Shown here: in pieces, positions 1-64,000 of the stretch
Position numbering within the stretch: the first letter of the stretch is position 1
Layout: every line of letters starts with the position of its first letter
Notes under the pieces: generated by a model
Seen by the model: the letters and a program-made list of their open reading frames with translations, nothing else
What the model was told of the DNA's origin: nothing
The model's database searches: none
Program-made: the position numbers and the translations under genes
Assembly: GCA_900088475.1 (NCBI GenBank)
Contig: FLMG01000335.1
Span: 1 to 64,000 of the forward strand
DNA: 64,000 nt
Direction: 5' to 3'
Source of the DNA: Hyphochytrium catenoides
Taxonomy: Eukaryota > Protista > Hyphochytriomycota

Positions 1-161
1 GCTATCATGGTTGTCGGCCCTGCGTTCGCCACGAATGAATGAGCCAGGCATTCAGAGGCGGTTGGCCGTTCCTGATAGTATTCCCAGTGTAAGTGTGAGA
101 ATCAAGGGAGAAATGGCTACATGACCGCCACTTAGAGTCAGACAAAGGAGCAGAGACGTAC

Positions 162-2277
<2,116 letters not shown>

Positions 2278-2324
2278 CTTTACTCTGAGAGCTGATGGCA
2301 GTGAACGAGCCGGAAGAGAGTTCA

Positions 2325-2765
2325 AAGAAAGAGAGAGTAGAGCAAACTGGAGAGGAGAGAGGCAGAAGAATGGGGAGAGAGAAGATGAGGAAGTAGAATA
2401 GAGGCAGGAATGGGTGAGAGATGAGAGAAGAGGAGCAGCTGCGGATGAAAGTCAGACAATCGAGGCGCGGGAGATGGAGTGCGATAGCATCGACCAGCAC
2501 GAGGGAGGGCAGCTTGAGGAAGAAGGAGAATGAAAGACAGAGGAATGAAGAAGGATTCGGCTGTGAAGAGGAACGAAGAGACATCAATCAACTCTTTCTT
2601 TCTCTCCTCCTCTCTCCTTCCCTCTCTGTCTTTTCTGTCTCTCCACCTCTTGTCTCTGTCTCCGTCTCTCTCTCGTTCTCTCTCTTTCTGTTTTCTTATC
2701 TCTCTCGTTTTTTCTCTCTCTCTTCCTCTCTCTCTCGCTGTCTTTGTCGACTCTGTCTCTCTCTT
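2325..2765. repeat. GA-rich then CT-rich low-complexity tract in the kinase/IFT43 divergent region
   Basis: Purine-rich 2325-2580 followed by imperfect (CT)n 2595-2765. A further (CT)n run lies at about 3130-3210. Confidence 0.8.
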
Positions 2766-3376
2766 TGACAACACATATCAGGTAGTAGAGACCTCTGCAA
2801 TATCTCCTTTTACCATATCTATATCTCACTCTGTCTGTACTAACTCTATGCTCTTTCTCCTCCCACATCCCGAAAGCACCAATAACGCCCAGAATAGCCC
2901 AGAATATGTTTACCGGCATATATTAGGGTAGCTAGATCTCCATCTAAGTAATAAAAGCTCCTCAAGCGGAATAGGACTGGAATTCAGGATGGATGGGCAT
3001 GGCAAGATATTCGCCGGGTGGACTGCTTGCGCCGCTTCGTCGGCAGATAGCTTGGGACTGCAGGAACAGACAAGCTGCGGCGGCCTGACGGGCGCATTGT
3101 CAGCAGAGATTTATGAGCTCTGATCAGCTTCCTCTCTCTCTCTTCTCAAAGGATTAGCGTATCCTTTGCCCTAGATCTCTCTCTCTCTTTCTCTCTCTCT
3201 CTTTCTCTGTCGTGACGGTCTCTCTAGATGGAGATCGTCGGTTTAAGGTCATCCAGCTAGTTAGCGAAGGTCTCTGGTTGCTTTGCCACATTCATCGTTT
3301 ATCACAAAGAGGAAGGGTACGGGCGGAAGAAGATTCGTGAAAAGCGAGAAAGAAAGAACTCTCTGGGCTAGGAAAA

Positions 3377-5234
3377 ATGGCCGATGATGTGGATACAGAT
3401 GATCTCTCCAAAGAGGTTAAGCACCCCGAGCGCGTAACAGAGGAACAACACAAGAGACACAGAGACCGGGAGGTGGAGCGCGTCTTTGATGAAGAGGAGA
3501 GACCGGATGCTAAAGGAGACGCCCATAATTCAGAAGAAAAGGATGAGAAGTCCCAGCGCCTCTTGGGAAGACTGGGTATGAAGCTCAAGGTACGGAAGAG
3601 GCGCCAAGCGGACCGCTAAAGGGAACGCATGAAGAGGAGCTTCTCCAAAAAAGAGAGGCGCGGGAAGAGAGAATCCCACCAGAGAAGGGGCATGACAAGC
3701 AAGAAGAACAAGAGAGGGAGAGAGAGGGAGAAGAGGGGGAGAGGGGGAAATGGAGAGGAACCACCAGGAGAAAGATAGGATTGGACAAAGGGAAAGAGAA
3801 GGAAAGTTTGTACAAAGTAGTATTCGACATTAGGGTTAGATCTCACTAGAAGGAGACACAGCATTCGACACCACCCACGCTAGATCAGTCTTGTCTCTCA
3901 GCGAAGGCTTACCCGTCTCCCTCTTCAATGTTACCTAGGGAGGCAGTTCGGGAGAAAAGGACTCCGCCCCGTCTGCTGGAGACAAAAGCTCTAAGAAGGA
4001 TGATGAAGGACGACCGGCGCGGCCAGTTCCTAGCACTGGCTGGGCCGTAAAGGGAGACGCATCCACTGCTGAGGCCAAACCTCAAGGAGATGAGGCTGGA
4101 AATGGCGCCTCCACTCAAAGACGGCGGCGGCGCTCTCTTGAGGCCGAGACAGAGGAAGTGTAAGGCCCATTCTTTCATTCAGCTTTAACTGGGTAATTGG
4201 TGTCTGTCGAAGGACACATTTCGTTCTACATCCGCTTGCCGCTGTCACGTCTGGAGCAGTATACTGTCTATCTTTCCCGTCTAAGTCGTTCTTTTCTCCT
4301 TTGTCTCTGTTTGCTGGCGACCATTATGCTTATAATAGAACTAGTCTTAGTCGTCATAAGGAGGAGGCAGACGAAGTCAAAGGTGAGAGCTGGAGTTAGC
4401 CTCGCTGCAACGACCTCCACCTTTTATTTCTGACCCCGTCGTGGCTCCTGCTTTCCGTCCCCTGGCTCGCACTAGACTTGGCGGCGATTCCTGATCTAGA
4501 AGAAGAGCTGCAAGATGACATCACAACGCAAGGTACGTGAATTTCATCTGCTTTGGTGGCATGTGACCTCCTAAACTATGTACCGGGCTGACGCGCCGTG
4601 TCGTCGTCTAGCTGATCTACGAATCCCTTGTCCGGATATTTGCTTGTTTGTCCGTCTTCTTGGTCTCGTTCCTTTACGTGCTTTCGCTTCTTACGACTGG
4701 GATGTACCGTCTTTTCACTCTTGGTGCCACGTAGTGGCCGCCGCCCCTAGGAACACCGGCAGGAAGCTACCGAGTCTCAATGAGCTGAACCTGGAGATCA
4801 AGTACACGCTACCGAGCAGCACGGTAAGCTGAACTACAACCTGCTGGAGATAGAGTTGGCCCGGTTTGCTAGTGACTAATAGTCTGTCTCTGATCTCTTA
4901 CTGCTACCGTTGATAAACTTACTGGATCTCCTCTGTTACCGCAGCATTCGGGAATAGACCTGAGTCTACTCACCTCTGCCCTAGTTCCACCTACAATGGT
5001 AAGACCAACTATATCTATTTGCTTTCGCATCTCTTCTATGCTTATCATTGAGCGTTCCCATCAAACACATTTCGTTTACCTTCAATTTGCTCTTCCTCTC
5101 AGCTGGACGAAGATGACGGGCCCTGGGAAGTAGAGACATTAATGGCTAGAGTTAGCGCTGAGCTACAGACGGAATTTGAGGACGCGGCTGCGGCTGATGC
5201 CAGCGCTGCCCTGGTCAAGGTTCGCGGCGGCTGA
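3377..5234 (+). CDS. IFT43: Intraflagellar transport protein 43 (IFT-A subunit), 7 exons
   Basis: Mostly missed by the ORF track. Joined exons give DLAAIPDLEEELQDDITTQ|VAAAPRNTGRKLPSLNELNLEIKYTLPSST|HSGIDLSLLTSALVPPTM|LDEDDGPWEVETLMARVSAEL...*, matching the IFT43 IPDLE..VA.P..GIDL.LL..L.P..EDD..W motifs. Phases are consistent. Confidence 0.9.
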
Positions 5235-5435
5235 GTCCACCGGGAGAGATGAGCAACGCAAGAAACTTTTATCTCTCGTCGTATCCATATAGCATCCTTG
5301 CGTCATCAGAGACTAGGCCATAGTCGCTTTACTTCCCCCGCCACTCTGTAAGATCTAATATAAGGCACATCAATAGTTCTCGTCATGAGGAAGTAGCATT
5401 AACCATTTATCTCATATTTTCCCTCTTTGTCTCAG

Positions 5436-8400
5436 TTATACTTTTTTCAGCTCATCCTGCACGAAACTGAAAGCTGAGTCCGAGTCTTTCTGAACGAAGC
5501 TGAATCCACCACTACTCGGGGAAGAGTCAGGGATGGTCTTAGCCAACCCTCCAGGATGCATGCCAGGCCCGTATACCTGTCAGAAATGAGATCGTGTTAG
5601 ATGATTTGCAATGCTCAGATGTGGAGGCCATGGATCAGTGGCCCTCCTGTGGACAAGTATGCGAGAGGCCACGGGAAAGATTGAACTAGAGAAGCACTCA
5701 ACAGCTTGACATCTAGAAACAGGATATAGCAAACGCTAAGAGCTTCAAGAGCGCTTGGTGATGAGGGTGGTTTTACCTGCGGAGGAGGAAGTGGTGGTCC
5801 CCTTGGCATGGCAGAGAAGCTATTACTTCGCTGCTGGTACTGTGCCATCTGCATCTGCTGCATCATCATTTGCTGTTGCATCATCATCTGCAAGGAGAAA
5901 AGAACGAGACCACCATGATTAGAGCCAACAGAGAGACTTTCCTACTCCTTCACCACCACGACTTGAGCGGCTGATGTAGAGACAGTGCCTGTAACCCCCT
6001 TTGGCTCTACACCATTAACCCTACCTGAGGTGTCATCCCAGGAGTCATCATCATCGGTGGCATCATAGGTGCAACCCCTGGTACTCCTCCCATCATCATA
6101 GGCATAGGTTGGTTAACAGATGGGGGCGTGGGCATTGGGTCGAGGAGAGGATCAAAGTTCATCCTTGTTTCTGGCTTGGCCTGCATGTGAGAGAAGTAAG
6201 ATTACGATGTGATAGGGAACAAAAGCATCATCGCCTGAGACAAAAAGAGAGGTCAAACTAGAGGAGGCAAGGAATTAATTTAGGACTAGGCAAGAAGAAA
6301 AGGCTTTGAGCTTAGCAACTAACCTCCGCCTGAGGGGGTGCTGAGCTGGTGCCGCCTACGCTAAGACCACCAAACATTGAGGCCGCCTCGGTCACATCTT
6401 GGGCCGCGTCGCCTGCCCTTACTGATCCACTATCAGGCATCGCAGCAGGTGCCCCAACTACGACTCCTCCCGGCTGCATGCCATCAAACAGGGTTGTGGA
6501 TGGTGTGGAAGCAGCCTTCGGAGAATTCCAACCACCTAACAGGTCAACCTCTGCACTTGCCGATCCCGTCAATGCGCCCCTTCCGTTTTGAGAGGGGCCA
6601 GGCTGGGGAGGGCTTCCTATTGATAGGGTTTTCGCATCAGTAGGTACCAAAAGCGTGCTATCAGGATATAAAGAACGAGTCTCGACTCTAGTGGAGAAGC
6701 TCAAAAGATAAACAAGTAGGAAGGATAGACTAAGATTCCAAAAACAAAGGCTCTCCAATTGGCACCCCAACATGTTATCAGCGTCAAGGGTTGCTAGGGG
6801 CAAGGAACTGGGGCTACTTCCGGACACGAAAGAGTCTGAAATAGACCCAGATCAAGCGGTCTGCAGAAGAAGGGTAACTTACCGCCTGTATGCGCAGATA
6901 AGTCAATATCTAACAGCTTCAATACTTTGACTGCTCTGTCGTGAACAGCGGCCTTGTTGTCGCTAGTCAACGATTCAATCTCTTGATAGTTTTCTGAGAA
7001 GTAAGCAAAAAACTCATCACAGCCTGGAGCCTTGAGTAGAGCTTCAACCACCGACAGGGCCTTGGATTTCACCTGTGATAGTAGGGCACGACATATCAGA
7101 TCATCAACTTCGAATTCCGCCTACACCACTTGTGCCGCCTTTATGACACCGTTTTGTGACCACAGGTTCTCCATTTGCATTTGTAAGGTATCTCACGTCC
7201 ATGGACTCTCAGCATTCTATCTCCCATGTCTATTTACCTGCCATGCGTCGTCCCTTAGCTTATCTTCCAATATTGGTCCAACAATGTCCGGATCTAGCGT
7301 ACTGGCACTTTTAATAAAAGAGTCTAACTGATCCCTCGGTGGAGTTGGTCTCATGCCCGCACTGGTGCAAAGAGAGTCTATCATGTTGCGCTCATAGGCG
7401 CTTTATGAGGATCGATGCAAATGTGAAGAGAGGAGGTTCCCGCAGTATCCAGTCAGTCCATGACGATTTTTCATTACGACAAGAGCGCAATCGACAGTCA
7501 TGAGAGAGGCAACCCAGGGGTACCGGGTACAAGTAAGGATGTATAGATTGATAAGAGGAGTTAGCTCCAGTGCTTCGGTGCTCATCAGTTGGAAGTCATA
7601 CCCGTCACTCGCTGCTCCGGACGTCTTTCCCAGCTGTCTAGCGCTTCCCGTCACTGGTGGTGCCTCCTCCTCAGAGCCAGAGTCATCTGCAGGAGCTTCC
7701 ACAGCACCTCTGCTACCCCTATTAGGACCACTGATATGATCAATAAAGAAAGCAGCCAAGCAACTGGTCAGAAGAACTTTAAGCTAATGAGGACAGCGCA
7801 GCAAAGTCCCAGCTCCTGAATAACAGGATTAGGTAGGCAGATCGGGGCCTTGTGGAATATAGCTCTTAGTCTGCAGTGATGAAGAAGGTTCTGAAGGTGG
7901 TAGCATACGATACAGCAGATTTGATGAGCAGACAAAGCACGCGGGCTGTGTGCACCACAAGACGAGACAGGGAAAAACTGTTTGAGTATGTGCAGAACGA
8001 GCAGCAGGTAACAGCTAAATAAACGGTACGCTGACCGTGAAGTTCGCTCGTTCTGGGATGACATCGTTGGTGCGTCACCCCATGCTCCACCCACTTGACC
8101 CCGTCTCCTGGGGCCAGCTGCAAAGAGGTGATGGCTTAGTAGTGAGTCAGCCTAGCTATCTGAAATTGTGCATGTAGTTACCTCCCGCCCTCTCTTTTAA
8201 CCGCTCTAGTTCTCGGCCTCTGTCAGCGTCATTCCGCCCCCAAGGCCCTGTTGGCGGGGCATTGGCCCCATGGCCTCCAGCGTAGGCTTCGTTAGGGTTG
8301 TAAGACCCTACACAAGAAAAACGGAACAAATTGTTTCAATTGGAGTCATAGAGAACAACTGTGCTATACCATGACACCCTTTGAGATATACCCATACTTA

Positions 8401-10210
8401 GATCCGTATACGCTCTCGTGAGTTCCACATGCTGGTATGCCCTTTGCCAGCCGTGGGGTGCCTCATCACCCCTCAAAGAGTTCCATATGCTATCTTACCA
8501 GAACTATATGCCGTGGGGCCCCTATTCGTTGCATAGGACCCCCATGCAGGGTTCCCACCTCCCATGGGAGGCCCCGCTGGCCTCTCTTCCTTCTTCGAGA
8601 GCTTGCTAGCAATGACTCCTGTGATGGCACCTCCTACCCCTTTCACTTTGTCTGCTACACTTGACACAATCCCGGTCCCCTTCTCCTCTGCATCAGAGCG
8701 CGAAGAATGTGAGTCTCGCATGTACTTCCAAGGACAAGGAGGCCGCAGCGAATACATTTATATGAAGGTGCCGTCAACGAAGGTAAACGCCAACAGAGGG
8801 GTAATGTCCGGCGACACGAGTTCTAGGAGGTGCCAATTCAGGCCAGAGAAGGCGCTTGAAATAATTTCAAGTCCTTGCCATCGCCTAGGAGAGAGAGCGC
8901 TTTGCTCACCCTGGCGTGGATCCGAGAAGGCTGGATTCCCTATTCCCTGAAACTTTCCTCCAAAGCCTCCTGGAGCTCCTCCGTATCCTCCTCCTCCTCC
9001 TCCGCCGTAACTTGTTGGCGGTGGCGGACCTCCTCCGTAAGATGATGACGGCGGTGCGCCGTACGGCGCAGGAGTTGCTCCTGCCTGTCCATACTGGGAT
9101 CCATAGGACGAGGAGCCACCATAGGGGTTAGGCTCATAACCTCCGCTGCTGGAGGGACCATATGGGTTGGATGGAGCTGCCAGTTGCCATGGGGGCGAAC
9201 ATGAAGGTCACGGATCCCATCATAGAGACGAAGGAATTGTAAAGAGAGGAATCATTGATGAAGAACTTGGTCTATGAAGTCCGGATAAGAACAAGGACTA
9301 CTAGGTCGAGAATGGTTGTCACAACTTGTGATCATTACAAGGGCGAGAAAAGCCAGGTAGGGAGAAACAGAGACAACTAGAAGGTCTTGGTTGCACGAAC
9401 CAGAGCTAGCCCCATAGGCACCGCCAGGGGCTCCCCCGTAGCCACCGTAGGAAGAAGCGGACGGTGGTGCAGAGGAACCTCCCCCGCCCATTGTCCCTGC
9501 CCCTACACCCTGGATTCTACCCGATAAATTTGACTGGTACTGTGGGTTGGTGTCATAGATGGCCTCCAACGCCTCCTTGGCAGCTTCCCGAACCTTTCGG
9601 TAAGGCTCATCACCGTGTAGCTGGTCAGGAGGCCCCTTGAAGCCTGAACGGCGGAAAGCACGAGGCAAGATTTCGACGAAATGAGCAGGAGGCGAAAGGA
9701 GTGCTGGAGGTCGCTGTGGCTTATAGAAGATGGAAGACGAGCCAGAACTGGTGTCTACCTAGGCATTCCTTGATCTCAGCTGTGTGCTTCTGCATATCGC
9801 GCTTGAACTCAGCGCGGCCCTCCCTTGCAACATGCTAGACAGGACCCAGGCCAGCAAAAGAAATAGGACAAGATGGCACGTTAGAGTATCAGAAGCTTCG
9901 TCGTTATAGCAACTCCACTTTCTGCTCTCATTACTCTTCTAGTACCTTGATAATGAGTAGAGTCTTTAGCTTGACGTTGTGATTTTTCTTTTTGAGTCGT
10001 GCCACGAGAAACTCTGTCATTTTCTGGCAAGTGTCATAGCTGTGATTGGACATCCCTATGTAAGATGAAGACATATCGCAGGTTAGAGAAGGTAACAATG
10101 CAGGTTTAGACACCACAAGCCGATTACGCACGTGAGATCTCCTGGTACAGATAGCCTGGTGTGGGAGCATCGTCCGTAGATGTTGCTCTGTTGAGCAGAT
10201 TTTTGTCCAT
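5436..10210 (-). CDS. TEPSIN: Tepsin, AP-4 accessory protein (ENTH + VHS-like domains)
   Basis: N-terminus MDKNLLNRATSTDDAPTPGYLYQEI...LVARLKKKNHNVKLKTLLIIK|HVAREGRAEFKR...FKGPPDQLHGDEPYRKVREAAKEAL is the tepsin-type ENTH domain. A second helical domain follows (YERNMIDSLC...W-QVKSKALSVVEAL). C-terminus is SAFSFVQDELKKV*. Confidence 0.9.
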
Positions 10211-11005
10211 GGTGACCGAATTCCTTAGGCCAGTGCCCCCCTCCAAGGGACAAGCTAACGTGTATCGGTTACTCTTCGATGTCTACATACACCAGGAAGC
10301 GGTGACAACTGAGTTTGGCGTGACCAAGGGGAGAGAAGCTTAGAAAAGCGACATCCCGAATGAACAGGGAACGCGGAGCGACAATGCCTACCGGCGCTCT
10401 AAAATCTGAGAGCAGGAGCGTCTGCGAGCGAACCTCCGGCTCCAACCCGGCCTACAGTTCTATCCCTTCCCGTCAGATTCTAGTCCTGCCAGCTCTAAAG
10501 CAAGGGTGCACAGTGGTTTCCTCGCTTGTCAGCTGCTTGCCTTGTCCTCACCGTCACGCTTGGCACTCTCCTCCTACCCCTCAGCGAGCTATGCTGGTCA
10601 TCAGGACCTCATCTGAGCGATGTGCCCGGCATCTGGCCCGTCTCTTCTCAATTTTGGAGCTTTTTTTGACAGAGACTCAACCGCACCAAAGCGTGACTAT
10701 TATTGTAGATGACTGTGAAACTACATGAGAGAGAGGAGCGAACCCATATTATTACTTCAGGATATTCCTCTTTGCAGGTGGCCAAAGGACAAACAGCTGG
10801 GACCTTCATTATCATCATCTGCCGTCTTCAGCCTTGGACTTTCCCATCATTGCCTGACTCCTGACACCTGTGCTTCCTAAGGAGAATGTGCTGATGCCAC
10901 TACTCTAGGCTGGAAGGGGCACAATGACTTTAAACCTACGACGGAAGGGGATTAACTCACAGTCGAGGAGAGAGCTGGTGGACAGAGAAGGCATCCTTCG
11001 CTTGG

Positions 11006-11034
11006 NNNNNNNNNNNNNNNNNNNNNNNNNNNNN
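11006..11034. other. Assembly gap (29 N)
   Basis: Run of n characters. Confidence 1.
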
Positions 11035-11218
11035 AGGTGCCGTCCTTATTAATGTCGGAGCATGGTCCTCCTGACGCCACAGAGCTGTGACGGGATAACA
11101 CTTGCTGATGCCACAGAGAATGTGACGACATAAGCTGACATGGACTTGGGTTACATTCCCTCATATGAATGTTCAAGCAAGAAGGGTCCTCCCAGGTCGA
11201 GAGACCAACCGGCACCTC

Positions 11219-12353
11219 CTACTCTCCGAATTGGTACAGACATGAAGGCGCAATCTGACAAGAAAATCCGCATAAGGCAGTGCCGTAGCGCTGAAACTGG
11301 GAGAGGCTCACCTTATTATCAACAAAAGTGACTCCTTCGTCGAGCAGCAACTTTCGTTTCTTGCTGATTCTAAAGTCAGAGCCATCCCAGGTGCCTGCAG
11401 CATCCGCTTTTAGGAGGTTAAAGGAGCCTGGCAGGGAGCAACCTCAAACCGCCAGACTAGATACTGCCTACACCATTATGTTCTGGCGATCGCACCTTGA
11501 AAGCCCCCAATCGCCAGGTCAGCGCTGACAACGCGGTGACAGGGAATCATGGGTGCAAAGGGGTTGCGCTGTGGACCGCGACGACAGAGAACGGGGGCGA
11601 CGGGAACCGTGGACCCGAGCGATTAGGTTCCAGAAGAGTAGGCCCAGTTAAAGAAAGTATAGCCCAAACATTTAATGCGAGGCCTAGCAAGGTGTAGGCA
11701 GACTCTCAAGACACCATACCGAGAACCAGAATGACCCGAGAAGAACGCAAAGAGCGACATTACTTCTTTAAATTCAAAACACAGTGCACTATGAGGGAAG
11801 TCAACAAGGTGAAAGAGAGCTAAGGACCTTTAAAGCTTGTCCCACTCCTCGAGGGGATGACTTGATCTTCTTGGCTATGGCTCCGTACGTGGTAACTTTC
11901 CCTCTTGGAACCTGCCACGACCTTAGCGACACAGCTCATAGGCCTCAAAAAGGAGAGTATTCGGTACCTGGTAGATAAGCTCATACACCTTTCTTTCTGT
12001 GCAACAATGCCACGAGGAGATAAAAGAGGGATGAGGAAGAGGAAAGAGAGTGAGAGGATAGTAGGAAGAGATCGTAAAGGTAGCATCGTGGAGGGTAAGC
12101 CGTGCTCACCGTGAGTCGTCACCTCTCTCTTGACATTTGTAAGCAGCTCAGGCACAAGCTGCTCCAGGGTGGAAGAGCTGACTTTTACCTTCTTCATCGG
12201 ATGGGGAAGGGAGCCGTCCCCAGTCTCGCAGCCTCTCCTCTCCAGTGCCTCGTCTGGCACTTGGACAGAAGATACTGCTTTCGCCTGCAGCCCTTCCCCG
12301 TCACAGAGCTTTGATCTATCTTCGCTCGCAGCCTTTCTGCTGCGTGGCCTCAT
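11219..12353 (-). CDS. MGMT: O6-methylguanine-DNA--protein-cysteine methyltransferase, 6 exons
   Basis: Conserved exons are not shown by the ORF track. Joined: ...VTTH|ERKVYELIYQ|VPRGKVTTYGAIAKKIKSSPRGVGQALK|RNPFAPMIPCHRVVSADLAIGGFQ|GTWDG...KKRKLLLDEGV...|IAPSCLYQFGE*. HTH and PCHR active site (about 11533-11544) are present. Confidence 0.93.
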
Positions 12354-12474
12354 GGTTGGTGAGACGTAAGTTGTAAGAGGGTCTTGGAAGATAGAGTTGT
12401 GATTATTCTGCAAATGTTTGTCATTTCTTCTTCTTCAGGAAGTGGGAGCTACCAGGCCTTACGCTCTCTCACTC

Positions 12475-12551
12475 CTCGCTCTCTCTTTCCACCTATACCT
12501 CATGTCTCTCTCTCTCTTTATCTGTCACTGTCTCTGTCCTCTCTGCTCCAT

Positions 12552-12582
<31 letters not shown>

Positions 12583-12695
12583 GTGCCTCTTCTTTCTGCT
12601 CTCACCTACTCACTCTCTGCCCTCTCTCTCTCTCTCTCTTCTCTTCTCCTCCCTCTTCCTTCTCTCTCTCCCCTTTCCTGTCTCTTCTTCTCTCT
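12475..12695. repeat. Imperfect (CT)n tract at the 5' end of PIG-X
   Basis: About 220 bp of CT-rich sequence ending in ttgcag, which looks like an acceptor. Confidence 0.85.
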
Positions 12696-14762
12696 TGCAG
12701 GTTCTTCACTCGCTCCTCGATCTTTCCCTCCAGAACCAGTTCGCAGTAGTCTCCCGCCAAAGATAGCCGTTAACCGCAGCGCGGAAGTTAGAGTTCAACT
12801 GGCAGAAGTTGTACAACAAGTTCCTTTGGAGGTTTATCGGCGAGGGAGAAGAGGCAGATCTTCAGATGTTGGAGCTCAATCGTGGATGGCGCTTGACATT
12901 GTCTTAAACATTTCAGCTGTGGCTTCGTCTCAGCTTGCCTGGCAGTAAGGGTGCCTCCCTAGTATTCAGTCAATTCTCTATGTTTCTCCTCCTTCAGTCC
13001 TTGAGTTGTAGCTTCGGGGCTCTTGATCACCCTCAGCAAAGTCGTCTGTCACTCTTGGAACGTCGGTCGTAAAGCCATTATTAGTCCTGGCATTCTAGAA
13101 GCGCTGCACTCTGCCTTTGACCCAGTCGCTTTCTCCTAAGACTGGGTGGGATGTCATCATGACAGACCAGCTCAGACAGGACTCTTTGGAGTCATATTCA
13201 CTTACCCTGGAGGTGCAAGGGACAGGTAATATAGGACAGTTCCTGGCACAACTCCTTTGATCGAGTGTCTCTATTTTGTCCTCTCCGTGTCTTACCTTCT
13301 AACCTCACAGGCAACATTTCTTTCCCATCTCTTGGCATTCCTTGTCTACAGGGTTCCACCGCAGACTCCGCCTCAAGGCGGATTATCTTGTTCCAAGGGC
13401 TGATCCGGCTTCCAACTGCACCGTCTTAATAACTCAGAATATTTCGAGCTCCATCTACGCAGACCTTGATGAACTTAAGGTGAGCTGATTGAAGGAGACC
13501 AAACTTTTTCTCTTCATCCAAAGTACACGTTTACCTCTGAGTCCTGCTTCCGTTTTTCAAAAGTCCAAGGAAACCATTCTCCATTACGACGTTCCTCTTC
13601 TTCCGTACGCCCTGGTCCGCCGTGCAGTCTAGATTCCTTCTTCAAAGCTTTAGCTGATCCTCAAACAAGCAACTAGAGAGATTCGGTGGTCCTCGCGTCG
13701 TTGGAGTCTCCCCCGGTCCCGTCATAGATGTCGAGAAGCCTGAGTTTGAGTCACAGGAGCATTTGCTGGCCCTCTTTTTTACAAAGAGACTGATAAGCAG
13801 GTAGCTCACTTGCCCGGCACATTAGATCGATAGGTCCTCTGAAATTATTCTCTTAACTTGATTCGGGCCTATCTTGACTCCCTTATCTACCTCTCCTCCT
13901 AGACCCCGAAATTCCTTTGCCCGATGTCTCATTGGGCTACTCTATCCTCACTGCGTCTACCTAAAGAATAACTTTCGCGATGAACTGGTGCTTGTAGGAA
14001 GCTTGAGTTCGACATTTCGTATCCCGTACACCTGAGATACAGAGCACCAGCGGAAGAGAAGTTCTCAAGGGCCAGACTGCCCACGCCTGAGGTCTTCATA
14101 GCCTGCGAAAGTTCCGCTGGTCAGTATCTACTTCCATCGCTAAATTGGCACAATTTTGTAACATCCCCTTGTCACGTGTCTCGTTTTTGAAGCATCTGTG
14201 TCTTTCCGTCTCGCTCGCTGAGCGGCTTTCTGAGTTTATGATAACCAATCTTGTCCCATAAAACCGTGCCCAGTGGCCGAACTAGATACATTGAGGACTG
14301 TAGAGGCTAGGGGACTTGAAAGCTGGTTAAAGCAGGTGCGGGCTTCAGTTAACGAGCTCTTTCAGCTTCTCGAGGCTGCAGTTTACCTCAGGCAGCACAC
14401 TAACTCACCGCTTTCAATGGCCTATACATCTTATCGCGGTTCCGCTCCAGAGATCACAGGCCCCAACAGGGACTTGGCAAGGGTAAGTAGGTGGAGACCA
14501 TTTGTTGCAAGACGCTACAGCTCTCCGCCTTCTTCGGTCCTTTTGCGGCAATATGAAAACACCTTTTTCGGTCTATAGGTTGCTTCTAAATGTCACTGAA
14601 GAAGCATTGGCTCTTCCGGTGCCAGTTGGCAGTGCTCTGGATTCAACTCACGTGTGCTGGGTAACGAATATTGTGACCCTACTATCCGCGTGGTACTTGC
14701 TACTAGTCATGAGCAGGAAGTCTGAGGAAAGTCGTCGAAGGCGAGGCACAAAACTCCAGTAG
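12502..14762 (+). CDS. PIGX: PIG-X/PBN1, GPI mannosyltransferase I accessory subunit (start codon uncertain)
   Basis: Exons encode GFHRRL...CTVLITQNISSSIYADLDELK, IDVEKPEFES, YPVHLRYRAP and a C-terminal LPVPVGSALDSTHVCWVTNIVTLLSAWYLLLVM TM segment. These match the PIG-X motifs GFHR, Y.D..EL, D.E.P, P.H.RY..P and VPVG+TM. Confidence 0.82.
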
Positions 14763-14999
14763 CAGTCTTGCGGTCGTGTCTGCTATCTCGACCCGGAGGG
14801 CTTCTGAGGGAAAGATTTAGAAAAAATCCTGTTCCTTCGACACCAGGGTCACGTTTAGCCGCAGCTCGTTAGCCCCACATCTGCTGGCTTCGTCAAGGGA
14901 TGGACTGTTCGGTGGAGCCTCAGATGTAGGTTAATCTCAGCTGTTGAGATAAAGAAAAGTTGATTAAACTGCAGCTGAGGCCTGTTAGTTCTCTAATTC

Positions 15000-17900
15000 C
15001 TATATCTCGGCCAAAAGTGGTCGTCTTTCGCCATTCCCGGGATTAGCTCCTGTCCTTTGTCCTTCATTTTGCTCAGGAATACGAGTGCCGAATACCTGGA
15101 GACATATAACCAGAAAAACTAGCGCTAGAATGTATCCAACGACAGGCTGGTACAGTCCTAAGCCGACCATAAGGTTTCCGAAGATGATTGCAGCAAACTC
15201 GACGAGAAGAACGTATGGAAGTATCGTAAATACGTGAGTCGTCGTGCTGCAGCCTGTAGACATAGAGGCGAGAACTGTGGTGTCGGCTATTGGAGAGCAA
15301 GAGTTCCCGAAAGAGGCGCCCGACATTATCCCGCCAAATACCATGACAAGGGTAAGCTTGTCTCCCCCGCTCAGGTGAAACGCCATCGGCGTAATCTGCG
15401 GTGGGATAGTGAGTGTAAGTAGATGAGGCTCGTTGGTGAAAGAGTGTAGGAACCAGCAGAAACGACCACGCACAGTGTGCTAAACGGAAGTGAGAGAGAT
15501 TAATACGGGTCGGGACAGTAAAACAAGGTAACGATGCTGAAACACAAACTTACCAAGGGGAATAGGATACCTGGCAATAGGATGATGCGGAGGGGGAGAA
15601 GTCAAGGGAAGAGTCAGCTTGTCAGCTTCTCACGCAGATTTGCTACCTTAAGAGGAGGAAAGAAGCAAAAAATGGCAAGGCAAAGGGAACCCGTAAACCC
15701 AATCCGAAACCCACAGCCTACGGCTGACGATATCAAAAGAAATCGAGGAGTTGCAGAGCGGCTTACCCATGGTTCCAAACCCTGACCCAATTGAGAAAGC
15801 TATGAGACTTGATACTGCCATGGTAATGCCAGGGATCAGGCCTACTGGCAAATGGTCTCCTACCACAGACGCGAGGTAACCACCGGTGTTCAGATCAGTG
15901 GTTACCTTCCCCAGTGCCCACGCTAGAATAAGGATCATTGTAGGTGCTAGCACATCTTGCATCCCTATTACCCACGTTTCCACTGCCTCCTTAAGTGTCA
16001 AAATTCGTTGAGATACAACCAAGATCAAGGCGACGAGCCAGCCAGCTCCTATTCCTCGAACCAGAGCTTGTACTGAGTTGCTATGACTCATTGCATTGAT
16101 AAAGTTCTTTTCCGGTCTCTCCTCCACGGGAAGGGTGTCAATTCTTGCCAATCCGCTGAGCACCATGGATGAAAAGGTACCAGCAATGGTGGTGAGAAAG
16201 GGGACCGCTGCATTAACCCAGTTGGCATGGCCTGGTTTTGGGGTAAGAGGAGATTCTGGTTGAATCTCCTTAGCCACCCCTTCAGGTAGTTCATTGTCAT
16301 TCAGATTCTCTGTGCAAAGAGAGTGAATGAAAGGAGAAAATAAGGACATCACTTTTACGTGTTGAGCGATTGCATTTGGGTCACGCAACCCGATTTTGAT
16401 GGCTTAGTTTGCAAGACTCGTTGGAGCAAAGTATGTCTCCGGATGGAAATAGTAAACCAATGAGTAGAAGTTAGGGAGAAGGCAGCAGAGCAGTGATAGC
16501 CAGGACTGGTGCATGAGACTGCATACATTGACCAGGAGTGCATAATTCCAGATGTACCTGCAGATTTCGATGAAGCTGCTGCCTGCTCGTACTGCATCAT
16601 CGGAGGCAAGTCCCTGCGTGAAACAATCACCACCACCACGAAAAGAACCATCAAGACGTTGAAGAACCGGTATTCGGTAGCTCGGATGAACATAACGAAG
16701 GGGTCCCAATCCAGGTCCTGCTTGGACAGCTCTGCCGCGATGTAGGCAATCTGGACGCCAACCCAGGAACTGATAGGGGCTAGTGGTAAGTTGGCAGGAG
16801 CAGTTATGAGCATTTTAGTCTGACAGCGTCGTGCTAAGTTTGGCTTGAGAGTGAAAGGCATGAATATAAAAAGGGAGCGGTCATGTCAATTGGCAGCGAA
16901 GGGAATGAGAAGTACAGTCGAAACGGTAGCCACGGCACGTGGCATGACCAATGACAAATTTAAAGGAAGACTGACGCCAAAATCAATCTTACCCATGGAT
17001 GCCAAGCTGGTCCCCATAGAATGTATAATGAACGCTAACTTCTCTTTACTAACTCCCGTTTCTACCATTGTATCTCGAAGCGAGCTCCCCGCTATCAGGA
17101 TGCAGGAGTAGTCATCAAAGAAGAGAAGGGCACAAAGCAACCAGGATGAGAGCTGACTGCTCAATCTGGATTTCATAAATGATTGATAAATTCGCGTCAG
17201 CCCCAGGGCTCCACCACTACGCTGAACTAAAGCAATCAGTCCCCCAAGCAGCAGAATAAATAGTATGAAGGACGCATGCTCCTGGGACACCAGCGCACCA
17301 AGCCAGTATGTATCTAACGTCCTTGCAAGTCCGAAGATGACGTTTCCATCCTCTACTATGATCGCCCCCACAAGAATGCCCGAGAGCAAGGCGAAGAGGA
17401 CCTGTAGATAGATAGGCGAGTAGAGCATACTGAGATACATTTTGCAAGCTCATAGAGGCCAGAGAAGAGAAGTCCGCAAGTAACGATAGTGGAAGGTAGA
17501 GAGACACTACCAGGCACCAACATTTGTTGCCACGTTGAGGATATCCGAGTGCCAATAGCAGTATAATCCTTACCTCCTGAGTAAGCACTGCGGCCACTAG
17601 GGTAACGAGAGGAGGAAGAACTGATAAGAACCCAGGCAGACATGGGACGGTCGCATAACATGTTGCCACTAATGGCTTGGCAGGAGGCCCAGTGTTCACG
17701 GTCAGATGCAGGCTAGTACTGCCCCATCCTTTAAGCTTAACGCCGTCTATAAGAAATATCACACGCGTTTGCTTGTTGCCATCACTGTCTAGAGTTGTCA
17801 CGTTATCAGCAGACAAAGGCCGATCTGAGCTTGGCGTCGATAGGCTGTACTGGAGGGTGGACGGATAAGTTTGACCTTCGAAGCCAACACGTCAGGAGAG

Positions 17901-18280
17901 CGGATAGAGGAAACGAATTAGAGTCAGTTATGAAGTGTTAGGCAGTCTAGATGACGCTTCGCACCATCAGAGAGCTCTTGCATAGCGACCTTGAGCTTGA
18001 AAGGTATGTCTCGAAGCAGGACAGGAGGAGCCTTGAATAAAAGACAGGGATAAGACAGTTATAACAAGGGGAAGAGCTTGTCGATAACAAAGGGTGTATG
18101 GCAATGGAGTAAGCATACCTGAATTTCACAGGCTAAGGAGTGGCTGTATTTGCCTGACCCCTTTGAAGTCGCCACGACTGATGCAAGCTTCATGATTGAA
18201 AGTAAGCTTATTAGACCAGCTCCAAGAAGCATTAGAGGCACAGCGCCAGCTCCCACGAAGAGTGCAGATGATCGCTTCAT
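15000..18280 (-). CDS. NhaC-family Na+/H+ antiporter-like multi-pass transporter
   Basis: Motifs LSVLPPLVTL, LFFDDYS..LIAG, VSKEKLAFIIHS, APISSWVG, LILAWALG, IGSGFGTMG and FGNSCSPIADTTVLASMSTGC...HVFT.LPY are characteristic of the NhaC family. Multi-exon. Confidence 0.88.
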
Positions 18281-19188
18281 CTTGGACTGCACAGCTCCTG
18301 CCTACCAAGCTAGCGGCACACTCTCGTTGGTTCTCGCACAACGAGCTCTTTTAGCAAGTGATTTGCACCGGCATGCAGTTTCAAGGCCGGGCATTGGGAG
18401 CTCCAGCAGTCCAGCAGACACTGCGCGCGTGTGGTCAAGCTGCTCTGCTCTGCTCTCTCAGTAATGCTTATAAGCTCAGGAGGAGTAGCGCTATCATCCT
18501 CGGATGGTTCCTATCATCTCGGATGGTCATAGATCCACCACTTGACTTGCCGCTTCCACCACTTCAACATCACGGACATATTAAGAACTAGAACCCCCAA
18601 TCCCTGACCTCATTCTGAATAGCAGACGTAAGATCTCTGACCCATCGGCTGCCTGTCAACCCTGCTGCAGATCTTGAGCAAGATCTTGGACACACTTCTC
18701 TCAGTGATGGATTGCCTCGAAAGGGTGCAAAAGCTGTATGTAGGCTTCCTTACGTACCTGCTAGGGTCACTTTGTACAATCACTCAGTACTCCCGTCTTC
18801 ATCATCACCATGAAGAGCAATTTCAATGAGGGAGACATATGGGGCTGCTGTAAGAAGCGCGACTATGTCTGATGACCATCGACCGACTGGGATATGGAGC
18901 AAGTTAATGGGATTATGGGCTCTCAGGTGATCGGCTCGACCATTCGGATGCTCTATAGAATGGGCTGGTTGGTCACGCCGCATGCATAGAGATCCAGTGC
19001 AGAGAGGAAAATGTAGAAGATAAAGATCGTTATGTCTTATAATGAAGCCTATGGAGAACCTACGGCTAGAGGGGGAACAACACTAAGCTACAAACCTACT
19101 CCTACCAGGGATGAAACAAACACGCAGTTAAGAACCAGAAGGGGCGAAAGAACCCAGAATAGCTTACAGTCAACTAAGTCATAAGAGC

Positions 19189-22100
19189 TCACTTGCGTCC
19201 TCCAACCATGGCGTTCTGGGTGTCGCAATTGTCATTAGAGTAGCCGCGGAAGCACTTGCAAACGCCCTCGCTAGAGTCACAGAGGCCACGCCCAGCACAC
19301 GTGTCTACATAGCGGTATTCCCTGACCTTGTCGCTGTTTCTAATAAGGAACGGCTTGAAGCTAGTGGTCTCACCCATGAACCCAATGTATGGGGATGTGA
19401 GCTCCAAGGTTTTAGCCACGGCGTGCTTGACTTGGTAGACCACACCATCGAGGAAGACCCGGTCACCAGCATCAACGTGGAGCACATCAATATCAGCCAC
19501 GCGGGTAACAGTGCCAGTCAGCTGCACATCGAACTCAATGATGCTTGAGGAGAAAAGGGTTGTCTCGGAGTTCGAAGAGAGATCAAAGGCAGCAGTGGCC
19601 GGTGTGTTTGAGGTGTCAAGAATGTAGACGACAGAGGCATCCTCATTGTCGTAGGAGGCAACCTTAGGACTAGCTGCTAGCGTGACCACGTTTGTGTTAA
19701 CCGCTGCGACACCATAGATTTTGCCGTTGAAGTACAGGTACTGGGAAGTTGTGAACTTGCCTCCAGTAGTGACGGTCAGCTCCGAGTTGGCCTCATCAAA
19801 GGACACGACCGTATCCATATCTGAAACTGGGCGGAAGTAATTGACCGTGTCAAGTGTGCCATAGACACCACGGTGCACAGAGGGAAAGGTGTTCCGTGTG
19901 TCCACCTTAAATGCCCCCAGCTGAGCAGGATTGCCGCTGTCAAGAAGAACAGAGCAGTGTGCCTGAGCATCGGCGTTACTCAGGGCATCAAGCTGATACT
20001 CCAACGTCCAACCAATCGTGGCTCCATTGCTTGTGATTGCCGTGCGGTCTCGGCAACCAGTCCCATCTCTAGCCTTCTTGACATTCACGGCGTTAGGGGC
20101 GGTTGCCCTCCCAATCTTCAAGATGCAGGACTACAGGGAGACAAATATGGTTACTTTGGTCTGAAACGACGTTTTAGGGGATATGACATTTCCGACTTAC
20201 GTTGTCTGAGTTTGCAGTGTCATCCTTAACAAAAACACCGATCAGATCCCCTTCGTTAAGTGGGGGCAACGGCGTGTTTTTGTAGATCCCCGCATGCTTA
20301 ACAGTGAAAGTGGATGCCCCAGCTGCTGTCAACTCGAAGAACCAATCATTATCGTTGTTACCGTTGTTCTCGACGCCCTCTGCGAGGGTTGCACCAACAA
20401 ACTTGGTGAGTGAGAGCAGCGGTTGCGCCAGATAAGCATCAGCTGCAGTGTTTGGAATATCGCAAGCATGGCCCTCCATGACAGTGACGGTCCCAGCAGC
20501 GACATTTGCGGTTGCTTTGACAACGCATGGCGTCTTGGTGCCAGAAATGTCTTGAAGGATGATAAGATAGTGATCTGAAAGGAGCAGAATGATTGTAAGC
20601 TCACTACTATGGAAATAACTGTTGCTATCTTCAGAAGGCTCACCGATAACTTCGAAAGTGTTTGGAAAGAATCCTGCGCTAACAGAGATTGAATCCGCAG
20701 CTACAGCGGTGACACATCCGGAGCAGAACCCCATTGGAACCAACCCTACGACAAAAGAAAGCGCGAATGAGTAAAGGGAGGTTATTGGCAAATCGGAAGA
20801 TCTGGCTGGTTCGGGGTCCTACCAAGTGGTGTCATGAAGCTGAGAGCATTCTTATCGGTATTATCAAGGTCAGCGACCGTGGTAGCGGCACCAACTTTGA
20901 CCAATGCGTGTTTAGTCGTGGACGGATCGATTGGGCCCCTAAAGGCTGCATCCATCCAGGTAATCTTTGTTCCAGGGTTAAGATGAACAAAAGTACCGAT
21001 CTTTGTTGAGACAGGTTCCTCGGGCTCAGGGGTACCATAAATGCCGTGGTAGAACCTGTCGTCAAACTCGCCACCCTGGCCATCATGCAGGTTAGGACTA
21101 AAAGACGCTGGCTGATGCAGTGTGTGCTAGCCCTTCTCAAGTTACCTGCAAGTTACCAACAAAGGTTGTAAGGGTTCCAGATACTGGAAGGCATTGAGAA
21201 TCATCTATCTTCGGTGACTTGATAGGTCCAGGGTTGCTGCTTAGCTTAAGGAAGTATTGATATCCCTTTTGGCCGGGTGAAGGGAAGAATTTGACGTCGC
21301 TCTCACTCAATCGGAAGGCACCCCTGCAATATATTCAGAGAGTTGGTCATCATGGCCATTAAGTCCAGCAGCGGATGCGTACAAACCTTGGAAGGTTGTT
21401 GATAGCTTGGAGCAAGATGGCCGCATTAGCAGAGTTGGGGTCACAAGGAATGGCCTCAGTGATGTACTCCTCAGCGTTGCCGTCATATAGATGGAGCTTG
21501 AATGTGCCCTATAATAGCGGAGGGTCAACAGCTCTAAAATCAGACTTGCAGCTTGGCATGTAGCTTACCTTGAAGTCGTCCGAAGAACTACCGGAAAAGC
21601 CGAGCTTGAAAGCAGGATTGACTGGAGCATTAGCACCGCTATAAAGTGGATCGACACCGACAGGACACTTTCGCTGTGTGCAGTCCATTCCGTAATAGCC
21701 AGGGTCGCACTTGCAGCCTTGGTAGTGGTTGAGAGAGTGAGCTCAGGACCTTCCCAACGATGGAACGAGTTATATGGCGATAAGCATTTACCGTAAATTT
21801 TGTCAGCATCCCAGACATTATAGTCGTGCTTAAATGGAGCAGCTGTGTCTGCCAGAGGGGCAGTGGTATCGTAGGAAGCAGTCTCGGCAATATGTTTGAT
21901 TGCTTGGCATTGACCATGTCCACCACAGTCTGGAGAGTCAGAGCTTGAAAGGCATGCAACCACACTCCGCTGGCACGCAGAACCTTCATATCCAACTTCA
22001 CAGAGACATTGACCATTGCTTCGGTCACAGGTTCCCTAGAAAACAGGAATCAGCTTGAGCTTAAAGGGGTACTAACAATGGCGTACCTTTCCTGAGCACT

Positions 22101-22506
22101 CAACGTACTGGTGAGCGACAGCAATGTTGCCTGATGGCGGGGTTGAGGTACATTGGAGCGGCAGCTCATAGACCTCGACTGGGTAGTTCTCAGCAGCAAC
22201 AGTGGATGAAGCATCTGCAAGATACCGGCTGAGCAGAACTCATTGGGAGTTCCTAGTACTCTAAAGAAGCTTACCATACTCTCCATTGCTGTTCAAATCA
22301 CCAAGTGGCGTATCTATCCAAGCAATCCCAAACGGACAGGTGCGCTCCGAACAATCGGCGGCCTGATACCCCTTATGGCAAATGCATGCGTCATTAGGCC
22401 CACAATCGCCATGTCCACTGCATGCGTTGGGGCACTCTGCTGCCACAGTTGCCAACCCAAGGGCAACGACCGCCGCAGAGATTATGAGCTGTCTGCTGCG
22501 GCTCAT
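19189..22506 (-). CDS. Secreted EGF-repeat protein of the Sig1/Ocm1 tubular mastigoneme family (long paralog)
   Basis: Signal peptide, then ECPNACSGHGDC...DCSERTCPFGIAWIDTPLGDLN, ECSGKGTCDRSNGQCLC, WDADKIYGCKCDPGYYGMDCTQRKCPVGVDPLY, and C-terminal CAGRGLCDSSEGVCKCFRGYSNDNCDTQNAM. No TM anchor. Confidence 0.88.
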
Positions 22507-23793
22507 CTTTCACTTGCTTTTGGAGACTCGAGCAGTGAACGGCAGAGCCTCAGTTGGCAAATGGTTAATCTGTACAATCCGAGAGTCATGCCGGGGGATG
22601 TCTCTTCGAAGCGTCTCTGACCTTCTGAACGACACCTTTCAAACCAGTTCCGGATTGTATCCTTTCGACATCAAGAATACCGGTAGTAGACATTGGTGTC
22701 GTCCTGGATATCAGATGTAAGGATCCTAGATCCTAGCGACAGGGCAACGGAATTCTCTTTGGAAGAGTCACGCAGTCGGCTCTGAACCGATGCCGCGGAG
22801 TCTCATAGAGTACAGACTTGGGCAAGTACTCGAAGATACCTAGAAGTACTTGGGAAGGGAAGGAAGGCTCACTACTACAGAGAAGGGTCTCAACTTCCTG
22901 GTACCTTCAATAGGTAAAACAGTACTTGTAATCGAAGGTGTATTTGATTCCCAGTAACTAGGTTACTTATTAGGTAAAGTGCCGGGTCTACTACCGTTTT
23001 ACAAGATAGAGCGCTTCACTCTTAGCGATTTCCAGTGGTTCTTGACGTCAAGGAGGACAAGTGACCGTTCTATGACTCCAAGTCTGTTAGAGCATTGCCT
23101 CTATAGAACTATCCTGGACTCTAGAACTTTAGACTTGTAGTAGTGTTTGAGGCCCTAGAGGCGATGCTGGGACTGGAGTAGGTAAGCCGCCACTTGTACT
23201 GTCCTAGTTAGAGCAGTCCGGTTAACCTACTTGTATCTTGATCTCCTCTCCTTTCTTCCTGGAGATGTTCCAATCCTGATCAGACTGGGGCGGGTGGGCT
23301 TCAGTTGATAGAAAGTAGTAGCAGTGCCTCCCGTCCATTGCAATGCCTTGGGCCCTGGGTGGGTAAGGCCCACTCATCACCTGGCAAGATGAGCCAACCT
23401 GTCCCTCAACCTCGTTCTGTCTGTTGATGAGCGTGAAGGGTCCTTTTATTTGAACCTAACGGTAAAAAGCCGAAGAGACACTTCTCTCATTTGGAATAGC
23501 AAGCACAAGCATCAACAAATAGTTGTATGTCCTGTAAGATCAGTCTGGTGCTAGGGTTTAATACTGGAGCGGGGCACGGGAAGCGCAGTAGCTCCTTGGA
23601 ATTCACTGCCGAAAGAGTAAGAAACAGTTACCTTCCTGGTTTACGGAATTAAGCATGGGTTTCTCTTTGAAAACAGGGGGATGAATCGATCCAGCTAACG
23701 GCAGCTCGCGTCGGTGTCTCGCTTCCTTTCCAGACACTTTGCAAGCTCCGACCCGGCCCTCTTTCTGTCCGGTCCAAGCTCATCTCAAGCATC

Positions 23794-25330
23794 ATGCGGT
23801 CGTTCAAGTCTTCGGCCGTAGTTCTGGCTATTATCGGCCTCTTCTTTTCTCCAGCTCTTGGGCACTGTCCCAACAGCTGTTCTGGGCGTGGAAAATGTAC
23901 TCCTGATGACGTCTGCCAATGTTATCGAGAGTTCAGTAGCTCGCCGGATTGCAGCAAGCGTTCTTGTCCATATGCTCCAGCCTGGGCTGATATCCCGACG
24001 AAAGACGGGGAAGGGTATGCCCTGGCGGAGTGTTCGAACAAAGGTACTTGCGACAGGACATCAGGGCAGTGTAAATGCTTCCCAGGTTATACTGGCCATG
24101 CTTGCCAGCGTATGGAGTGTCTCAACAGCTGCAGTGGTCATGGTAAGTTCTAGGGCTAAGAGGATCGGTATCTATTGAAGACTAATTTTTAAGCCAACGC
24201 TAGGTTACTGTCGGTCAATGGATGAAGTGGCTGGAATCCCGCCATCCTCCTCTGAAAGCATGTGGGCTTCGGAGAAGTCCAGGGTATGCGTATGTGACGA
24301 CGGATACGAGGGCATCGATTGCTCTCTTCGAACCTGCCCAAGAGGCGATGACCCTCTTACTGAATACCAGAAGGATCCTATGGTCCAGTACCTTGTCGTC
24401 GGAGATGGCTTTGTAGATCTGGACGAGAATGATATTCTTCTGACCTTCTATGACACCTATGGAGGCATCTGGAAGAAGTCTGTCTCCTTGGGCTCAGACA
24501 CTGATGCCACGAAGAACGCGGTCCGTGAGGCACTAAAGAGTGTGCCAAACTTCAGGCTGACAGCAATGAATGTGGAGGCTGTCGATAGCCTAACAGGGGC
24601 AGACCTACCGGTGTACAATCCCGTAACTCGGCGCTCAACCGGTACACTTTTGAAGGCCAATGCCAAGCAGCAAATCTTCAAGATCACCTTCAACAGTGCG
24701 GTCCCTGGAGAATCTGGGAGGCAAAAACTCATGGGTTGTGATCTCGTTAAGAGGGCAGCTGACGCCAACCTGGCCCCACTCTACCGCGGAGTTGATCTTA
24801 CCTCTGCCAGCAATCAGATGTTCACAGTCAATCAATACGACACTAATCTGCAACTGAAGCTCAACCAAGACGCCAACAGTTTGCCCAGCACTACCCAGGT
24901 TTCATCCCACCTTGATTATGCAAAGCAGATGGTAAGACAGTCCCTCACTATAAGACGCTATCTCGTTTCACTAATACGTCTCTTTTCTGGATCACAGGGT
25001 ATCCCCATTGAAGTCGTCTTCAACTCTGACTTTAGCTGCAGCCTCCGTATTGCGCCGACGGCTGCAATCACCGTAAACACTGGCGTTTATACCATCCCGG
25101 TCTTGCCAGATGAGAGCTGCCCGCCCCTAGAGGGTTCAACATCGCTGTCTGGGGCCTACGCCTACATCGGCTCCCTTTGCACAGCCTTCGAAGCATTTAA
25201 CGCGGATGCAATCTACAGTGAGAACAACGTCTGCTCAGATAGAGGCATTTGCAACACCGATTCTGGCGAATGCATGTGCTTCGAGGGTTTCCGCGGTCTG
25301 GCTTGTGGCACTCAAGACGCCTTGGTATAA
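23794..25330 (+). CDS. Secreted EGF-repeat mastigoneme-family protein (short paralog), 3 exons
   Basis: Signal peptide, then HCPNSCSGRGKC...CPYAPAWAD...AECSNKGTCDRTSGQCKC...CPRGDDPLT...CSDRGICNTDSGECMCFEGFRGLACGTQDALV*. Introns at 24143-24203 and 24932-24997. Confidence 0.9.
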
Positions 25331-26526
25331 TTAGGCAGAAAAGGATGCTAGAGAGTCTTTAGTGCCCTCTTATGAGGCGCGACTCCGTCGAAATGGATGG
25401 AGGCACTGAAGAGGGAAGAGCCTAGTAGAAGTGTACTTTCGGCCTCTCAACGTAGGTAGTAAGCAGTAGGTTAGTAGTGTATTGTCTGGTCTCCATATGA
25501 GTAATAGAAGGATCAATTAGTAGACGTTTGTTCAAGGCTCAAATGTCTTTGGTCTGCCTTATCTGCTCTAGTTGCGCCGTAGTTATGTCACAAGGTCTCT
25601 GCACTGCAGAAGTTGGACTTTGTACATCTCAGCCGCTGAAGGTATGGTCTAGTAGTACGTAAGCACAGAATACTTAGGTGACACTGTACCAAGCACAAGG
25701 AGCTGGACGCCTCTGGCTTGGAAAAGATGTTTATTGGCCGCGGACATGCTGAGGAGAGGCCTTGCTTGGGATGACTGGGTGCAGGCCGGACTCCTATGGT
25801 CTCACTATCATCGCCTCTCACCAACACGGACGAGTGATGGATAGAGTGTCCGGTAGAGTACGATTATTAGGAACTCTTCGAGCCTACCGGCGCGCTAGTA
25901 GGGAAGGGGATCTGCCAGGGCTAGTGCACGACCTTGAGGCGGTTGGCACCTATCACTTCACGGCACAGCACGGGCGACCTAGGAAACAAAGGCGAGAGTA
26001 ACAATCAGCTGATGAGGCAGCTTGACATGAAGCATGACAGTCAGCTTGGGATCTCTCTCGAGTGTCTAAAGAATGGATTTCTTGTAGGTTATTCTTATTG
26101 CTCAAGATCCGTGTTACAGTAGGAACTACTACAACTACATCTTGCTTCATGGATTTGGAGGGAGAACTGGAAGATCCGAAGGTCTCATCTGAGTCTATGG
26201 CAGAAGGTTTGCCATCATCCGTCCAGTCCCTGTCTTCTTTTCCTCCTCGTTCCACCCTCGCTAGCACATCCTTAGTGGGAGAAGCGGCAAAGCATGTAAA
26301 AGGAGACGTGTCCGGGTGCAGTTCCTATGCCTCTCCGGGCTGCGTCCCAGATTCTGTCTGCAGCAGGGGATTGGGCTGCTTGCCACTTGGACCACCTTCG
26401 GACCACCGTCAGTGTCGCGAGTAGGGAGATGATGTAACCCAAGCGGTTGCCGCTTTCATAGCACGAGGAAGAGGCCTACCCAATGGGCTCCTGAGGGGCG
26501 GATAGTGGCTTGCCAGCGACGAGAAG

Positions 26527-29500
26527 ATGTTTCTAAAACTCAGGGCATTCCCTGCAGATAAACTGCGGTCCCCGCAGCCGTCAGGTTACTTCAGCTCTTC
26601 AACGCCACCGCGAAACTCTGAAAGGCTCGAATTACCGCCGGCTGCGTCAGGTCTACGTACCCGACAGCCTCTTGATAGGTTTGGCAATACTTCGGAGAGT
26701 TCTTTTGCCCTACTTAGGAAGGTAAGCCTACTAATGCAGGAGTGAGCAGCAAAGCATCGACTAGCTATGTGCACGTTCTCTCTCATTGTGTACCTTCATC
26801 TGTCCTGCCAAGCCCGCTCTGCAAACACTACCCAGATCTCTTGCTTTACATATCGTTGTCCTTCTGAACCTCGCCTGTTGTCCCCTATCTGACCTCTACT
26901 TATCCCTTATGTTGCCACTCTATGTATCTAGTACCTTGAAGGGTACCAAGCTTGCCCCGAAAAGCTCTCGGTTGTGGGCTTCATAGGGCCGGACTACGCC
27001 CTCACCGCCAGGGTGGCCAACAAGATCATTGATGCCCCAGCATTTCCTATATCCAATCCTCGGCCGGCTGAAGCGTCGCTTCCTCTGTGTGCCCCAAGTG
27101 GAGAGGTTCTAATGCACTTCCTACCACAGAGCGGCACCCTTGTTCTGCTCTTGTCTTCTTGCATGGACATCCGGGCACTTGGGGCTGCTTGTGAGACCAT
27201 GGCAGAGACTCTGAAAGAGGTCAGATCAAAACGAGAAGGCAACTTAACGAACGATTGACATGTCCGCGCTAGTGCTCTGTCCAATAGGAGTGACCATTCT
27301 TGTTCGTTTGGATGTTCTTCTGTCACATTTGGTCAAACCATCTTTGCACGGGGAGTGGGATCCTTGCCTAGTGGGGATGCATTATTTATCCCGTCAATCA
27401 TACGATGGAATTAACCCCTGTGTCCCTCTCTTGATTTGCAAACCACCTTGTTCTAGGTCAAGACAGCACCACTCTATTCGTTGCACACCTACTTCCCCTC
27501 TGTGCAATTCGAGGACTGTAAGGCCCTCCTATTTATGTTCGCGGTTTGCCAACGGCTTCTCTTCCTTCACGATTATCCGCCCAGGATAGATATGCACGAG
27601 CTGAGGCTCCTGCGCCTCCTTCAGACAGCAAAAAGGGAAATGCTGTCGCTCAGGCACTCGCCAGCAGCAGTGCCAGTCTCTTCGTTATCTCCACTTCCAT
27701 CAGCCCATCCAGGTGTAGGTGACGCTCAGCAAAGGCTAGCCCAGAGCTATCATGTCCGCTTAATGTCAAAGCTATCCTCTCTTCCTACTACCTCTGTAGC
27801 TTTTGCATTTACCGCACCATCACTTGGGCTTCTCCCGTCTGCTAAATCGCCTCCAGATACGCCACAATGGAGCCAGCTTGCGAGTGCGGCTGCTTCCAAA
27901 CTCAAGAAGCTTCTTGGGGGGAAGAGGAGAGAGAAGGACGGAGGAGGTTCCAAGAGAGTGCTTTCTTTCGATGACAAGCATGGGGTCTTGATTATGGAGG
28001 AAAAGGATTTACCAGCTCCTGGTGAACGGAAGAAAACGACCACTCAAAGCACGACAGACAGCCACTTTACAACCCGCGCACGTAAATTTGTACTGGAGAA
28101 TAGGGCCTCCAAGCTGGACCAAGGCAAGAGAGGTACGAAGGGAGGGGTATATGGAGGGGTCCTAGTAGCTGGCCAAGTTGAAGTGAAATGGAAATAAGAA
28201 GGGCAGCTTTAGAGTTGCAATGGCTCATCACTCCGCTATCAAGCGGCACCCCGAGAAGGCTCCTTTACTCCGTATCACGGAGATATCCGACCGACGCGAT
28301 TGACCTTTCCCCTTAGCCACGTATATCTTTACTCCGTTTGTATGACGCCATTTACCGTTTGTCCTAGGGACCACTACTCCCTCAGAGCTGCTAGAAATGA
28401 TAGCTGGACTTTGCCTACTTTTATCATTGCCAGTTCCTAAGTACGTGGGCTCCAAGGCTCTAAGCCCTTCCTCTCCAAGAAGTGGTGGCGCTGGCGATGT
28501 ACCCGGCCCGGACAACAGGTTGGACTTTACGCGCTAAAGCACCTCTCATTGGGTGATCAACCCCTTAGCTTCTTAACCCGCTACGAATGCTGTTTGTTAT
28601 CAGTTTAAACTTGCTGCAGATGAGTAACTATGGTGACATCTCTACCGTCTGCCAAACTCATGTTTCTGGTATCCGCACTCTTTGTAATCTTACTCCAGGG
28701 CAGGCATGTACTCTGGAAGTTGGACGCCACAACTCTCTGAGGGGTTTCAGATCCTCGATGCTCCTCCAGGGGTTGACTCAGCACTTCTTCGACTGCTTCT
28801 CTCGCTCTGGCCATCACTCCTGTACTCAGGAAGCCGAGTGCAGCAGGCCATCTCTACGGCAAAGAGCAGCTACTATAGTCAGTTGCCCTCCGAGTATCGG
28901 TCTTACACGCATAAGAAGCATATGACCGAAGGTGAGAAACAAAAGGAAGCATACCATTTAAAGAGAGTCACAATGTCGGGATAAGTGTGGGCGGCACTAC
29001 GTCAGATCTTGACAGTCCGATTGCGATAAATTGGTTCACCAGGGTGCACACTTTGCGTAAAAAGAGGAGATGGGTTAGGACGAACGACCATAGACAGAGA
29101 GACCCCCGATATTATTCAATATTCCTCGGCCGTGCATTCCTCAGCTTTACTTTTGTAGCTTTTCGACAGCTATTGCGCTTTGCTGGCTCAGCAAACCCAG
29201 CAGCAGGGACCTTCATGGAGGCATTAAAGCAGGAATTTCGATCAGCCTGGATTAAAGGAAGAAGGCTCTGTGATAGCACAAGTGTCACGGGAAGACCATG
29301 CTTGCATCGCGTGCAAGGGGAACAGTCCAAAGAGGAGGTATTTGGTGACCAGAACGTGCAAACTGGAACAGACGTTGATCAAGACCTCAAGCATAAGCAT
29401 AGCAGTGGCTTCAAAAGAACTGCTGCCTGCAATTGTGGACGCACAAGAAAGGTGCGGGAAGATCCCTTCGACATAAAGATTGCGAACGCTGCACAGTTCG

Positions 29501-31856
29501 ATGGTACGTTGGTTTCTGCGCTGCTGAGCTCTTGTAGCTTAGTTTTGCCATTGTCCTGGCTGTTATAGATACATTCGCCAATCTATGCGCTAATCAAGAC
29601 TATATCCCCTTCTCACCTCAGCACCCTGTTGTTCGTACCTTGAGTCCTTGGTGCATGAGAAGACTAGTTATCCTGTAGGTCAGCTTTCTGGCCGGACAAC
29701 TCCCGAGCTTCGGAGTGAAGATGAGCAGGCAGGGAATGACTTGCCATGAACCGACTTGTCGAGAAAATAGCTAATGGGCAAATGTCGTAGGCTCTGGATG
29801 AAGGTTTTTCTATCCTGAGGATTGGGACCTACCAGTGAGTTCACCTCGATAAACTTCGGTCATCTTCGTTGAAGTGAGCTTGGCATTAGTTCTTTGGAAC
29901 TCACTTCAATTTTCGCGGCTCAACGCAGTCCTACTTTGCCCTAGTATTGGTGCCCTGTGGCATTGATATAGCCTGCCGTGGCAAAGCCGTATCCTCATCC
30001 TTTCCTTGCGTTATCAACTGCTGTGATTGTAGATGTTATCAGTCGAATGTGGGTATCCTGCAGGCCGGATTCCAGCCAGGTGGAAACGTACTCGACGAAT
30101 GGATAGTCAACGTAAGAGATCTGCCATTTAGAGGACCGGAGCGGACTTATACATGCAATGAACCTAAAGTGTGCATGCCTAGTCTGTCCAATTCTTGCTT
30201 TCATGCTCTCCCTTCTGCCCTTGCTTTGATAGCCTCTTTGTGACCAATCATCTTCCTGCATACCCACTTCTCGCTGACGTCGCTGATGCTACCTAGCCCT
30301 TGACAACGATAGCAAACGGGCCATTGTCCATTCCTCTGAGCAATGAGAGCAACGAGGAAAACCGGGCGAGAGGTTAGTGACGAAAAGATCCAGACTCTTC
30401 TGACGGACCAACTACGTCCGGTTTGCACTTTGACTGCCTGTATATGTAACACCTGTTTATTATTTTCGATGGTGGTACTTCCAGTTGCGGAGAAGATGTC
30501 GATGTACGCTGGGGTAGAGTACGAATGCGAGAAGGGGCATCGATTCTTGTGTGAGCACGAAGATCTGCTCGCTGCAGAAAAGGTATATTTGTCCACATCA
30601 AGACGTATCCCAGCCTTACGCGGCCTTTTTGGGTTTCATCCGACGAGACTATGCATGTTACGTTTGCCAGGCGCATCTCCATGTTATTCTTCAACAGTCC
30701 CCGAGTCAATCTTCAGCTCAGGCGGCCTTTATCTAGCGGACTATTCTCCTTTTTCTTTTGTGGCTTCATTAGCTAAGACACCAAAACACACTCTACGCAG
30801 GACAAAGGTAGAACGAAAGATAGTGCCGGAAGATTGGTGAGCCATTGGCCAGAGGTGGATGTTGCACTTTTGAGGCAGTGTCGATTCTGCAGGTTTGAAA
30901 AAGGAGAGAGCATGAAATGCAGTTCTTCTTTCGGGTCCCTTGCCCTCTCTCAGCTCGCAAAGGTTTCTCTGTTGATTCGGGGCCGCAACCTGTGTGGTCT
31001 AACTTTCGCACAAAGCTAATCTTTCACCTCTCCTGCAATTTCAGGAAGGCTAACATCCCCTCTCGCTCTCTATCTCTACCTTCTAGCCATGATATTACAG
31101 GTAGCTTTGGCGCTACACCTCAAGTCGCGCAGGCTATGCGCATCTACGTCGCTGTACCTGAGGAGAAGAGGAGGAGGATGGAGTATAGACTCCAAGTGAA
31201 TGTCGAGGTAAAGGCCCCTGCCATGGGATGCAATATGGTTGGGGGTGGAGGTGGCGGTTGCTGCTCGTCAATGCCCTCGTGCGATAATGAGGTGAAACGA
31301 TTTCAGCGATGAGTGCCTTTGGAGTGGACGAGACTTGGTGGCGGATTGTCAGTTAGTTCGGCAGAGAGTCTGTTGGGATGACGCGTCACTAACTCAAACC
31401 TTTCGCAGATATCCACAGGACATAAGGACACTCTATTCTCATATGGCGAAGAAGACCAACTTGTGCTGTTTCGCACGCCCTCCTGCCGTTTGCCCAGGAA
31501 CAGCTTCGTCTGCTGTCGACTGCCGTATCCTTTCCCTACCTGAGGTTTATCTCCTTTTCTGTGGCCCTTTTAACTTTGATCCTCAAATGAAAAGGCTTCT
31601 ACTTGTTTCCTGTTGGAGGTGGTGCCGAGCCGCGAAGCGCCATGCTCTAGCATAGTACTTCTAACGTTTGTTATCGTGGTCCTATCATGTCCCACCTAAC
31701 TGCTTTTTAGCCCTAAGTACTTCCATCTTCTCCGTCGTTTGCAGCAACCTTAACTTGACTAGCTTTGTATATCCAAAGAAAAAGGACTTCGAAGGAGTCA
31801 GCGGCCATTTGGTCATCCGCAAGGGAATGCTCCAAGCTATAGACGGAGCAGGGTAA
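26527..31856 (+). CDS. SMG8: Nonsense-mediated decay factor SMG8
   Basis: Exons encode LSVVGFIG, ALLFMFAVCQRLLFL, CDSTSVTGRPC.H...HSSG...ACNCGRTRKVREDPFDIKIAN, YAGVEYECEKGHRF, AQAMRIYVAVP and RLPFVY. These SMG8 motifs are in the expected order. Confidence 0.88.
31525..31762 (+). other. Probable U12-type (minor spliceosome) GT-AG intron, last intron of SMG8
   Basis: 5' site GTATCCTTT. Branch site CCTTAAC at 31748-31754 just upstream of the TAG acceptor, with no polypyrimidine tract. Splicing restores RLP|FVY in frame. Confidence 0.78.
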
Positions 31857-31948
31857 GGGCAGGATTGGAAGATTCAACGGGTGGCAGTTCTATTGATAAT
31901 CCGAACGATGGGCTACTGGTCCTGTGATAGCTAAACAACCCAACAGTC

Positions 31949-34900
31949 CTAGAAGCGACTGATGTCTCTCCCGAAGATGAAGGTCTTCGTCCAATGCATG
32001 AAGATGAGAAACTTGTTCCGCCAGGAGACCTTTCGGAAGAACGCAATAACGAAGAAGGGGTATTTCTCAGTGTTGTTCTGCTGGAGACTGAGCCTCTTTG
32101 ATAAAAGTTGACGCATGACACACAGATAACAATTGGCCCCAGCGCCCTCAGCAACATTTCTTTGCAAGGCTTCTTTTTTGCCATCGTACCTGCTTGCTGA
32201 AATACGCTGACCTCCATAGCAGAAAAGCGAATCTTCCTGCACCGCTCCATTTCGCGTCCCCTAAGTCGACAAGTGCTCGGTAACCACCTTTAAAAAGGAA
32301 TAAGGAGTTAGTCTTCGCTGTAGAGCAAAATTGAAGGGGAAAGGTTGCAACACGAACAGGTCTCCCCTTAATCACTTGATTAAAAAAGAATATAAACGGA
32401 TAGACGAGGGAAGAAGAATAGAGAGACGAAGCTACCGAAGGAAGAAAGACAACTTGAGAAGTAGGCAAAGGCGACCTAAGAGAGAAGAGAACACCCAGAT
32501 TGCTGAGTGAGGCTAGAGCCTACCGATATAGGTCATCATTCCCGCATGCTGGTAGTCGAAAGGTTTGAAGTGCTCCGGAGTTAGGTCCACAGGAGAGCTG
32601 TTAAATAACTTGGCCAAGTATTTTCCTTTTCTTTCTGCCACCTGGGCCGTCGCTGCCAACAATCATGACCGATGCGTAGGTGCCATAAGGGAGAGCACGG
32701 TTAGGAGGCCCAGGACTTTGAAAAGTACTTTCTTCAGCAAAAAGCGGCCTTTATCCACGCCAGATTGGCAAACCTTGGACCTCTTACTTTCCTCCAACCT
32801 GCCCATACTATCAACATTACCGAACTTCACTCCCTGCAGGAGCCACATACTGTCCACAACGCTGAGGAACTTACGTGCTAGGGAGTGTTCCTCAATTGTA
32901 GCGCAATCTCCGATCGCAAAAATGTTACTGTGTCCTTTTACTCGGAGATATTCATCCGTCAGTAGCCGCCCTGCGAAACATTGGACGCGTGAGCAGTCGA
33001 TAGGCGCTGCGGACAGCGAGTGACAAGGACGACCTTAAATGGCGATAGTACCAAAAGGAACCACTGCGGATGCTCAATTTAGGGATACGTCTTCTATGAC
33101 AAGATTGACCATAAATTTACACGGTGTTCCTACAATGATAGGCCCTGCATACCATGAGAATCTTTCTCGAAATCCAGTCCCTGTATAAAGGGCCGAGGTG
33201 CCACCCCCGTGCTCCACACGCAGAGGCCAAAGGGCATTCTTTCTCCGTTAGACAGAACAATCTCCTTCGCCTGTGCATGTAAACCACACACAAACCCAAT
33301 GTACAAGTGGGAAACAGCAAAAGAATTAGGGCGTTGCCTAGTAGGGACTGACAGGAAGGATGTCGATAGCCAGATGCTTACCGTGACCTCCTTGACTGCC
33401 ACTTTAGTGCGGACATTGATGTTTTGGCGAGCGAAGTAGGTACTGGTGTAGTCAATCTAGAATACGGAGAAAGTCATAAAGAAGTAAGCCACAAAGGCTA
33501 TAAGGCAATGAAGTATAGCTGAAAAGTCTCAGTAGCTTCACTTTAGCAGTCACTTTGCTGTGCCCCCTACGAGTAAGTCTTACCAGTCCCTTGTTGAACA
33601 TCCCAAGCATGTGCTCTGAGGCTTCAATGAGCGTGATCTGGATTAGAGGTGAGAGCTCGGGAAAGGCCTTGCGAAGATCCTACGTAGAGAGAATGGACAC
33701 GTAGGCAATTATCGACTGGCTGCTAGTGCGAATAACATGTTGTTAAGAGTCACAGGGTCACTGATTACCTGCATAATGAAATCATGCAACTCAGCGGCGA
33801 ACTCTACGCCAGTTGGTCCACCTGGTTTGCAGACGACGTCAGTCTCTTTCATGCGTATCTAGCTTGTCACCAAATCTAACCCGCTCCAGTAGTGGTTGTT
33901 GCACGGTATCTATAAGACCGATACTATCAAAAGGGATTGCTTACCGCCTACAATGACGAAGTGCATTGCTCTCTTTCTGAACTCTTCAGTCGCCTCAGGA
34001 TAGCTCGCGTCCTCGAAACATTCAATGATCTTTCTCCTGATTTGTCTGGCGTGAGAGAGCTCCTTCAGGAAAAAGGCATGCTCCTCTACCCCAGGGATAT
34101 TGAAAGTATTTGTGCGGGCTCCAACAGCAACCACAAGCTTATCGTACGGGATCCTAAGGAACAGCCACGAGGAGGTGACGTCAACCGACCAGTATCGAGA
34201 AGAGACGCAAAGGTTTGGCCCGGGGTTGAGAAGGGAAATCAAAGGGAACTAGCAGGAGCTGTCCCCCATTCCAGAAGATGGCAAAGCCAGGGTTGTCAAC
34301 CGCATCCAAAATATTGTCTGTGCCTCCCTGTTATACGTCTGCTGATGCTTCCATCCTTTGTGGCAGGATTACCTCTTGGTATTGAGACCCTCTTCGAACC
34401 AGTCAGCATTGATCAGCACCTCTTGATTCTCGGTGTCAATTGCTTGAGCATATGCCATGTGATAACGAGCGCCCTTGCTATGTATGGAGTTCAAGGGGTT
34501 AGAATGTCGTGCAGCTCTTCTGAACGACTTCATTTCCAGTCATCTCCTATCTTCATCTATACTGATTCCTCCTGGAATTATACTCTTCACTACAGTGCAC
34601 CTTCTACGTCTCTGCTCCGTGCTATATCTCTGTCGGGCGGCAGTGTCCCAGACAACTCCCATACTTACTGAGCTTTCCTAGCAGGCTCCACGATACTCCG
34701 AAACTCTAAGGTACCGGTAGCGGTTGACGGGAGAAGAGGAGTGAATAGATAGTGGTTCCTGGGAGAGATCAACAGCACGTCATAACGCTTCGTATCGATG
34801 TCCAGGAAGGCTCTGAACCCACCCCAGCCTGAGCCGAGGATGACAACCCTTTCCCGCAAAGGCCTTAGACGTTGAGGCTTCGACTTCACCTCTTGCTTGG

Positions 34901-35036
34901 CAGGGGATTTAGTGGCACGTGGGGAGGCACTGTCGGGTGTAGAGGATACTTCAGCCTCTACTGCCACGGCAGCCTTTTGGTGCTGCCATCGCAGCTGACG
35001 AAGAGGTAAGCGCGGTTTAATTGCCCTGCCCAACAT
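31949..35036 (-). CDS. Type II (alternative, non-proton-pumping) NADH:ubiquinone oxidoreductase, NDA-like, mitochondrial
   Basis: Presequence-like N-terminus, [53 protein letters not shown]|[37 protein letters not shown] and C-terminal IFGRDISRF*. No EF-hand insert seen. Confidence 0.95.
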
Positions 35037-35497
35037 AGCACAGCTTCTCTTTCTTCACTATTTCCGTTGTTAGTCTTTCTGAACCCTGTGGTTTGACGTC
35101 CTCCCAAGGTTAAGACAAGCTCAGGCGGGCAGTCAAGGACACCTTGAAGCTCAAGAGAAGAAGAGAAATGGAAAGGGCACAATTCGTACTTCCAGCAGCT
35201 ATCTTAATCTGTTTATACAGAGGAAAGTTAAGAGAGACGGGAAATGATGCGGGGTTTTCTACTTGTGTCGGAAAGGCCTTAGAAAGCTATGGACGAGTCT
35301 TTCTATCCAGCTTCTTGAAGCCCACTGGCTAGAGCTTGCTTGTCCGCTTGCCCTGGTAAAGTCCTCTACTGACTCTTCTCTCTCTTCTCCTTCTATCTGT
35401 CTTCACAAGCGATGCCAGAGGGGAATTATTAGAAAGAGAAACAAAAGATTGGCTTCTTTTACAAGGTGTGAGTAGCCGAGGGCAGACTAATCTCGAA

Positions 35498-35499
<2 letters not shown>

Positions 35500-35540
<41 letters not shown>
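35500..35540. repeat. (CT)n microsatellite
   Basis: Perfect tctctc run of about 40 bp upstream of the NADH dehydrogenase gene. Confidence 0.9.
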
Positions 35541-35544
<4 letters not shown>

Positions 35545-36941
35545 CTTTCCCTCTCTGTGCCCACTCTCTGCCACTTCGCTCCCATGCCGCAGCTGTCATC
35601 CACCTCCGCCTCTGCTCTATTGATATGAAGTTGAGGGGCGGTCGGCAATGCTCTCACGATATTCTCTAAGATAATGTTCGCGCTGCTGGGATCTCTGTCT
35701 GACCAGCGTGATGACGAGCCATCACCCACTGTCATCTCGGATCCTAACAGCGTCCAACTACTATTACACCTTACTCCCTCCTAAACCCCTGAGTGTCGGC
35801 TATTACTACGTCCGTCGTGCACCTTCCTTCAATGATTGATACCTTTCATCAGAGAACCATTGAGCTGAATAACTCGAACAAAAGGAAAGAGCCCGTTATT
35901 AATAGGAACACAATTTGTGAAACATTACTAAGTAGGTTTCAGAGTGCGAAGCTTTCGTCGTTACAAAAGAACAGAATGAAGGAGAAAATTTGTTGAAGTT
36001 CGGTGCGGCGCCAAGAGACAGAGATTTTCTGCGTAGCGAGGCAGCGAAGAAGTGACGAGAAGAAGCCCGAAGAGCTGATGCGAACTGCAGACCGAAAGAG
36101 ACGAGAGGAAAAAGACGAGGGCCCTTCTCGATAGAAGAGGCGACAAGAGAAACGGATGAGGCTTTATGGACGAACAGGGAGAGTGCAAAGGGTGGGGAAG
36201 AAGTGGGAGGAAGACATGCCACAGCGTTTTGGAAGGAGTAGAGATCACGGCATCAGATGGGCCAAGAGCTTCATTGTTATGGACTCGTTTGGACTGGGAT
36301 CAGAGCTAGAAGTGGAGGTGACTTGTTAAGGTAGATCGAAAGCAAGAGACGTTCTTGACTTGTGACGGGATTTGGGGGTTACTGACTTACCATTATGCTA
36401 AAAGTGCCGGAAAGTGCGAAAAGCTAATCTCTAAGTTTTTCAATGAAGGGGAAAGAAAGACCCATTGGTCTTGAAATCTGAAATCGTCTAGTGTCAATCT
36501 GCCCTAGTGAAGAAGATATATCTTGTGAGATGAAGTGATACGTGCTGCGCGGCTCTCTTTCACGATGAAGCACCAAACTTGATATTTTTATCCCTATAAA
36601 TTATAATGGATTATTGATGGGGCCACCCCGGCGCTAAAAGAGCATTGATAGGGAAGGCGCACTACGCCGATGATCGAGTAGTTCAAGTCAGAGGCCTGGG
36701 GCGCATACCGTTCTTCCGTCCTTCACCAGTGATGGTAGAAGTGGAAATCCCTTCTGCACCAAAGGCAAGAGTGCCTGTAGATTAAACCCTGGGAGATCCC
36801 TCGTTTAGTCTTGGAAGTCCAGTGAGGGGCTGTACTCTTATATCTGCTATCTAAGAAGGCTCAATCCTTTCGTCTGTGACGTGCTCCATGTATTGCTCCA
36901 GTAAGTTTTCCAGGCAGGGTAGCCTCTGATCTCTTTGGGCC

Positions 36942-39900
36942 TCAGCTTCTTGATTCTGCTTTCTTTCTTATAAGAAGTCTCTCAAAACTTCTTGTCCAAA
37001 TGCTTGCCGCATGTGACCAAGAAAACTTGGCACGAGAAGACTTTTTCATGGCATCACGTTGCCTGCTCAGGTCCTGGCCGTAGGCAACAACAATAGAATC
37101 TACCCATTCCTTCACCCACTCCTGCTCTGGTTTGTCTTGAATAGAGAATGGAGAAAAAGAAAGCGGGAGGGGTTCGGTCGTGAGCTACAATCAGACAGAA
37201 GGCAAGACAACTTCCTAGAGATTGAGCTCATATGTAGTATCGAAGATCCAAACATAGACAGAGAGGGGATAGGGTTTCTAACAACCAATGGGACTGCTCT
37301 CCTTGCCATCAGAAGGCCCAGAACTCTGAAAAGGGAGCCACCACCTCGATAACTAAAAGGGCCAGGGAAGACAAATAGAGAAATGACTAGACGTTTGAGA
37401 AACAAAGCCGGAAGCGGAAACGGATGAGGTTTTGGATGATATTGAGCAAAACTTCGAGAAGGAGGAGAACTACCGGCGACGAGTCTGATCTCGGATGGTC
37501 CCATATCATAAGCACCGGTCAGTTCCGGTAGGACGGAGTTTGAATACCGGCTCGTGATCGGAATTGCTCCCATAGCTAATGCTTTCATGAGTGAGACGCA
37601 GCCTGGTGTTGCATGCCATAGAGAAAGAGTGGAAGTCACGCTTGGAGTCCGAAGAGCAAAGGGAGAGCCGAGCAATAACGGAGAATCCACCTGCACCCTC
37701 ACAACCGTCCGCCGTCAATTATTCAGACCTCTTATTGCTGAGGGTCACTTCTGGAGTCTATGCCTGCATCCATCTCTCCTCTTCTCCCTCCGCCTTTCTA
37801 CCAGCCCTTTTTAGCTTCGCGTTCCCCATGGAGTCAGCTTGGACAAGTTTACGTCCATGGACCAACTCACCTGTCTCGGGATATGTGGTCGGATAGAGAG
37901 AGAATCCGGCAGTGGCATAACCTTGTGCCAAATCGTCATGAGATACGAGACCCAGGTAACGGACCCCTTTCTGTCTGAGCAGTTCGTCCATTTCTGCTCT
38001 CCATTGTAAGTAATTAGGGATCTGGGTTCGGGCATATTTTTCGAAGGCAGGGGTGAAGCCATAATATACCTACCACCACGACGAGAGAGAGGGACGTAAA
38101 ATGAGTTTTGCAGATCAGGAGTCATACTAGCATTGGCAGCGAGGAAAACCCCGGACAATGTCAGAGCTCTCTGAGAGACCATTGACGCACGAGATCGAGA
38201 GTGCAAGATGCACCGACGTGCATACGTCGCAGTCTCCGAAGGGAATGAGGGATAAATTCAAAACAGTTTGTTGATGTTGAGAGAAGGGTCGAGCTCGTGC
38301 TGATGCCAAATGGGCCAGGGTACTCCATTTAGATTGCCGGAGACTTGTTTCAAAGGGAAGACAGACCATGCAACTCAGCATACCAGTAGTTCAGCATCGG
38401 GGATCTCTTTCGTGATGGCTCCCCAAGCCCGTAGTACTGTCTCCAACCCTCGATTGGGGGCGCTGCCGTATATGAAGACATTGTTCTTATTGAGTCCATC
38501 TCTGTAGTAGGACGGATTGAGTCCATTAGGAGCCACAAATGCTATATCTTTAACTGGAGGAGGCAACAATGAGAGAGCGAAGTGGCTGGGGACGACAACA
38601 CCATCGATCTGCACAAAGTATGGCGTCGCATTAGCTTAAGATAGTAAGGGTATCCGATATGGGTTCGGGTGGAGAGGACGGGAAGGTTCAGGCATGTCTT
38701 AATCGACGAGCTCTTGGGAGAAGTCTGGTTTATGCTAAAGGGAAGGGTGAGCGAGAGGTTTCCTTACCATGTTCCTGTTATCCGAGATCCATGTCATCTG
38801 ATCCACCACATCATGGAGCCAGAGGAGACGAATTTTGCTCTGCGCTCCCAGGGCCAAGGAGATGTAATACCGCCAGGCAATAAACACATCAACTAAGGAA
38901 GGGTCGAGTGTAGGGAGAGATAATAGAGGTAGCGTGGCAAAGCATTACTAGTATCCTTCCAGGAATGTAAAGTTAAGGTGAGAGTGATGCTGGAGAGGGT
39001 ATACTGAGAGGCACAGAAAGATCTCTAGGACACCAATCTTTAGGGACTAGGTGCATCACGAAGGTAGTGCTAGCTCAACCATTCAAAAAGGGAATAACTA
39101 CATAAAAATCGGGCAGTAGAGAAGAGTGTTTTTGCTTGTACGACTACAAGCGTTCTGATAAAGAACAAAATGCTTGACTAGGAAGATGAAGCTCCTGAAA
39201 CATATTAGGTCATCCCACCTGGCTGTCTAGTGTCATAGCTTTGATAGTTGTACCAAACAACGCCACTTTTAGGGTCCAATCCTCTCTCTGTCGCAGGAGG
39301 ACTGCCATACACCTCCACCCAGTAGCCAGCCTCCACGAGTGCGCCTGCCAAGAAAATTACAGCCTCTTCGCTACCTCCAATGCCTGTGTCTATTGAGCTC
39401 GGACCCCACTCGGTCCACCTGAACAAAGAAATGCTGTCATGAATTGCTTCGTGCGTTGATAGTTCAACCCAGTGCTTCTGAACTGTCATTACAACGGTAT
39501 GTCGCTCACCATTCGTTGCCATATTGATGGCAGTACAGGCCGACTGTCACTTTTCCTTTAGGTCTGCTCACTCGTTGGGTTTGCTCTCTCCATTTCATGA
39601 ATCCTCGTTCATTCTCTGCCTTCACAGTGGATAAAGAAAGAGAAGTAGAGAGAGACGCTTGGCCTAAATCCCTATAAAGGGCAGCCAGATTGTAGGCCGC
39701 TTCATAGTTCTCGGGGTACTGGCGGACAATACTTTCCAGTGCATTACGTGCCTGCTCAGATTTGTTCAGCAAACAGAGGCATAGCATAGCTTTAGTCTCA
39801 ATGGTTGCTGTCCATCATTGTCAGGTATATTGCTTATCGCCAGCTTTCGCCCGTCCCGTCCATCTCTCTCCTCCGTCGCACAATGTAAGGAATGCAACAC

Positions 39901-42900
39901 TGCCATGTGGGTTCTCTATTGTTGAGCGCCTATCTCAATTTTCTCTCGTTGCTTCTTGGCAAGCTGCGTTCTCGGTCTCACCTCCTCTTTTCTCGATAAT
40001 GCCAGTAGAGCTAGAGCATATCGAGAGTGATACTTCGCGTGAAAATCTTCGGCTACGGTTGACGCAAGGGACGGATGCTTGTTGTACAAAGCTGCAGCAA
40101 AAATTGCAAACACAAGCAGACCAGGTCAACATGAAGCAACGGAGTAGCTACCGCAGGTAGAAGCGTTGAGCTTGGTACGAGCCTACCGATCATACTCTCA
40201 TGGTCCTTGACAAGCGCAAAAATCACACTAAGAGCCACTATCGCAGGTGCAGCATCTGGCACGACCTCTACCAAGTAGGAGTACTAGGACAACGGCGGAC
40301 ATAAGCAAAGAAATAGTTTAGTGTTATGGGCATTTAAACAAGCCCGCTACCGCTGGTGGACCATCAGTGAGCAAAAGGTAATGGCAATTGATAGGGGCCA
40401 AAAAGAGACCGGTAGGTTGGTTACCTTTCTGCTTTCATCATCAATGGTTGTCGTCTTCTGAAGAGCTAGGGCTAGGTTGGTATAGTAGTGCGGGAAGGTA
40501 TGGTCCAATGTAAGAGCATGCTCTAGAAATTCTCTGCTCTCCTGGTATCTCTCCCTCCTAAGAGGCGATTGACAACGCAGGTTGCGATGAGACAAGACCA
40601 AGGACTAACCAAAGGGGGCTGTCAAGCCAAGTTGAAGAAGAGTGGATACGACTTTGCAGGCCCAAAAAATAAGCAAGGCATGGGGGCACACTTACTTGAA
40701 CTCAATTATCCCTAACACTTCCCATCCTTCCGAGTCATCTGGTCTCACTACCGTGTACCTCCGGCAAGCTGCGACTGCTCGGTGAAGATTCTTTCCTTCG
40801 TTGAACTGGTAGAGTTTAAGGAACTATGGTAGCTCTTAGACCCCACTAGAACTTTCCGTATAGAGGAAACAGGGTAATACGAGCGGAAGGCAGTGCTGGG
40901 GACAAAAACAGATAATAAGGAAATGACAGCTGTCAAGGCAAACGGGACCTTAGAGGAATCAATCTAGTTTGACAACTCACATGCACATCTCGAAGCACAC
41001 TTACCCTAGCCAGAACCGTGTCAGATCGCTCTTTTTGGATGGCATCATTCATCCTCACCCTTTCCTCACTATCACCCAGGTGCATGCTTATGTGGCGGAG
41101 TGAGTTCCCTGCCCTGTCTCCTCTCGGCAGATCACGCACTTCCGTTTGCCTCCGCAAGGTGAGCCTATCCTGACGCCAGTGCCAAGCTTCCCACATAGCT
41201 TGGTATGACTTCAAGTCGAATGAGCCAGCAAGAACAAAAGTTCGTGACGTAATTAAGGTCTGTAAGAATGCGAGAGGGGTGTCGTAGAGCCTAACTAAAA
41301 TATCTAGGCGGTGATAGATCGCAGAACCAGCGACTACTTCCCTTCTGGGACATTGTTTCAACAGTGATGACCGGAAAAACATTGAATACTTCTCCCTTGG
41401 AGGATCCTTATACAGATTCTTCCTTACCGCCTCAATCTCTTTAATGGTCCTCTCAGTAGAAAAGTGCGGGGATGAGATCAGTCCTTTTGCCACCTTTTCT
41501 CTCATTTCTAGAAGGGCATGTTTCCCTTGCTCGCGTCCCAAGCCTACAGCAACTTCCTCATAGTCCTTCAGACTATGCACCACCAGCTCGCTTAAGTTCA
41601 GCTGCCTGAGAAAGCTAGCTGCTACTCGGGAATGAAAGGTTTCTCCTGTGACGTGCGGTTAGAGCTCAGTGTGTGAAACATTGAAAGACCAAGTGGGGGA
41701 CATGAAAGAAACGAATTGACAACCGGTTGTGTATGTCAGAGTGCAGAGCACAAACCTCCAAAAAAAATAGACATCAGGATTGTAAAGTAACTAATAGTGT
41801 CAGCATACAGCCGCTGAGAAACGCGCCAGGAAAATAGGTCAAGCAATAGAAAGTGCGGCAAAATAGTGCTTGGTGCACCTTCTAGGGTAACAATAGGCAC
41901 AAATGCCCACAGCGCGTCTGAGGCAGTAGTATGTGCAGTGTAAATGAGAGTGTCCAGAAACAGATCGCAGAAGCCGAGCCTTTCCAGATGTTCCTCCCGA
42001 GGGAGCGAGGGAGAAAATAGTATCCGCTTTGGGTCGACACCTCTCGATGCAGCCTCAGCATGAAGATTCTTGATGAGGGGCTCAACTTTTGGAAGTGATG
42101 GCTGAAGGAGCCAGAGGACGCTCCCGGGCACTCTACGAAGCACTAAAGGTAGGTTTAGTAGGGGAGCCAAACCACTACACGTCGCACGGCAGAGTGATGG
42201 GCATAGTGCTCCGCCTGTAAGCTTACCATTCATCCAGAGTGTGAAGGACGTTGGTTCCAGCTTATTAAGAGTATTAAAGTTGCAATAGACGGTCGAGGCA
42301 CTCGCAGGGATACTCCAGGCATGTCGCTGGCCTTCCTGTAGTAAGGAAGGCAAACAAGAAAGTGACGATCGGAGGGGCGGAAAGTAAAGAAGGAAGAGAG
42401 TGCCGTTAGGATTTTGGAAAGCCTCAAACCTACCAGGACTATGTAGAGCCATGAGTCCTAGGAGTGAAGACTATTCAGAGATACCTTTCTGCAGGTATCA
42501 TTGGTATAACAGGACGGTACATGCCAGGGGTAGTCATTCACTTGATAGCTCTGAGGAAGGTAGACCACTTTCTCTGTAACCGAGTATGCCTCTTCCCCCG
42601 GGATAACAGCAGCGGACGCTAGCAGAAAGTCCATGAAGGTGGACCCAGAGGTACCAGGATAACCTAGGTAGTTCACTAACAGCCGTCCCGGTTTTAGCGC
42701 TGTGAGAGTGTACCTAAGAAGGAAGCCAAACAGGTTCAAGAGTGACTGAGATCGGTATATATAAAGTCCAGACAGAGTTAGTGTTGCCCTTACGAGAGAA
42801 AGTTGCGCATGTTGAAGGCAGGTAGAAAGAACAGAGGTGCGACATGGTTCAGTGAGTAGAGTGTTGTTGGCCTGGCATAGATAAGCGAATGATAAGGATG

Positions 42901-45306
42901 GATGAACACGATCGATGAGGCTGAGCAAAAGTAGAAGATTGGAGGAGAGGGAGAAACGTAGGCGTTCCTTGGGCCACCGAGACGCCGGTTTTACCTAGAT
43001 CCTCTGGTGTGTACCATAAGGTCCACCACGATATCAAAGTCACGCTCCGCAGCCGCTTTGGCTGCGTCTAAGTCTCCCATGACTTCCAAATCCATAAAGA
43101 GATCACTATTTTTTTCAACTTTCATCCTCCATTCAGAACCATCGTTAGGTCCATAAGAAAGAGCGGAGACAAAAAAGCTCGTGCGATTGTGCTCTTCGAA
43201 GAGGCGCGACGTAAGCTGGCCCATGGGATGAGTTCTAAAGTCAAAGCTGAGATAACCCAATCGGAGGACTCTCCTGCTACTCAGGGTCTCCGATGAAGGC
43301 TCGGGCAGATCTACCTGCTTGATATTCCTGGAGAGACGAAAATGGATCATTAACTGGTTTGGCGGGGTTACTAGTGTACGCCAGCAGAAAGGTCGCCATG
43401 GAGATGAAGAGCGATGACGTGGGACGACCGAGGGTTTCATTCTACAAACGGATGACTACTTGCCCCTTGCCTATAAAATAGTCCTAGCGTCTAGGAATCG
43501 ATCATTCCGGTTCTGCCATTGCAGAGTCGTCTTACCAGGGTGTCGCCATGGCTGGAATAAGAAGTGATAATTTCTTGTTACTAAGAGGCATCAGGAGGGT
43601 CTCGTACGGCATAAGAGCCGGTGCTTTATGGGCAGCGACCGAAGAGTCTGCCCTCACAACGGTCGTCAGCAGTAGACAGAGCAGGAAAGAGAGAACGCAA
43701 GATAGCAACGTGAAGGTGTCGCAGACAATTAGACTCAAGGAGTAGCAAGAGATCACTTTAGACTCAAGAAGTAACAAAGATCATGTGAGAAAAGCAGCAG
43801 CAAGAAATGGACCTAGGTAATCTAGCAAAGGAAATGGCAGCACCAGACAAGTCCAGCAGAGTATCTGTCCACGCTTCAAAGTCCTTCCAATACCAAGAGT
43901 TACGCATGGCAGTATGGAGCACATAGATCGAACTCCCTTCTGGGCGCAGCTCAACCGCTTTGAAGTTCATCTGTAAAGCACCGAGAACATCACCCGCGTC
44001 TCTGTTCGGCGAGGATCCCCAGAAGCGATAAGGTCAGGAAGAGCTTTAACGACAATGAATCATCACAGCTGAAAAAGGAACAACCATTGGGCAAGAAATT
44101 GCAGACAAAACATCTCGTTTTTAAAAGATTTGACGGGCAAGCCCTCTGTTCAGATGTACGAGCTGACCTCATATACTGTCCGATGTTGCCATATGCCGCC
44201 ATACGGATATGCAAGGGCACCGACTCGCTGGTTGCAACCACCAGCGTGTACTCAATGGCCTTCTTCGTATCTTTGCTAGCAAAATTTCTTGTCAATTTAT
44301 GTCTGTCCATCTCTGAAGAGCGCTCTCTTACCGGTAGAACCAGTTGATACCCAGATTGAGGTAAGCGTTGGCAGAAGTAGGATCTATCTCAATTGTCTAT
44401 GTAGGTTTGCGCGGCAAGAGGAGAAAGGCATTAAGAAGGGTTGGACAGAAAGCATGCGGGGATGTTGACAGCGAGCTAGCATTTCCACCTTTTCTAGAAG
44501 GTCATGCGCAGCAAGATAGTTGCCCATGCGCTGCAGAGTGGAAGCTTTATTATATAGAGCATTTGAACTATTCTGGTCCTGTGGAACAAAAAGGTTGAGG
44601 TTAAAGAGAGGTCGAGACCTTCATCGCTTAAGCGCTGCAGATTGGCTGGCTAGAAGGCCCGAACTGAACCGTGGAGGCAGACTTGCACAGTGGAATAGGT
44701 AGACAAGAAAGACTGGCAAGATCCCGTCCTTACCTCCTTCAACGCGAGGTCGAAGGCTTCATCGGCAGCGCGCAGTGCCACGAGGTCCTTGCCCCCCAAA
44801 GTTAGGTATGCGTGCCCAATGCCGTTGTAGGCGACTGACCGCTCACTGGCCGTGCTAGCCAACGTCACAGCTTTGTTGAATGCCTCCAAAGCTCTCGTCA
44901 AGTCTGCTAACCCCACGTAGGCATTGCCTATCCCAACGTAAGCATTGGACTTGTCTCCATTTATCTTTTGAAACTGCAATAGAGGCGTTAAACTCTTCTG
45001 ATGACGAAGAGACTTTCGTTGTGCATTGAACTGCCTCACCTTCTGGAACTCTTGCAATGCAAGCTCGTATTTGCCCTCCTCTACGGCCAGGTGGGCTTGG
45101 GCTAGAAGCTCCTCAGAATACCCATTTGCCAACCCCAAGCCAGCTTGTACCTTCCCATTTACCAGAGCATGAAGCACGAGTATGAGACAGAATGCACGAC
45201 AGATGTTATAGCACGGTCCATGGTGTTTATGTGCAGAAGTGCTAGATGGGGCAGATCTACTAAGGTTGTTTGGCATGATTCTCCTCAACACGGGAGGAAA
45301 CCTCAT
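36942..45306 (-). CDS. Signal/TM - TPR - GT41 (OGT/SEC-type) - TPR - GT4-like glycosyltransferase fusion, many exons
   Basis: GT41 motifs: RLGYLSFDFRTHP, DIVVDLMVHTRG, NYLGYPGTSG, VYCNFNTLNKL, LRRVPGSVLWLL, DLFLDTL.YTAHTTASDALWA. A phase-0 intron at 41004-40824 links these to further TPR exons and a GT-B domain (GIGGSEEAVIFL, LLWLHDV, PNGL, FIYGSAPNRGL, YPTTYPET|GCVSLMKALAMGAIPITS, FSWSHAASIW). Domain calls are firm; the single-gene model is inferred. Confidence 0.8.
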
Positions 45307-48300
45307 TGCCCGGCCTGCTGCCCAGCTCAAGAGCTAAAGTCCATTCTGTGAGCTTCTGAGTGGTTGGCTGACGCAGCTACCGTCTTATGAACAGCGAGAG
45401 CACGTTGGGCTAGCAGGGAGATGCCATACCTTCAGGAGTCGGCCTTCTTCAGCGAGTCAGTGCTTGCCGATCCCTGATCGCAGAATCACTTACTTCACGC
45501 CCAGAAGATCAGCCTCATGCTTCACTTCAACTTCCTTCCCCGGGGCCAGTAACATCTAGAATACTCTCTGTCATATCAGCGATAGCAAACGTCTAATGGA
45601 GCATTATTCTATAATACAAGCGATAGGTGTCAATGAAAGGTTTTGGCCGCAGGATCTTCATTAGTAACACGCCTACGTCCTCTGATCTTCAATCTTGAGC
45701 CCACTTCATCACTAGCAGCACGGCCCGCCGACCGTCCCTGGTTGACGGGGTAGACTCCATCAGTAGGAAGACAGCAGCAGCTGTTTCCGCTGTTTCTTAC
45801 CCAGTTGCTGAGCATCATAACCCGAGGCAAGATGATGGTCCTGGTAAAGCATTCAGCCAAGTATAGCCTTCATACATAGCGGTCGGTTATTCTTTTCTTC
45901 AATAACGCGATATCAGTGTAGTTTTTATAAAAAGTACTTCTCTTCTATGGTAGAGTTGATCGCCCTGGTGTCTTCGTGAGGCAGGACGACGACCTTAACG
46001 GGATCTATTTGGCTTTGCGACGGGGGCACACTGATGTCTCCGACGAGTTTGCCGATACCTGATACGAAGTGTTCGTCCTCGGCTGCTGCGACAGTCGTGA
46101 GGCAAGGATCAAGAAGGAGTGACAACAACCTCGCCGCTGCCTAGCTTTTTCTGAAGCTCGCATGAATCATAGCGTCTCAATGTGAGCGTAAATTCATCGA
46201 AAAAAAGGGGCTTTTGGGTGGTGTTGTGCGACTGCTCCTAAGGTACGCAACAACTCCTGCTCTCTTTGGTGGTCCTATGGTGAGCAGAGGAGGCACCAAA
46301 GAACAACAAAAACAGCGGGCTCGATTATCAACTATAAGCAGGGCAGCATAGACTCAGAGGGCGGATCAGCCGGAAGAGATAAGATTGATACTGTCTACAC
46401 GACCACGTCCTCTTGACACAATGTTCTAGCTGGTCGTTAGCCTTAGACGATGGCTGAAATCATGGTATCTTTGGGCTTCTTGTTCGCTCCAGCGGATCCA
46501 GCAGACAATGTGCATTTTTGACGATGCAGCAATGGGGACTTTAGAGGGTGGCGAATGACGACAACCTCAGCGCAACTATCAACTAGCAACTTTTTCTCAT
46601 ATGGATAAGTCCGGCTCTACTCTAGTAACCTTTAGACTATTGTATGGGTACCCTGACAAGGACTTTTGAGCCAGATGATGTTCCCACCACTCTGACCAGC
46701 TCTCCACCCAGACAAGCTCCTCGAAAAAGTCCTTGATAGATAGGACGGGATAAAGAGAACTCTATCCGGAGCATTGGTAAGGCAGAAAGGAAGGTGGCCT
46801 AAGAACCAGGGTAATGACTCTTGCTAAAGAAAGAAAGACGGATCGAAGATTGATTGTAACTGTTCCAGCAGGAGATGACGCTACACCTTGAAGGTGCACT
46901 ATAGTGACGGTAAATAGTCTCTCCTGTATAAGGTATCAGGGTCTGTACCAGTAAACCTCAGGATACCGTCGAGAGACAAGCAAGAGATGTAGGTGCGTGG
47001 CGGTAACCAGTGGCTCATCATCCTCTCTTCCTTCCAACCGCATTCACATGAGAGTGTTACATCTACCCAATGGATTGGCAGACGGAAGTAAGTGCTCCTT
47101 CCCTACAGGAGTTACCTTGATAAACCGTGTTGTCGAGTGATCTCCTCCCTGCTGCTTCAAAACCACTTATCAATCTTTTGGAGGTACAGTGCTAGTGCAT
47201 CTAGTAGGGGTTTCGAAAATGGCTGAAAGATCCGTTGTTACCGCCATCCAGCAACCGCAGTTCGCTTTCCTGCACCAAATGGGTATTCATCTATTGGGTC
47301 ATTCCTGTTAGACGCCGTAGGTCTATCACCTTTGTCTCTTCATGTCTAATGCCTGCTGGGAGTTCTATACTGTATGGGCAGAGCAGTGGAGCCTTCTCCT
47401 CTTCATCCCATCGTTATCAAACCGCCAAACAGAAAGCATTCAAGCAAGTAGGGGCCGTTACAGGTCAGCAATCTGATGACAAAGCATTTTGGAGCTCAAG
47501 CCACAGCCTTAAGTTAAGTTGAGGCGTGTCACGGCTCTGTCTCCCCTTTCTTCCCCACCTCTGCTCTCTCTCACCCTCTCCACTCTGTCAGCAGAGTACT
47601 TCTTGAGGTCGTCTTTTCCATTGGTCGGTCTGATAAAACCAGGATTGGACATCCGAGGTAATGAGTTTGAGTTGTTGGCCGCAGCGCCAGGTGCCTCATC
47701 TGAAGAAGAAGAATAATGGTGCTAGGAATAATGGAGAAGGCCGCTGTCAAGCTGTCTGCAGTCTGAACCGCCAGCAGGTTGGTCCAAAGTCGTCACGCAG
47801 GAGACGTTACAAGGAAAGGGAAACGTAAGAAGCGAGCGCCTTTATGATGGGAGAGATAAGAGATAAGTGCGAACACTACTCTACTAGCGAAGCAACGTAG
47901 AGTTCTACATGAGGTGCGGACGTAGTAATGACTACATAAGCAAGGCCGTGGTACTAAGAAAGCAGTCTAAGAATAATAGTGCGCACAAAGTGTACAGAAG
48001 GCCAAAAGTCAAAGATTCCCAACAGAAAGCCAGCACTTTGGAACGACAGTGGCCTCTTTTCCTTTTTCCCCTTCCGCCCACCTGCTTTGTCCTTTTTCCC
48101 TCTCTCTCTCTCTGTGCGTTTTGTCTCCCCCTTTATAAAACAAATAAATATATAGGAAGTGCAGCGCTCTGTCTCAACTCTCCATAACAAGTGGGTAGAA
48201 CAGCAGTTTTACATTGATAACGTTCGTCCTTTCCGTGTGTCCTTTGGCTTGTCATCACAGGAGTAGTTCTATGTGACAGGCACAACTGCCTTTATTCTTC

Positions 48301-49729
48301 CCTCCCCCTCATCTCCTCCATTGTTCTTCTCGTCATAGCGCTGCATCGATCGCATCCATTGTTCTGCTGCTTCCCTTATTCTGTCCACACCCGCAGTCGT
48401 ACCTCGAGTTCCACTATGTTTTGCCTTGTGATTGCAGAATGACAGAGCTAGGAACTCTATAGAGACTTTGCTCATTGAATGTAGGGAGCCGGTGCAGTGT
48501 ACAATACACGTACATTTCATTAGACCCAATTATTAGCTAGTGCTATAGGTTTTGGGTTGGACAGCACCACGCATAAACCATAAATAAAGAGAGAGGGATA
48601 CAGCACAATCGTGGACAAACTTATTCCTCTGTGATCTCATGATAGATAGACTGTGGCTTATTTCGAATGTAGGCGAAGAAAGGACACGTTGCAGGCCTTG
48701 GGAAAGGACCTAAAGTGTAATCATTCGGAATCAGTGGACGGGTTAATTGAAGTCTTGCTGTGGTCTCCCAGACTATAGAAATGTATGGCCTACCTCCCAG
48801 TCTAAATAAAGTACGGTAATAAGGTGCTTTGTCAAAGACATAATGGCCAGTAGCGGCGAAGGATCAAGGCAAGCATAATCCCCACCTTACCTCAACCATA
48901 ACGCTATCGGAATACGATTAGGAGGTGCGGAGGTGGGAGAAGGGACAAAAAAGACTGGGAGAACAGCAGGGAGGAGGGGAGGAGGAGGGAAGTGCCGTGA
49001 TGAGGAGACACAGGAGCGGCGGCGCGCTGCTGCATCCTCGCAGACAGAGACGTCTGTCTTCTGTCACGGCACCCAGTCTGGACCTCAACTGCGGTTCAGA
49101 ACAGCATTTTCATGAGCTTGGCCTTCAGAAACAGAGCAGGAAGTACTATAGAGAAGCGAGAGGTGTGTGCGATCTCAAGTGATCTGCGCGAGGGAGGCGG
49201 TTTGCTCGTTCTTGGGATCACTAGAGTTTTGAGTCGTCCAGAAGAGTGGGGGATTGGTAGTCCTCCTATACTATGAACCTGCATCGTGCGTGAAGCGTAT
49301 AGAGCACCAAAGAGCAGAGGCATCTTCTTTCAGGGTGCAGTTTACGGGGCAGTAGCCCTTATACTCCTAACCCGCATACCCCTGACTTGGATACACCCAT
49401 TTGCTCTCCTCGCGGTATTCTTCCAAGCGAACAGAAACTGTAAAGAGATCTGGCCCAACTCAGCCTAGGTCTTTGGAAAACAGGCCGTTTCCACTATACC
49501 AATGACAGGAAAATAAGATCGTGCCTTCAATGTGCCGCAGTCCAGGGAAGTAGTATCAAGGCAGCTAGACTGGTTTCAGGCGGCAGCCAACCAGGATGCC
49601 AAGCAAACTAGAGGTATCGAGCATCATGTTTGCGGCTACTTTCGGGAGCATGTGCCGTGCGTGGTAGCAATACTTCAACTAGTCTTTACGCGACCGTCTC
49701 TTTTCTATCCTGCCTGCCCTCTTTAGATC

Positions 49730-52700
49730 ATGGAGGCTGAGAGGAACGGTCACGATGATGATGGCCCCTCATCAGTTCGCTTCCAGGAGTTTCCTGTCAC
49801 ACCAGATCTCCAAGTCAGGTCCCCAGATGAGGACCTTATGACAGTAAGTTCGGACTACCTGTGAGAGCAATCCCTATTTGTCATTATAAACCACCATACC
49901 AAGCTTTCTTTATCGAGCGTCTTTTACCATTCTCCTTGCGTAGTTCCGTAACTCATGTTCACCTCCCCGACCTTTTTATTTGTCAGCCTGAGCTAGGCTG
50001 CAGCTCTCGAAGGCTCGGTAGCCCCATTCAATGTGCTGATGAGAACGATTTCAGAGTCGTCCATGTCAACAACCCGTCAGCCAATGAGGAGCAGCGTTTT
50101 TGTTCAAATGTCGTCATCACATCGAAGTACACCCCAGTTACCTTTGTGCCCAAAATCCTGTTTTTGGAGTTTAGCAAGCTCGCCAACGCGTACTTCCTCG
50201 TCGTGTCCATCCTTCAAACCATTCCTCTTATCTCCAACACTGGTGGCTATCCAGCATCACTACCCACTCTCATCATCATTATCATGGTTGATGCGATCTT
50301 TGCTGCAATGGAGGATATTAAGCGGCATAAAGCGGACGACATTTGTAACAATCAGACAACTTGCAGGGTATGGACTGCTACAAGTACTGGGTTTATGGTG
50401 GCCGGTTCCTTCCCACTTTTTTCCGCTTCCTTATAACTTTCCCATATAAATCCTCATCAGGGCGACTCATCTAACGATATCTTTTCAATCTATCGATGCC
50501 TCTTAGTTAAACCCTTCCACCGGAGAGTTTGACACGACCAAATGGATTGATGTCAAGGTCGGTGATATCCTCAAAATCAAGAACCACGAGGACATCCCGG
50601 CAGATGTCCTCATCTTGGCAGTAGACGAGGATCCAGAGCGACCACCAACTGGCATCTGCTACGTGGAGACTAAGAGTCTCGATGGTGAGACTAACCTCAA
50701 ACTTCGCCAGGTAATTGGGCATATATTGAAACAGAACTTGTATTTGTGCCCTGTAACCACGGCCTTTCTACCAGGGAGTCGAATGTACCTATTCCTCGGT
50801 CCGTACCGCAGCGGACTTATTAGCACTTAAAGGAAGGCTTGTGTGTGAGAAGCCGAACAACGCTATTCACAAGTTTACAGGGCTGTTTCATCATGATAAC
50901 ACGGGGACGGAAGAGGTCGTATCCCACACAGCAGTCCTTCTTAGGGGTTGTTCCCTACGCAACTCCAACTATATTTATGGACTCGTTTTCAACACGGGGG
51001 GTAAGTCAAGCCCCTGATGGCAAACCTATGCCCAAAGTGTTTATAGTCATTCCTTTCTTCTCCCACTCTTTGGTAACACTTATTGTGGATGATGATTAGA
51101 CGACACCAAGATTATGATGTCAGTTGACGCTCCGCCAACAAAGTGGAGCACCTTAGAGAAGAACATCAACGTGACGATCAAGTGCATTGTCGCTGTCATG
51201 TTCTTTCTCTGCGTGTTCGCAGCCTCCCTCTCTTTGTATTTCAACCTTACCTACCTCAAGAACACGAAGGTAGATGCGAATGTTCTGTCCGCACTAAGAT
51301 TTTTCAGTCCTGCTTGTCTCGTTTCTGCCCCAGCTTTCCTGCTTGCGCGTCCAAAGTTCACTGCATTTATGCATTGATTGCAAGATTTATATTCTCTTAT
51401 GGCCTTCATTCTGTTCGTCCCTGTCATTGCCTTCTGGGTGCCAGTGGTAAAGAGCTAAAGGCCTTCCTCATCGTATCACCAACAGGAAAATGCGTGGTAC
51501 CTCCCGGTCCCCAACAAAGATTTTGTCCGCGCTCCGGCCGGACAATTCTTTGTTGATATGGTTTATTTCTTCCTCCTGATGAACCAGTTTATTCCTATCT
51601 CTCTCTATGTGTCCATGACATCTATTAAATTTCTGCAGTCGTACTTTCTGGTGCAGGTGAGTTGACCTGCTATAAACGCCTATATTCTGTGTTATTGCCT
51701 GGCACCGTTGCTCTACCCTCTTGACCTATCGCGATTTTGCCGAGCTTGGGGTTGTTCTCTACGACCTTATCTCTCTTGGCGCGACTGGCTAATGCTAACT
51801 CTGCGTTGGACGTTGTTTCTACGCTTGGCGTCTTTGGTGCTATCTTTCTCTCACCTAACTCTTCACTATTGCCAAAATAGTCGTCCCGTCTGTAGATACT
51901 CTCACTGACGCTTTTACATAGGATGTCGAAATGTATCATGAGGAGACCGACACACCGGCCCTCTGTAGGACTATGGCTCTTAACGAAGAGTTGGGCCAGA
52001 TTGACTATATTTTCTCGGATAAGACCGGAACCCTGACATGCAATATTATGGAATTTCGGAAGTTGTCCGTCAATGGCGTCTCTTATGGGAAAGGTACCAC
52101 CGAGATCGGGCGAGCGGCCCAGAGAAGGCAAGGAATCGAACTCGCAGCGGACCCAATGGCTGGTAGTACGAGAATCCAGGTTGGCCTCTTGATGGGTTTC
52201 CTGTCTTTCATAAAAAATCGAGTTCCCAGCGCGTTTCTGGAATATACCGGTGACTCTGACTCTTTGTTAATGCCTCTTCCTGTATATCATCCGCAGGCGC
52301 CGTATGTCAATTTTGATGATAGCTCCTTCTTGCGCGATCTGGAAGGAGAGTCGGGAGAAGAACAACGAAAGAAGCTGCAAGAGATGCTGGAACATCTCTC
52401 CGTCTGTCACACAGTGATTCCGGAAAATGTTGAGGGAGAAGGAGTGCGCTTGTCAGCTTCTTCCCCTGATGAGCAAGCGCTGGTGGCTGGAGCAGCAGCC
52501 TTAGGCTACGAGTTCTACCGCCGCGCTCCAGGAGAAGTGTGGATTCGAGTAAGAGGCAAAAGCGTCAAATACGAGGTGCTGGATGTTTTGGAGTTTAACT
52601 CGACGAGGAAGCGAATGTCTGTGATCATCAGGACTCCTGAAGGGAAGGTTAAACTACTCTGCAAGGTAAGGCTGCGAGCCCCACTGTCCGCTGAGCTTGG

Positions 52701-55700
52701 TAATGCAATCATCGACCAAATATCGACCAAATATCTACCAAAGTTGAAGTTGCTCTGCTTTGCTATTCCAACAGGCTCTTCACCTTTCTTATCCTTTCCT
52801 TAAGGGTCAGACCTCGCTGTCCTTCGTCTAAATTCCGCATTCCGCCTGGATTCAAATCTTCAATGACGAGATCTTCAGTGAGCTGCACACTTAACCCGCA
52901 ATGCTCGTAGGGTGCCGATACTGTCATTTGTGAGCGTATCAAGAAGAGTCTGACGGCAGAAGAAGAGCTGGGCCTTCAGAGGACACTTCAACATATGTCT
53001 GGGTATGCTGCGGAGGGGCTCCGTACGCTCCTGGTCGCTTCAAGTGAGCTGGATGAGGAAGTGTACCAAAAGTGGTCTGCCAAGTTCAGTGAAGCCAACA
53101 GCAATCTGTTGGAGATTGAAAAGAGAAAGAACGGAGAAGAGAACCGGATTGATCAGCTCATGGAGAGCGTGGAAAGAGAGCTCTCAATCATCGGTGCAAC
53201 TGCTATTGAAGACAAGTTACAGGAGGGTGTGCCGGATACGATTGCGGACTTGAGAAAAGCGGGAATCAAGGTTTGGATGTTGACCGGAGACAAAGAGGAG
53301 ACCGCCATCAATATTGGCTTTGCTTGTGAGCTCCTGGCGTTAGATATGTTCGTTCTGACCCTCAACGGGGCAAAATATGGGGAATATTGCGAGATTAAGG
53401 AAGAGCTAATCAGACAAGCTGCGGCGGCAAAGAGCAAAACGGTAGGTACAATAGAAAGCTCAAAGCATTGCATGCTTTGGGCTTGAGTGCGTAAGCTGGC
53501 CCTTCTTGATGATCCTTCTACGCCTGTCACTATTTCTCCCTCATTTTTCCCTTCGTCTATTGTTTGAGCTCGGATAAACTTGCTATTCTTCTTGTTCCTT
53601 ACTCTCACTTTCAATGTGTATTCTCATCACTACTACCTTTGACCGCCCATATGTGCTCTAATCTCTTCCGTCGCTTTTATCAGCTGTTGGCGCCGCTTCA
53701 CATGGTTGAAGAGGTCGGAGTCTTCTCTCTCCCAGATGCCCTCGCCAGATCCAACTCTCCCTTCGAGGGTGAGAGGGCGCTGGTTATAGATGGAGAGGCC
53801 CTTCTCTCTGCCCTCCAGCTCTTCCCATCAGAGTTTATAGAGTATGCTATGTGCTGTTCGTCGGTCGTCGCCTGCAGAGTTTCCCCAGCACAAAAGGCGC
53901 AGATAGTAGATCTTGTCAAGACAACACTGCCGAAGAGCCGGACACTTGCCATAGGAGACGGTGCAAACGACGTGAGCATGATTCAGGTGAGGGATGTGCT
54001 AGCTGTGACAAGTGCCCCCGTTTTAGTTTCCGTTTTCCGTCCGCAGCGCTTGTCACTACTTTAAGGTCTCTAGTGCAAGGCTTGCTGAATGCCTCTCATA
54101 CCCAGTTTCCCTTGACGGCAATCTGACAGTTCTCCGCAGACGGCACATGTAGGCGTTGGGATCAGTGGGCAAGAGGGTATGCAAGCTGTCAACAGTTCAG
54201 ACTATGCCATTGCCCAGTTCCGCTTCCTTCGTCGGTTGCTGCTGGTGCATGGGCGGTGGAACTACATTCGAATGTCGAAGTTGGTGTGCTTCACCTTCTA
54301 TAAGAACATTATGATGTGCCTCACGCAGTTTTGGTACTTCGTGTTCCTAACGGGCTTCTCGGGTCAAAAGTTCTACCTGGAAGTAGGCATTCAGATGTTC
54401 AACTTACTCTACACCTCTCTACCACCTATTTTGCTTGGAATCTTCGACCAAGATGTGCCCGACTATTTGGCACAGAAGTTTCCACATCTATACTCTACAG
54501 GTAAGCTACCCTTAGAGAGGCAGGGTCTTCCTTCTGAAGATAGCCACTGAGTTCCAGGTTCCTTTTGACGCTCTTACTGGTTTGAATAATTCTGGTCTCC
54601 TCTATTGGTACATGTGGTAAGGATTGTGTGCATTTAACCTAATGCTGCCGTTCCTGCGCTCAGGTCTTCGCAACAGCAAGTATAACTTCCGAGTCGTGCT
54701 CTATTGGTTCCTCTCCTGTATATATGAGAGCGCCGTCATATGCTTTGGAGTAGTTTATGCCTATCGATTTTCTGGATCTATGGATGGGGCGACTCCCTCG
54801 GTGTGGGAGATGGGAGCTGTTGTCTTTTCAATAGTGATCATCGTCGTCAACGTCAAGCTCATGCTAATTCAGTGCATCTTCCACTGGATACACTGGGTCA
54901 TTTACGCGGGAAGCGTAGCTTTGTGGTTCTGCACTGCAGAACTAGCATCTAACACCTGGATCTTCAGCCCAGGGGCGTGGTATTTATTGTGGGGGCATAT
55001 CAGAGGTTCGTCTATCGCCTTTCTCATTTCAGATTTCCTTCTCAGAACTTGCGAATTGCTTGTGCCTTGTACGACGATAGCCTAGTTCTGTGACTCAAAA
55101 GCCTAATGCGACCTAACTGTAGGCAATATCCTATTCTACTTGCTGTTGGTACTAATCCCGGTGGCCGCCTTGGGCCGAGACTTCCTGATGAAGGGATGGA
55201 AGAGGAACATTTATCCAGAGTACTATCACTTGGTCCAGGAGGTGGGAACTCGCAGGACTATTTCTGCCACTGCCTGCTATGCATCCGTTCTGGAAACCAT
55301 TTTCTTTAACCCCATTGCTCTCGCCCCACTGACGGGGCTTCGATTACTCTGTCTCTTCTCGCACTCTTGTAGGTACATGCTAACAAGTGGGAGCAGTATG
55401 CCGACTATCTGTTGTCGTATCCGCCACCAGAGAAGTTGCCGCTGGCTTTGGAGTCGAAGGTTAGTTCGTCGCCTTGTGGTCCTAGTCGTTTGACAACCTT
55501 GCCGCTTTCCTCCCCTTTGAATTTGGGGATGGTTTTCATTGCCCCGATAGCTGGGACACTAACAGTTAATAATAAGCAGCGACGAAAGAGACAAGCCCGG
55601 GTGGAGACACCTGAAGTAGAGGTAGTATCGCCAGACAAAGCATCACAAAGGCGCCCAGTGGAAGAGCTGATGATGGACAAGCTCCCCAAGTCAGAGCTCT

Positions 55701-56802
55701 CATTACCCGAGGAGGTAGGTGTGAGGGGGTCTCGATATTGACAAAGTCCTAGAGCTGAGCATTTCAACGGCTCAGTCACTCCTCTTCTGAAAGCATCAGC
55801 TCAACTTGGATCCAGCTATTATTGCAACTGATAGATTTCTCACGGCTGTGCACGGCTTGTGATTGGCTTCATCTCTAGCTCGTATCATCGTTTCCTATTC
55901 AAGTGTGTAAGAGCCGGCGTGGAATAATCCCCTCTTACAACCCGTGCTCCATTCTCTGTCTGTGCCCACCCGCAGGTGCTTCGCAACTCCTCTTATCGTG
56001 GAGCGGCTTTCGGCTATGACTCTGAGTCAATATTGGCCCAGTCATATATGGCGGCAGGACATGAGGGGACGCCAAGTCTGCGAGACAAATCGTATGTTTG
56101 CTGTGCACTTGTTTCGCATACTGGCTAAAGCTAAGCAACGGGCAATTTCTTACTATGTTTCCAGGACATCTGCCCCCTAAACCACGTTTCTCCTTTTATT
56201 ATCCTCTCTTTCTTTGCGTTCGAGTCCTCTCTCTCGTTCACGCCGACGGCAACAGACTCACTCTGTCCACTCACCCGTTTTAACGCATTGCAGGTATCCG
56301 CGGCTCGAACGCGCAGGCTCTCTGTATGGCAATCTTTTCGGTGCGTATTCACTTGCAGCTAAGCCATCCTTGTGCCAGCCGATAGGCGACACAATAGTAA
56401 AATGCTCCTGGCCTCTTTTATAACGCAAGACGTGTGTCCTATTCGTCTAATCTTCCTTCTATCTATGTAGACCATATCGTTGGACCAACGGATGAGGAGC
56501 TGGAGCTTTCACGTCGGCATCACCGTACTACTTTTCCTCCACCTTCAGGAGATCGGAGAGCTCGGGCACGTACTTTTGATGAGGAGATGATGGTAGGCGT
56601 TTTCTCTCTTATAGACTCTAACGCCCTTCCTGTAAGTCATCGCTTTTTTTGGTGCTGATATGTTCTTGCTCGTTCAATGGATCTCTAGAGCACCGCCACC
56701 CATCAGTCTGGACAGTCCGGGCAGTCAACAGAGGACGACATGAATCTCATTCGCTCAAAGTCTGAGCTTCAAATACCTGGTTACTTATTCAGACGCTCAT
56801 AA
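49730..56802 (+). CDS. P4-type ATPase (phospholipid flippase)
   Basis: CYVETKSLDGETNLK, IPISLYVS, EELGQIDYIFSDKTGTLT, SSPDEQALV, LEFNSTRKRMSV, EGLRTL, GATAIEDKLQ, WMLTGDK, CRVSPAQKA, AIGDGANDVSMIQ, LLVHGRWNY. Confidence 0.97.
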
Positions 56803-57227
56803 GCAGGAAGCAACGACGTGAGACCAGGAAATGTACCTAGAAATGAATAAGTGTATATAGCCAACCCTCTATCTATATCGGCAGAAGGGTAGGGAAGCCA
56901 ACTATTATCTCAGTCACTTCCAATGTAATTTGAAACTTCAGAACGTGGTACAAGCGTAGTGAGGGTGCCATAGCGCTCCCATGTTGCTCGCGCGGAGAAG
57001 CTCAGGATAGGCGCAGCCCAGAAACTTTGGTCCTCGGTCATGGAACGAATGTAAGCCGCCACACAACAGACTCCTGCTACCAGCTGCTAGCGTCCGACTT
57101 TCATGGACCGAGGATTGGCGGGGGTGATGGAGGTTGGCGTAGAAAAATAATCTATTTACACGGTGGTTGCTCTGGTAAGGAGTCTACCCGCCCAAGCGTC
57201 CTTTTCTGCAGCTGACAGCCTCCAGTC

Positions 57228-57599
57228 CTAGACCTCGTCTTCATTGAGAAGCATGTTGGGAATGCCTTCCTTGATGGGAAACTTGCGGCCGGACTCAGGG
57301 CACACAAGGTTCCCTTCCTTCACGTGAACGTCTAGCAGCACTTTATGAACAACCTTCAGGAACTCGTCATCGTCAAACAGTTCCTCTTTCAGCTCTGTAG
57401 GAAGCCCTTCACCATGGCCTATTGAGTTTGCTGCACTAACCACCACGGCCCATTCCAGCTTTGGGAGAATTTTCTTGATAAACTCAGGGTTGAATTCTGA
57501 CTCTTCGACCTCTATAGTCTCCGCTTCTATTGCCAGAGGATAGCCGTTGACCACACCCTTTTTGTTGCAGAGAAGCCAGTTGTGTGTGATTAGCCTCAT
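57228..57599 (-). CDS. TRM112: Multifunctional methyltransferase activator TRM112, intronless
   Basis: MRLITHNWL...GYPL...EFNPEFI...KLEW...HKVLLDVHVKEGNLVCPESGRKFPIKEGIPNMLLNEDEV*. Confidence 0.97.
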   Translation of the reverse strand: MRLITHNWLLCNKKGVVNGYPLAIEAETIEVEESEFNPEFIKKILPKLEWAVVVSAANSIGHGEGLPTELKEELFDDDEFLKVVHKVLLDVHVKEGNLVCPESGRKFPIKEGIPNMLLNEDEV

Positions 57600-58404
57600 C
57601 CTGTTTGTCTCCCCTGCTAGCTTGCTATGGTTGCCCCTACCACCGAATGAAGAGAGAACTTCCTATTCACTTCAAAAATAGACTCTCGAGGATCAGCTTC
57701 TATGCGAACTGTTTAGAAGGAAAAGGAGTCTACGTCGGAAGCAACTCACAGAGTCGTAGTCTCCAAGCCTGCACCAGTATGACGAGACGAGACAGCGGTG
57801 GCAGCGGTGGCGCTTCTCTTCTGTCAAAGATGATGAAGCACAGCAGCAACAGTACGGATCTTCGTCCGATGAAGCAAGGAACTGATGGCACAGACTACCA
57901 CCACCAAGTGTAGGATAATAATGCCACAGCCCAGATCCAGGAGGAGCTCTGGAGGCATGATCCCATTGAGCTTGTGATAACTGAAGGGCTGATCTCCTCG
58001 TTGTTGGTCTGTGATCAGCAGAAGAGCAGAGGACTTGGAACGAAGCGTGAAGCTTGAAGATTTCTGCAGGAGTGTCATCGAGATCTAGGAGGCAGAGCTC
58101 TATTCACTTGTGCTCCCGCAGCCCACCAGGTCCTATAGCTCTATTGGAGGACATTGGAAGGATAGCAGTGGAATATAGTCTCAAGCAGTGGAGCTAGATC
58201 ATCAGTGACATTGATTCTCATCCTTCCTAGCGCTGAGCATGGGGCTCTCGCTGCCCGCTGCTTGTTCGACACGAAAGCCCTCAAACTACGGCATAGCATG
58301 TCGGAGCTAAGAAGTCATAACAGAAGTAGATATCACTTCTGAACTTCGCTGCCGTTGGATCTCTGTTGAAGGAGTATTAAAGGGTCACAAAGTGTTCAAT
58401 AAGG

Positions 58405-60122
58405 ATGACTACTTGGGGAACCAGTGTTCCAGCTTGTGGCTTCTTCGTCCTCATATTCTTGGCTCCTCTACTGCGAGCCCTGGCAGGATCAGAGAGGATC
58501 GTACGTTTCCGCATGATACTCCAAGACTTGTCGTGTTATTGTGCACGTGTAAAGCTGAAAAGCAAAAAGAGTGATGCAGAAGAGTACGAAAAGGCGGGCC
58601 TCGTGCTCAGTGATGATTCCGAGACTGGTCTTCCGATCCCTGCTTCTGCAGTCAGACGCTCCGTGCGGCCTTCTTCTCCAGGCAGCTCCCATTCACCAAC
58701 TCGATCGCATTCCAGCTCGGAGGGCTCGGCCTATTATCCTCCATCTCTTACCACGGTCATTGTTTGGTCAGCCTTTCTTGTACTTACCTACATTACCGTC
58801 CGTATCTTCTATCCTCTGCTGGGCTTCAGTTGCAGAGAGAAGTTTGCATACAGTCATGCTGAAGATATGGCTGGGATGCTCATTAGGGGCCTCGTAGGTA
58901 AGACCTGAAAGTGAATCATTAGAGAGGCAGCAAAAAGTTAGATATCGTAAGCATGAAGGGAAGAGGCAAGGGCTATGACGAGGCTGACTTGGGTGTAAGG
59001 CCGCGCAAGGCTTCTGAAAAGGAGAAAGAGGGTACAGAGCTGGGAATACTAAGCCGAATATTGCTAACCCATCCGTCTCGTTATCTTGGTCCTCTGGAAA
59101 CAACTACAGTGGTCGCTTTCGGAAACCTTGAGTTAAGGTTTCAGAGCCGCAGAGCAGGCCTGAGCTTTTTGGGCAAGGTAAGGCTTCACAGTGTCTCCAC
59201 TATGGTCGGCCATATGTGGTAGATTAGCCAATCATGTCTCTATGATACGTTCTGAGCCTTCCTACTCTCGCCCTTACCACGATCTCTCCTTATGTCTGTT
59301 TCTCTCGCTAAGCCCCACCCAAATTCACTCTTATTTGTTCTCACGACATCGCCTCTCGGTGCGCAGGTGATGGGCTTCAACATTTTGTACTCTATCGCCT
59401 ATGAGGTCTGCCCACGCGCGTCTCTTGCTTCTGGCCATGCACAAAGCACCAAAGAAGGCTTCATTTTAAATGGCTTTCTGCAGCTCTTTCTCGCCTTCGT
59501 GCTGTGGGAACTTCTCCTCATTGCAAGAGGGCAAGGGGGCCGCTTCTTTCTAATTTATTCCCTTGTAGCTTCAACTATCCTTTCCGTCCATGTATGGATC
59601 GCGGTGTTCCTGACCGAGAGTGTGAGGCTACATATCCATCATTATTATTGGGGATGGCTTCTCTCGTTCCTGGCCCCGTTTAAAGACCCAGTAAGCGAGA
59701 CCTTTCAGGTAAATTAGCGCTTGACCAATGCTGTGACATGCAATCTGCTCCGCCACGAAGGGAAGGTAGAGAGAAAAAAGGGGGGGGTTGAGGGGGGGCG
59801 TGGTATGTTGGTGCTTTGAATGCATCCGAAGTTGAAAGCTGTGGTATCTACAGAAGAATAGGACAGGGGATGCTTCAGGGAAGGACGGCCATTGAATTTG
59901 AATGCGAAACCTCTCAACTTTGTAGTTCGCTCTACAGGACGCTTGCAAGGCATGATTGACGGTCATGAACTCCAATCTCACTCTCTTTTGTGACCTTACT
60001 GTTATTAGGCTATGATGCTGGCCTTCTTTGTCCATGGTACTGCGGTCTTCGGGATCGAGCCTATTTTTCTGGCTCGCCAGACCCCAGTTAGGCTTGCCAA
60101 AGTGCCTGGTAGTGTGGATTAA
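58405..60122 (+). CDS. Uncharacterised multi-pass membrane protein with an HIHHY motif
   Basis: Hydrophobic N-terminus and several TM segments across exons with GT-AG junctions. Ends LHIHHYYWGWLLSFLAPFKDPVSETFQ|AMMLAFFVHGTAVFGIEPIFL...SVD*. Confidence 0.65.
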
Positions 60123-60254
60123 TACTACTTGTTCTCAAGTGACTGGAACTGAGAAGAAAAGCAATACATCTCTTCTTCTCTTCCTCTCTAGGCACGCTGT
60201 ATATTTAAGATTATAGTTCAATAAATATAAGTAGTACGGCGTGATGGGCTTTCA

Positions 60255-63219
60255 TTAATCTCCAGTTCTTTCAAGAAGCTCACGTATCTTTACAGCCGCT
60301 TCATCAATATCAACCTCATGCAAGGCACTGGAGAAAGTATAAAGTTAGAAAAGATGACAGTTACGAAAGATGCAGGTGAGGGACAATCAGCTAGGATGGA
60401 AAAAAAGCGAAGCGCCTTTATGACGTCGTCGGAGGCTGGGTTGACGAAAGTCAGGAAGTTGCATTGGTCTTTCTTACCTAATAGGAACAACTGGCAGCTT
60501 GGATAACCTTCTGAGCTTTGGCAAGTTGACTTGTCCCGCTGTTATAAAAGATAAAAAGTCATTCTTAGCACCTATCGCGATGACGTGAACCTCCTATGGC
60601 CATGTCCGTTCATGTCACGTGGTTGAGCTCTTCTTCCTTTCATTGTCGTCTCAACTCTTTGTTGCTACTGTACGTACCATTTAAGTCCATTTTGTTAGCG
60701 ATGACGAGAGACGGTTTCTGTGTGATGTTGGGTGCAAATAACTCCAACTCGTTTTGCAGGAGAAGGAGGTCATGCCATGGTTTCCTTCCCTCACTGCCAG
60801 CGGCATCGACGACATAGAGGAGCAGCTGCAATGACCCACTTAGATTATGTGCTATGCGAGAGAAAGAATCCGGGAAGCAACCGACCAAGTGATCGGATGA
60901 CTACACAGGTCACACAAGAGATTAAAGCAGAAGCCTACAATTGTGTTCACCTTTGTTCTCTCTATGTGCCTCAAAAAGTCATGTCCTAGGCCCACATTCC
61001 GGTGAGCTCCTTCTATGAGTCCAGGAATGTCGGCGATAGTAAAACGAAAGAAGTCCTGTCAACGTATTTATGGTAAGCCATTGTCAGTGCGATCGGTCAA
61101 CTCCCATGCTCGTCACTATCTTTAGAAGGGTCCAAGAGCCTCGAAGAATATCCTACCGGAAACTCAACGACCCCTACGTAAGGATGGAGCGTCGTGAAGG
61201 GGTAGGCAGCAATTCTAGGCTTAGCTCGCGAGAAGCGAGCTAGCAGTGTGCTCTTTCCCGCGTTTGGAAAACCAACAAGGCCCACATCTGCAATGGTCTT
61301 CAATTCAAGCTCGACAAGTACCTCTTCCCCAGGCTTCCCTCTCCTCTTCTCCTCCAGCTGCGGGTTGAGATATGGCAGACTTGTCAGTAACGCAGTTAAA
61401 CATTGCAATTTCATGAAACGACAGGGCGAACGCACGTGTCGCCAAAAGCAAGAAGGTGAAAGGACGTGCGATAGCATGGTCAAGATCCAGTGGCGGTCAC
61501 ATGTGGAGGGCATAGCTATCGTGACAGGCATTTCCAGGGTAATTCACAAGAGAGAATACATCGTGCTCACAAAAGATGTCGATGAACCCCTTGAGCTTCA
61601 AAAAGATAGAGTATTTACCAAGTCAGTCCGGTGCCTCTTCGATCTAGACGAGATAATTTTATTCCCTAGCCCTGGCTCTCCGCCCTTGGCGGCCACGAAA
61701 CTCTTCTCATGTCGATCCAAATCGCAGACAGCCGTTACGCGTTCCACTAGACCTTCATCGTCTTCGTCAAAACTATCATACATTTCCTCGGACTCATCGT
61801 CCCAATCCTCCTCATCCTCTGCGTCATACTCTTCCACTCCGTCGTCCAAGACATTCGTGTTTTCAGCTTTTTTCAAACTCACAGCTTCAACCTGCATCTC
61901 CTCGAACTCGTCACTGTTTGCGTCGACAATGGGTTCAACCGTCATTGGCTCCCCGTCTTCTTCCTCCTCCGGATCGACCTAAGGTAAGAAATGAAGAGAG
62001 TTTAGTGGACAAGTGCAGAAAGATTGCATGACCAAAACGTTAGGGTATGACTCTGTGGACTCACATCCGGCGCACTACAAAAGACAGAAAGAGCACAGGA
62101 AGCGCTATAGACAGCAACCGCCATAGACAGCGCGAGAAGTCAGAGGAATGAAGTGAAACATTGCAGGAGACTTCGCTCAACCAGAATGGCATATAAGCCA
62201 TAGACGCGCATACAGTTAGGCGTGTTGAATCAATGGAGGTAAAATGGCAAGTGAGGACCTCACTCAGCTAGGAGAGTGGAGAGACTTAGTGAGAGAGCAC
62301 TGCTCCAGGTAGATAACAAAGAAAGGTATTTCAAGGGGTTAAAGGAAGGCTTCTGCAGGCTGACATGGATAGCTTGGAAGGAGGAATTGAGCAGCAGTCG
62401 TCGTACATATTCCACTTTCTTCACCAAGGTTCCCACTGGCACTTTGATTATAACGTCCTCTCCGGCTTTTCCTCTCTTGTCATCACCCTGCCCATTCTTG
62501 CCAGGTTTCGCATTATATCGATAGCGAGTGCGGCCTAACCCACTGACGTGCTGGTCGGCTTGAAGGATTATGCTGCCGCCCTTTCCACCGTGACCACCAT
62601 TGGCTCGTATTTTACCAGGTCCGACCACTTCGCGAATGGATAAAGAGAAGTGCGGTTAGAGCTCTCAGCAGTGAATAGCAGAGGATGACGAAGACAAGAA
62701 AGAGATGATCTTCCTGAGATCTCATTGAGTCATCCAAAGGATGGGGGTCGTCTCTGTCTTTTACCTTGGTAACTCTCACAGCCATCACCCCCATGCCCTG
62801 CCTTCAGGCTTAGTCTGATCGTGTCAACAAACTTCCGCTTAGACGCAGCTCTGCTATAAGAGATCTTATTCCTCTTCCTATTCCTCTATGAAACGAAAGA
62901 TGAGCAGTTAGAGGGTTCCTGGAAGCCCTATAGCGAAAAAGATTGGAGTTCCAACTTAGGTTGCTAAGAAGTTTTGCCACGACTCCGGGGCACGGTATTC
63001 CGGTGAAAGAACACTTTGCTTCCTCACCTCTTCCTGGACATCGATAGGCTCACCAACAGAAGGATCCAGCGTGTGCAAAGTTGGTGAATCTTCGGTTGAC
63101 AGTAGACGTGCAAATATTAAGCTACGTTTGGCAGGATAGCGATTAAGGAGACTTGGCGCGAGAGCAGGTCCATGCCATCGGCCAGGCGCTATTCGCAGTC
63201 CTCCTATAAGAGTCATCAT
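60255..63219 (-). CDS. Obg/CgtA family GTPase, probably mitochondrial (MTG2/GTPBP5-like)
   Basis: Arg-rich presequence, FVD..RL...[40 protein letters not shown] (G1), AAYPFTTL (G2), [11 protein letters not shown]...LRHIER (G3), ANKMD (G4), PISA (G5). Confidence 0.95.
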
Positions 63220-64000
63220 CCAAACGCCGCCCAGTACAGAGGGTGGGAGCTGTGGGTGAGGACTTTGGGTTATTTGTACCCCTTCTTACGCTTGAGGTCA
63301 CTGCAAGCTGTCCGGTTGGCCAAATCGCCACCTTGAAGGAAGGGGATGCCTAATGCCCGAACTTTTCTCTCAAGTATAACGCCATCTGGAGAGTGAGAGG
63401 CTTTGACAATGGGTACAGACTAAAGGCCTTTTAGCCGTAGACGCTCTCAGAAGGCAAGGCTTAGCGGCTGTGGCTGTCAACTGTGTGCTGCTTGCTGCCT
63501 GAGCCACTTGAGTCTCAGTTTCTTCTGCAGATTCTGAGCTTCGCATATCTCGTCTTCCAGCCATCAAGCTGGAAAGCATCATTAATCCTGTTGCTGCTGA
63601 AAACCTGCGGAAATAGAGCCGGTAACGGTATTCCTGCGAGAATGTGGTGAATAACTCCGCTGAAACTACGTCCTGTCTCTCAACATACAGTGAAGAGCAG
63701 GTAAACATAGATCGGATTTCCCACACCTTTCGTAGGGTGATTACCTCTATTGGCGCGGTTACTCAATAGAAAAGGCAAGTGGGTGACCTGACGGAAGGTG
63801 TGTCAGATGAGGCTTAAAGGCAAACCGCCCTTTTGCCTGAATTTGCGCCCGGATCTTTTACGAAGAGTTTGCGGAGAGAAGCCAAAGGATTTCTGCAGAT
63901 CTTCGAACAGCTTCACGAAGATTCGTTTCTCTCCGACATCGGCTCGATCTACCGCCCCCATACGGCACCCCAAGCTTTTGTCTTTCTTTCCTATATTCCT

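What the first reader, a model, noticed from the sequence alone, without database searches (positions are those of the whole stretch)
36942..45306. Candidate secretory-pathway bifunctional glycosyltransferase: OGT-type GT41 fused to a second TPR array and a GT4-like enzyme
Seen: a complete GT41 catalytic region ends ...DTVLAR|gtaag (41004) and splices in phase 0 to FLKLYQFNEG...DDSEGWEVLGIIEF (from 40823). More TPR exons and a GT-B domain (GIGGSEEAV, GSAPNRGL, YPETGCVSLMKALAMG) follow. Only about 110 bp separate the unspliced stop (40933) from that exon, and I see no convincing new start, so two separate genes are unlikely. Established: OGT/SEC/SPY are normally stand-alone TPR+GT41 enzymes that add a single, unextended sugar. 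Inference: one polypeptide could prime Ser/Thr with GlcNAc and then extend it, with each catalytic domain having its own TPR substrate module. That would be a protein O-glycosylation system I do not recognise from described enzymes.
Basis: partly seen in the sequence, partly recalled or inferred. Interest (0 to 1): 0.85.

Follow-up and report, generated by a model that had tools for sequence, protein, structure and literature searches.

The report
Secretory OGT-type enzyme fused to GT4-like enzyme
This is one real gene for a two-enzyme sugar-adding protein with an export signal; the same fusion occurs across stramenopiles (water moulds, brown algae and relatives) and sits in public databases labelled only "O-GlcNAc transferase", and no functional study of it was found in the library searched.

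Summary
On the minus strand, 45306 to 36942, 23 GT-AG exons give one open frame of 1441 aa. Its order is N-terminal hydrophobic signal or anchor, TPR array, OGT-type GT41 domain, about 58 aa of linker, a second TPR array, then a GT4-like GT-B domain. The disputed junction (donor 41004, acceptor 40824, phase 0) is an ordinary 181-nt intron.

No RNA run was available, so the splice is not shown directly. Homologues settle it. About 88 proteins of 930-2500 aa have the same architecture, and every named one is a stramenopile. Hondaea encodes all 1440 aa in one intronless ORF. In Pythium, Saprolegnia and Aureococcus the GT41-to-TPR2 junction lies inside a single exon. In DNA runs of what appear to be other strains or haplotypes, every frame-breaking indel falls in a predicted intron.

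Both catalytic domains keep their conserved residues. An N-terminal hydrophobic segment occurs in 51 of 75 family members, against 1 of 62 other GT41 proteins, so a secretory-pathway location is likely.

"Prime then extend" is plausible but untested. The family is already in databases under automatic names. I found no paper describing it.

The parts
36942..45306 (-). Whole coding region: 23 exons, 1441 aa. Exons, high to low: 45306-44734, 44578-44489, 44396-44332, 44275-44168, 44001-43813, 43652-43536, 43327-42995, 42713-42485, 42335-42227, 42142-41879, 41645-41428, 41208-41005, 40823-40696, 40557-40425, 40283-40187, 40091-39982, 39796-39510, 39418-39219, 38892-38768, 38608-38384, 38069-37871, 37602-37474, 37135-36942.
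   Evidence: all introns are GT-AG (56-338 nt), there is no internal stop, and the length is a multiple of 3; collinear with homologues from N- to C-terminus; non-3n indels between DNA runs fall only in predicted introns. The exon 5/6 and exon 16/17 boundaries are uncertain; alternative splice sites change a few residues.
45157..45204 (-). N-terminal hydrophobic segment (aa 35-50, ICRAFCLILVLHALVN), preceded by a basic stretch: a signal peptide or a type II signal anchor.
   Evidence: Kyte-Doolittle maximum 2.9 over an 11-residue window. A comparable segment occurs in 51 of 75 full-length family members, against 1 of 62 other GT41 proteins.
43813..45130 (-). First TPR array (exons 1-5).
   Evidence: TPR_1 and TPR_8 hits in exon 1; aligned with the N-terminal TPRs of homologues.
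41179..43652 (-). GT41 catalytic domain, OGT type (exons 6-12, aa about 342-775). It has no metazoan-style intervening domain.
   Evidence: PF13844 at 45.3 and 81.6 bits on single exons; the orthologue's domain matches OGT structures at 5e-68 and SPINDLY at 4.5e-37; motifs DFRTHP, GYPGTSG, NFNTLNK, EEH and HTTASD are present.
41005..41178 (-). Linker (aa 776-833) between the GT41 domain and the second TPR array, in the 3' part of exon 12.
   Evidence: it aligns with the variable linker of the fused homologues, including the conserved R-x-H/L-hydrophobic-x-P patch.
40824..41004 (-). Intron 12, the disputed junction: 181 nt, GTAAGT...CCATAG, phase 0 to phase 0.
   Evidence: 3 SNPs and a 1-nt indel (40865) between DNA runs, as in the other introns; the distances to the nearest neighbouring ORFs are about 1.9 kb and over 4 kb, far longer than 181 nt.
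39640..40823 (-). Second TPR array (exons 13-17, aa 834 to about 1040).
   Evidence: sub-threshold TPR hits on exons 13, 14 and 17; aligned with the TPR_12/TPR_16 region of the Pythium orthologue (aa 800-960).
36942..39568 (-). GT4-like GT-B glycosyltransferase domain (aa about 1066-1441, 3' part of exon 17 to exon 23, stop codon at 36944-36942).
   Evidence: 46-66% identity to homologues exon by exon; the orthologue's domain folds with pLDDT 95, and all top structural matches are GT4 enzymes; all 14 invariant and 25 of 26 near-invariant family residues are kept.

Best explanation
The locus is one 23-exon gene. It encodes a 1441-aa bifunctional glycosyltransferase: N-terminal signal peptide or anchor, TPR array, OGT-type GT41 domain, linker, second TPR array, GT4-like GT-B domain. 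It is the orthologue of a family found throughout stramenopiles.

Shown here:
- the continuous frame;
- the conserved fused architecture;
- the integrity of both catalytic cores;
- the family-specific N-terminal hydrophobic segment.

Inferred:
- The protein enters the ER and works in the ER or Golgi lumen. I put this at about 0.7.
- The GT41 domain (an inverting family; the UDP-binding residues as I recall them from human OGT are retained) transfers a sugar to Ser/Thr of protein substrates held by a TPR array. The sugar may be GlcNAc, but this is unproven.
- The GT4-like domain (a retaining family) adds a second, alpha-linked sugar, either onto the first sugar or onto other sites of the same substrates. 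I put strict 'prime then extend' at about 0.35.
For: Gene model: 23 GT-AG exons, 1441 codons, no stop; aligned across the junction with 12 homologues.

Fusion in other genomes:
- 94 hits, about 88 of which carry PF13844 plus the C-terminal domain.
- Pythium oligandrum TMW60248.1 has aa 1-1359 in one ORF.
- Hondaea fermentalgiana encodes all 1440 aa in one intronless ORF.
- Saprolegnia aa 319-958 and Aureococcus aa 1-801 each lie in one exon.
- further brown algae and chrysophytes.

Polymorphism: 10 frame-breaking indels all lie in predicted introns. The only exonic indel is 6 nt.

Neighbours: gaps to the nearest ORFs are kilobases long, against 181 nt for intron 12.

GT41 domain.

GT4-like domain.

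Signal segment: (51/75 against 1/62).

Related fusions: the same GT4-like module follows TPRs in fusions with GT2, methyltransferase and GT32-like domains. This fits a role in multi-step glycan building.
Against: - There is no transcript evidence for this genome. No RNA run was listed, and the runs laid were DNA only, with no joints.
- The window's own protein was not found in the protein collections, so the model rests on homology.
- Location is inferred from hydrophobicity alone. No signal-peptide predictor was available, and 24 of 75 homologues lack the segment. These may have truncated models, but that was not checked.
- No enzymatic datum exists for any family member, so donor sugars, acceptor and order of action are open.
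- The second Glu of the GT4 EX7E motif is Lys in the whole family. OGT's Q839 and K898 equivalents are T and R here. Donor specificity may therefore differ from the textbook enzymes.
Confidence: 0.8

Rival explanations
1. There are two adjacent genes in this genome. A TPR-GT41 gene ends at the stop at 40933. A separate TPR-GT4-like gene starts downstream. This would be a lineage-specific fission.
For: The unspliced frame reaches a stop 71 nt after 41004. Stand-alone GT4-like proteins with N-terminal extensions, some with TPR hits, exist elsewhere, for example Guillardia theta at 548 aa (no Pfam hit in Guillardia itself). No RNA evidence was available.
Against: The exon at 40823 has a stop immediately upstream in frame and contains no Met. 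The 181-nt gap has consensus GTAAGT/YAG ends like the other 21 introns. The gaps to the nearest neighbouring ORFs are about 1.9 kb and over 4 kb. The linker in exon 12 is homologous to the linker of the fused proteins. All four other lineages examined encode the junction inside one exon.
Confidence: 0.04
2. It is one gene, but the two domains do not act in sequence on one glycan. They may modify different sites or substrates. Alternatively, the enzyme may build a polysaccharide or glycolipid of the cell wall or extracellular matrix rather than a protein O-glycan.
For: GT4 enzymes act on lipids, sugars, small molecules and proteins; the top structural matches are SPS, MshA, PimA, BshA and PIG-A. 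Each catalytic domain has its own TPR array, which could mean separate substrates. JGI names some homologues 'glycosyltransferase involved in cell wall biosynthesis'. Brown-algal GT41 genes have been discussed as matrix-polysaccharide candidates, though not favoured (PMC11468063).
Against: All characterised GT41 enzymes named in the papers read here modify proteins (PMC11468063). TPR arrays are protein-binding modules. A stable fusion across the roughly 88 homologues found usually marks steps of one pathway, which is an inference.
Confidence: 0.3
3. It is a membrane-tethered but cytosol-facing OGT-like enzyme. The N-terminal hydrophobic segment only anchors the protein, and the catalytic domains modify nucleocytoplasmic proteins as classical OGT/SEC does.
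For: Characterised OGT, SEC and SPY are nucleocytoplasmic (established knowledge; PMC9715652 and PMC10027727 abstracts). The GT41 domain is closest to metazoan OGT.
Against: In the window protein the basic residues lie on the N-terminal side of the segment, so the positive-inside rule puts the C-terminal bulk in the lumen. Most oomycete orthologues have a short, classical signal-peptide-like start at residues 1-25. GT41 proteins are counted in predicted oomycete secretomes (PMC4316629).
Confidence: 0.12

Closest known systems
Metazoan/plant O-GlcNAc transferase (OGT/SEC, CAZy GT41; e.g. PDB 3PE3, 5A01)
   Same: A TPR array is followed by a GT41 GT-B catalytic domain. It is the best sequence match among solved structures (5e-68 for the orthologue's domain). 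The motifs carrying OGT's His498, Lys842, His901, His920-Thr921-Thr922 and Asp925 equivalents are present (numbering is from my own knowledge of human OGT).
   Different: It has an N-terminal signal or anchor segment and no intervening domain. The Q839 and K898 equivalents are T and R. About 660 further residues follow, with a second TPR array and a second glycosyltransferase. OGT is nucleocytoplasmic and adds a single sugar.
SPINDLY protein O-fucosyltransferase (GT41; PDB 7Y4I, 8DTF)
   Same: TPR plus GT41 architecture, and a protist/plant distribution.
   Different: A clearly weaker match (4.5e-37 against 5e-68). A survey of brown-algal GT41s found none of them close to plant O-FucT, and their donor sites favour a UDP-sugar (PMC11468063).
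Multi-module GT41 proteins (2-5 TPR-GT41 units, some with a sulfotransferase) in the protein library
   Same: A GT41 domain is followed on the same polypeptide by another TPR array and another transferase. So 'GT41 followed by TPR and a second enzyme' is a recurrent design.
   Different: The second enzyme there is another GT41 or a sulfotransferase, not the GT4-like domain. Only 1 of 62 has an N-terminal hydrophobic segment. Their organisms are unknown.
Retaining GT4 glycosyltransferases (sucrose-phosphate synthase 6KIH, MshA 3C48, PimA 2GEJ, BshA 6N1X, PIG-A/GPI3)
   Same: Same GT-B fold (Foldseek probability 1.0, TM 0.65-0.76). The N-terminal GGSE loop, the Arg of the S-x-P-x-R-G-L motif and the first Glu of EX7E are invariant or nearly so.
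   Different: Only 13-19% identity. Pfam GT4 models score below threshold on the Pythium orthologue (20.6 and 21.1 bits). The second Glu of EX7E is Lys. The domain is always preceded by TPRs and has no characterised close relative.
Other two-enzyme protein glycosylation fusions, e.g. Dictyostelium Skp1 GT2-GT74 (PgtA)
   Same: Two glycosyltransferase domains on one polypeptide add successive sugars to one protein-linked glycan (as summarised in PMC11468063).
   Different: It uses different GT families, is cytosolic, and has no TPR arrays. It is an analogy only.

Membership tests
CAZy GT41 / Pfam PF13844 (Glyco_transf_41) | Significant match to the family profile above the curated cut-off | tested here: met
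   45.3 and 81.6 bits on single exons against a cut-off of 25; 280.6 bits on the Pythium orthologue.
OGT/SEC subtype of GT41 (as opposed to SPINDLY) | Closer to OGT than to SPY in sequence | tested here: met
   on orthologue P0178 aa 280-720: OGT structures score 5e-68 to 1e-65, bacterial XcOGT 7e-50, SPINDLY 4.5e-37.
OGT/SEC subtype of GT41 | UDP-binding and catalytic residues (human OGT H498, K842, H901, H920, T921, T922, D925; list from my own knowledge) | tested here: met
   DFRTHP (aa 410), NFNTLNK (587), EEH (654) and HTTASD (675) are present in the window model. The Q839 and K898 equivalents are T and R. Positions were assigned by motif, not by a structural alignment to human OGT.
OGT/SEC/SPY as a biological system | Nucleocytoplasmic enzyme without a signal sequence | tested here: not met
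   an N-terminal hydrophobic segment is present in the window protein and in 51 of 75 family members, against 1 of 62 other GT41 proteins.
OGT/SEC/SPY as a biological system | Transfers a single GlcNAc (or fucose) to Ser/Thr | not testable with these tools
   Needs enzyme assays.
CAZy GT4 / Pfam PF00534, PF13692, PF13439 | Significant match to a GT4 profile | tested here: inconclusive
   Single window exons give no hit. The Pythium orthologue scores below threshold (20.6 and 21.1 bits against 26.4 and 27). Some homologues pass (P0247 at 32.2 bits, P0243 at 35 bits).
CAZy GT4 | GT-B fold closest to GT4 structures | tested here: met
   the model has pLDDT 95.1. The best-ranked matches are GT4 enzymes, with GT5 glycogen/starch synthases also in the list. 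Probability is 1.0 and TM 0.65-0.76.
CAZy GT4 | EX7E motif in the C-terminal Rossmann domain | tested here: not met
   the first Glu is invariant (E1333 in the window). The second position is a nearly invariant Lys (K1341) in the whole family.
Stramenopile TPR-GT41-TPR-GT4-like fusion family (database orthologues, e.g. UniRef A0A8K1CCR9, H3HC89) | Same domain order, end-to-end collinearity and conserved residues of the C-terminal domain | tested here: met
   (collinear). (14 of 14 invariant and 25 of 26 near-invariant residues, 48% identity to the Aphanomyces domain).

The most novel reading that the evidence does not exclude
Stramenopiles have a lineage-wide O-glycosylation pathway in the ER/Golgi lumen that is started by an OGT-type GT41 enzyme. 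That family is otherwise known in eukaryotes only from the nucleus and cytosol. The first sugar is immediately capped by a fused retaining GT4-like enzyme. This would give a protein-linked disaccharide core distinct from mucin-type, EOGT-type or plant extensin-type O-glycans, on secreted or surface proteins selected by the two TPR arrays.
Probability: 0.25. Interest if true: 0.75.

Novelty: new variant of a known kind. Interest (0 to 1): 0.55.

Why it matters
Eukaryotic GT41 enzymes (OGT, SEC, SPINDLY) are the textbook case of nucleocytoplasmic glycosylation with a single sugar. This family has an export signal and a second, different glycosyltransferase on the same chain. It is conserved across stramenopile lineages from labyrinthulomycetes and oomycetes to brown algae, pelagophytes and chrysophytes. 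That points to an undescribed lumenal glycosylation step in a group that includes major crop pathogens and major marine primary producers.

Two practical points follow. Database entries named 'protein O-GlcNAc transferase' in these organisms should not be read as evidence for a classical O-GlcNAc signalling system. And the intronless Hondaea gene offers a ready construct for biochemical tests.

Tried and rejected
- RNA evidence. The search for RNA runs listed none. A second search of any kind found only DNA holders and two 200-nt unspliced pieces in other runs. The splice could therefore not be observed directly.
- Word-based protein search with the 241-aa read-through ORF (40936-41658). It found nothing in the 133-422 aa range. 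The window's own protein never appeared in any search.
- Atlas search with one GT4-like exon. It gave only generic short glycosyltransferase-like clusters.
- Pfam on single exons of the second domain. It gave nothing. The domain was identifiable only through full-length homologues and structure.
- Two-gene reading. Rejected; see the rivals.
- SPINDLY-type reading. Rejected on relative scores.
- Plastid targeting of the signal. Considered and set aside, because plastid-less oomycetes and Hondaea have the segment too.
- Literature searches for GT41 with GT4, oomycete, signal peptide or Phytophthora. No description of the fusion was found. The Gene deFuser paper that matched the terms concerns another fusion.
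Full report
**1. What is in the sequence**

The window is eukaryotic and intron-rich. I read the minus strand from 45500 to 36800 and translated its three frames. The open segments carry, in this order:
- an N-terminal hydrophobic stretch;
- TPR-like repeats;
- pieces of a GT41 catalytic domain;
- more TPR-like repeats;

Pfam confirms TPR_1/TPR_8 in the first exon. It also confirms Glyco_transf_41 on two single exons, at 45.3 and 81.6 bits against a cut-off of 25.

- ...DTVLAR is followed by GTAAGT at 41004.
- The unspliced frame stops at 40935-40933.
- CCATAG ends at 40824.
- The next exon starts at 40823 in phase 0. A TAG lies directly upstream in that frame, and the exon has no Met.

**2. 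Gene model**

I placed splice sites by frame, by GT-AG ends and by tblastn alignments to homologues. This gave 23 exons from 45306 to 36942, or 4326 nt and 1441 codons with no internal stop. Introns are 56-338 nt. Intron 12 (41004-40824, 181 nt, GTAAGT...CCATAG) looks like the others.

Two boundaries are uncertain by a few residues: exon 5/6 and exon 16/17. Neither affects the question asked.

**3. Is it one gene?**

No RNA run could be listed. A second search found only DNA holders. When laid on 38300-44200 these gave no joints. Direct transcript evidence is therefore missing. Four independent lines replace it.

(a) *A collinear homologue.* A phmmer search of 1.84 billion representatives with the read-through ORF 40936-41658 returned 379 GT41 proteins. 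I laid all 150 listed hits back on the window. One of them, P0144, also matched the downstream GT4-like exons at 46-66% identity. P0144 is Pythium oligandrum TMW60248.1, UniRef A0A8K1CCR9. It is collinear with the whole window gene.

(b) *Uninterrupted coding in other genomes.*
- In the Pythium genome, aa 1-1359 lie in one uninterrupted ORF. That span covers both TPR arrays and both catalytic domains.
- Hondaea fermentalgiana, a labyrinthulomycete, encodes all 1440 aa in a single intronless ORF.
- In Saprolegnia, aa 319-958 lie in one exon. In Aureococcus, aa 1-801 do.
- The GT41-to-TPR2 junction therefore cannot be an annotation merge.

(c) *A large conserved family.* A search with the C-terminal region of P0144 found 94 proteins of 930-2500 aa. 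About 88 of them also carry PF13844. All the named ones are stramenopiles:
- oomycetes: many Phytophthora, plus Pythium, Globisporangium, Plasmopara, Lagenidium, Aphanomyces and Saprolegnia;
- a labyrinthulomycete: Hondaea;
- brown algae: Discosporangium, Scytosiphon, Cladosiphon and Nemacystus;
- Chrysoparadoxa;
- pelagophytes: Aureococcus, CCMP2097 and Chrysophaeum;
- Triparma;
- chrysophytes: Spumella and Pedospumella.

In a MAFFT alignment the window's exon 12 linker and exon 13 TPR align with the same parts of these proteins.

(d) *Within this genome.*
- DNA runs of what appear to be other strains or haplotypes differ from the window by eleven indels in the stretch laid. The ten that would break a frame all lie in predicted introns, including one at 40865 in intron 12. 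The single exonic indel is 6 nt.
- The nearest neighbouring ORFs look like an NDH-2-type dehydrogenase starting at 35036 and a P4-ATPase from about 49860. I judged both by eye from their translations. They are about 1.9 kb and over 4 kb away. A 181-nt intergenic region holding a terminator, a promoter and a start codon would be out of character for this locus.

I put the two-gene reading at about 0.04.

**4. The first catalytic domain**

The orthologous domain (Aphanomyces P0178, aa 280-720) was compared with solved structures:

| Solved structure | E-value |
|---|---|
| Drosophila and human OGT | 5e-68 to 1e-65 |
| Xanthomonas OGT | 7e-50 |
| Arabidopsis SPINDLY | 4.5e-37 |

The domain is therefore OGT-type. 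The window protein keeps DFRTHP, GYPGTSG, NFNTLNK, EEH and HTTASD. By my knowledge of human OGT, these motifs hold the equivalents of H498, K842, H901, H920, T921, T922 and D925. The Q839 and K898 equivalents are T and R. There is no metazoan intervening domain.

A survey of brown-algal CAZymes reports about ten GT41 genes per genome. It found none of them close to plant O-fucosyltransferase, and donor sites that favour a UDP-sugar. It does not mention this fusion (PMC11468063).

**5. The second catalytic domain**

- *Sequence.* By sequence it barely reaches solved GT4 enzymes. The best match is sucrose-phosphate synthase 6KIH at 7e-6.
- *Alignment.* A 47-sequence alignment (A1) gave 14 invariant and 26 near-invariant positions.
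- *Structure.* AlphaFold2 on that alignment gave a GT-B model with mean pLDDT 95.1 and pTM 0.92. The best Foldseek matches in the PDB and Swiss-Prot are retaining GT4 enzymes, with some GT5 glycogen and starch synthases also listed. They include SPS, MshA, PimA, BshA, GlgM, PIG-A/GPI3 and WaaK-type enzymes. Probability is 1.0, TM 0.65-0.76 and identity 13-19%.
- *Window protein.* It retains all 14 invariant and 25 of 26 near-invariant positions.
- *Family peculiarity.* The second Glu of the GT4 EX7E motif is Lys.
- *Other contexts.* The module also occurs alone or after an N-terminal extension, for example in Guillardia theta at 548 aa. It also occurs in other fusions: GT2 + TPR + this module + methyltransferase, and TPR + this module + a GT32-like domain. 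Several of these partners are themselves glycosyltransferases, which fits a module used in multi-step glycan assembly.

**6. Location**

The window protein has a hydrophobic stretch at aa 35-50, after a basic N-terminal region. Most full-length homologues start with a classical signal-peptide-like segment. I used a simple criterion: Kyte-Doolittle mean of at least 2.2 over 11 residues within the first 60 aa. By this, 51 of 75 family members are positive, against 1 of 62 other long GT41 proteins.

GT41 proteins are counted in predicted oomycete secretomes (PMC4316629). Plastid-less lineages share the segment, so it is not a plastid signal. A lumenal ER/Golgi location is the most likely reading, at about 0.7. 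It is inferred, not shown.

**7. How it most likely works**

Shown: one polypeptide with two apparently intact glycosyltransferase cores, each preceded by TPRs, and an export signal.

Inferred from family knowledge:
- GT41 is an inverting, protein-directed family whose characterised OGT-type members use UDP-sugars.
- GT4 is a retaining family.
- TPR arrays bind protein substrates.

The simplest mechanism is that the enzyme glycosylates Ser/Thr-rich secretory or surface proteins and adds two sugars. Or they could be added in parallel on the same clients. Donors, acceptors and order are open. Some GT4 enzymes are themselves protein O-GlcNAc transferases, for example GtfA of streptococcal serine-rich adhesins (my own knowledge). 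So even the order of action cannot be assumed.

**8. Comparison with what is known, and novelty**

The nearest GT41 domains in the library sit in proteins with two to five TPR-GT41 modules, one with a sulfotransferase.

The specific combination with a signal segment and a GT4-like domain is present in dozens of public entries, under automatic names such as 'protein O-GlcNAc transferase'. One JGI name already combines 'SPINDLY family' with 'glycosyltransferase involved in cell wall biosynthesis'. Six literature searches found no description or experiment on the fusion. The searchable library lacks most subscription journals, so this is not proof of absence.

I rate it a new variant of a known kind. 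The gene itself is an ordinary orthologue of a deposited but uncharacterised family. The family as a whole is an unstudied, probably lumenal, bifunctional relative of OGT.

**9. Verdict**

- Observation: confirmed.
- Single-gene interpretation: supported at about 0.95.
- Secretory location: likely.
- Mechanism: plausible but untested.
- Interest: 0.55. The finding is solid and points to an undescribed glycosylation step in a major eukaryotic group. But the architecture is already visible in databases, and nothing here establishes its chemistry.

Noticed in passing
Protein library hits P0001-P0040; P0009, P0015, P0016, P0018, P0019, P0023, P0025: There are very long proteins (1000-3500 aa) made of two to five tandem TPR-GT41 modules. 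One (P0016) ends in a sulfotransferase domain. Their organisms are unknown, and almost none has an N-terminal hydrophobic segment.
   Followed up: partly
P0230, P0234, P0236, P0240, P0243: The same GT4-like module occurs after TPRs in other multi-enzyme fusions. These include GT2 + TPR + module + methyltransferase, GT2 + TPR + methyltransferase + module, and TPR + module + a GT32-like (Gly_transf_sug/Gb3_synth) domain. All come from metagenomic or Logan contigs of unknown origin.
   Followed up: partly
L001:7078-8933 (Pythium oligandrum): The deposited Pythium model adds about 330 C-terminal residues after an 813-nt 'intron'. The other orthologues end where the window gene ends. The extension is probably a merged neighbouring gene or a mis-prediction.
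   Followed up: no
L001:9809-11933 and L003:5915-7367: In both Pythium and Saprolegnia the gene is followed, tail to tail, by a PHD/DDT/WSD chromatin gene. This synteny is conserved among oomycetes. The window has different neighbours.
   Followed up: no
window 38300-44200: Two DNA data sets of the same species label (X1, X2) differ from the window, and from each other, by many SNPs and small indels. These are concentrated in introns, which suggests different strains or haplotypes. One allele has a 6-nt in-frame deletion at 39786 in exon 17.
   Followed up: partly
window 33130-35036 (-) and 49861-50436 (+): By eye, the neighbouring ORFs look like an NDH-2-type alternative NAD(P)H dehydrogenase downstream (start at 35036, minus strand) and a P4-type ATPase (flippase) exon upstream on the plus strand.
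   Followed up: no
window 40933-41004 (-): If intron 12 were retained, the frame would run 23 codons further to a stop and give an 856-aa TPR-GT41 protein without the second enzyme. Whether such an isoform exists could not be tested.
   Followed up: no
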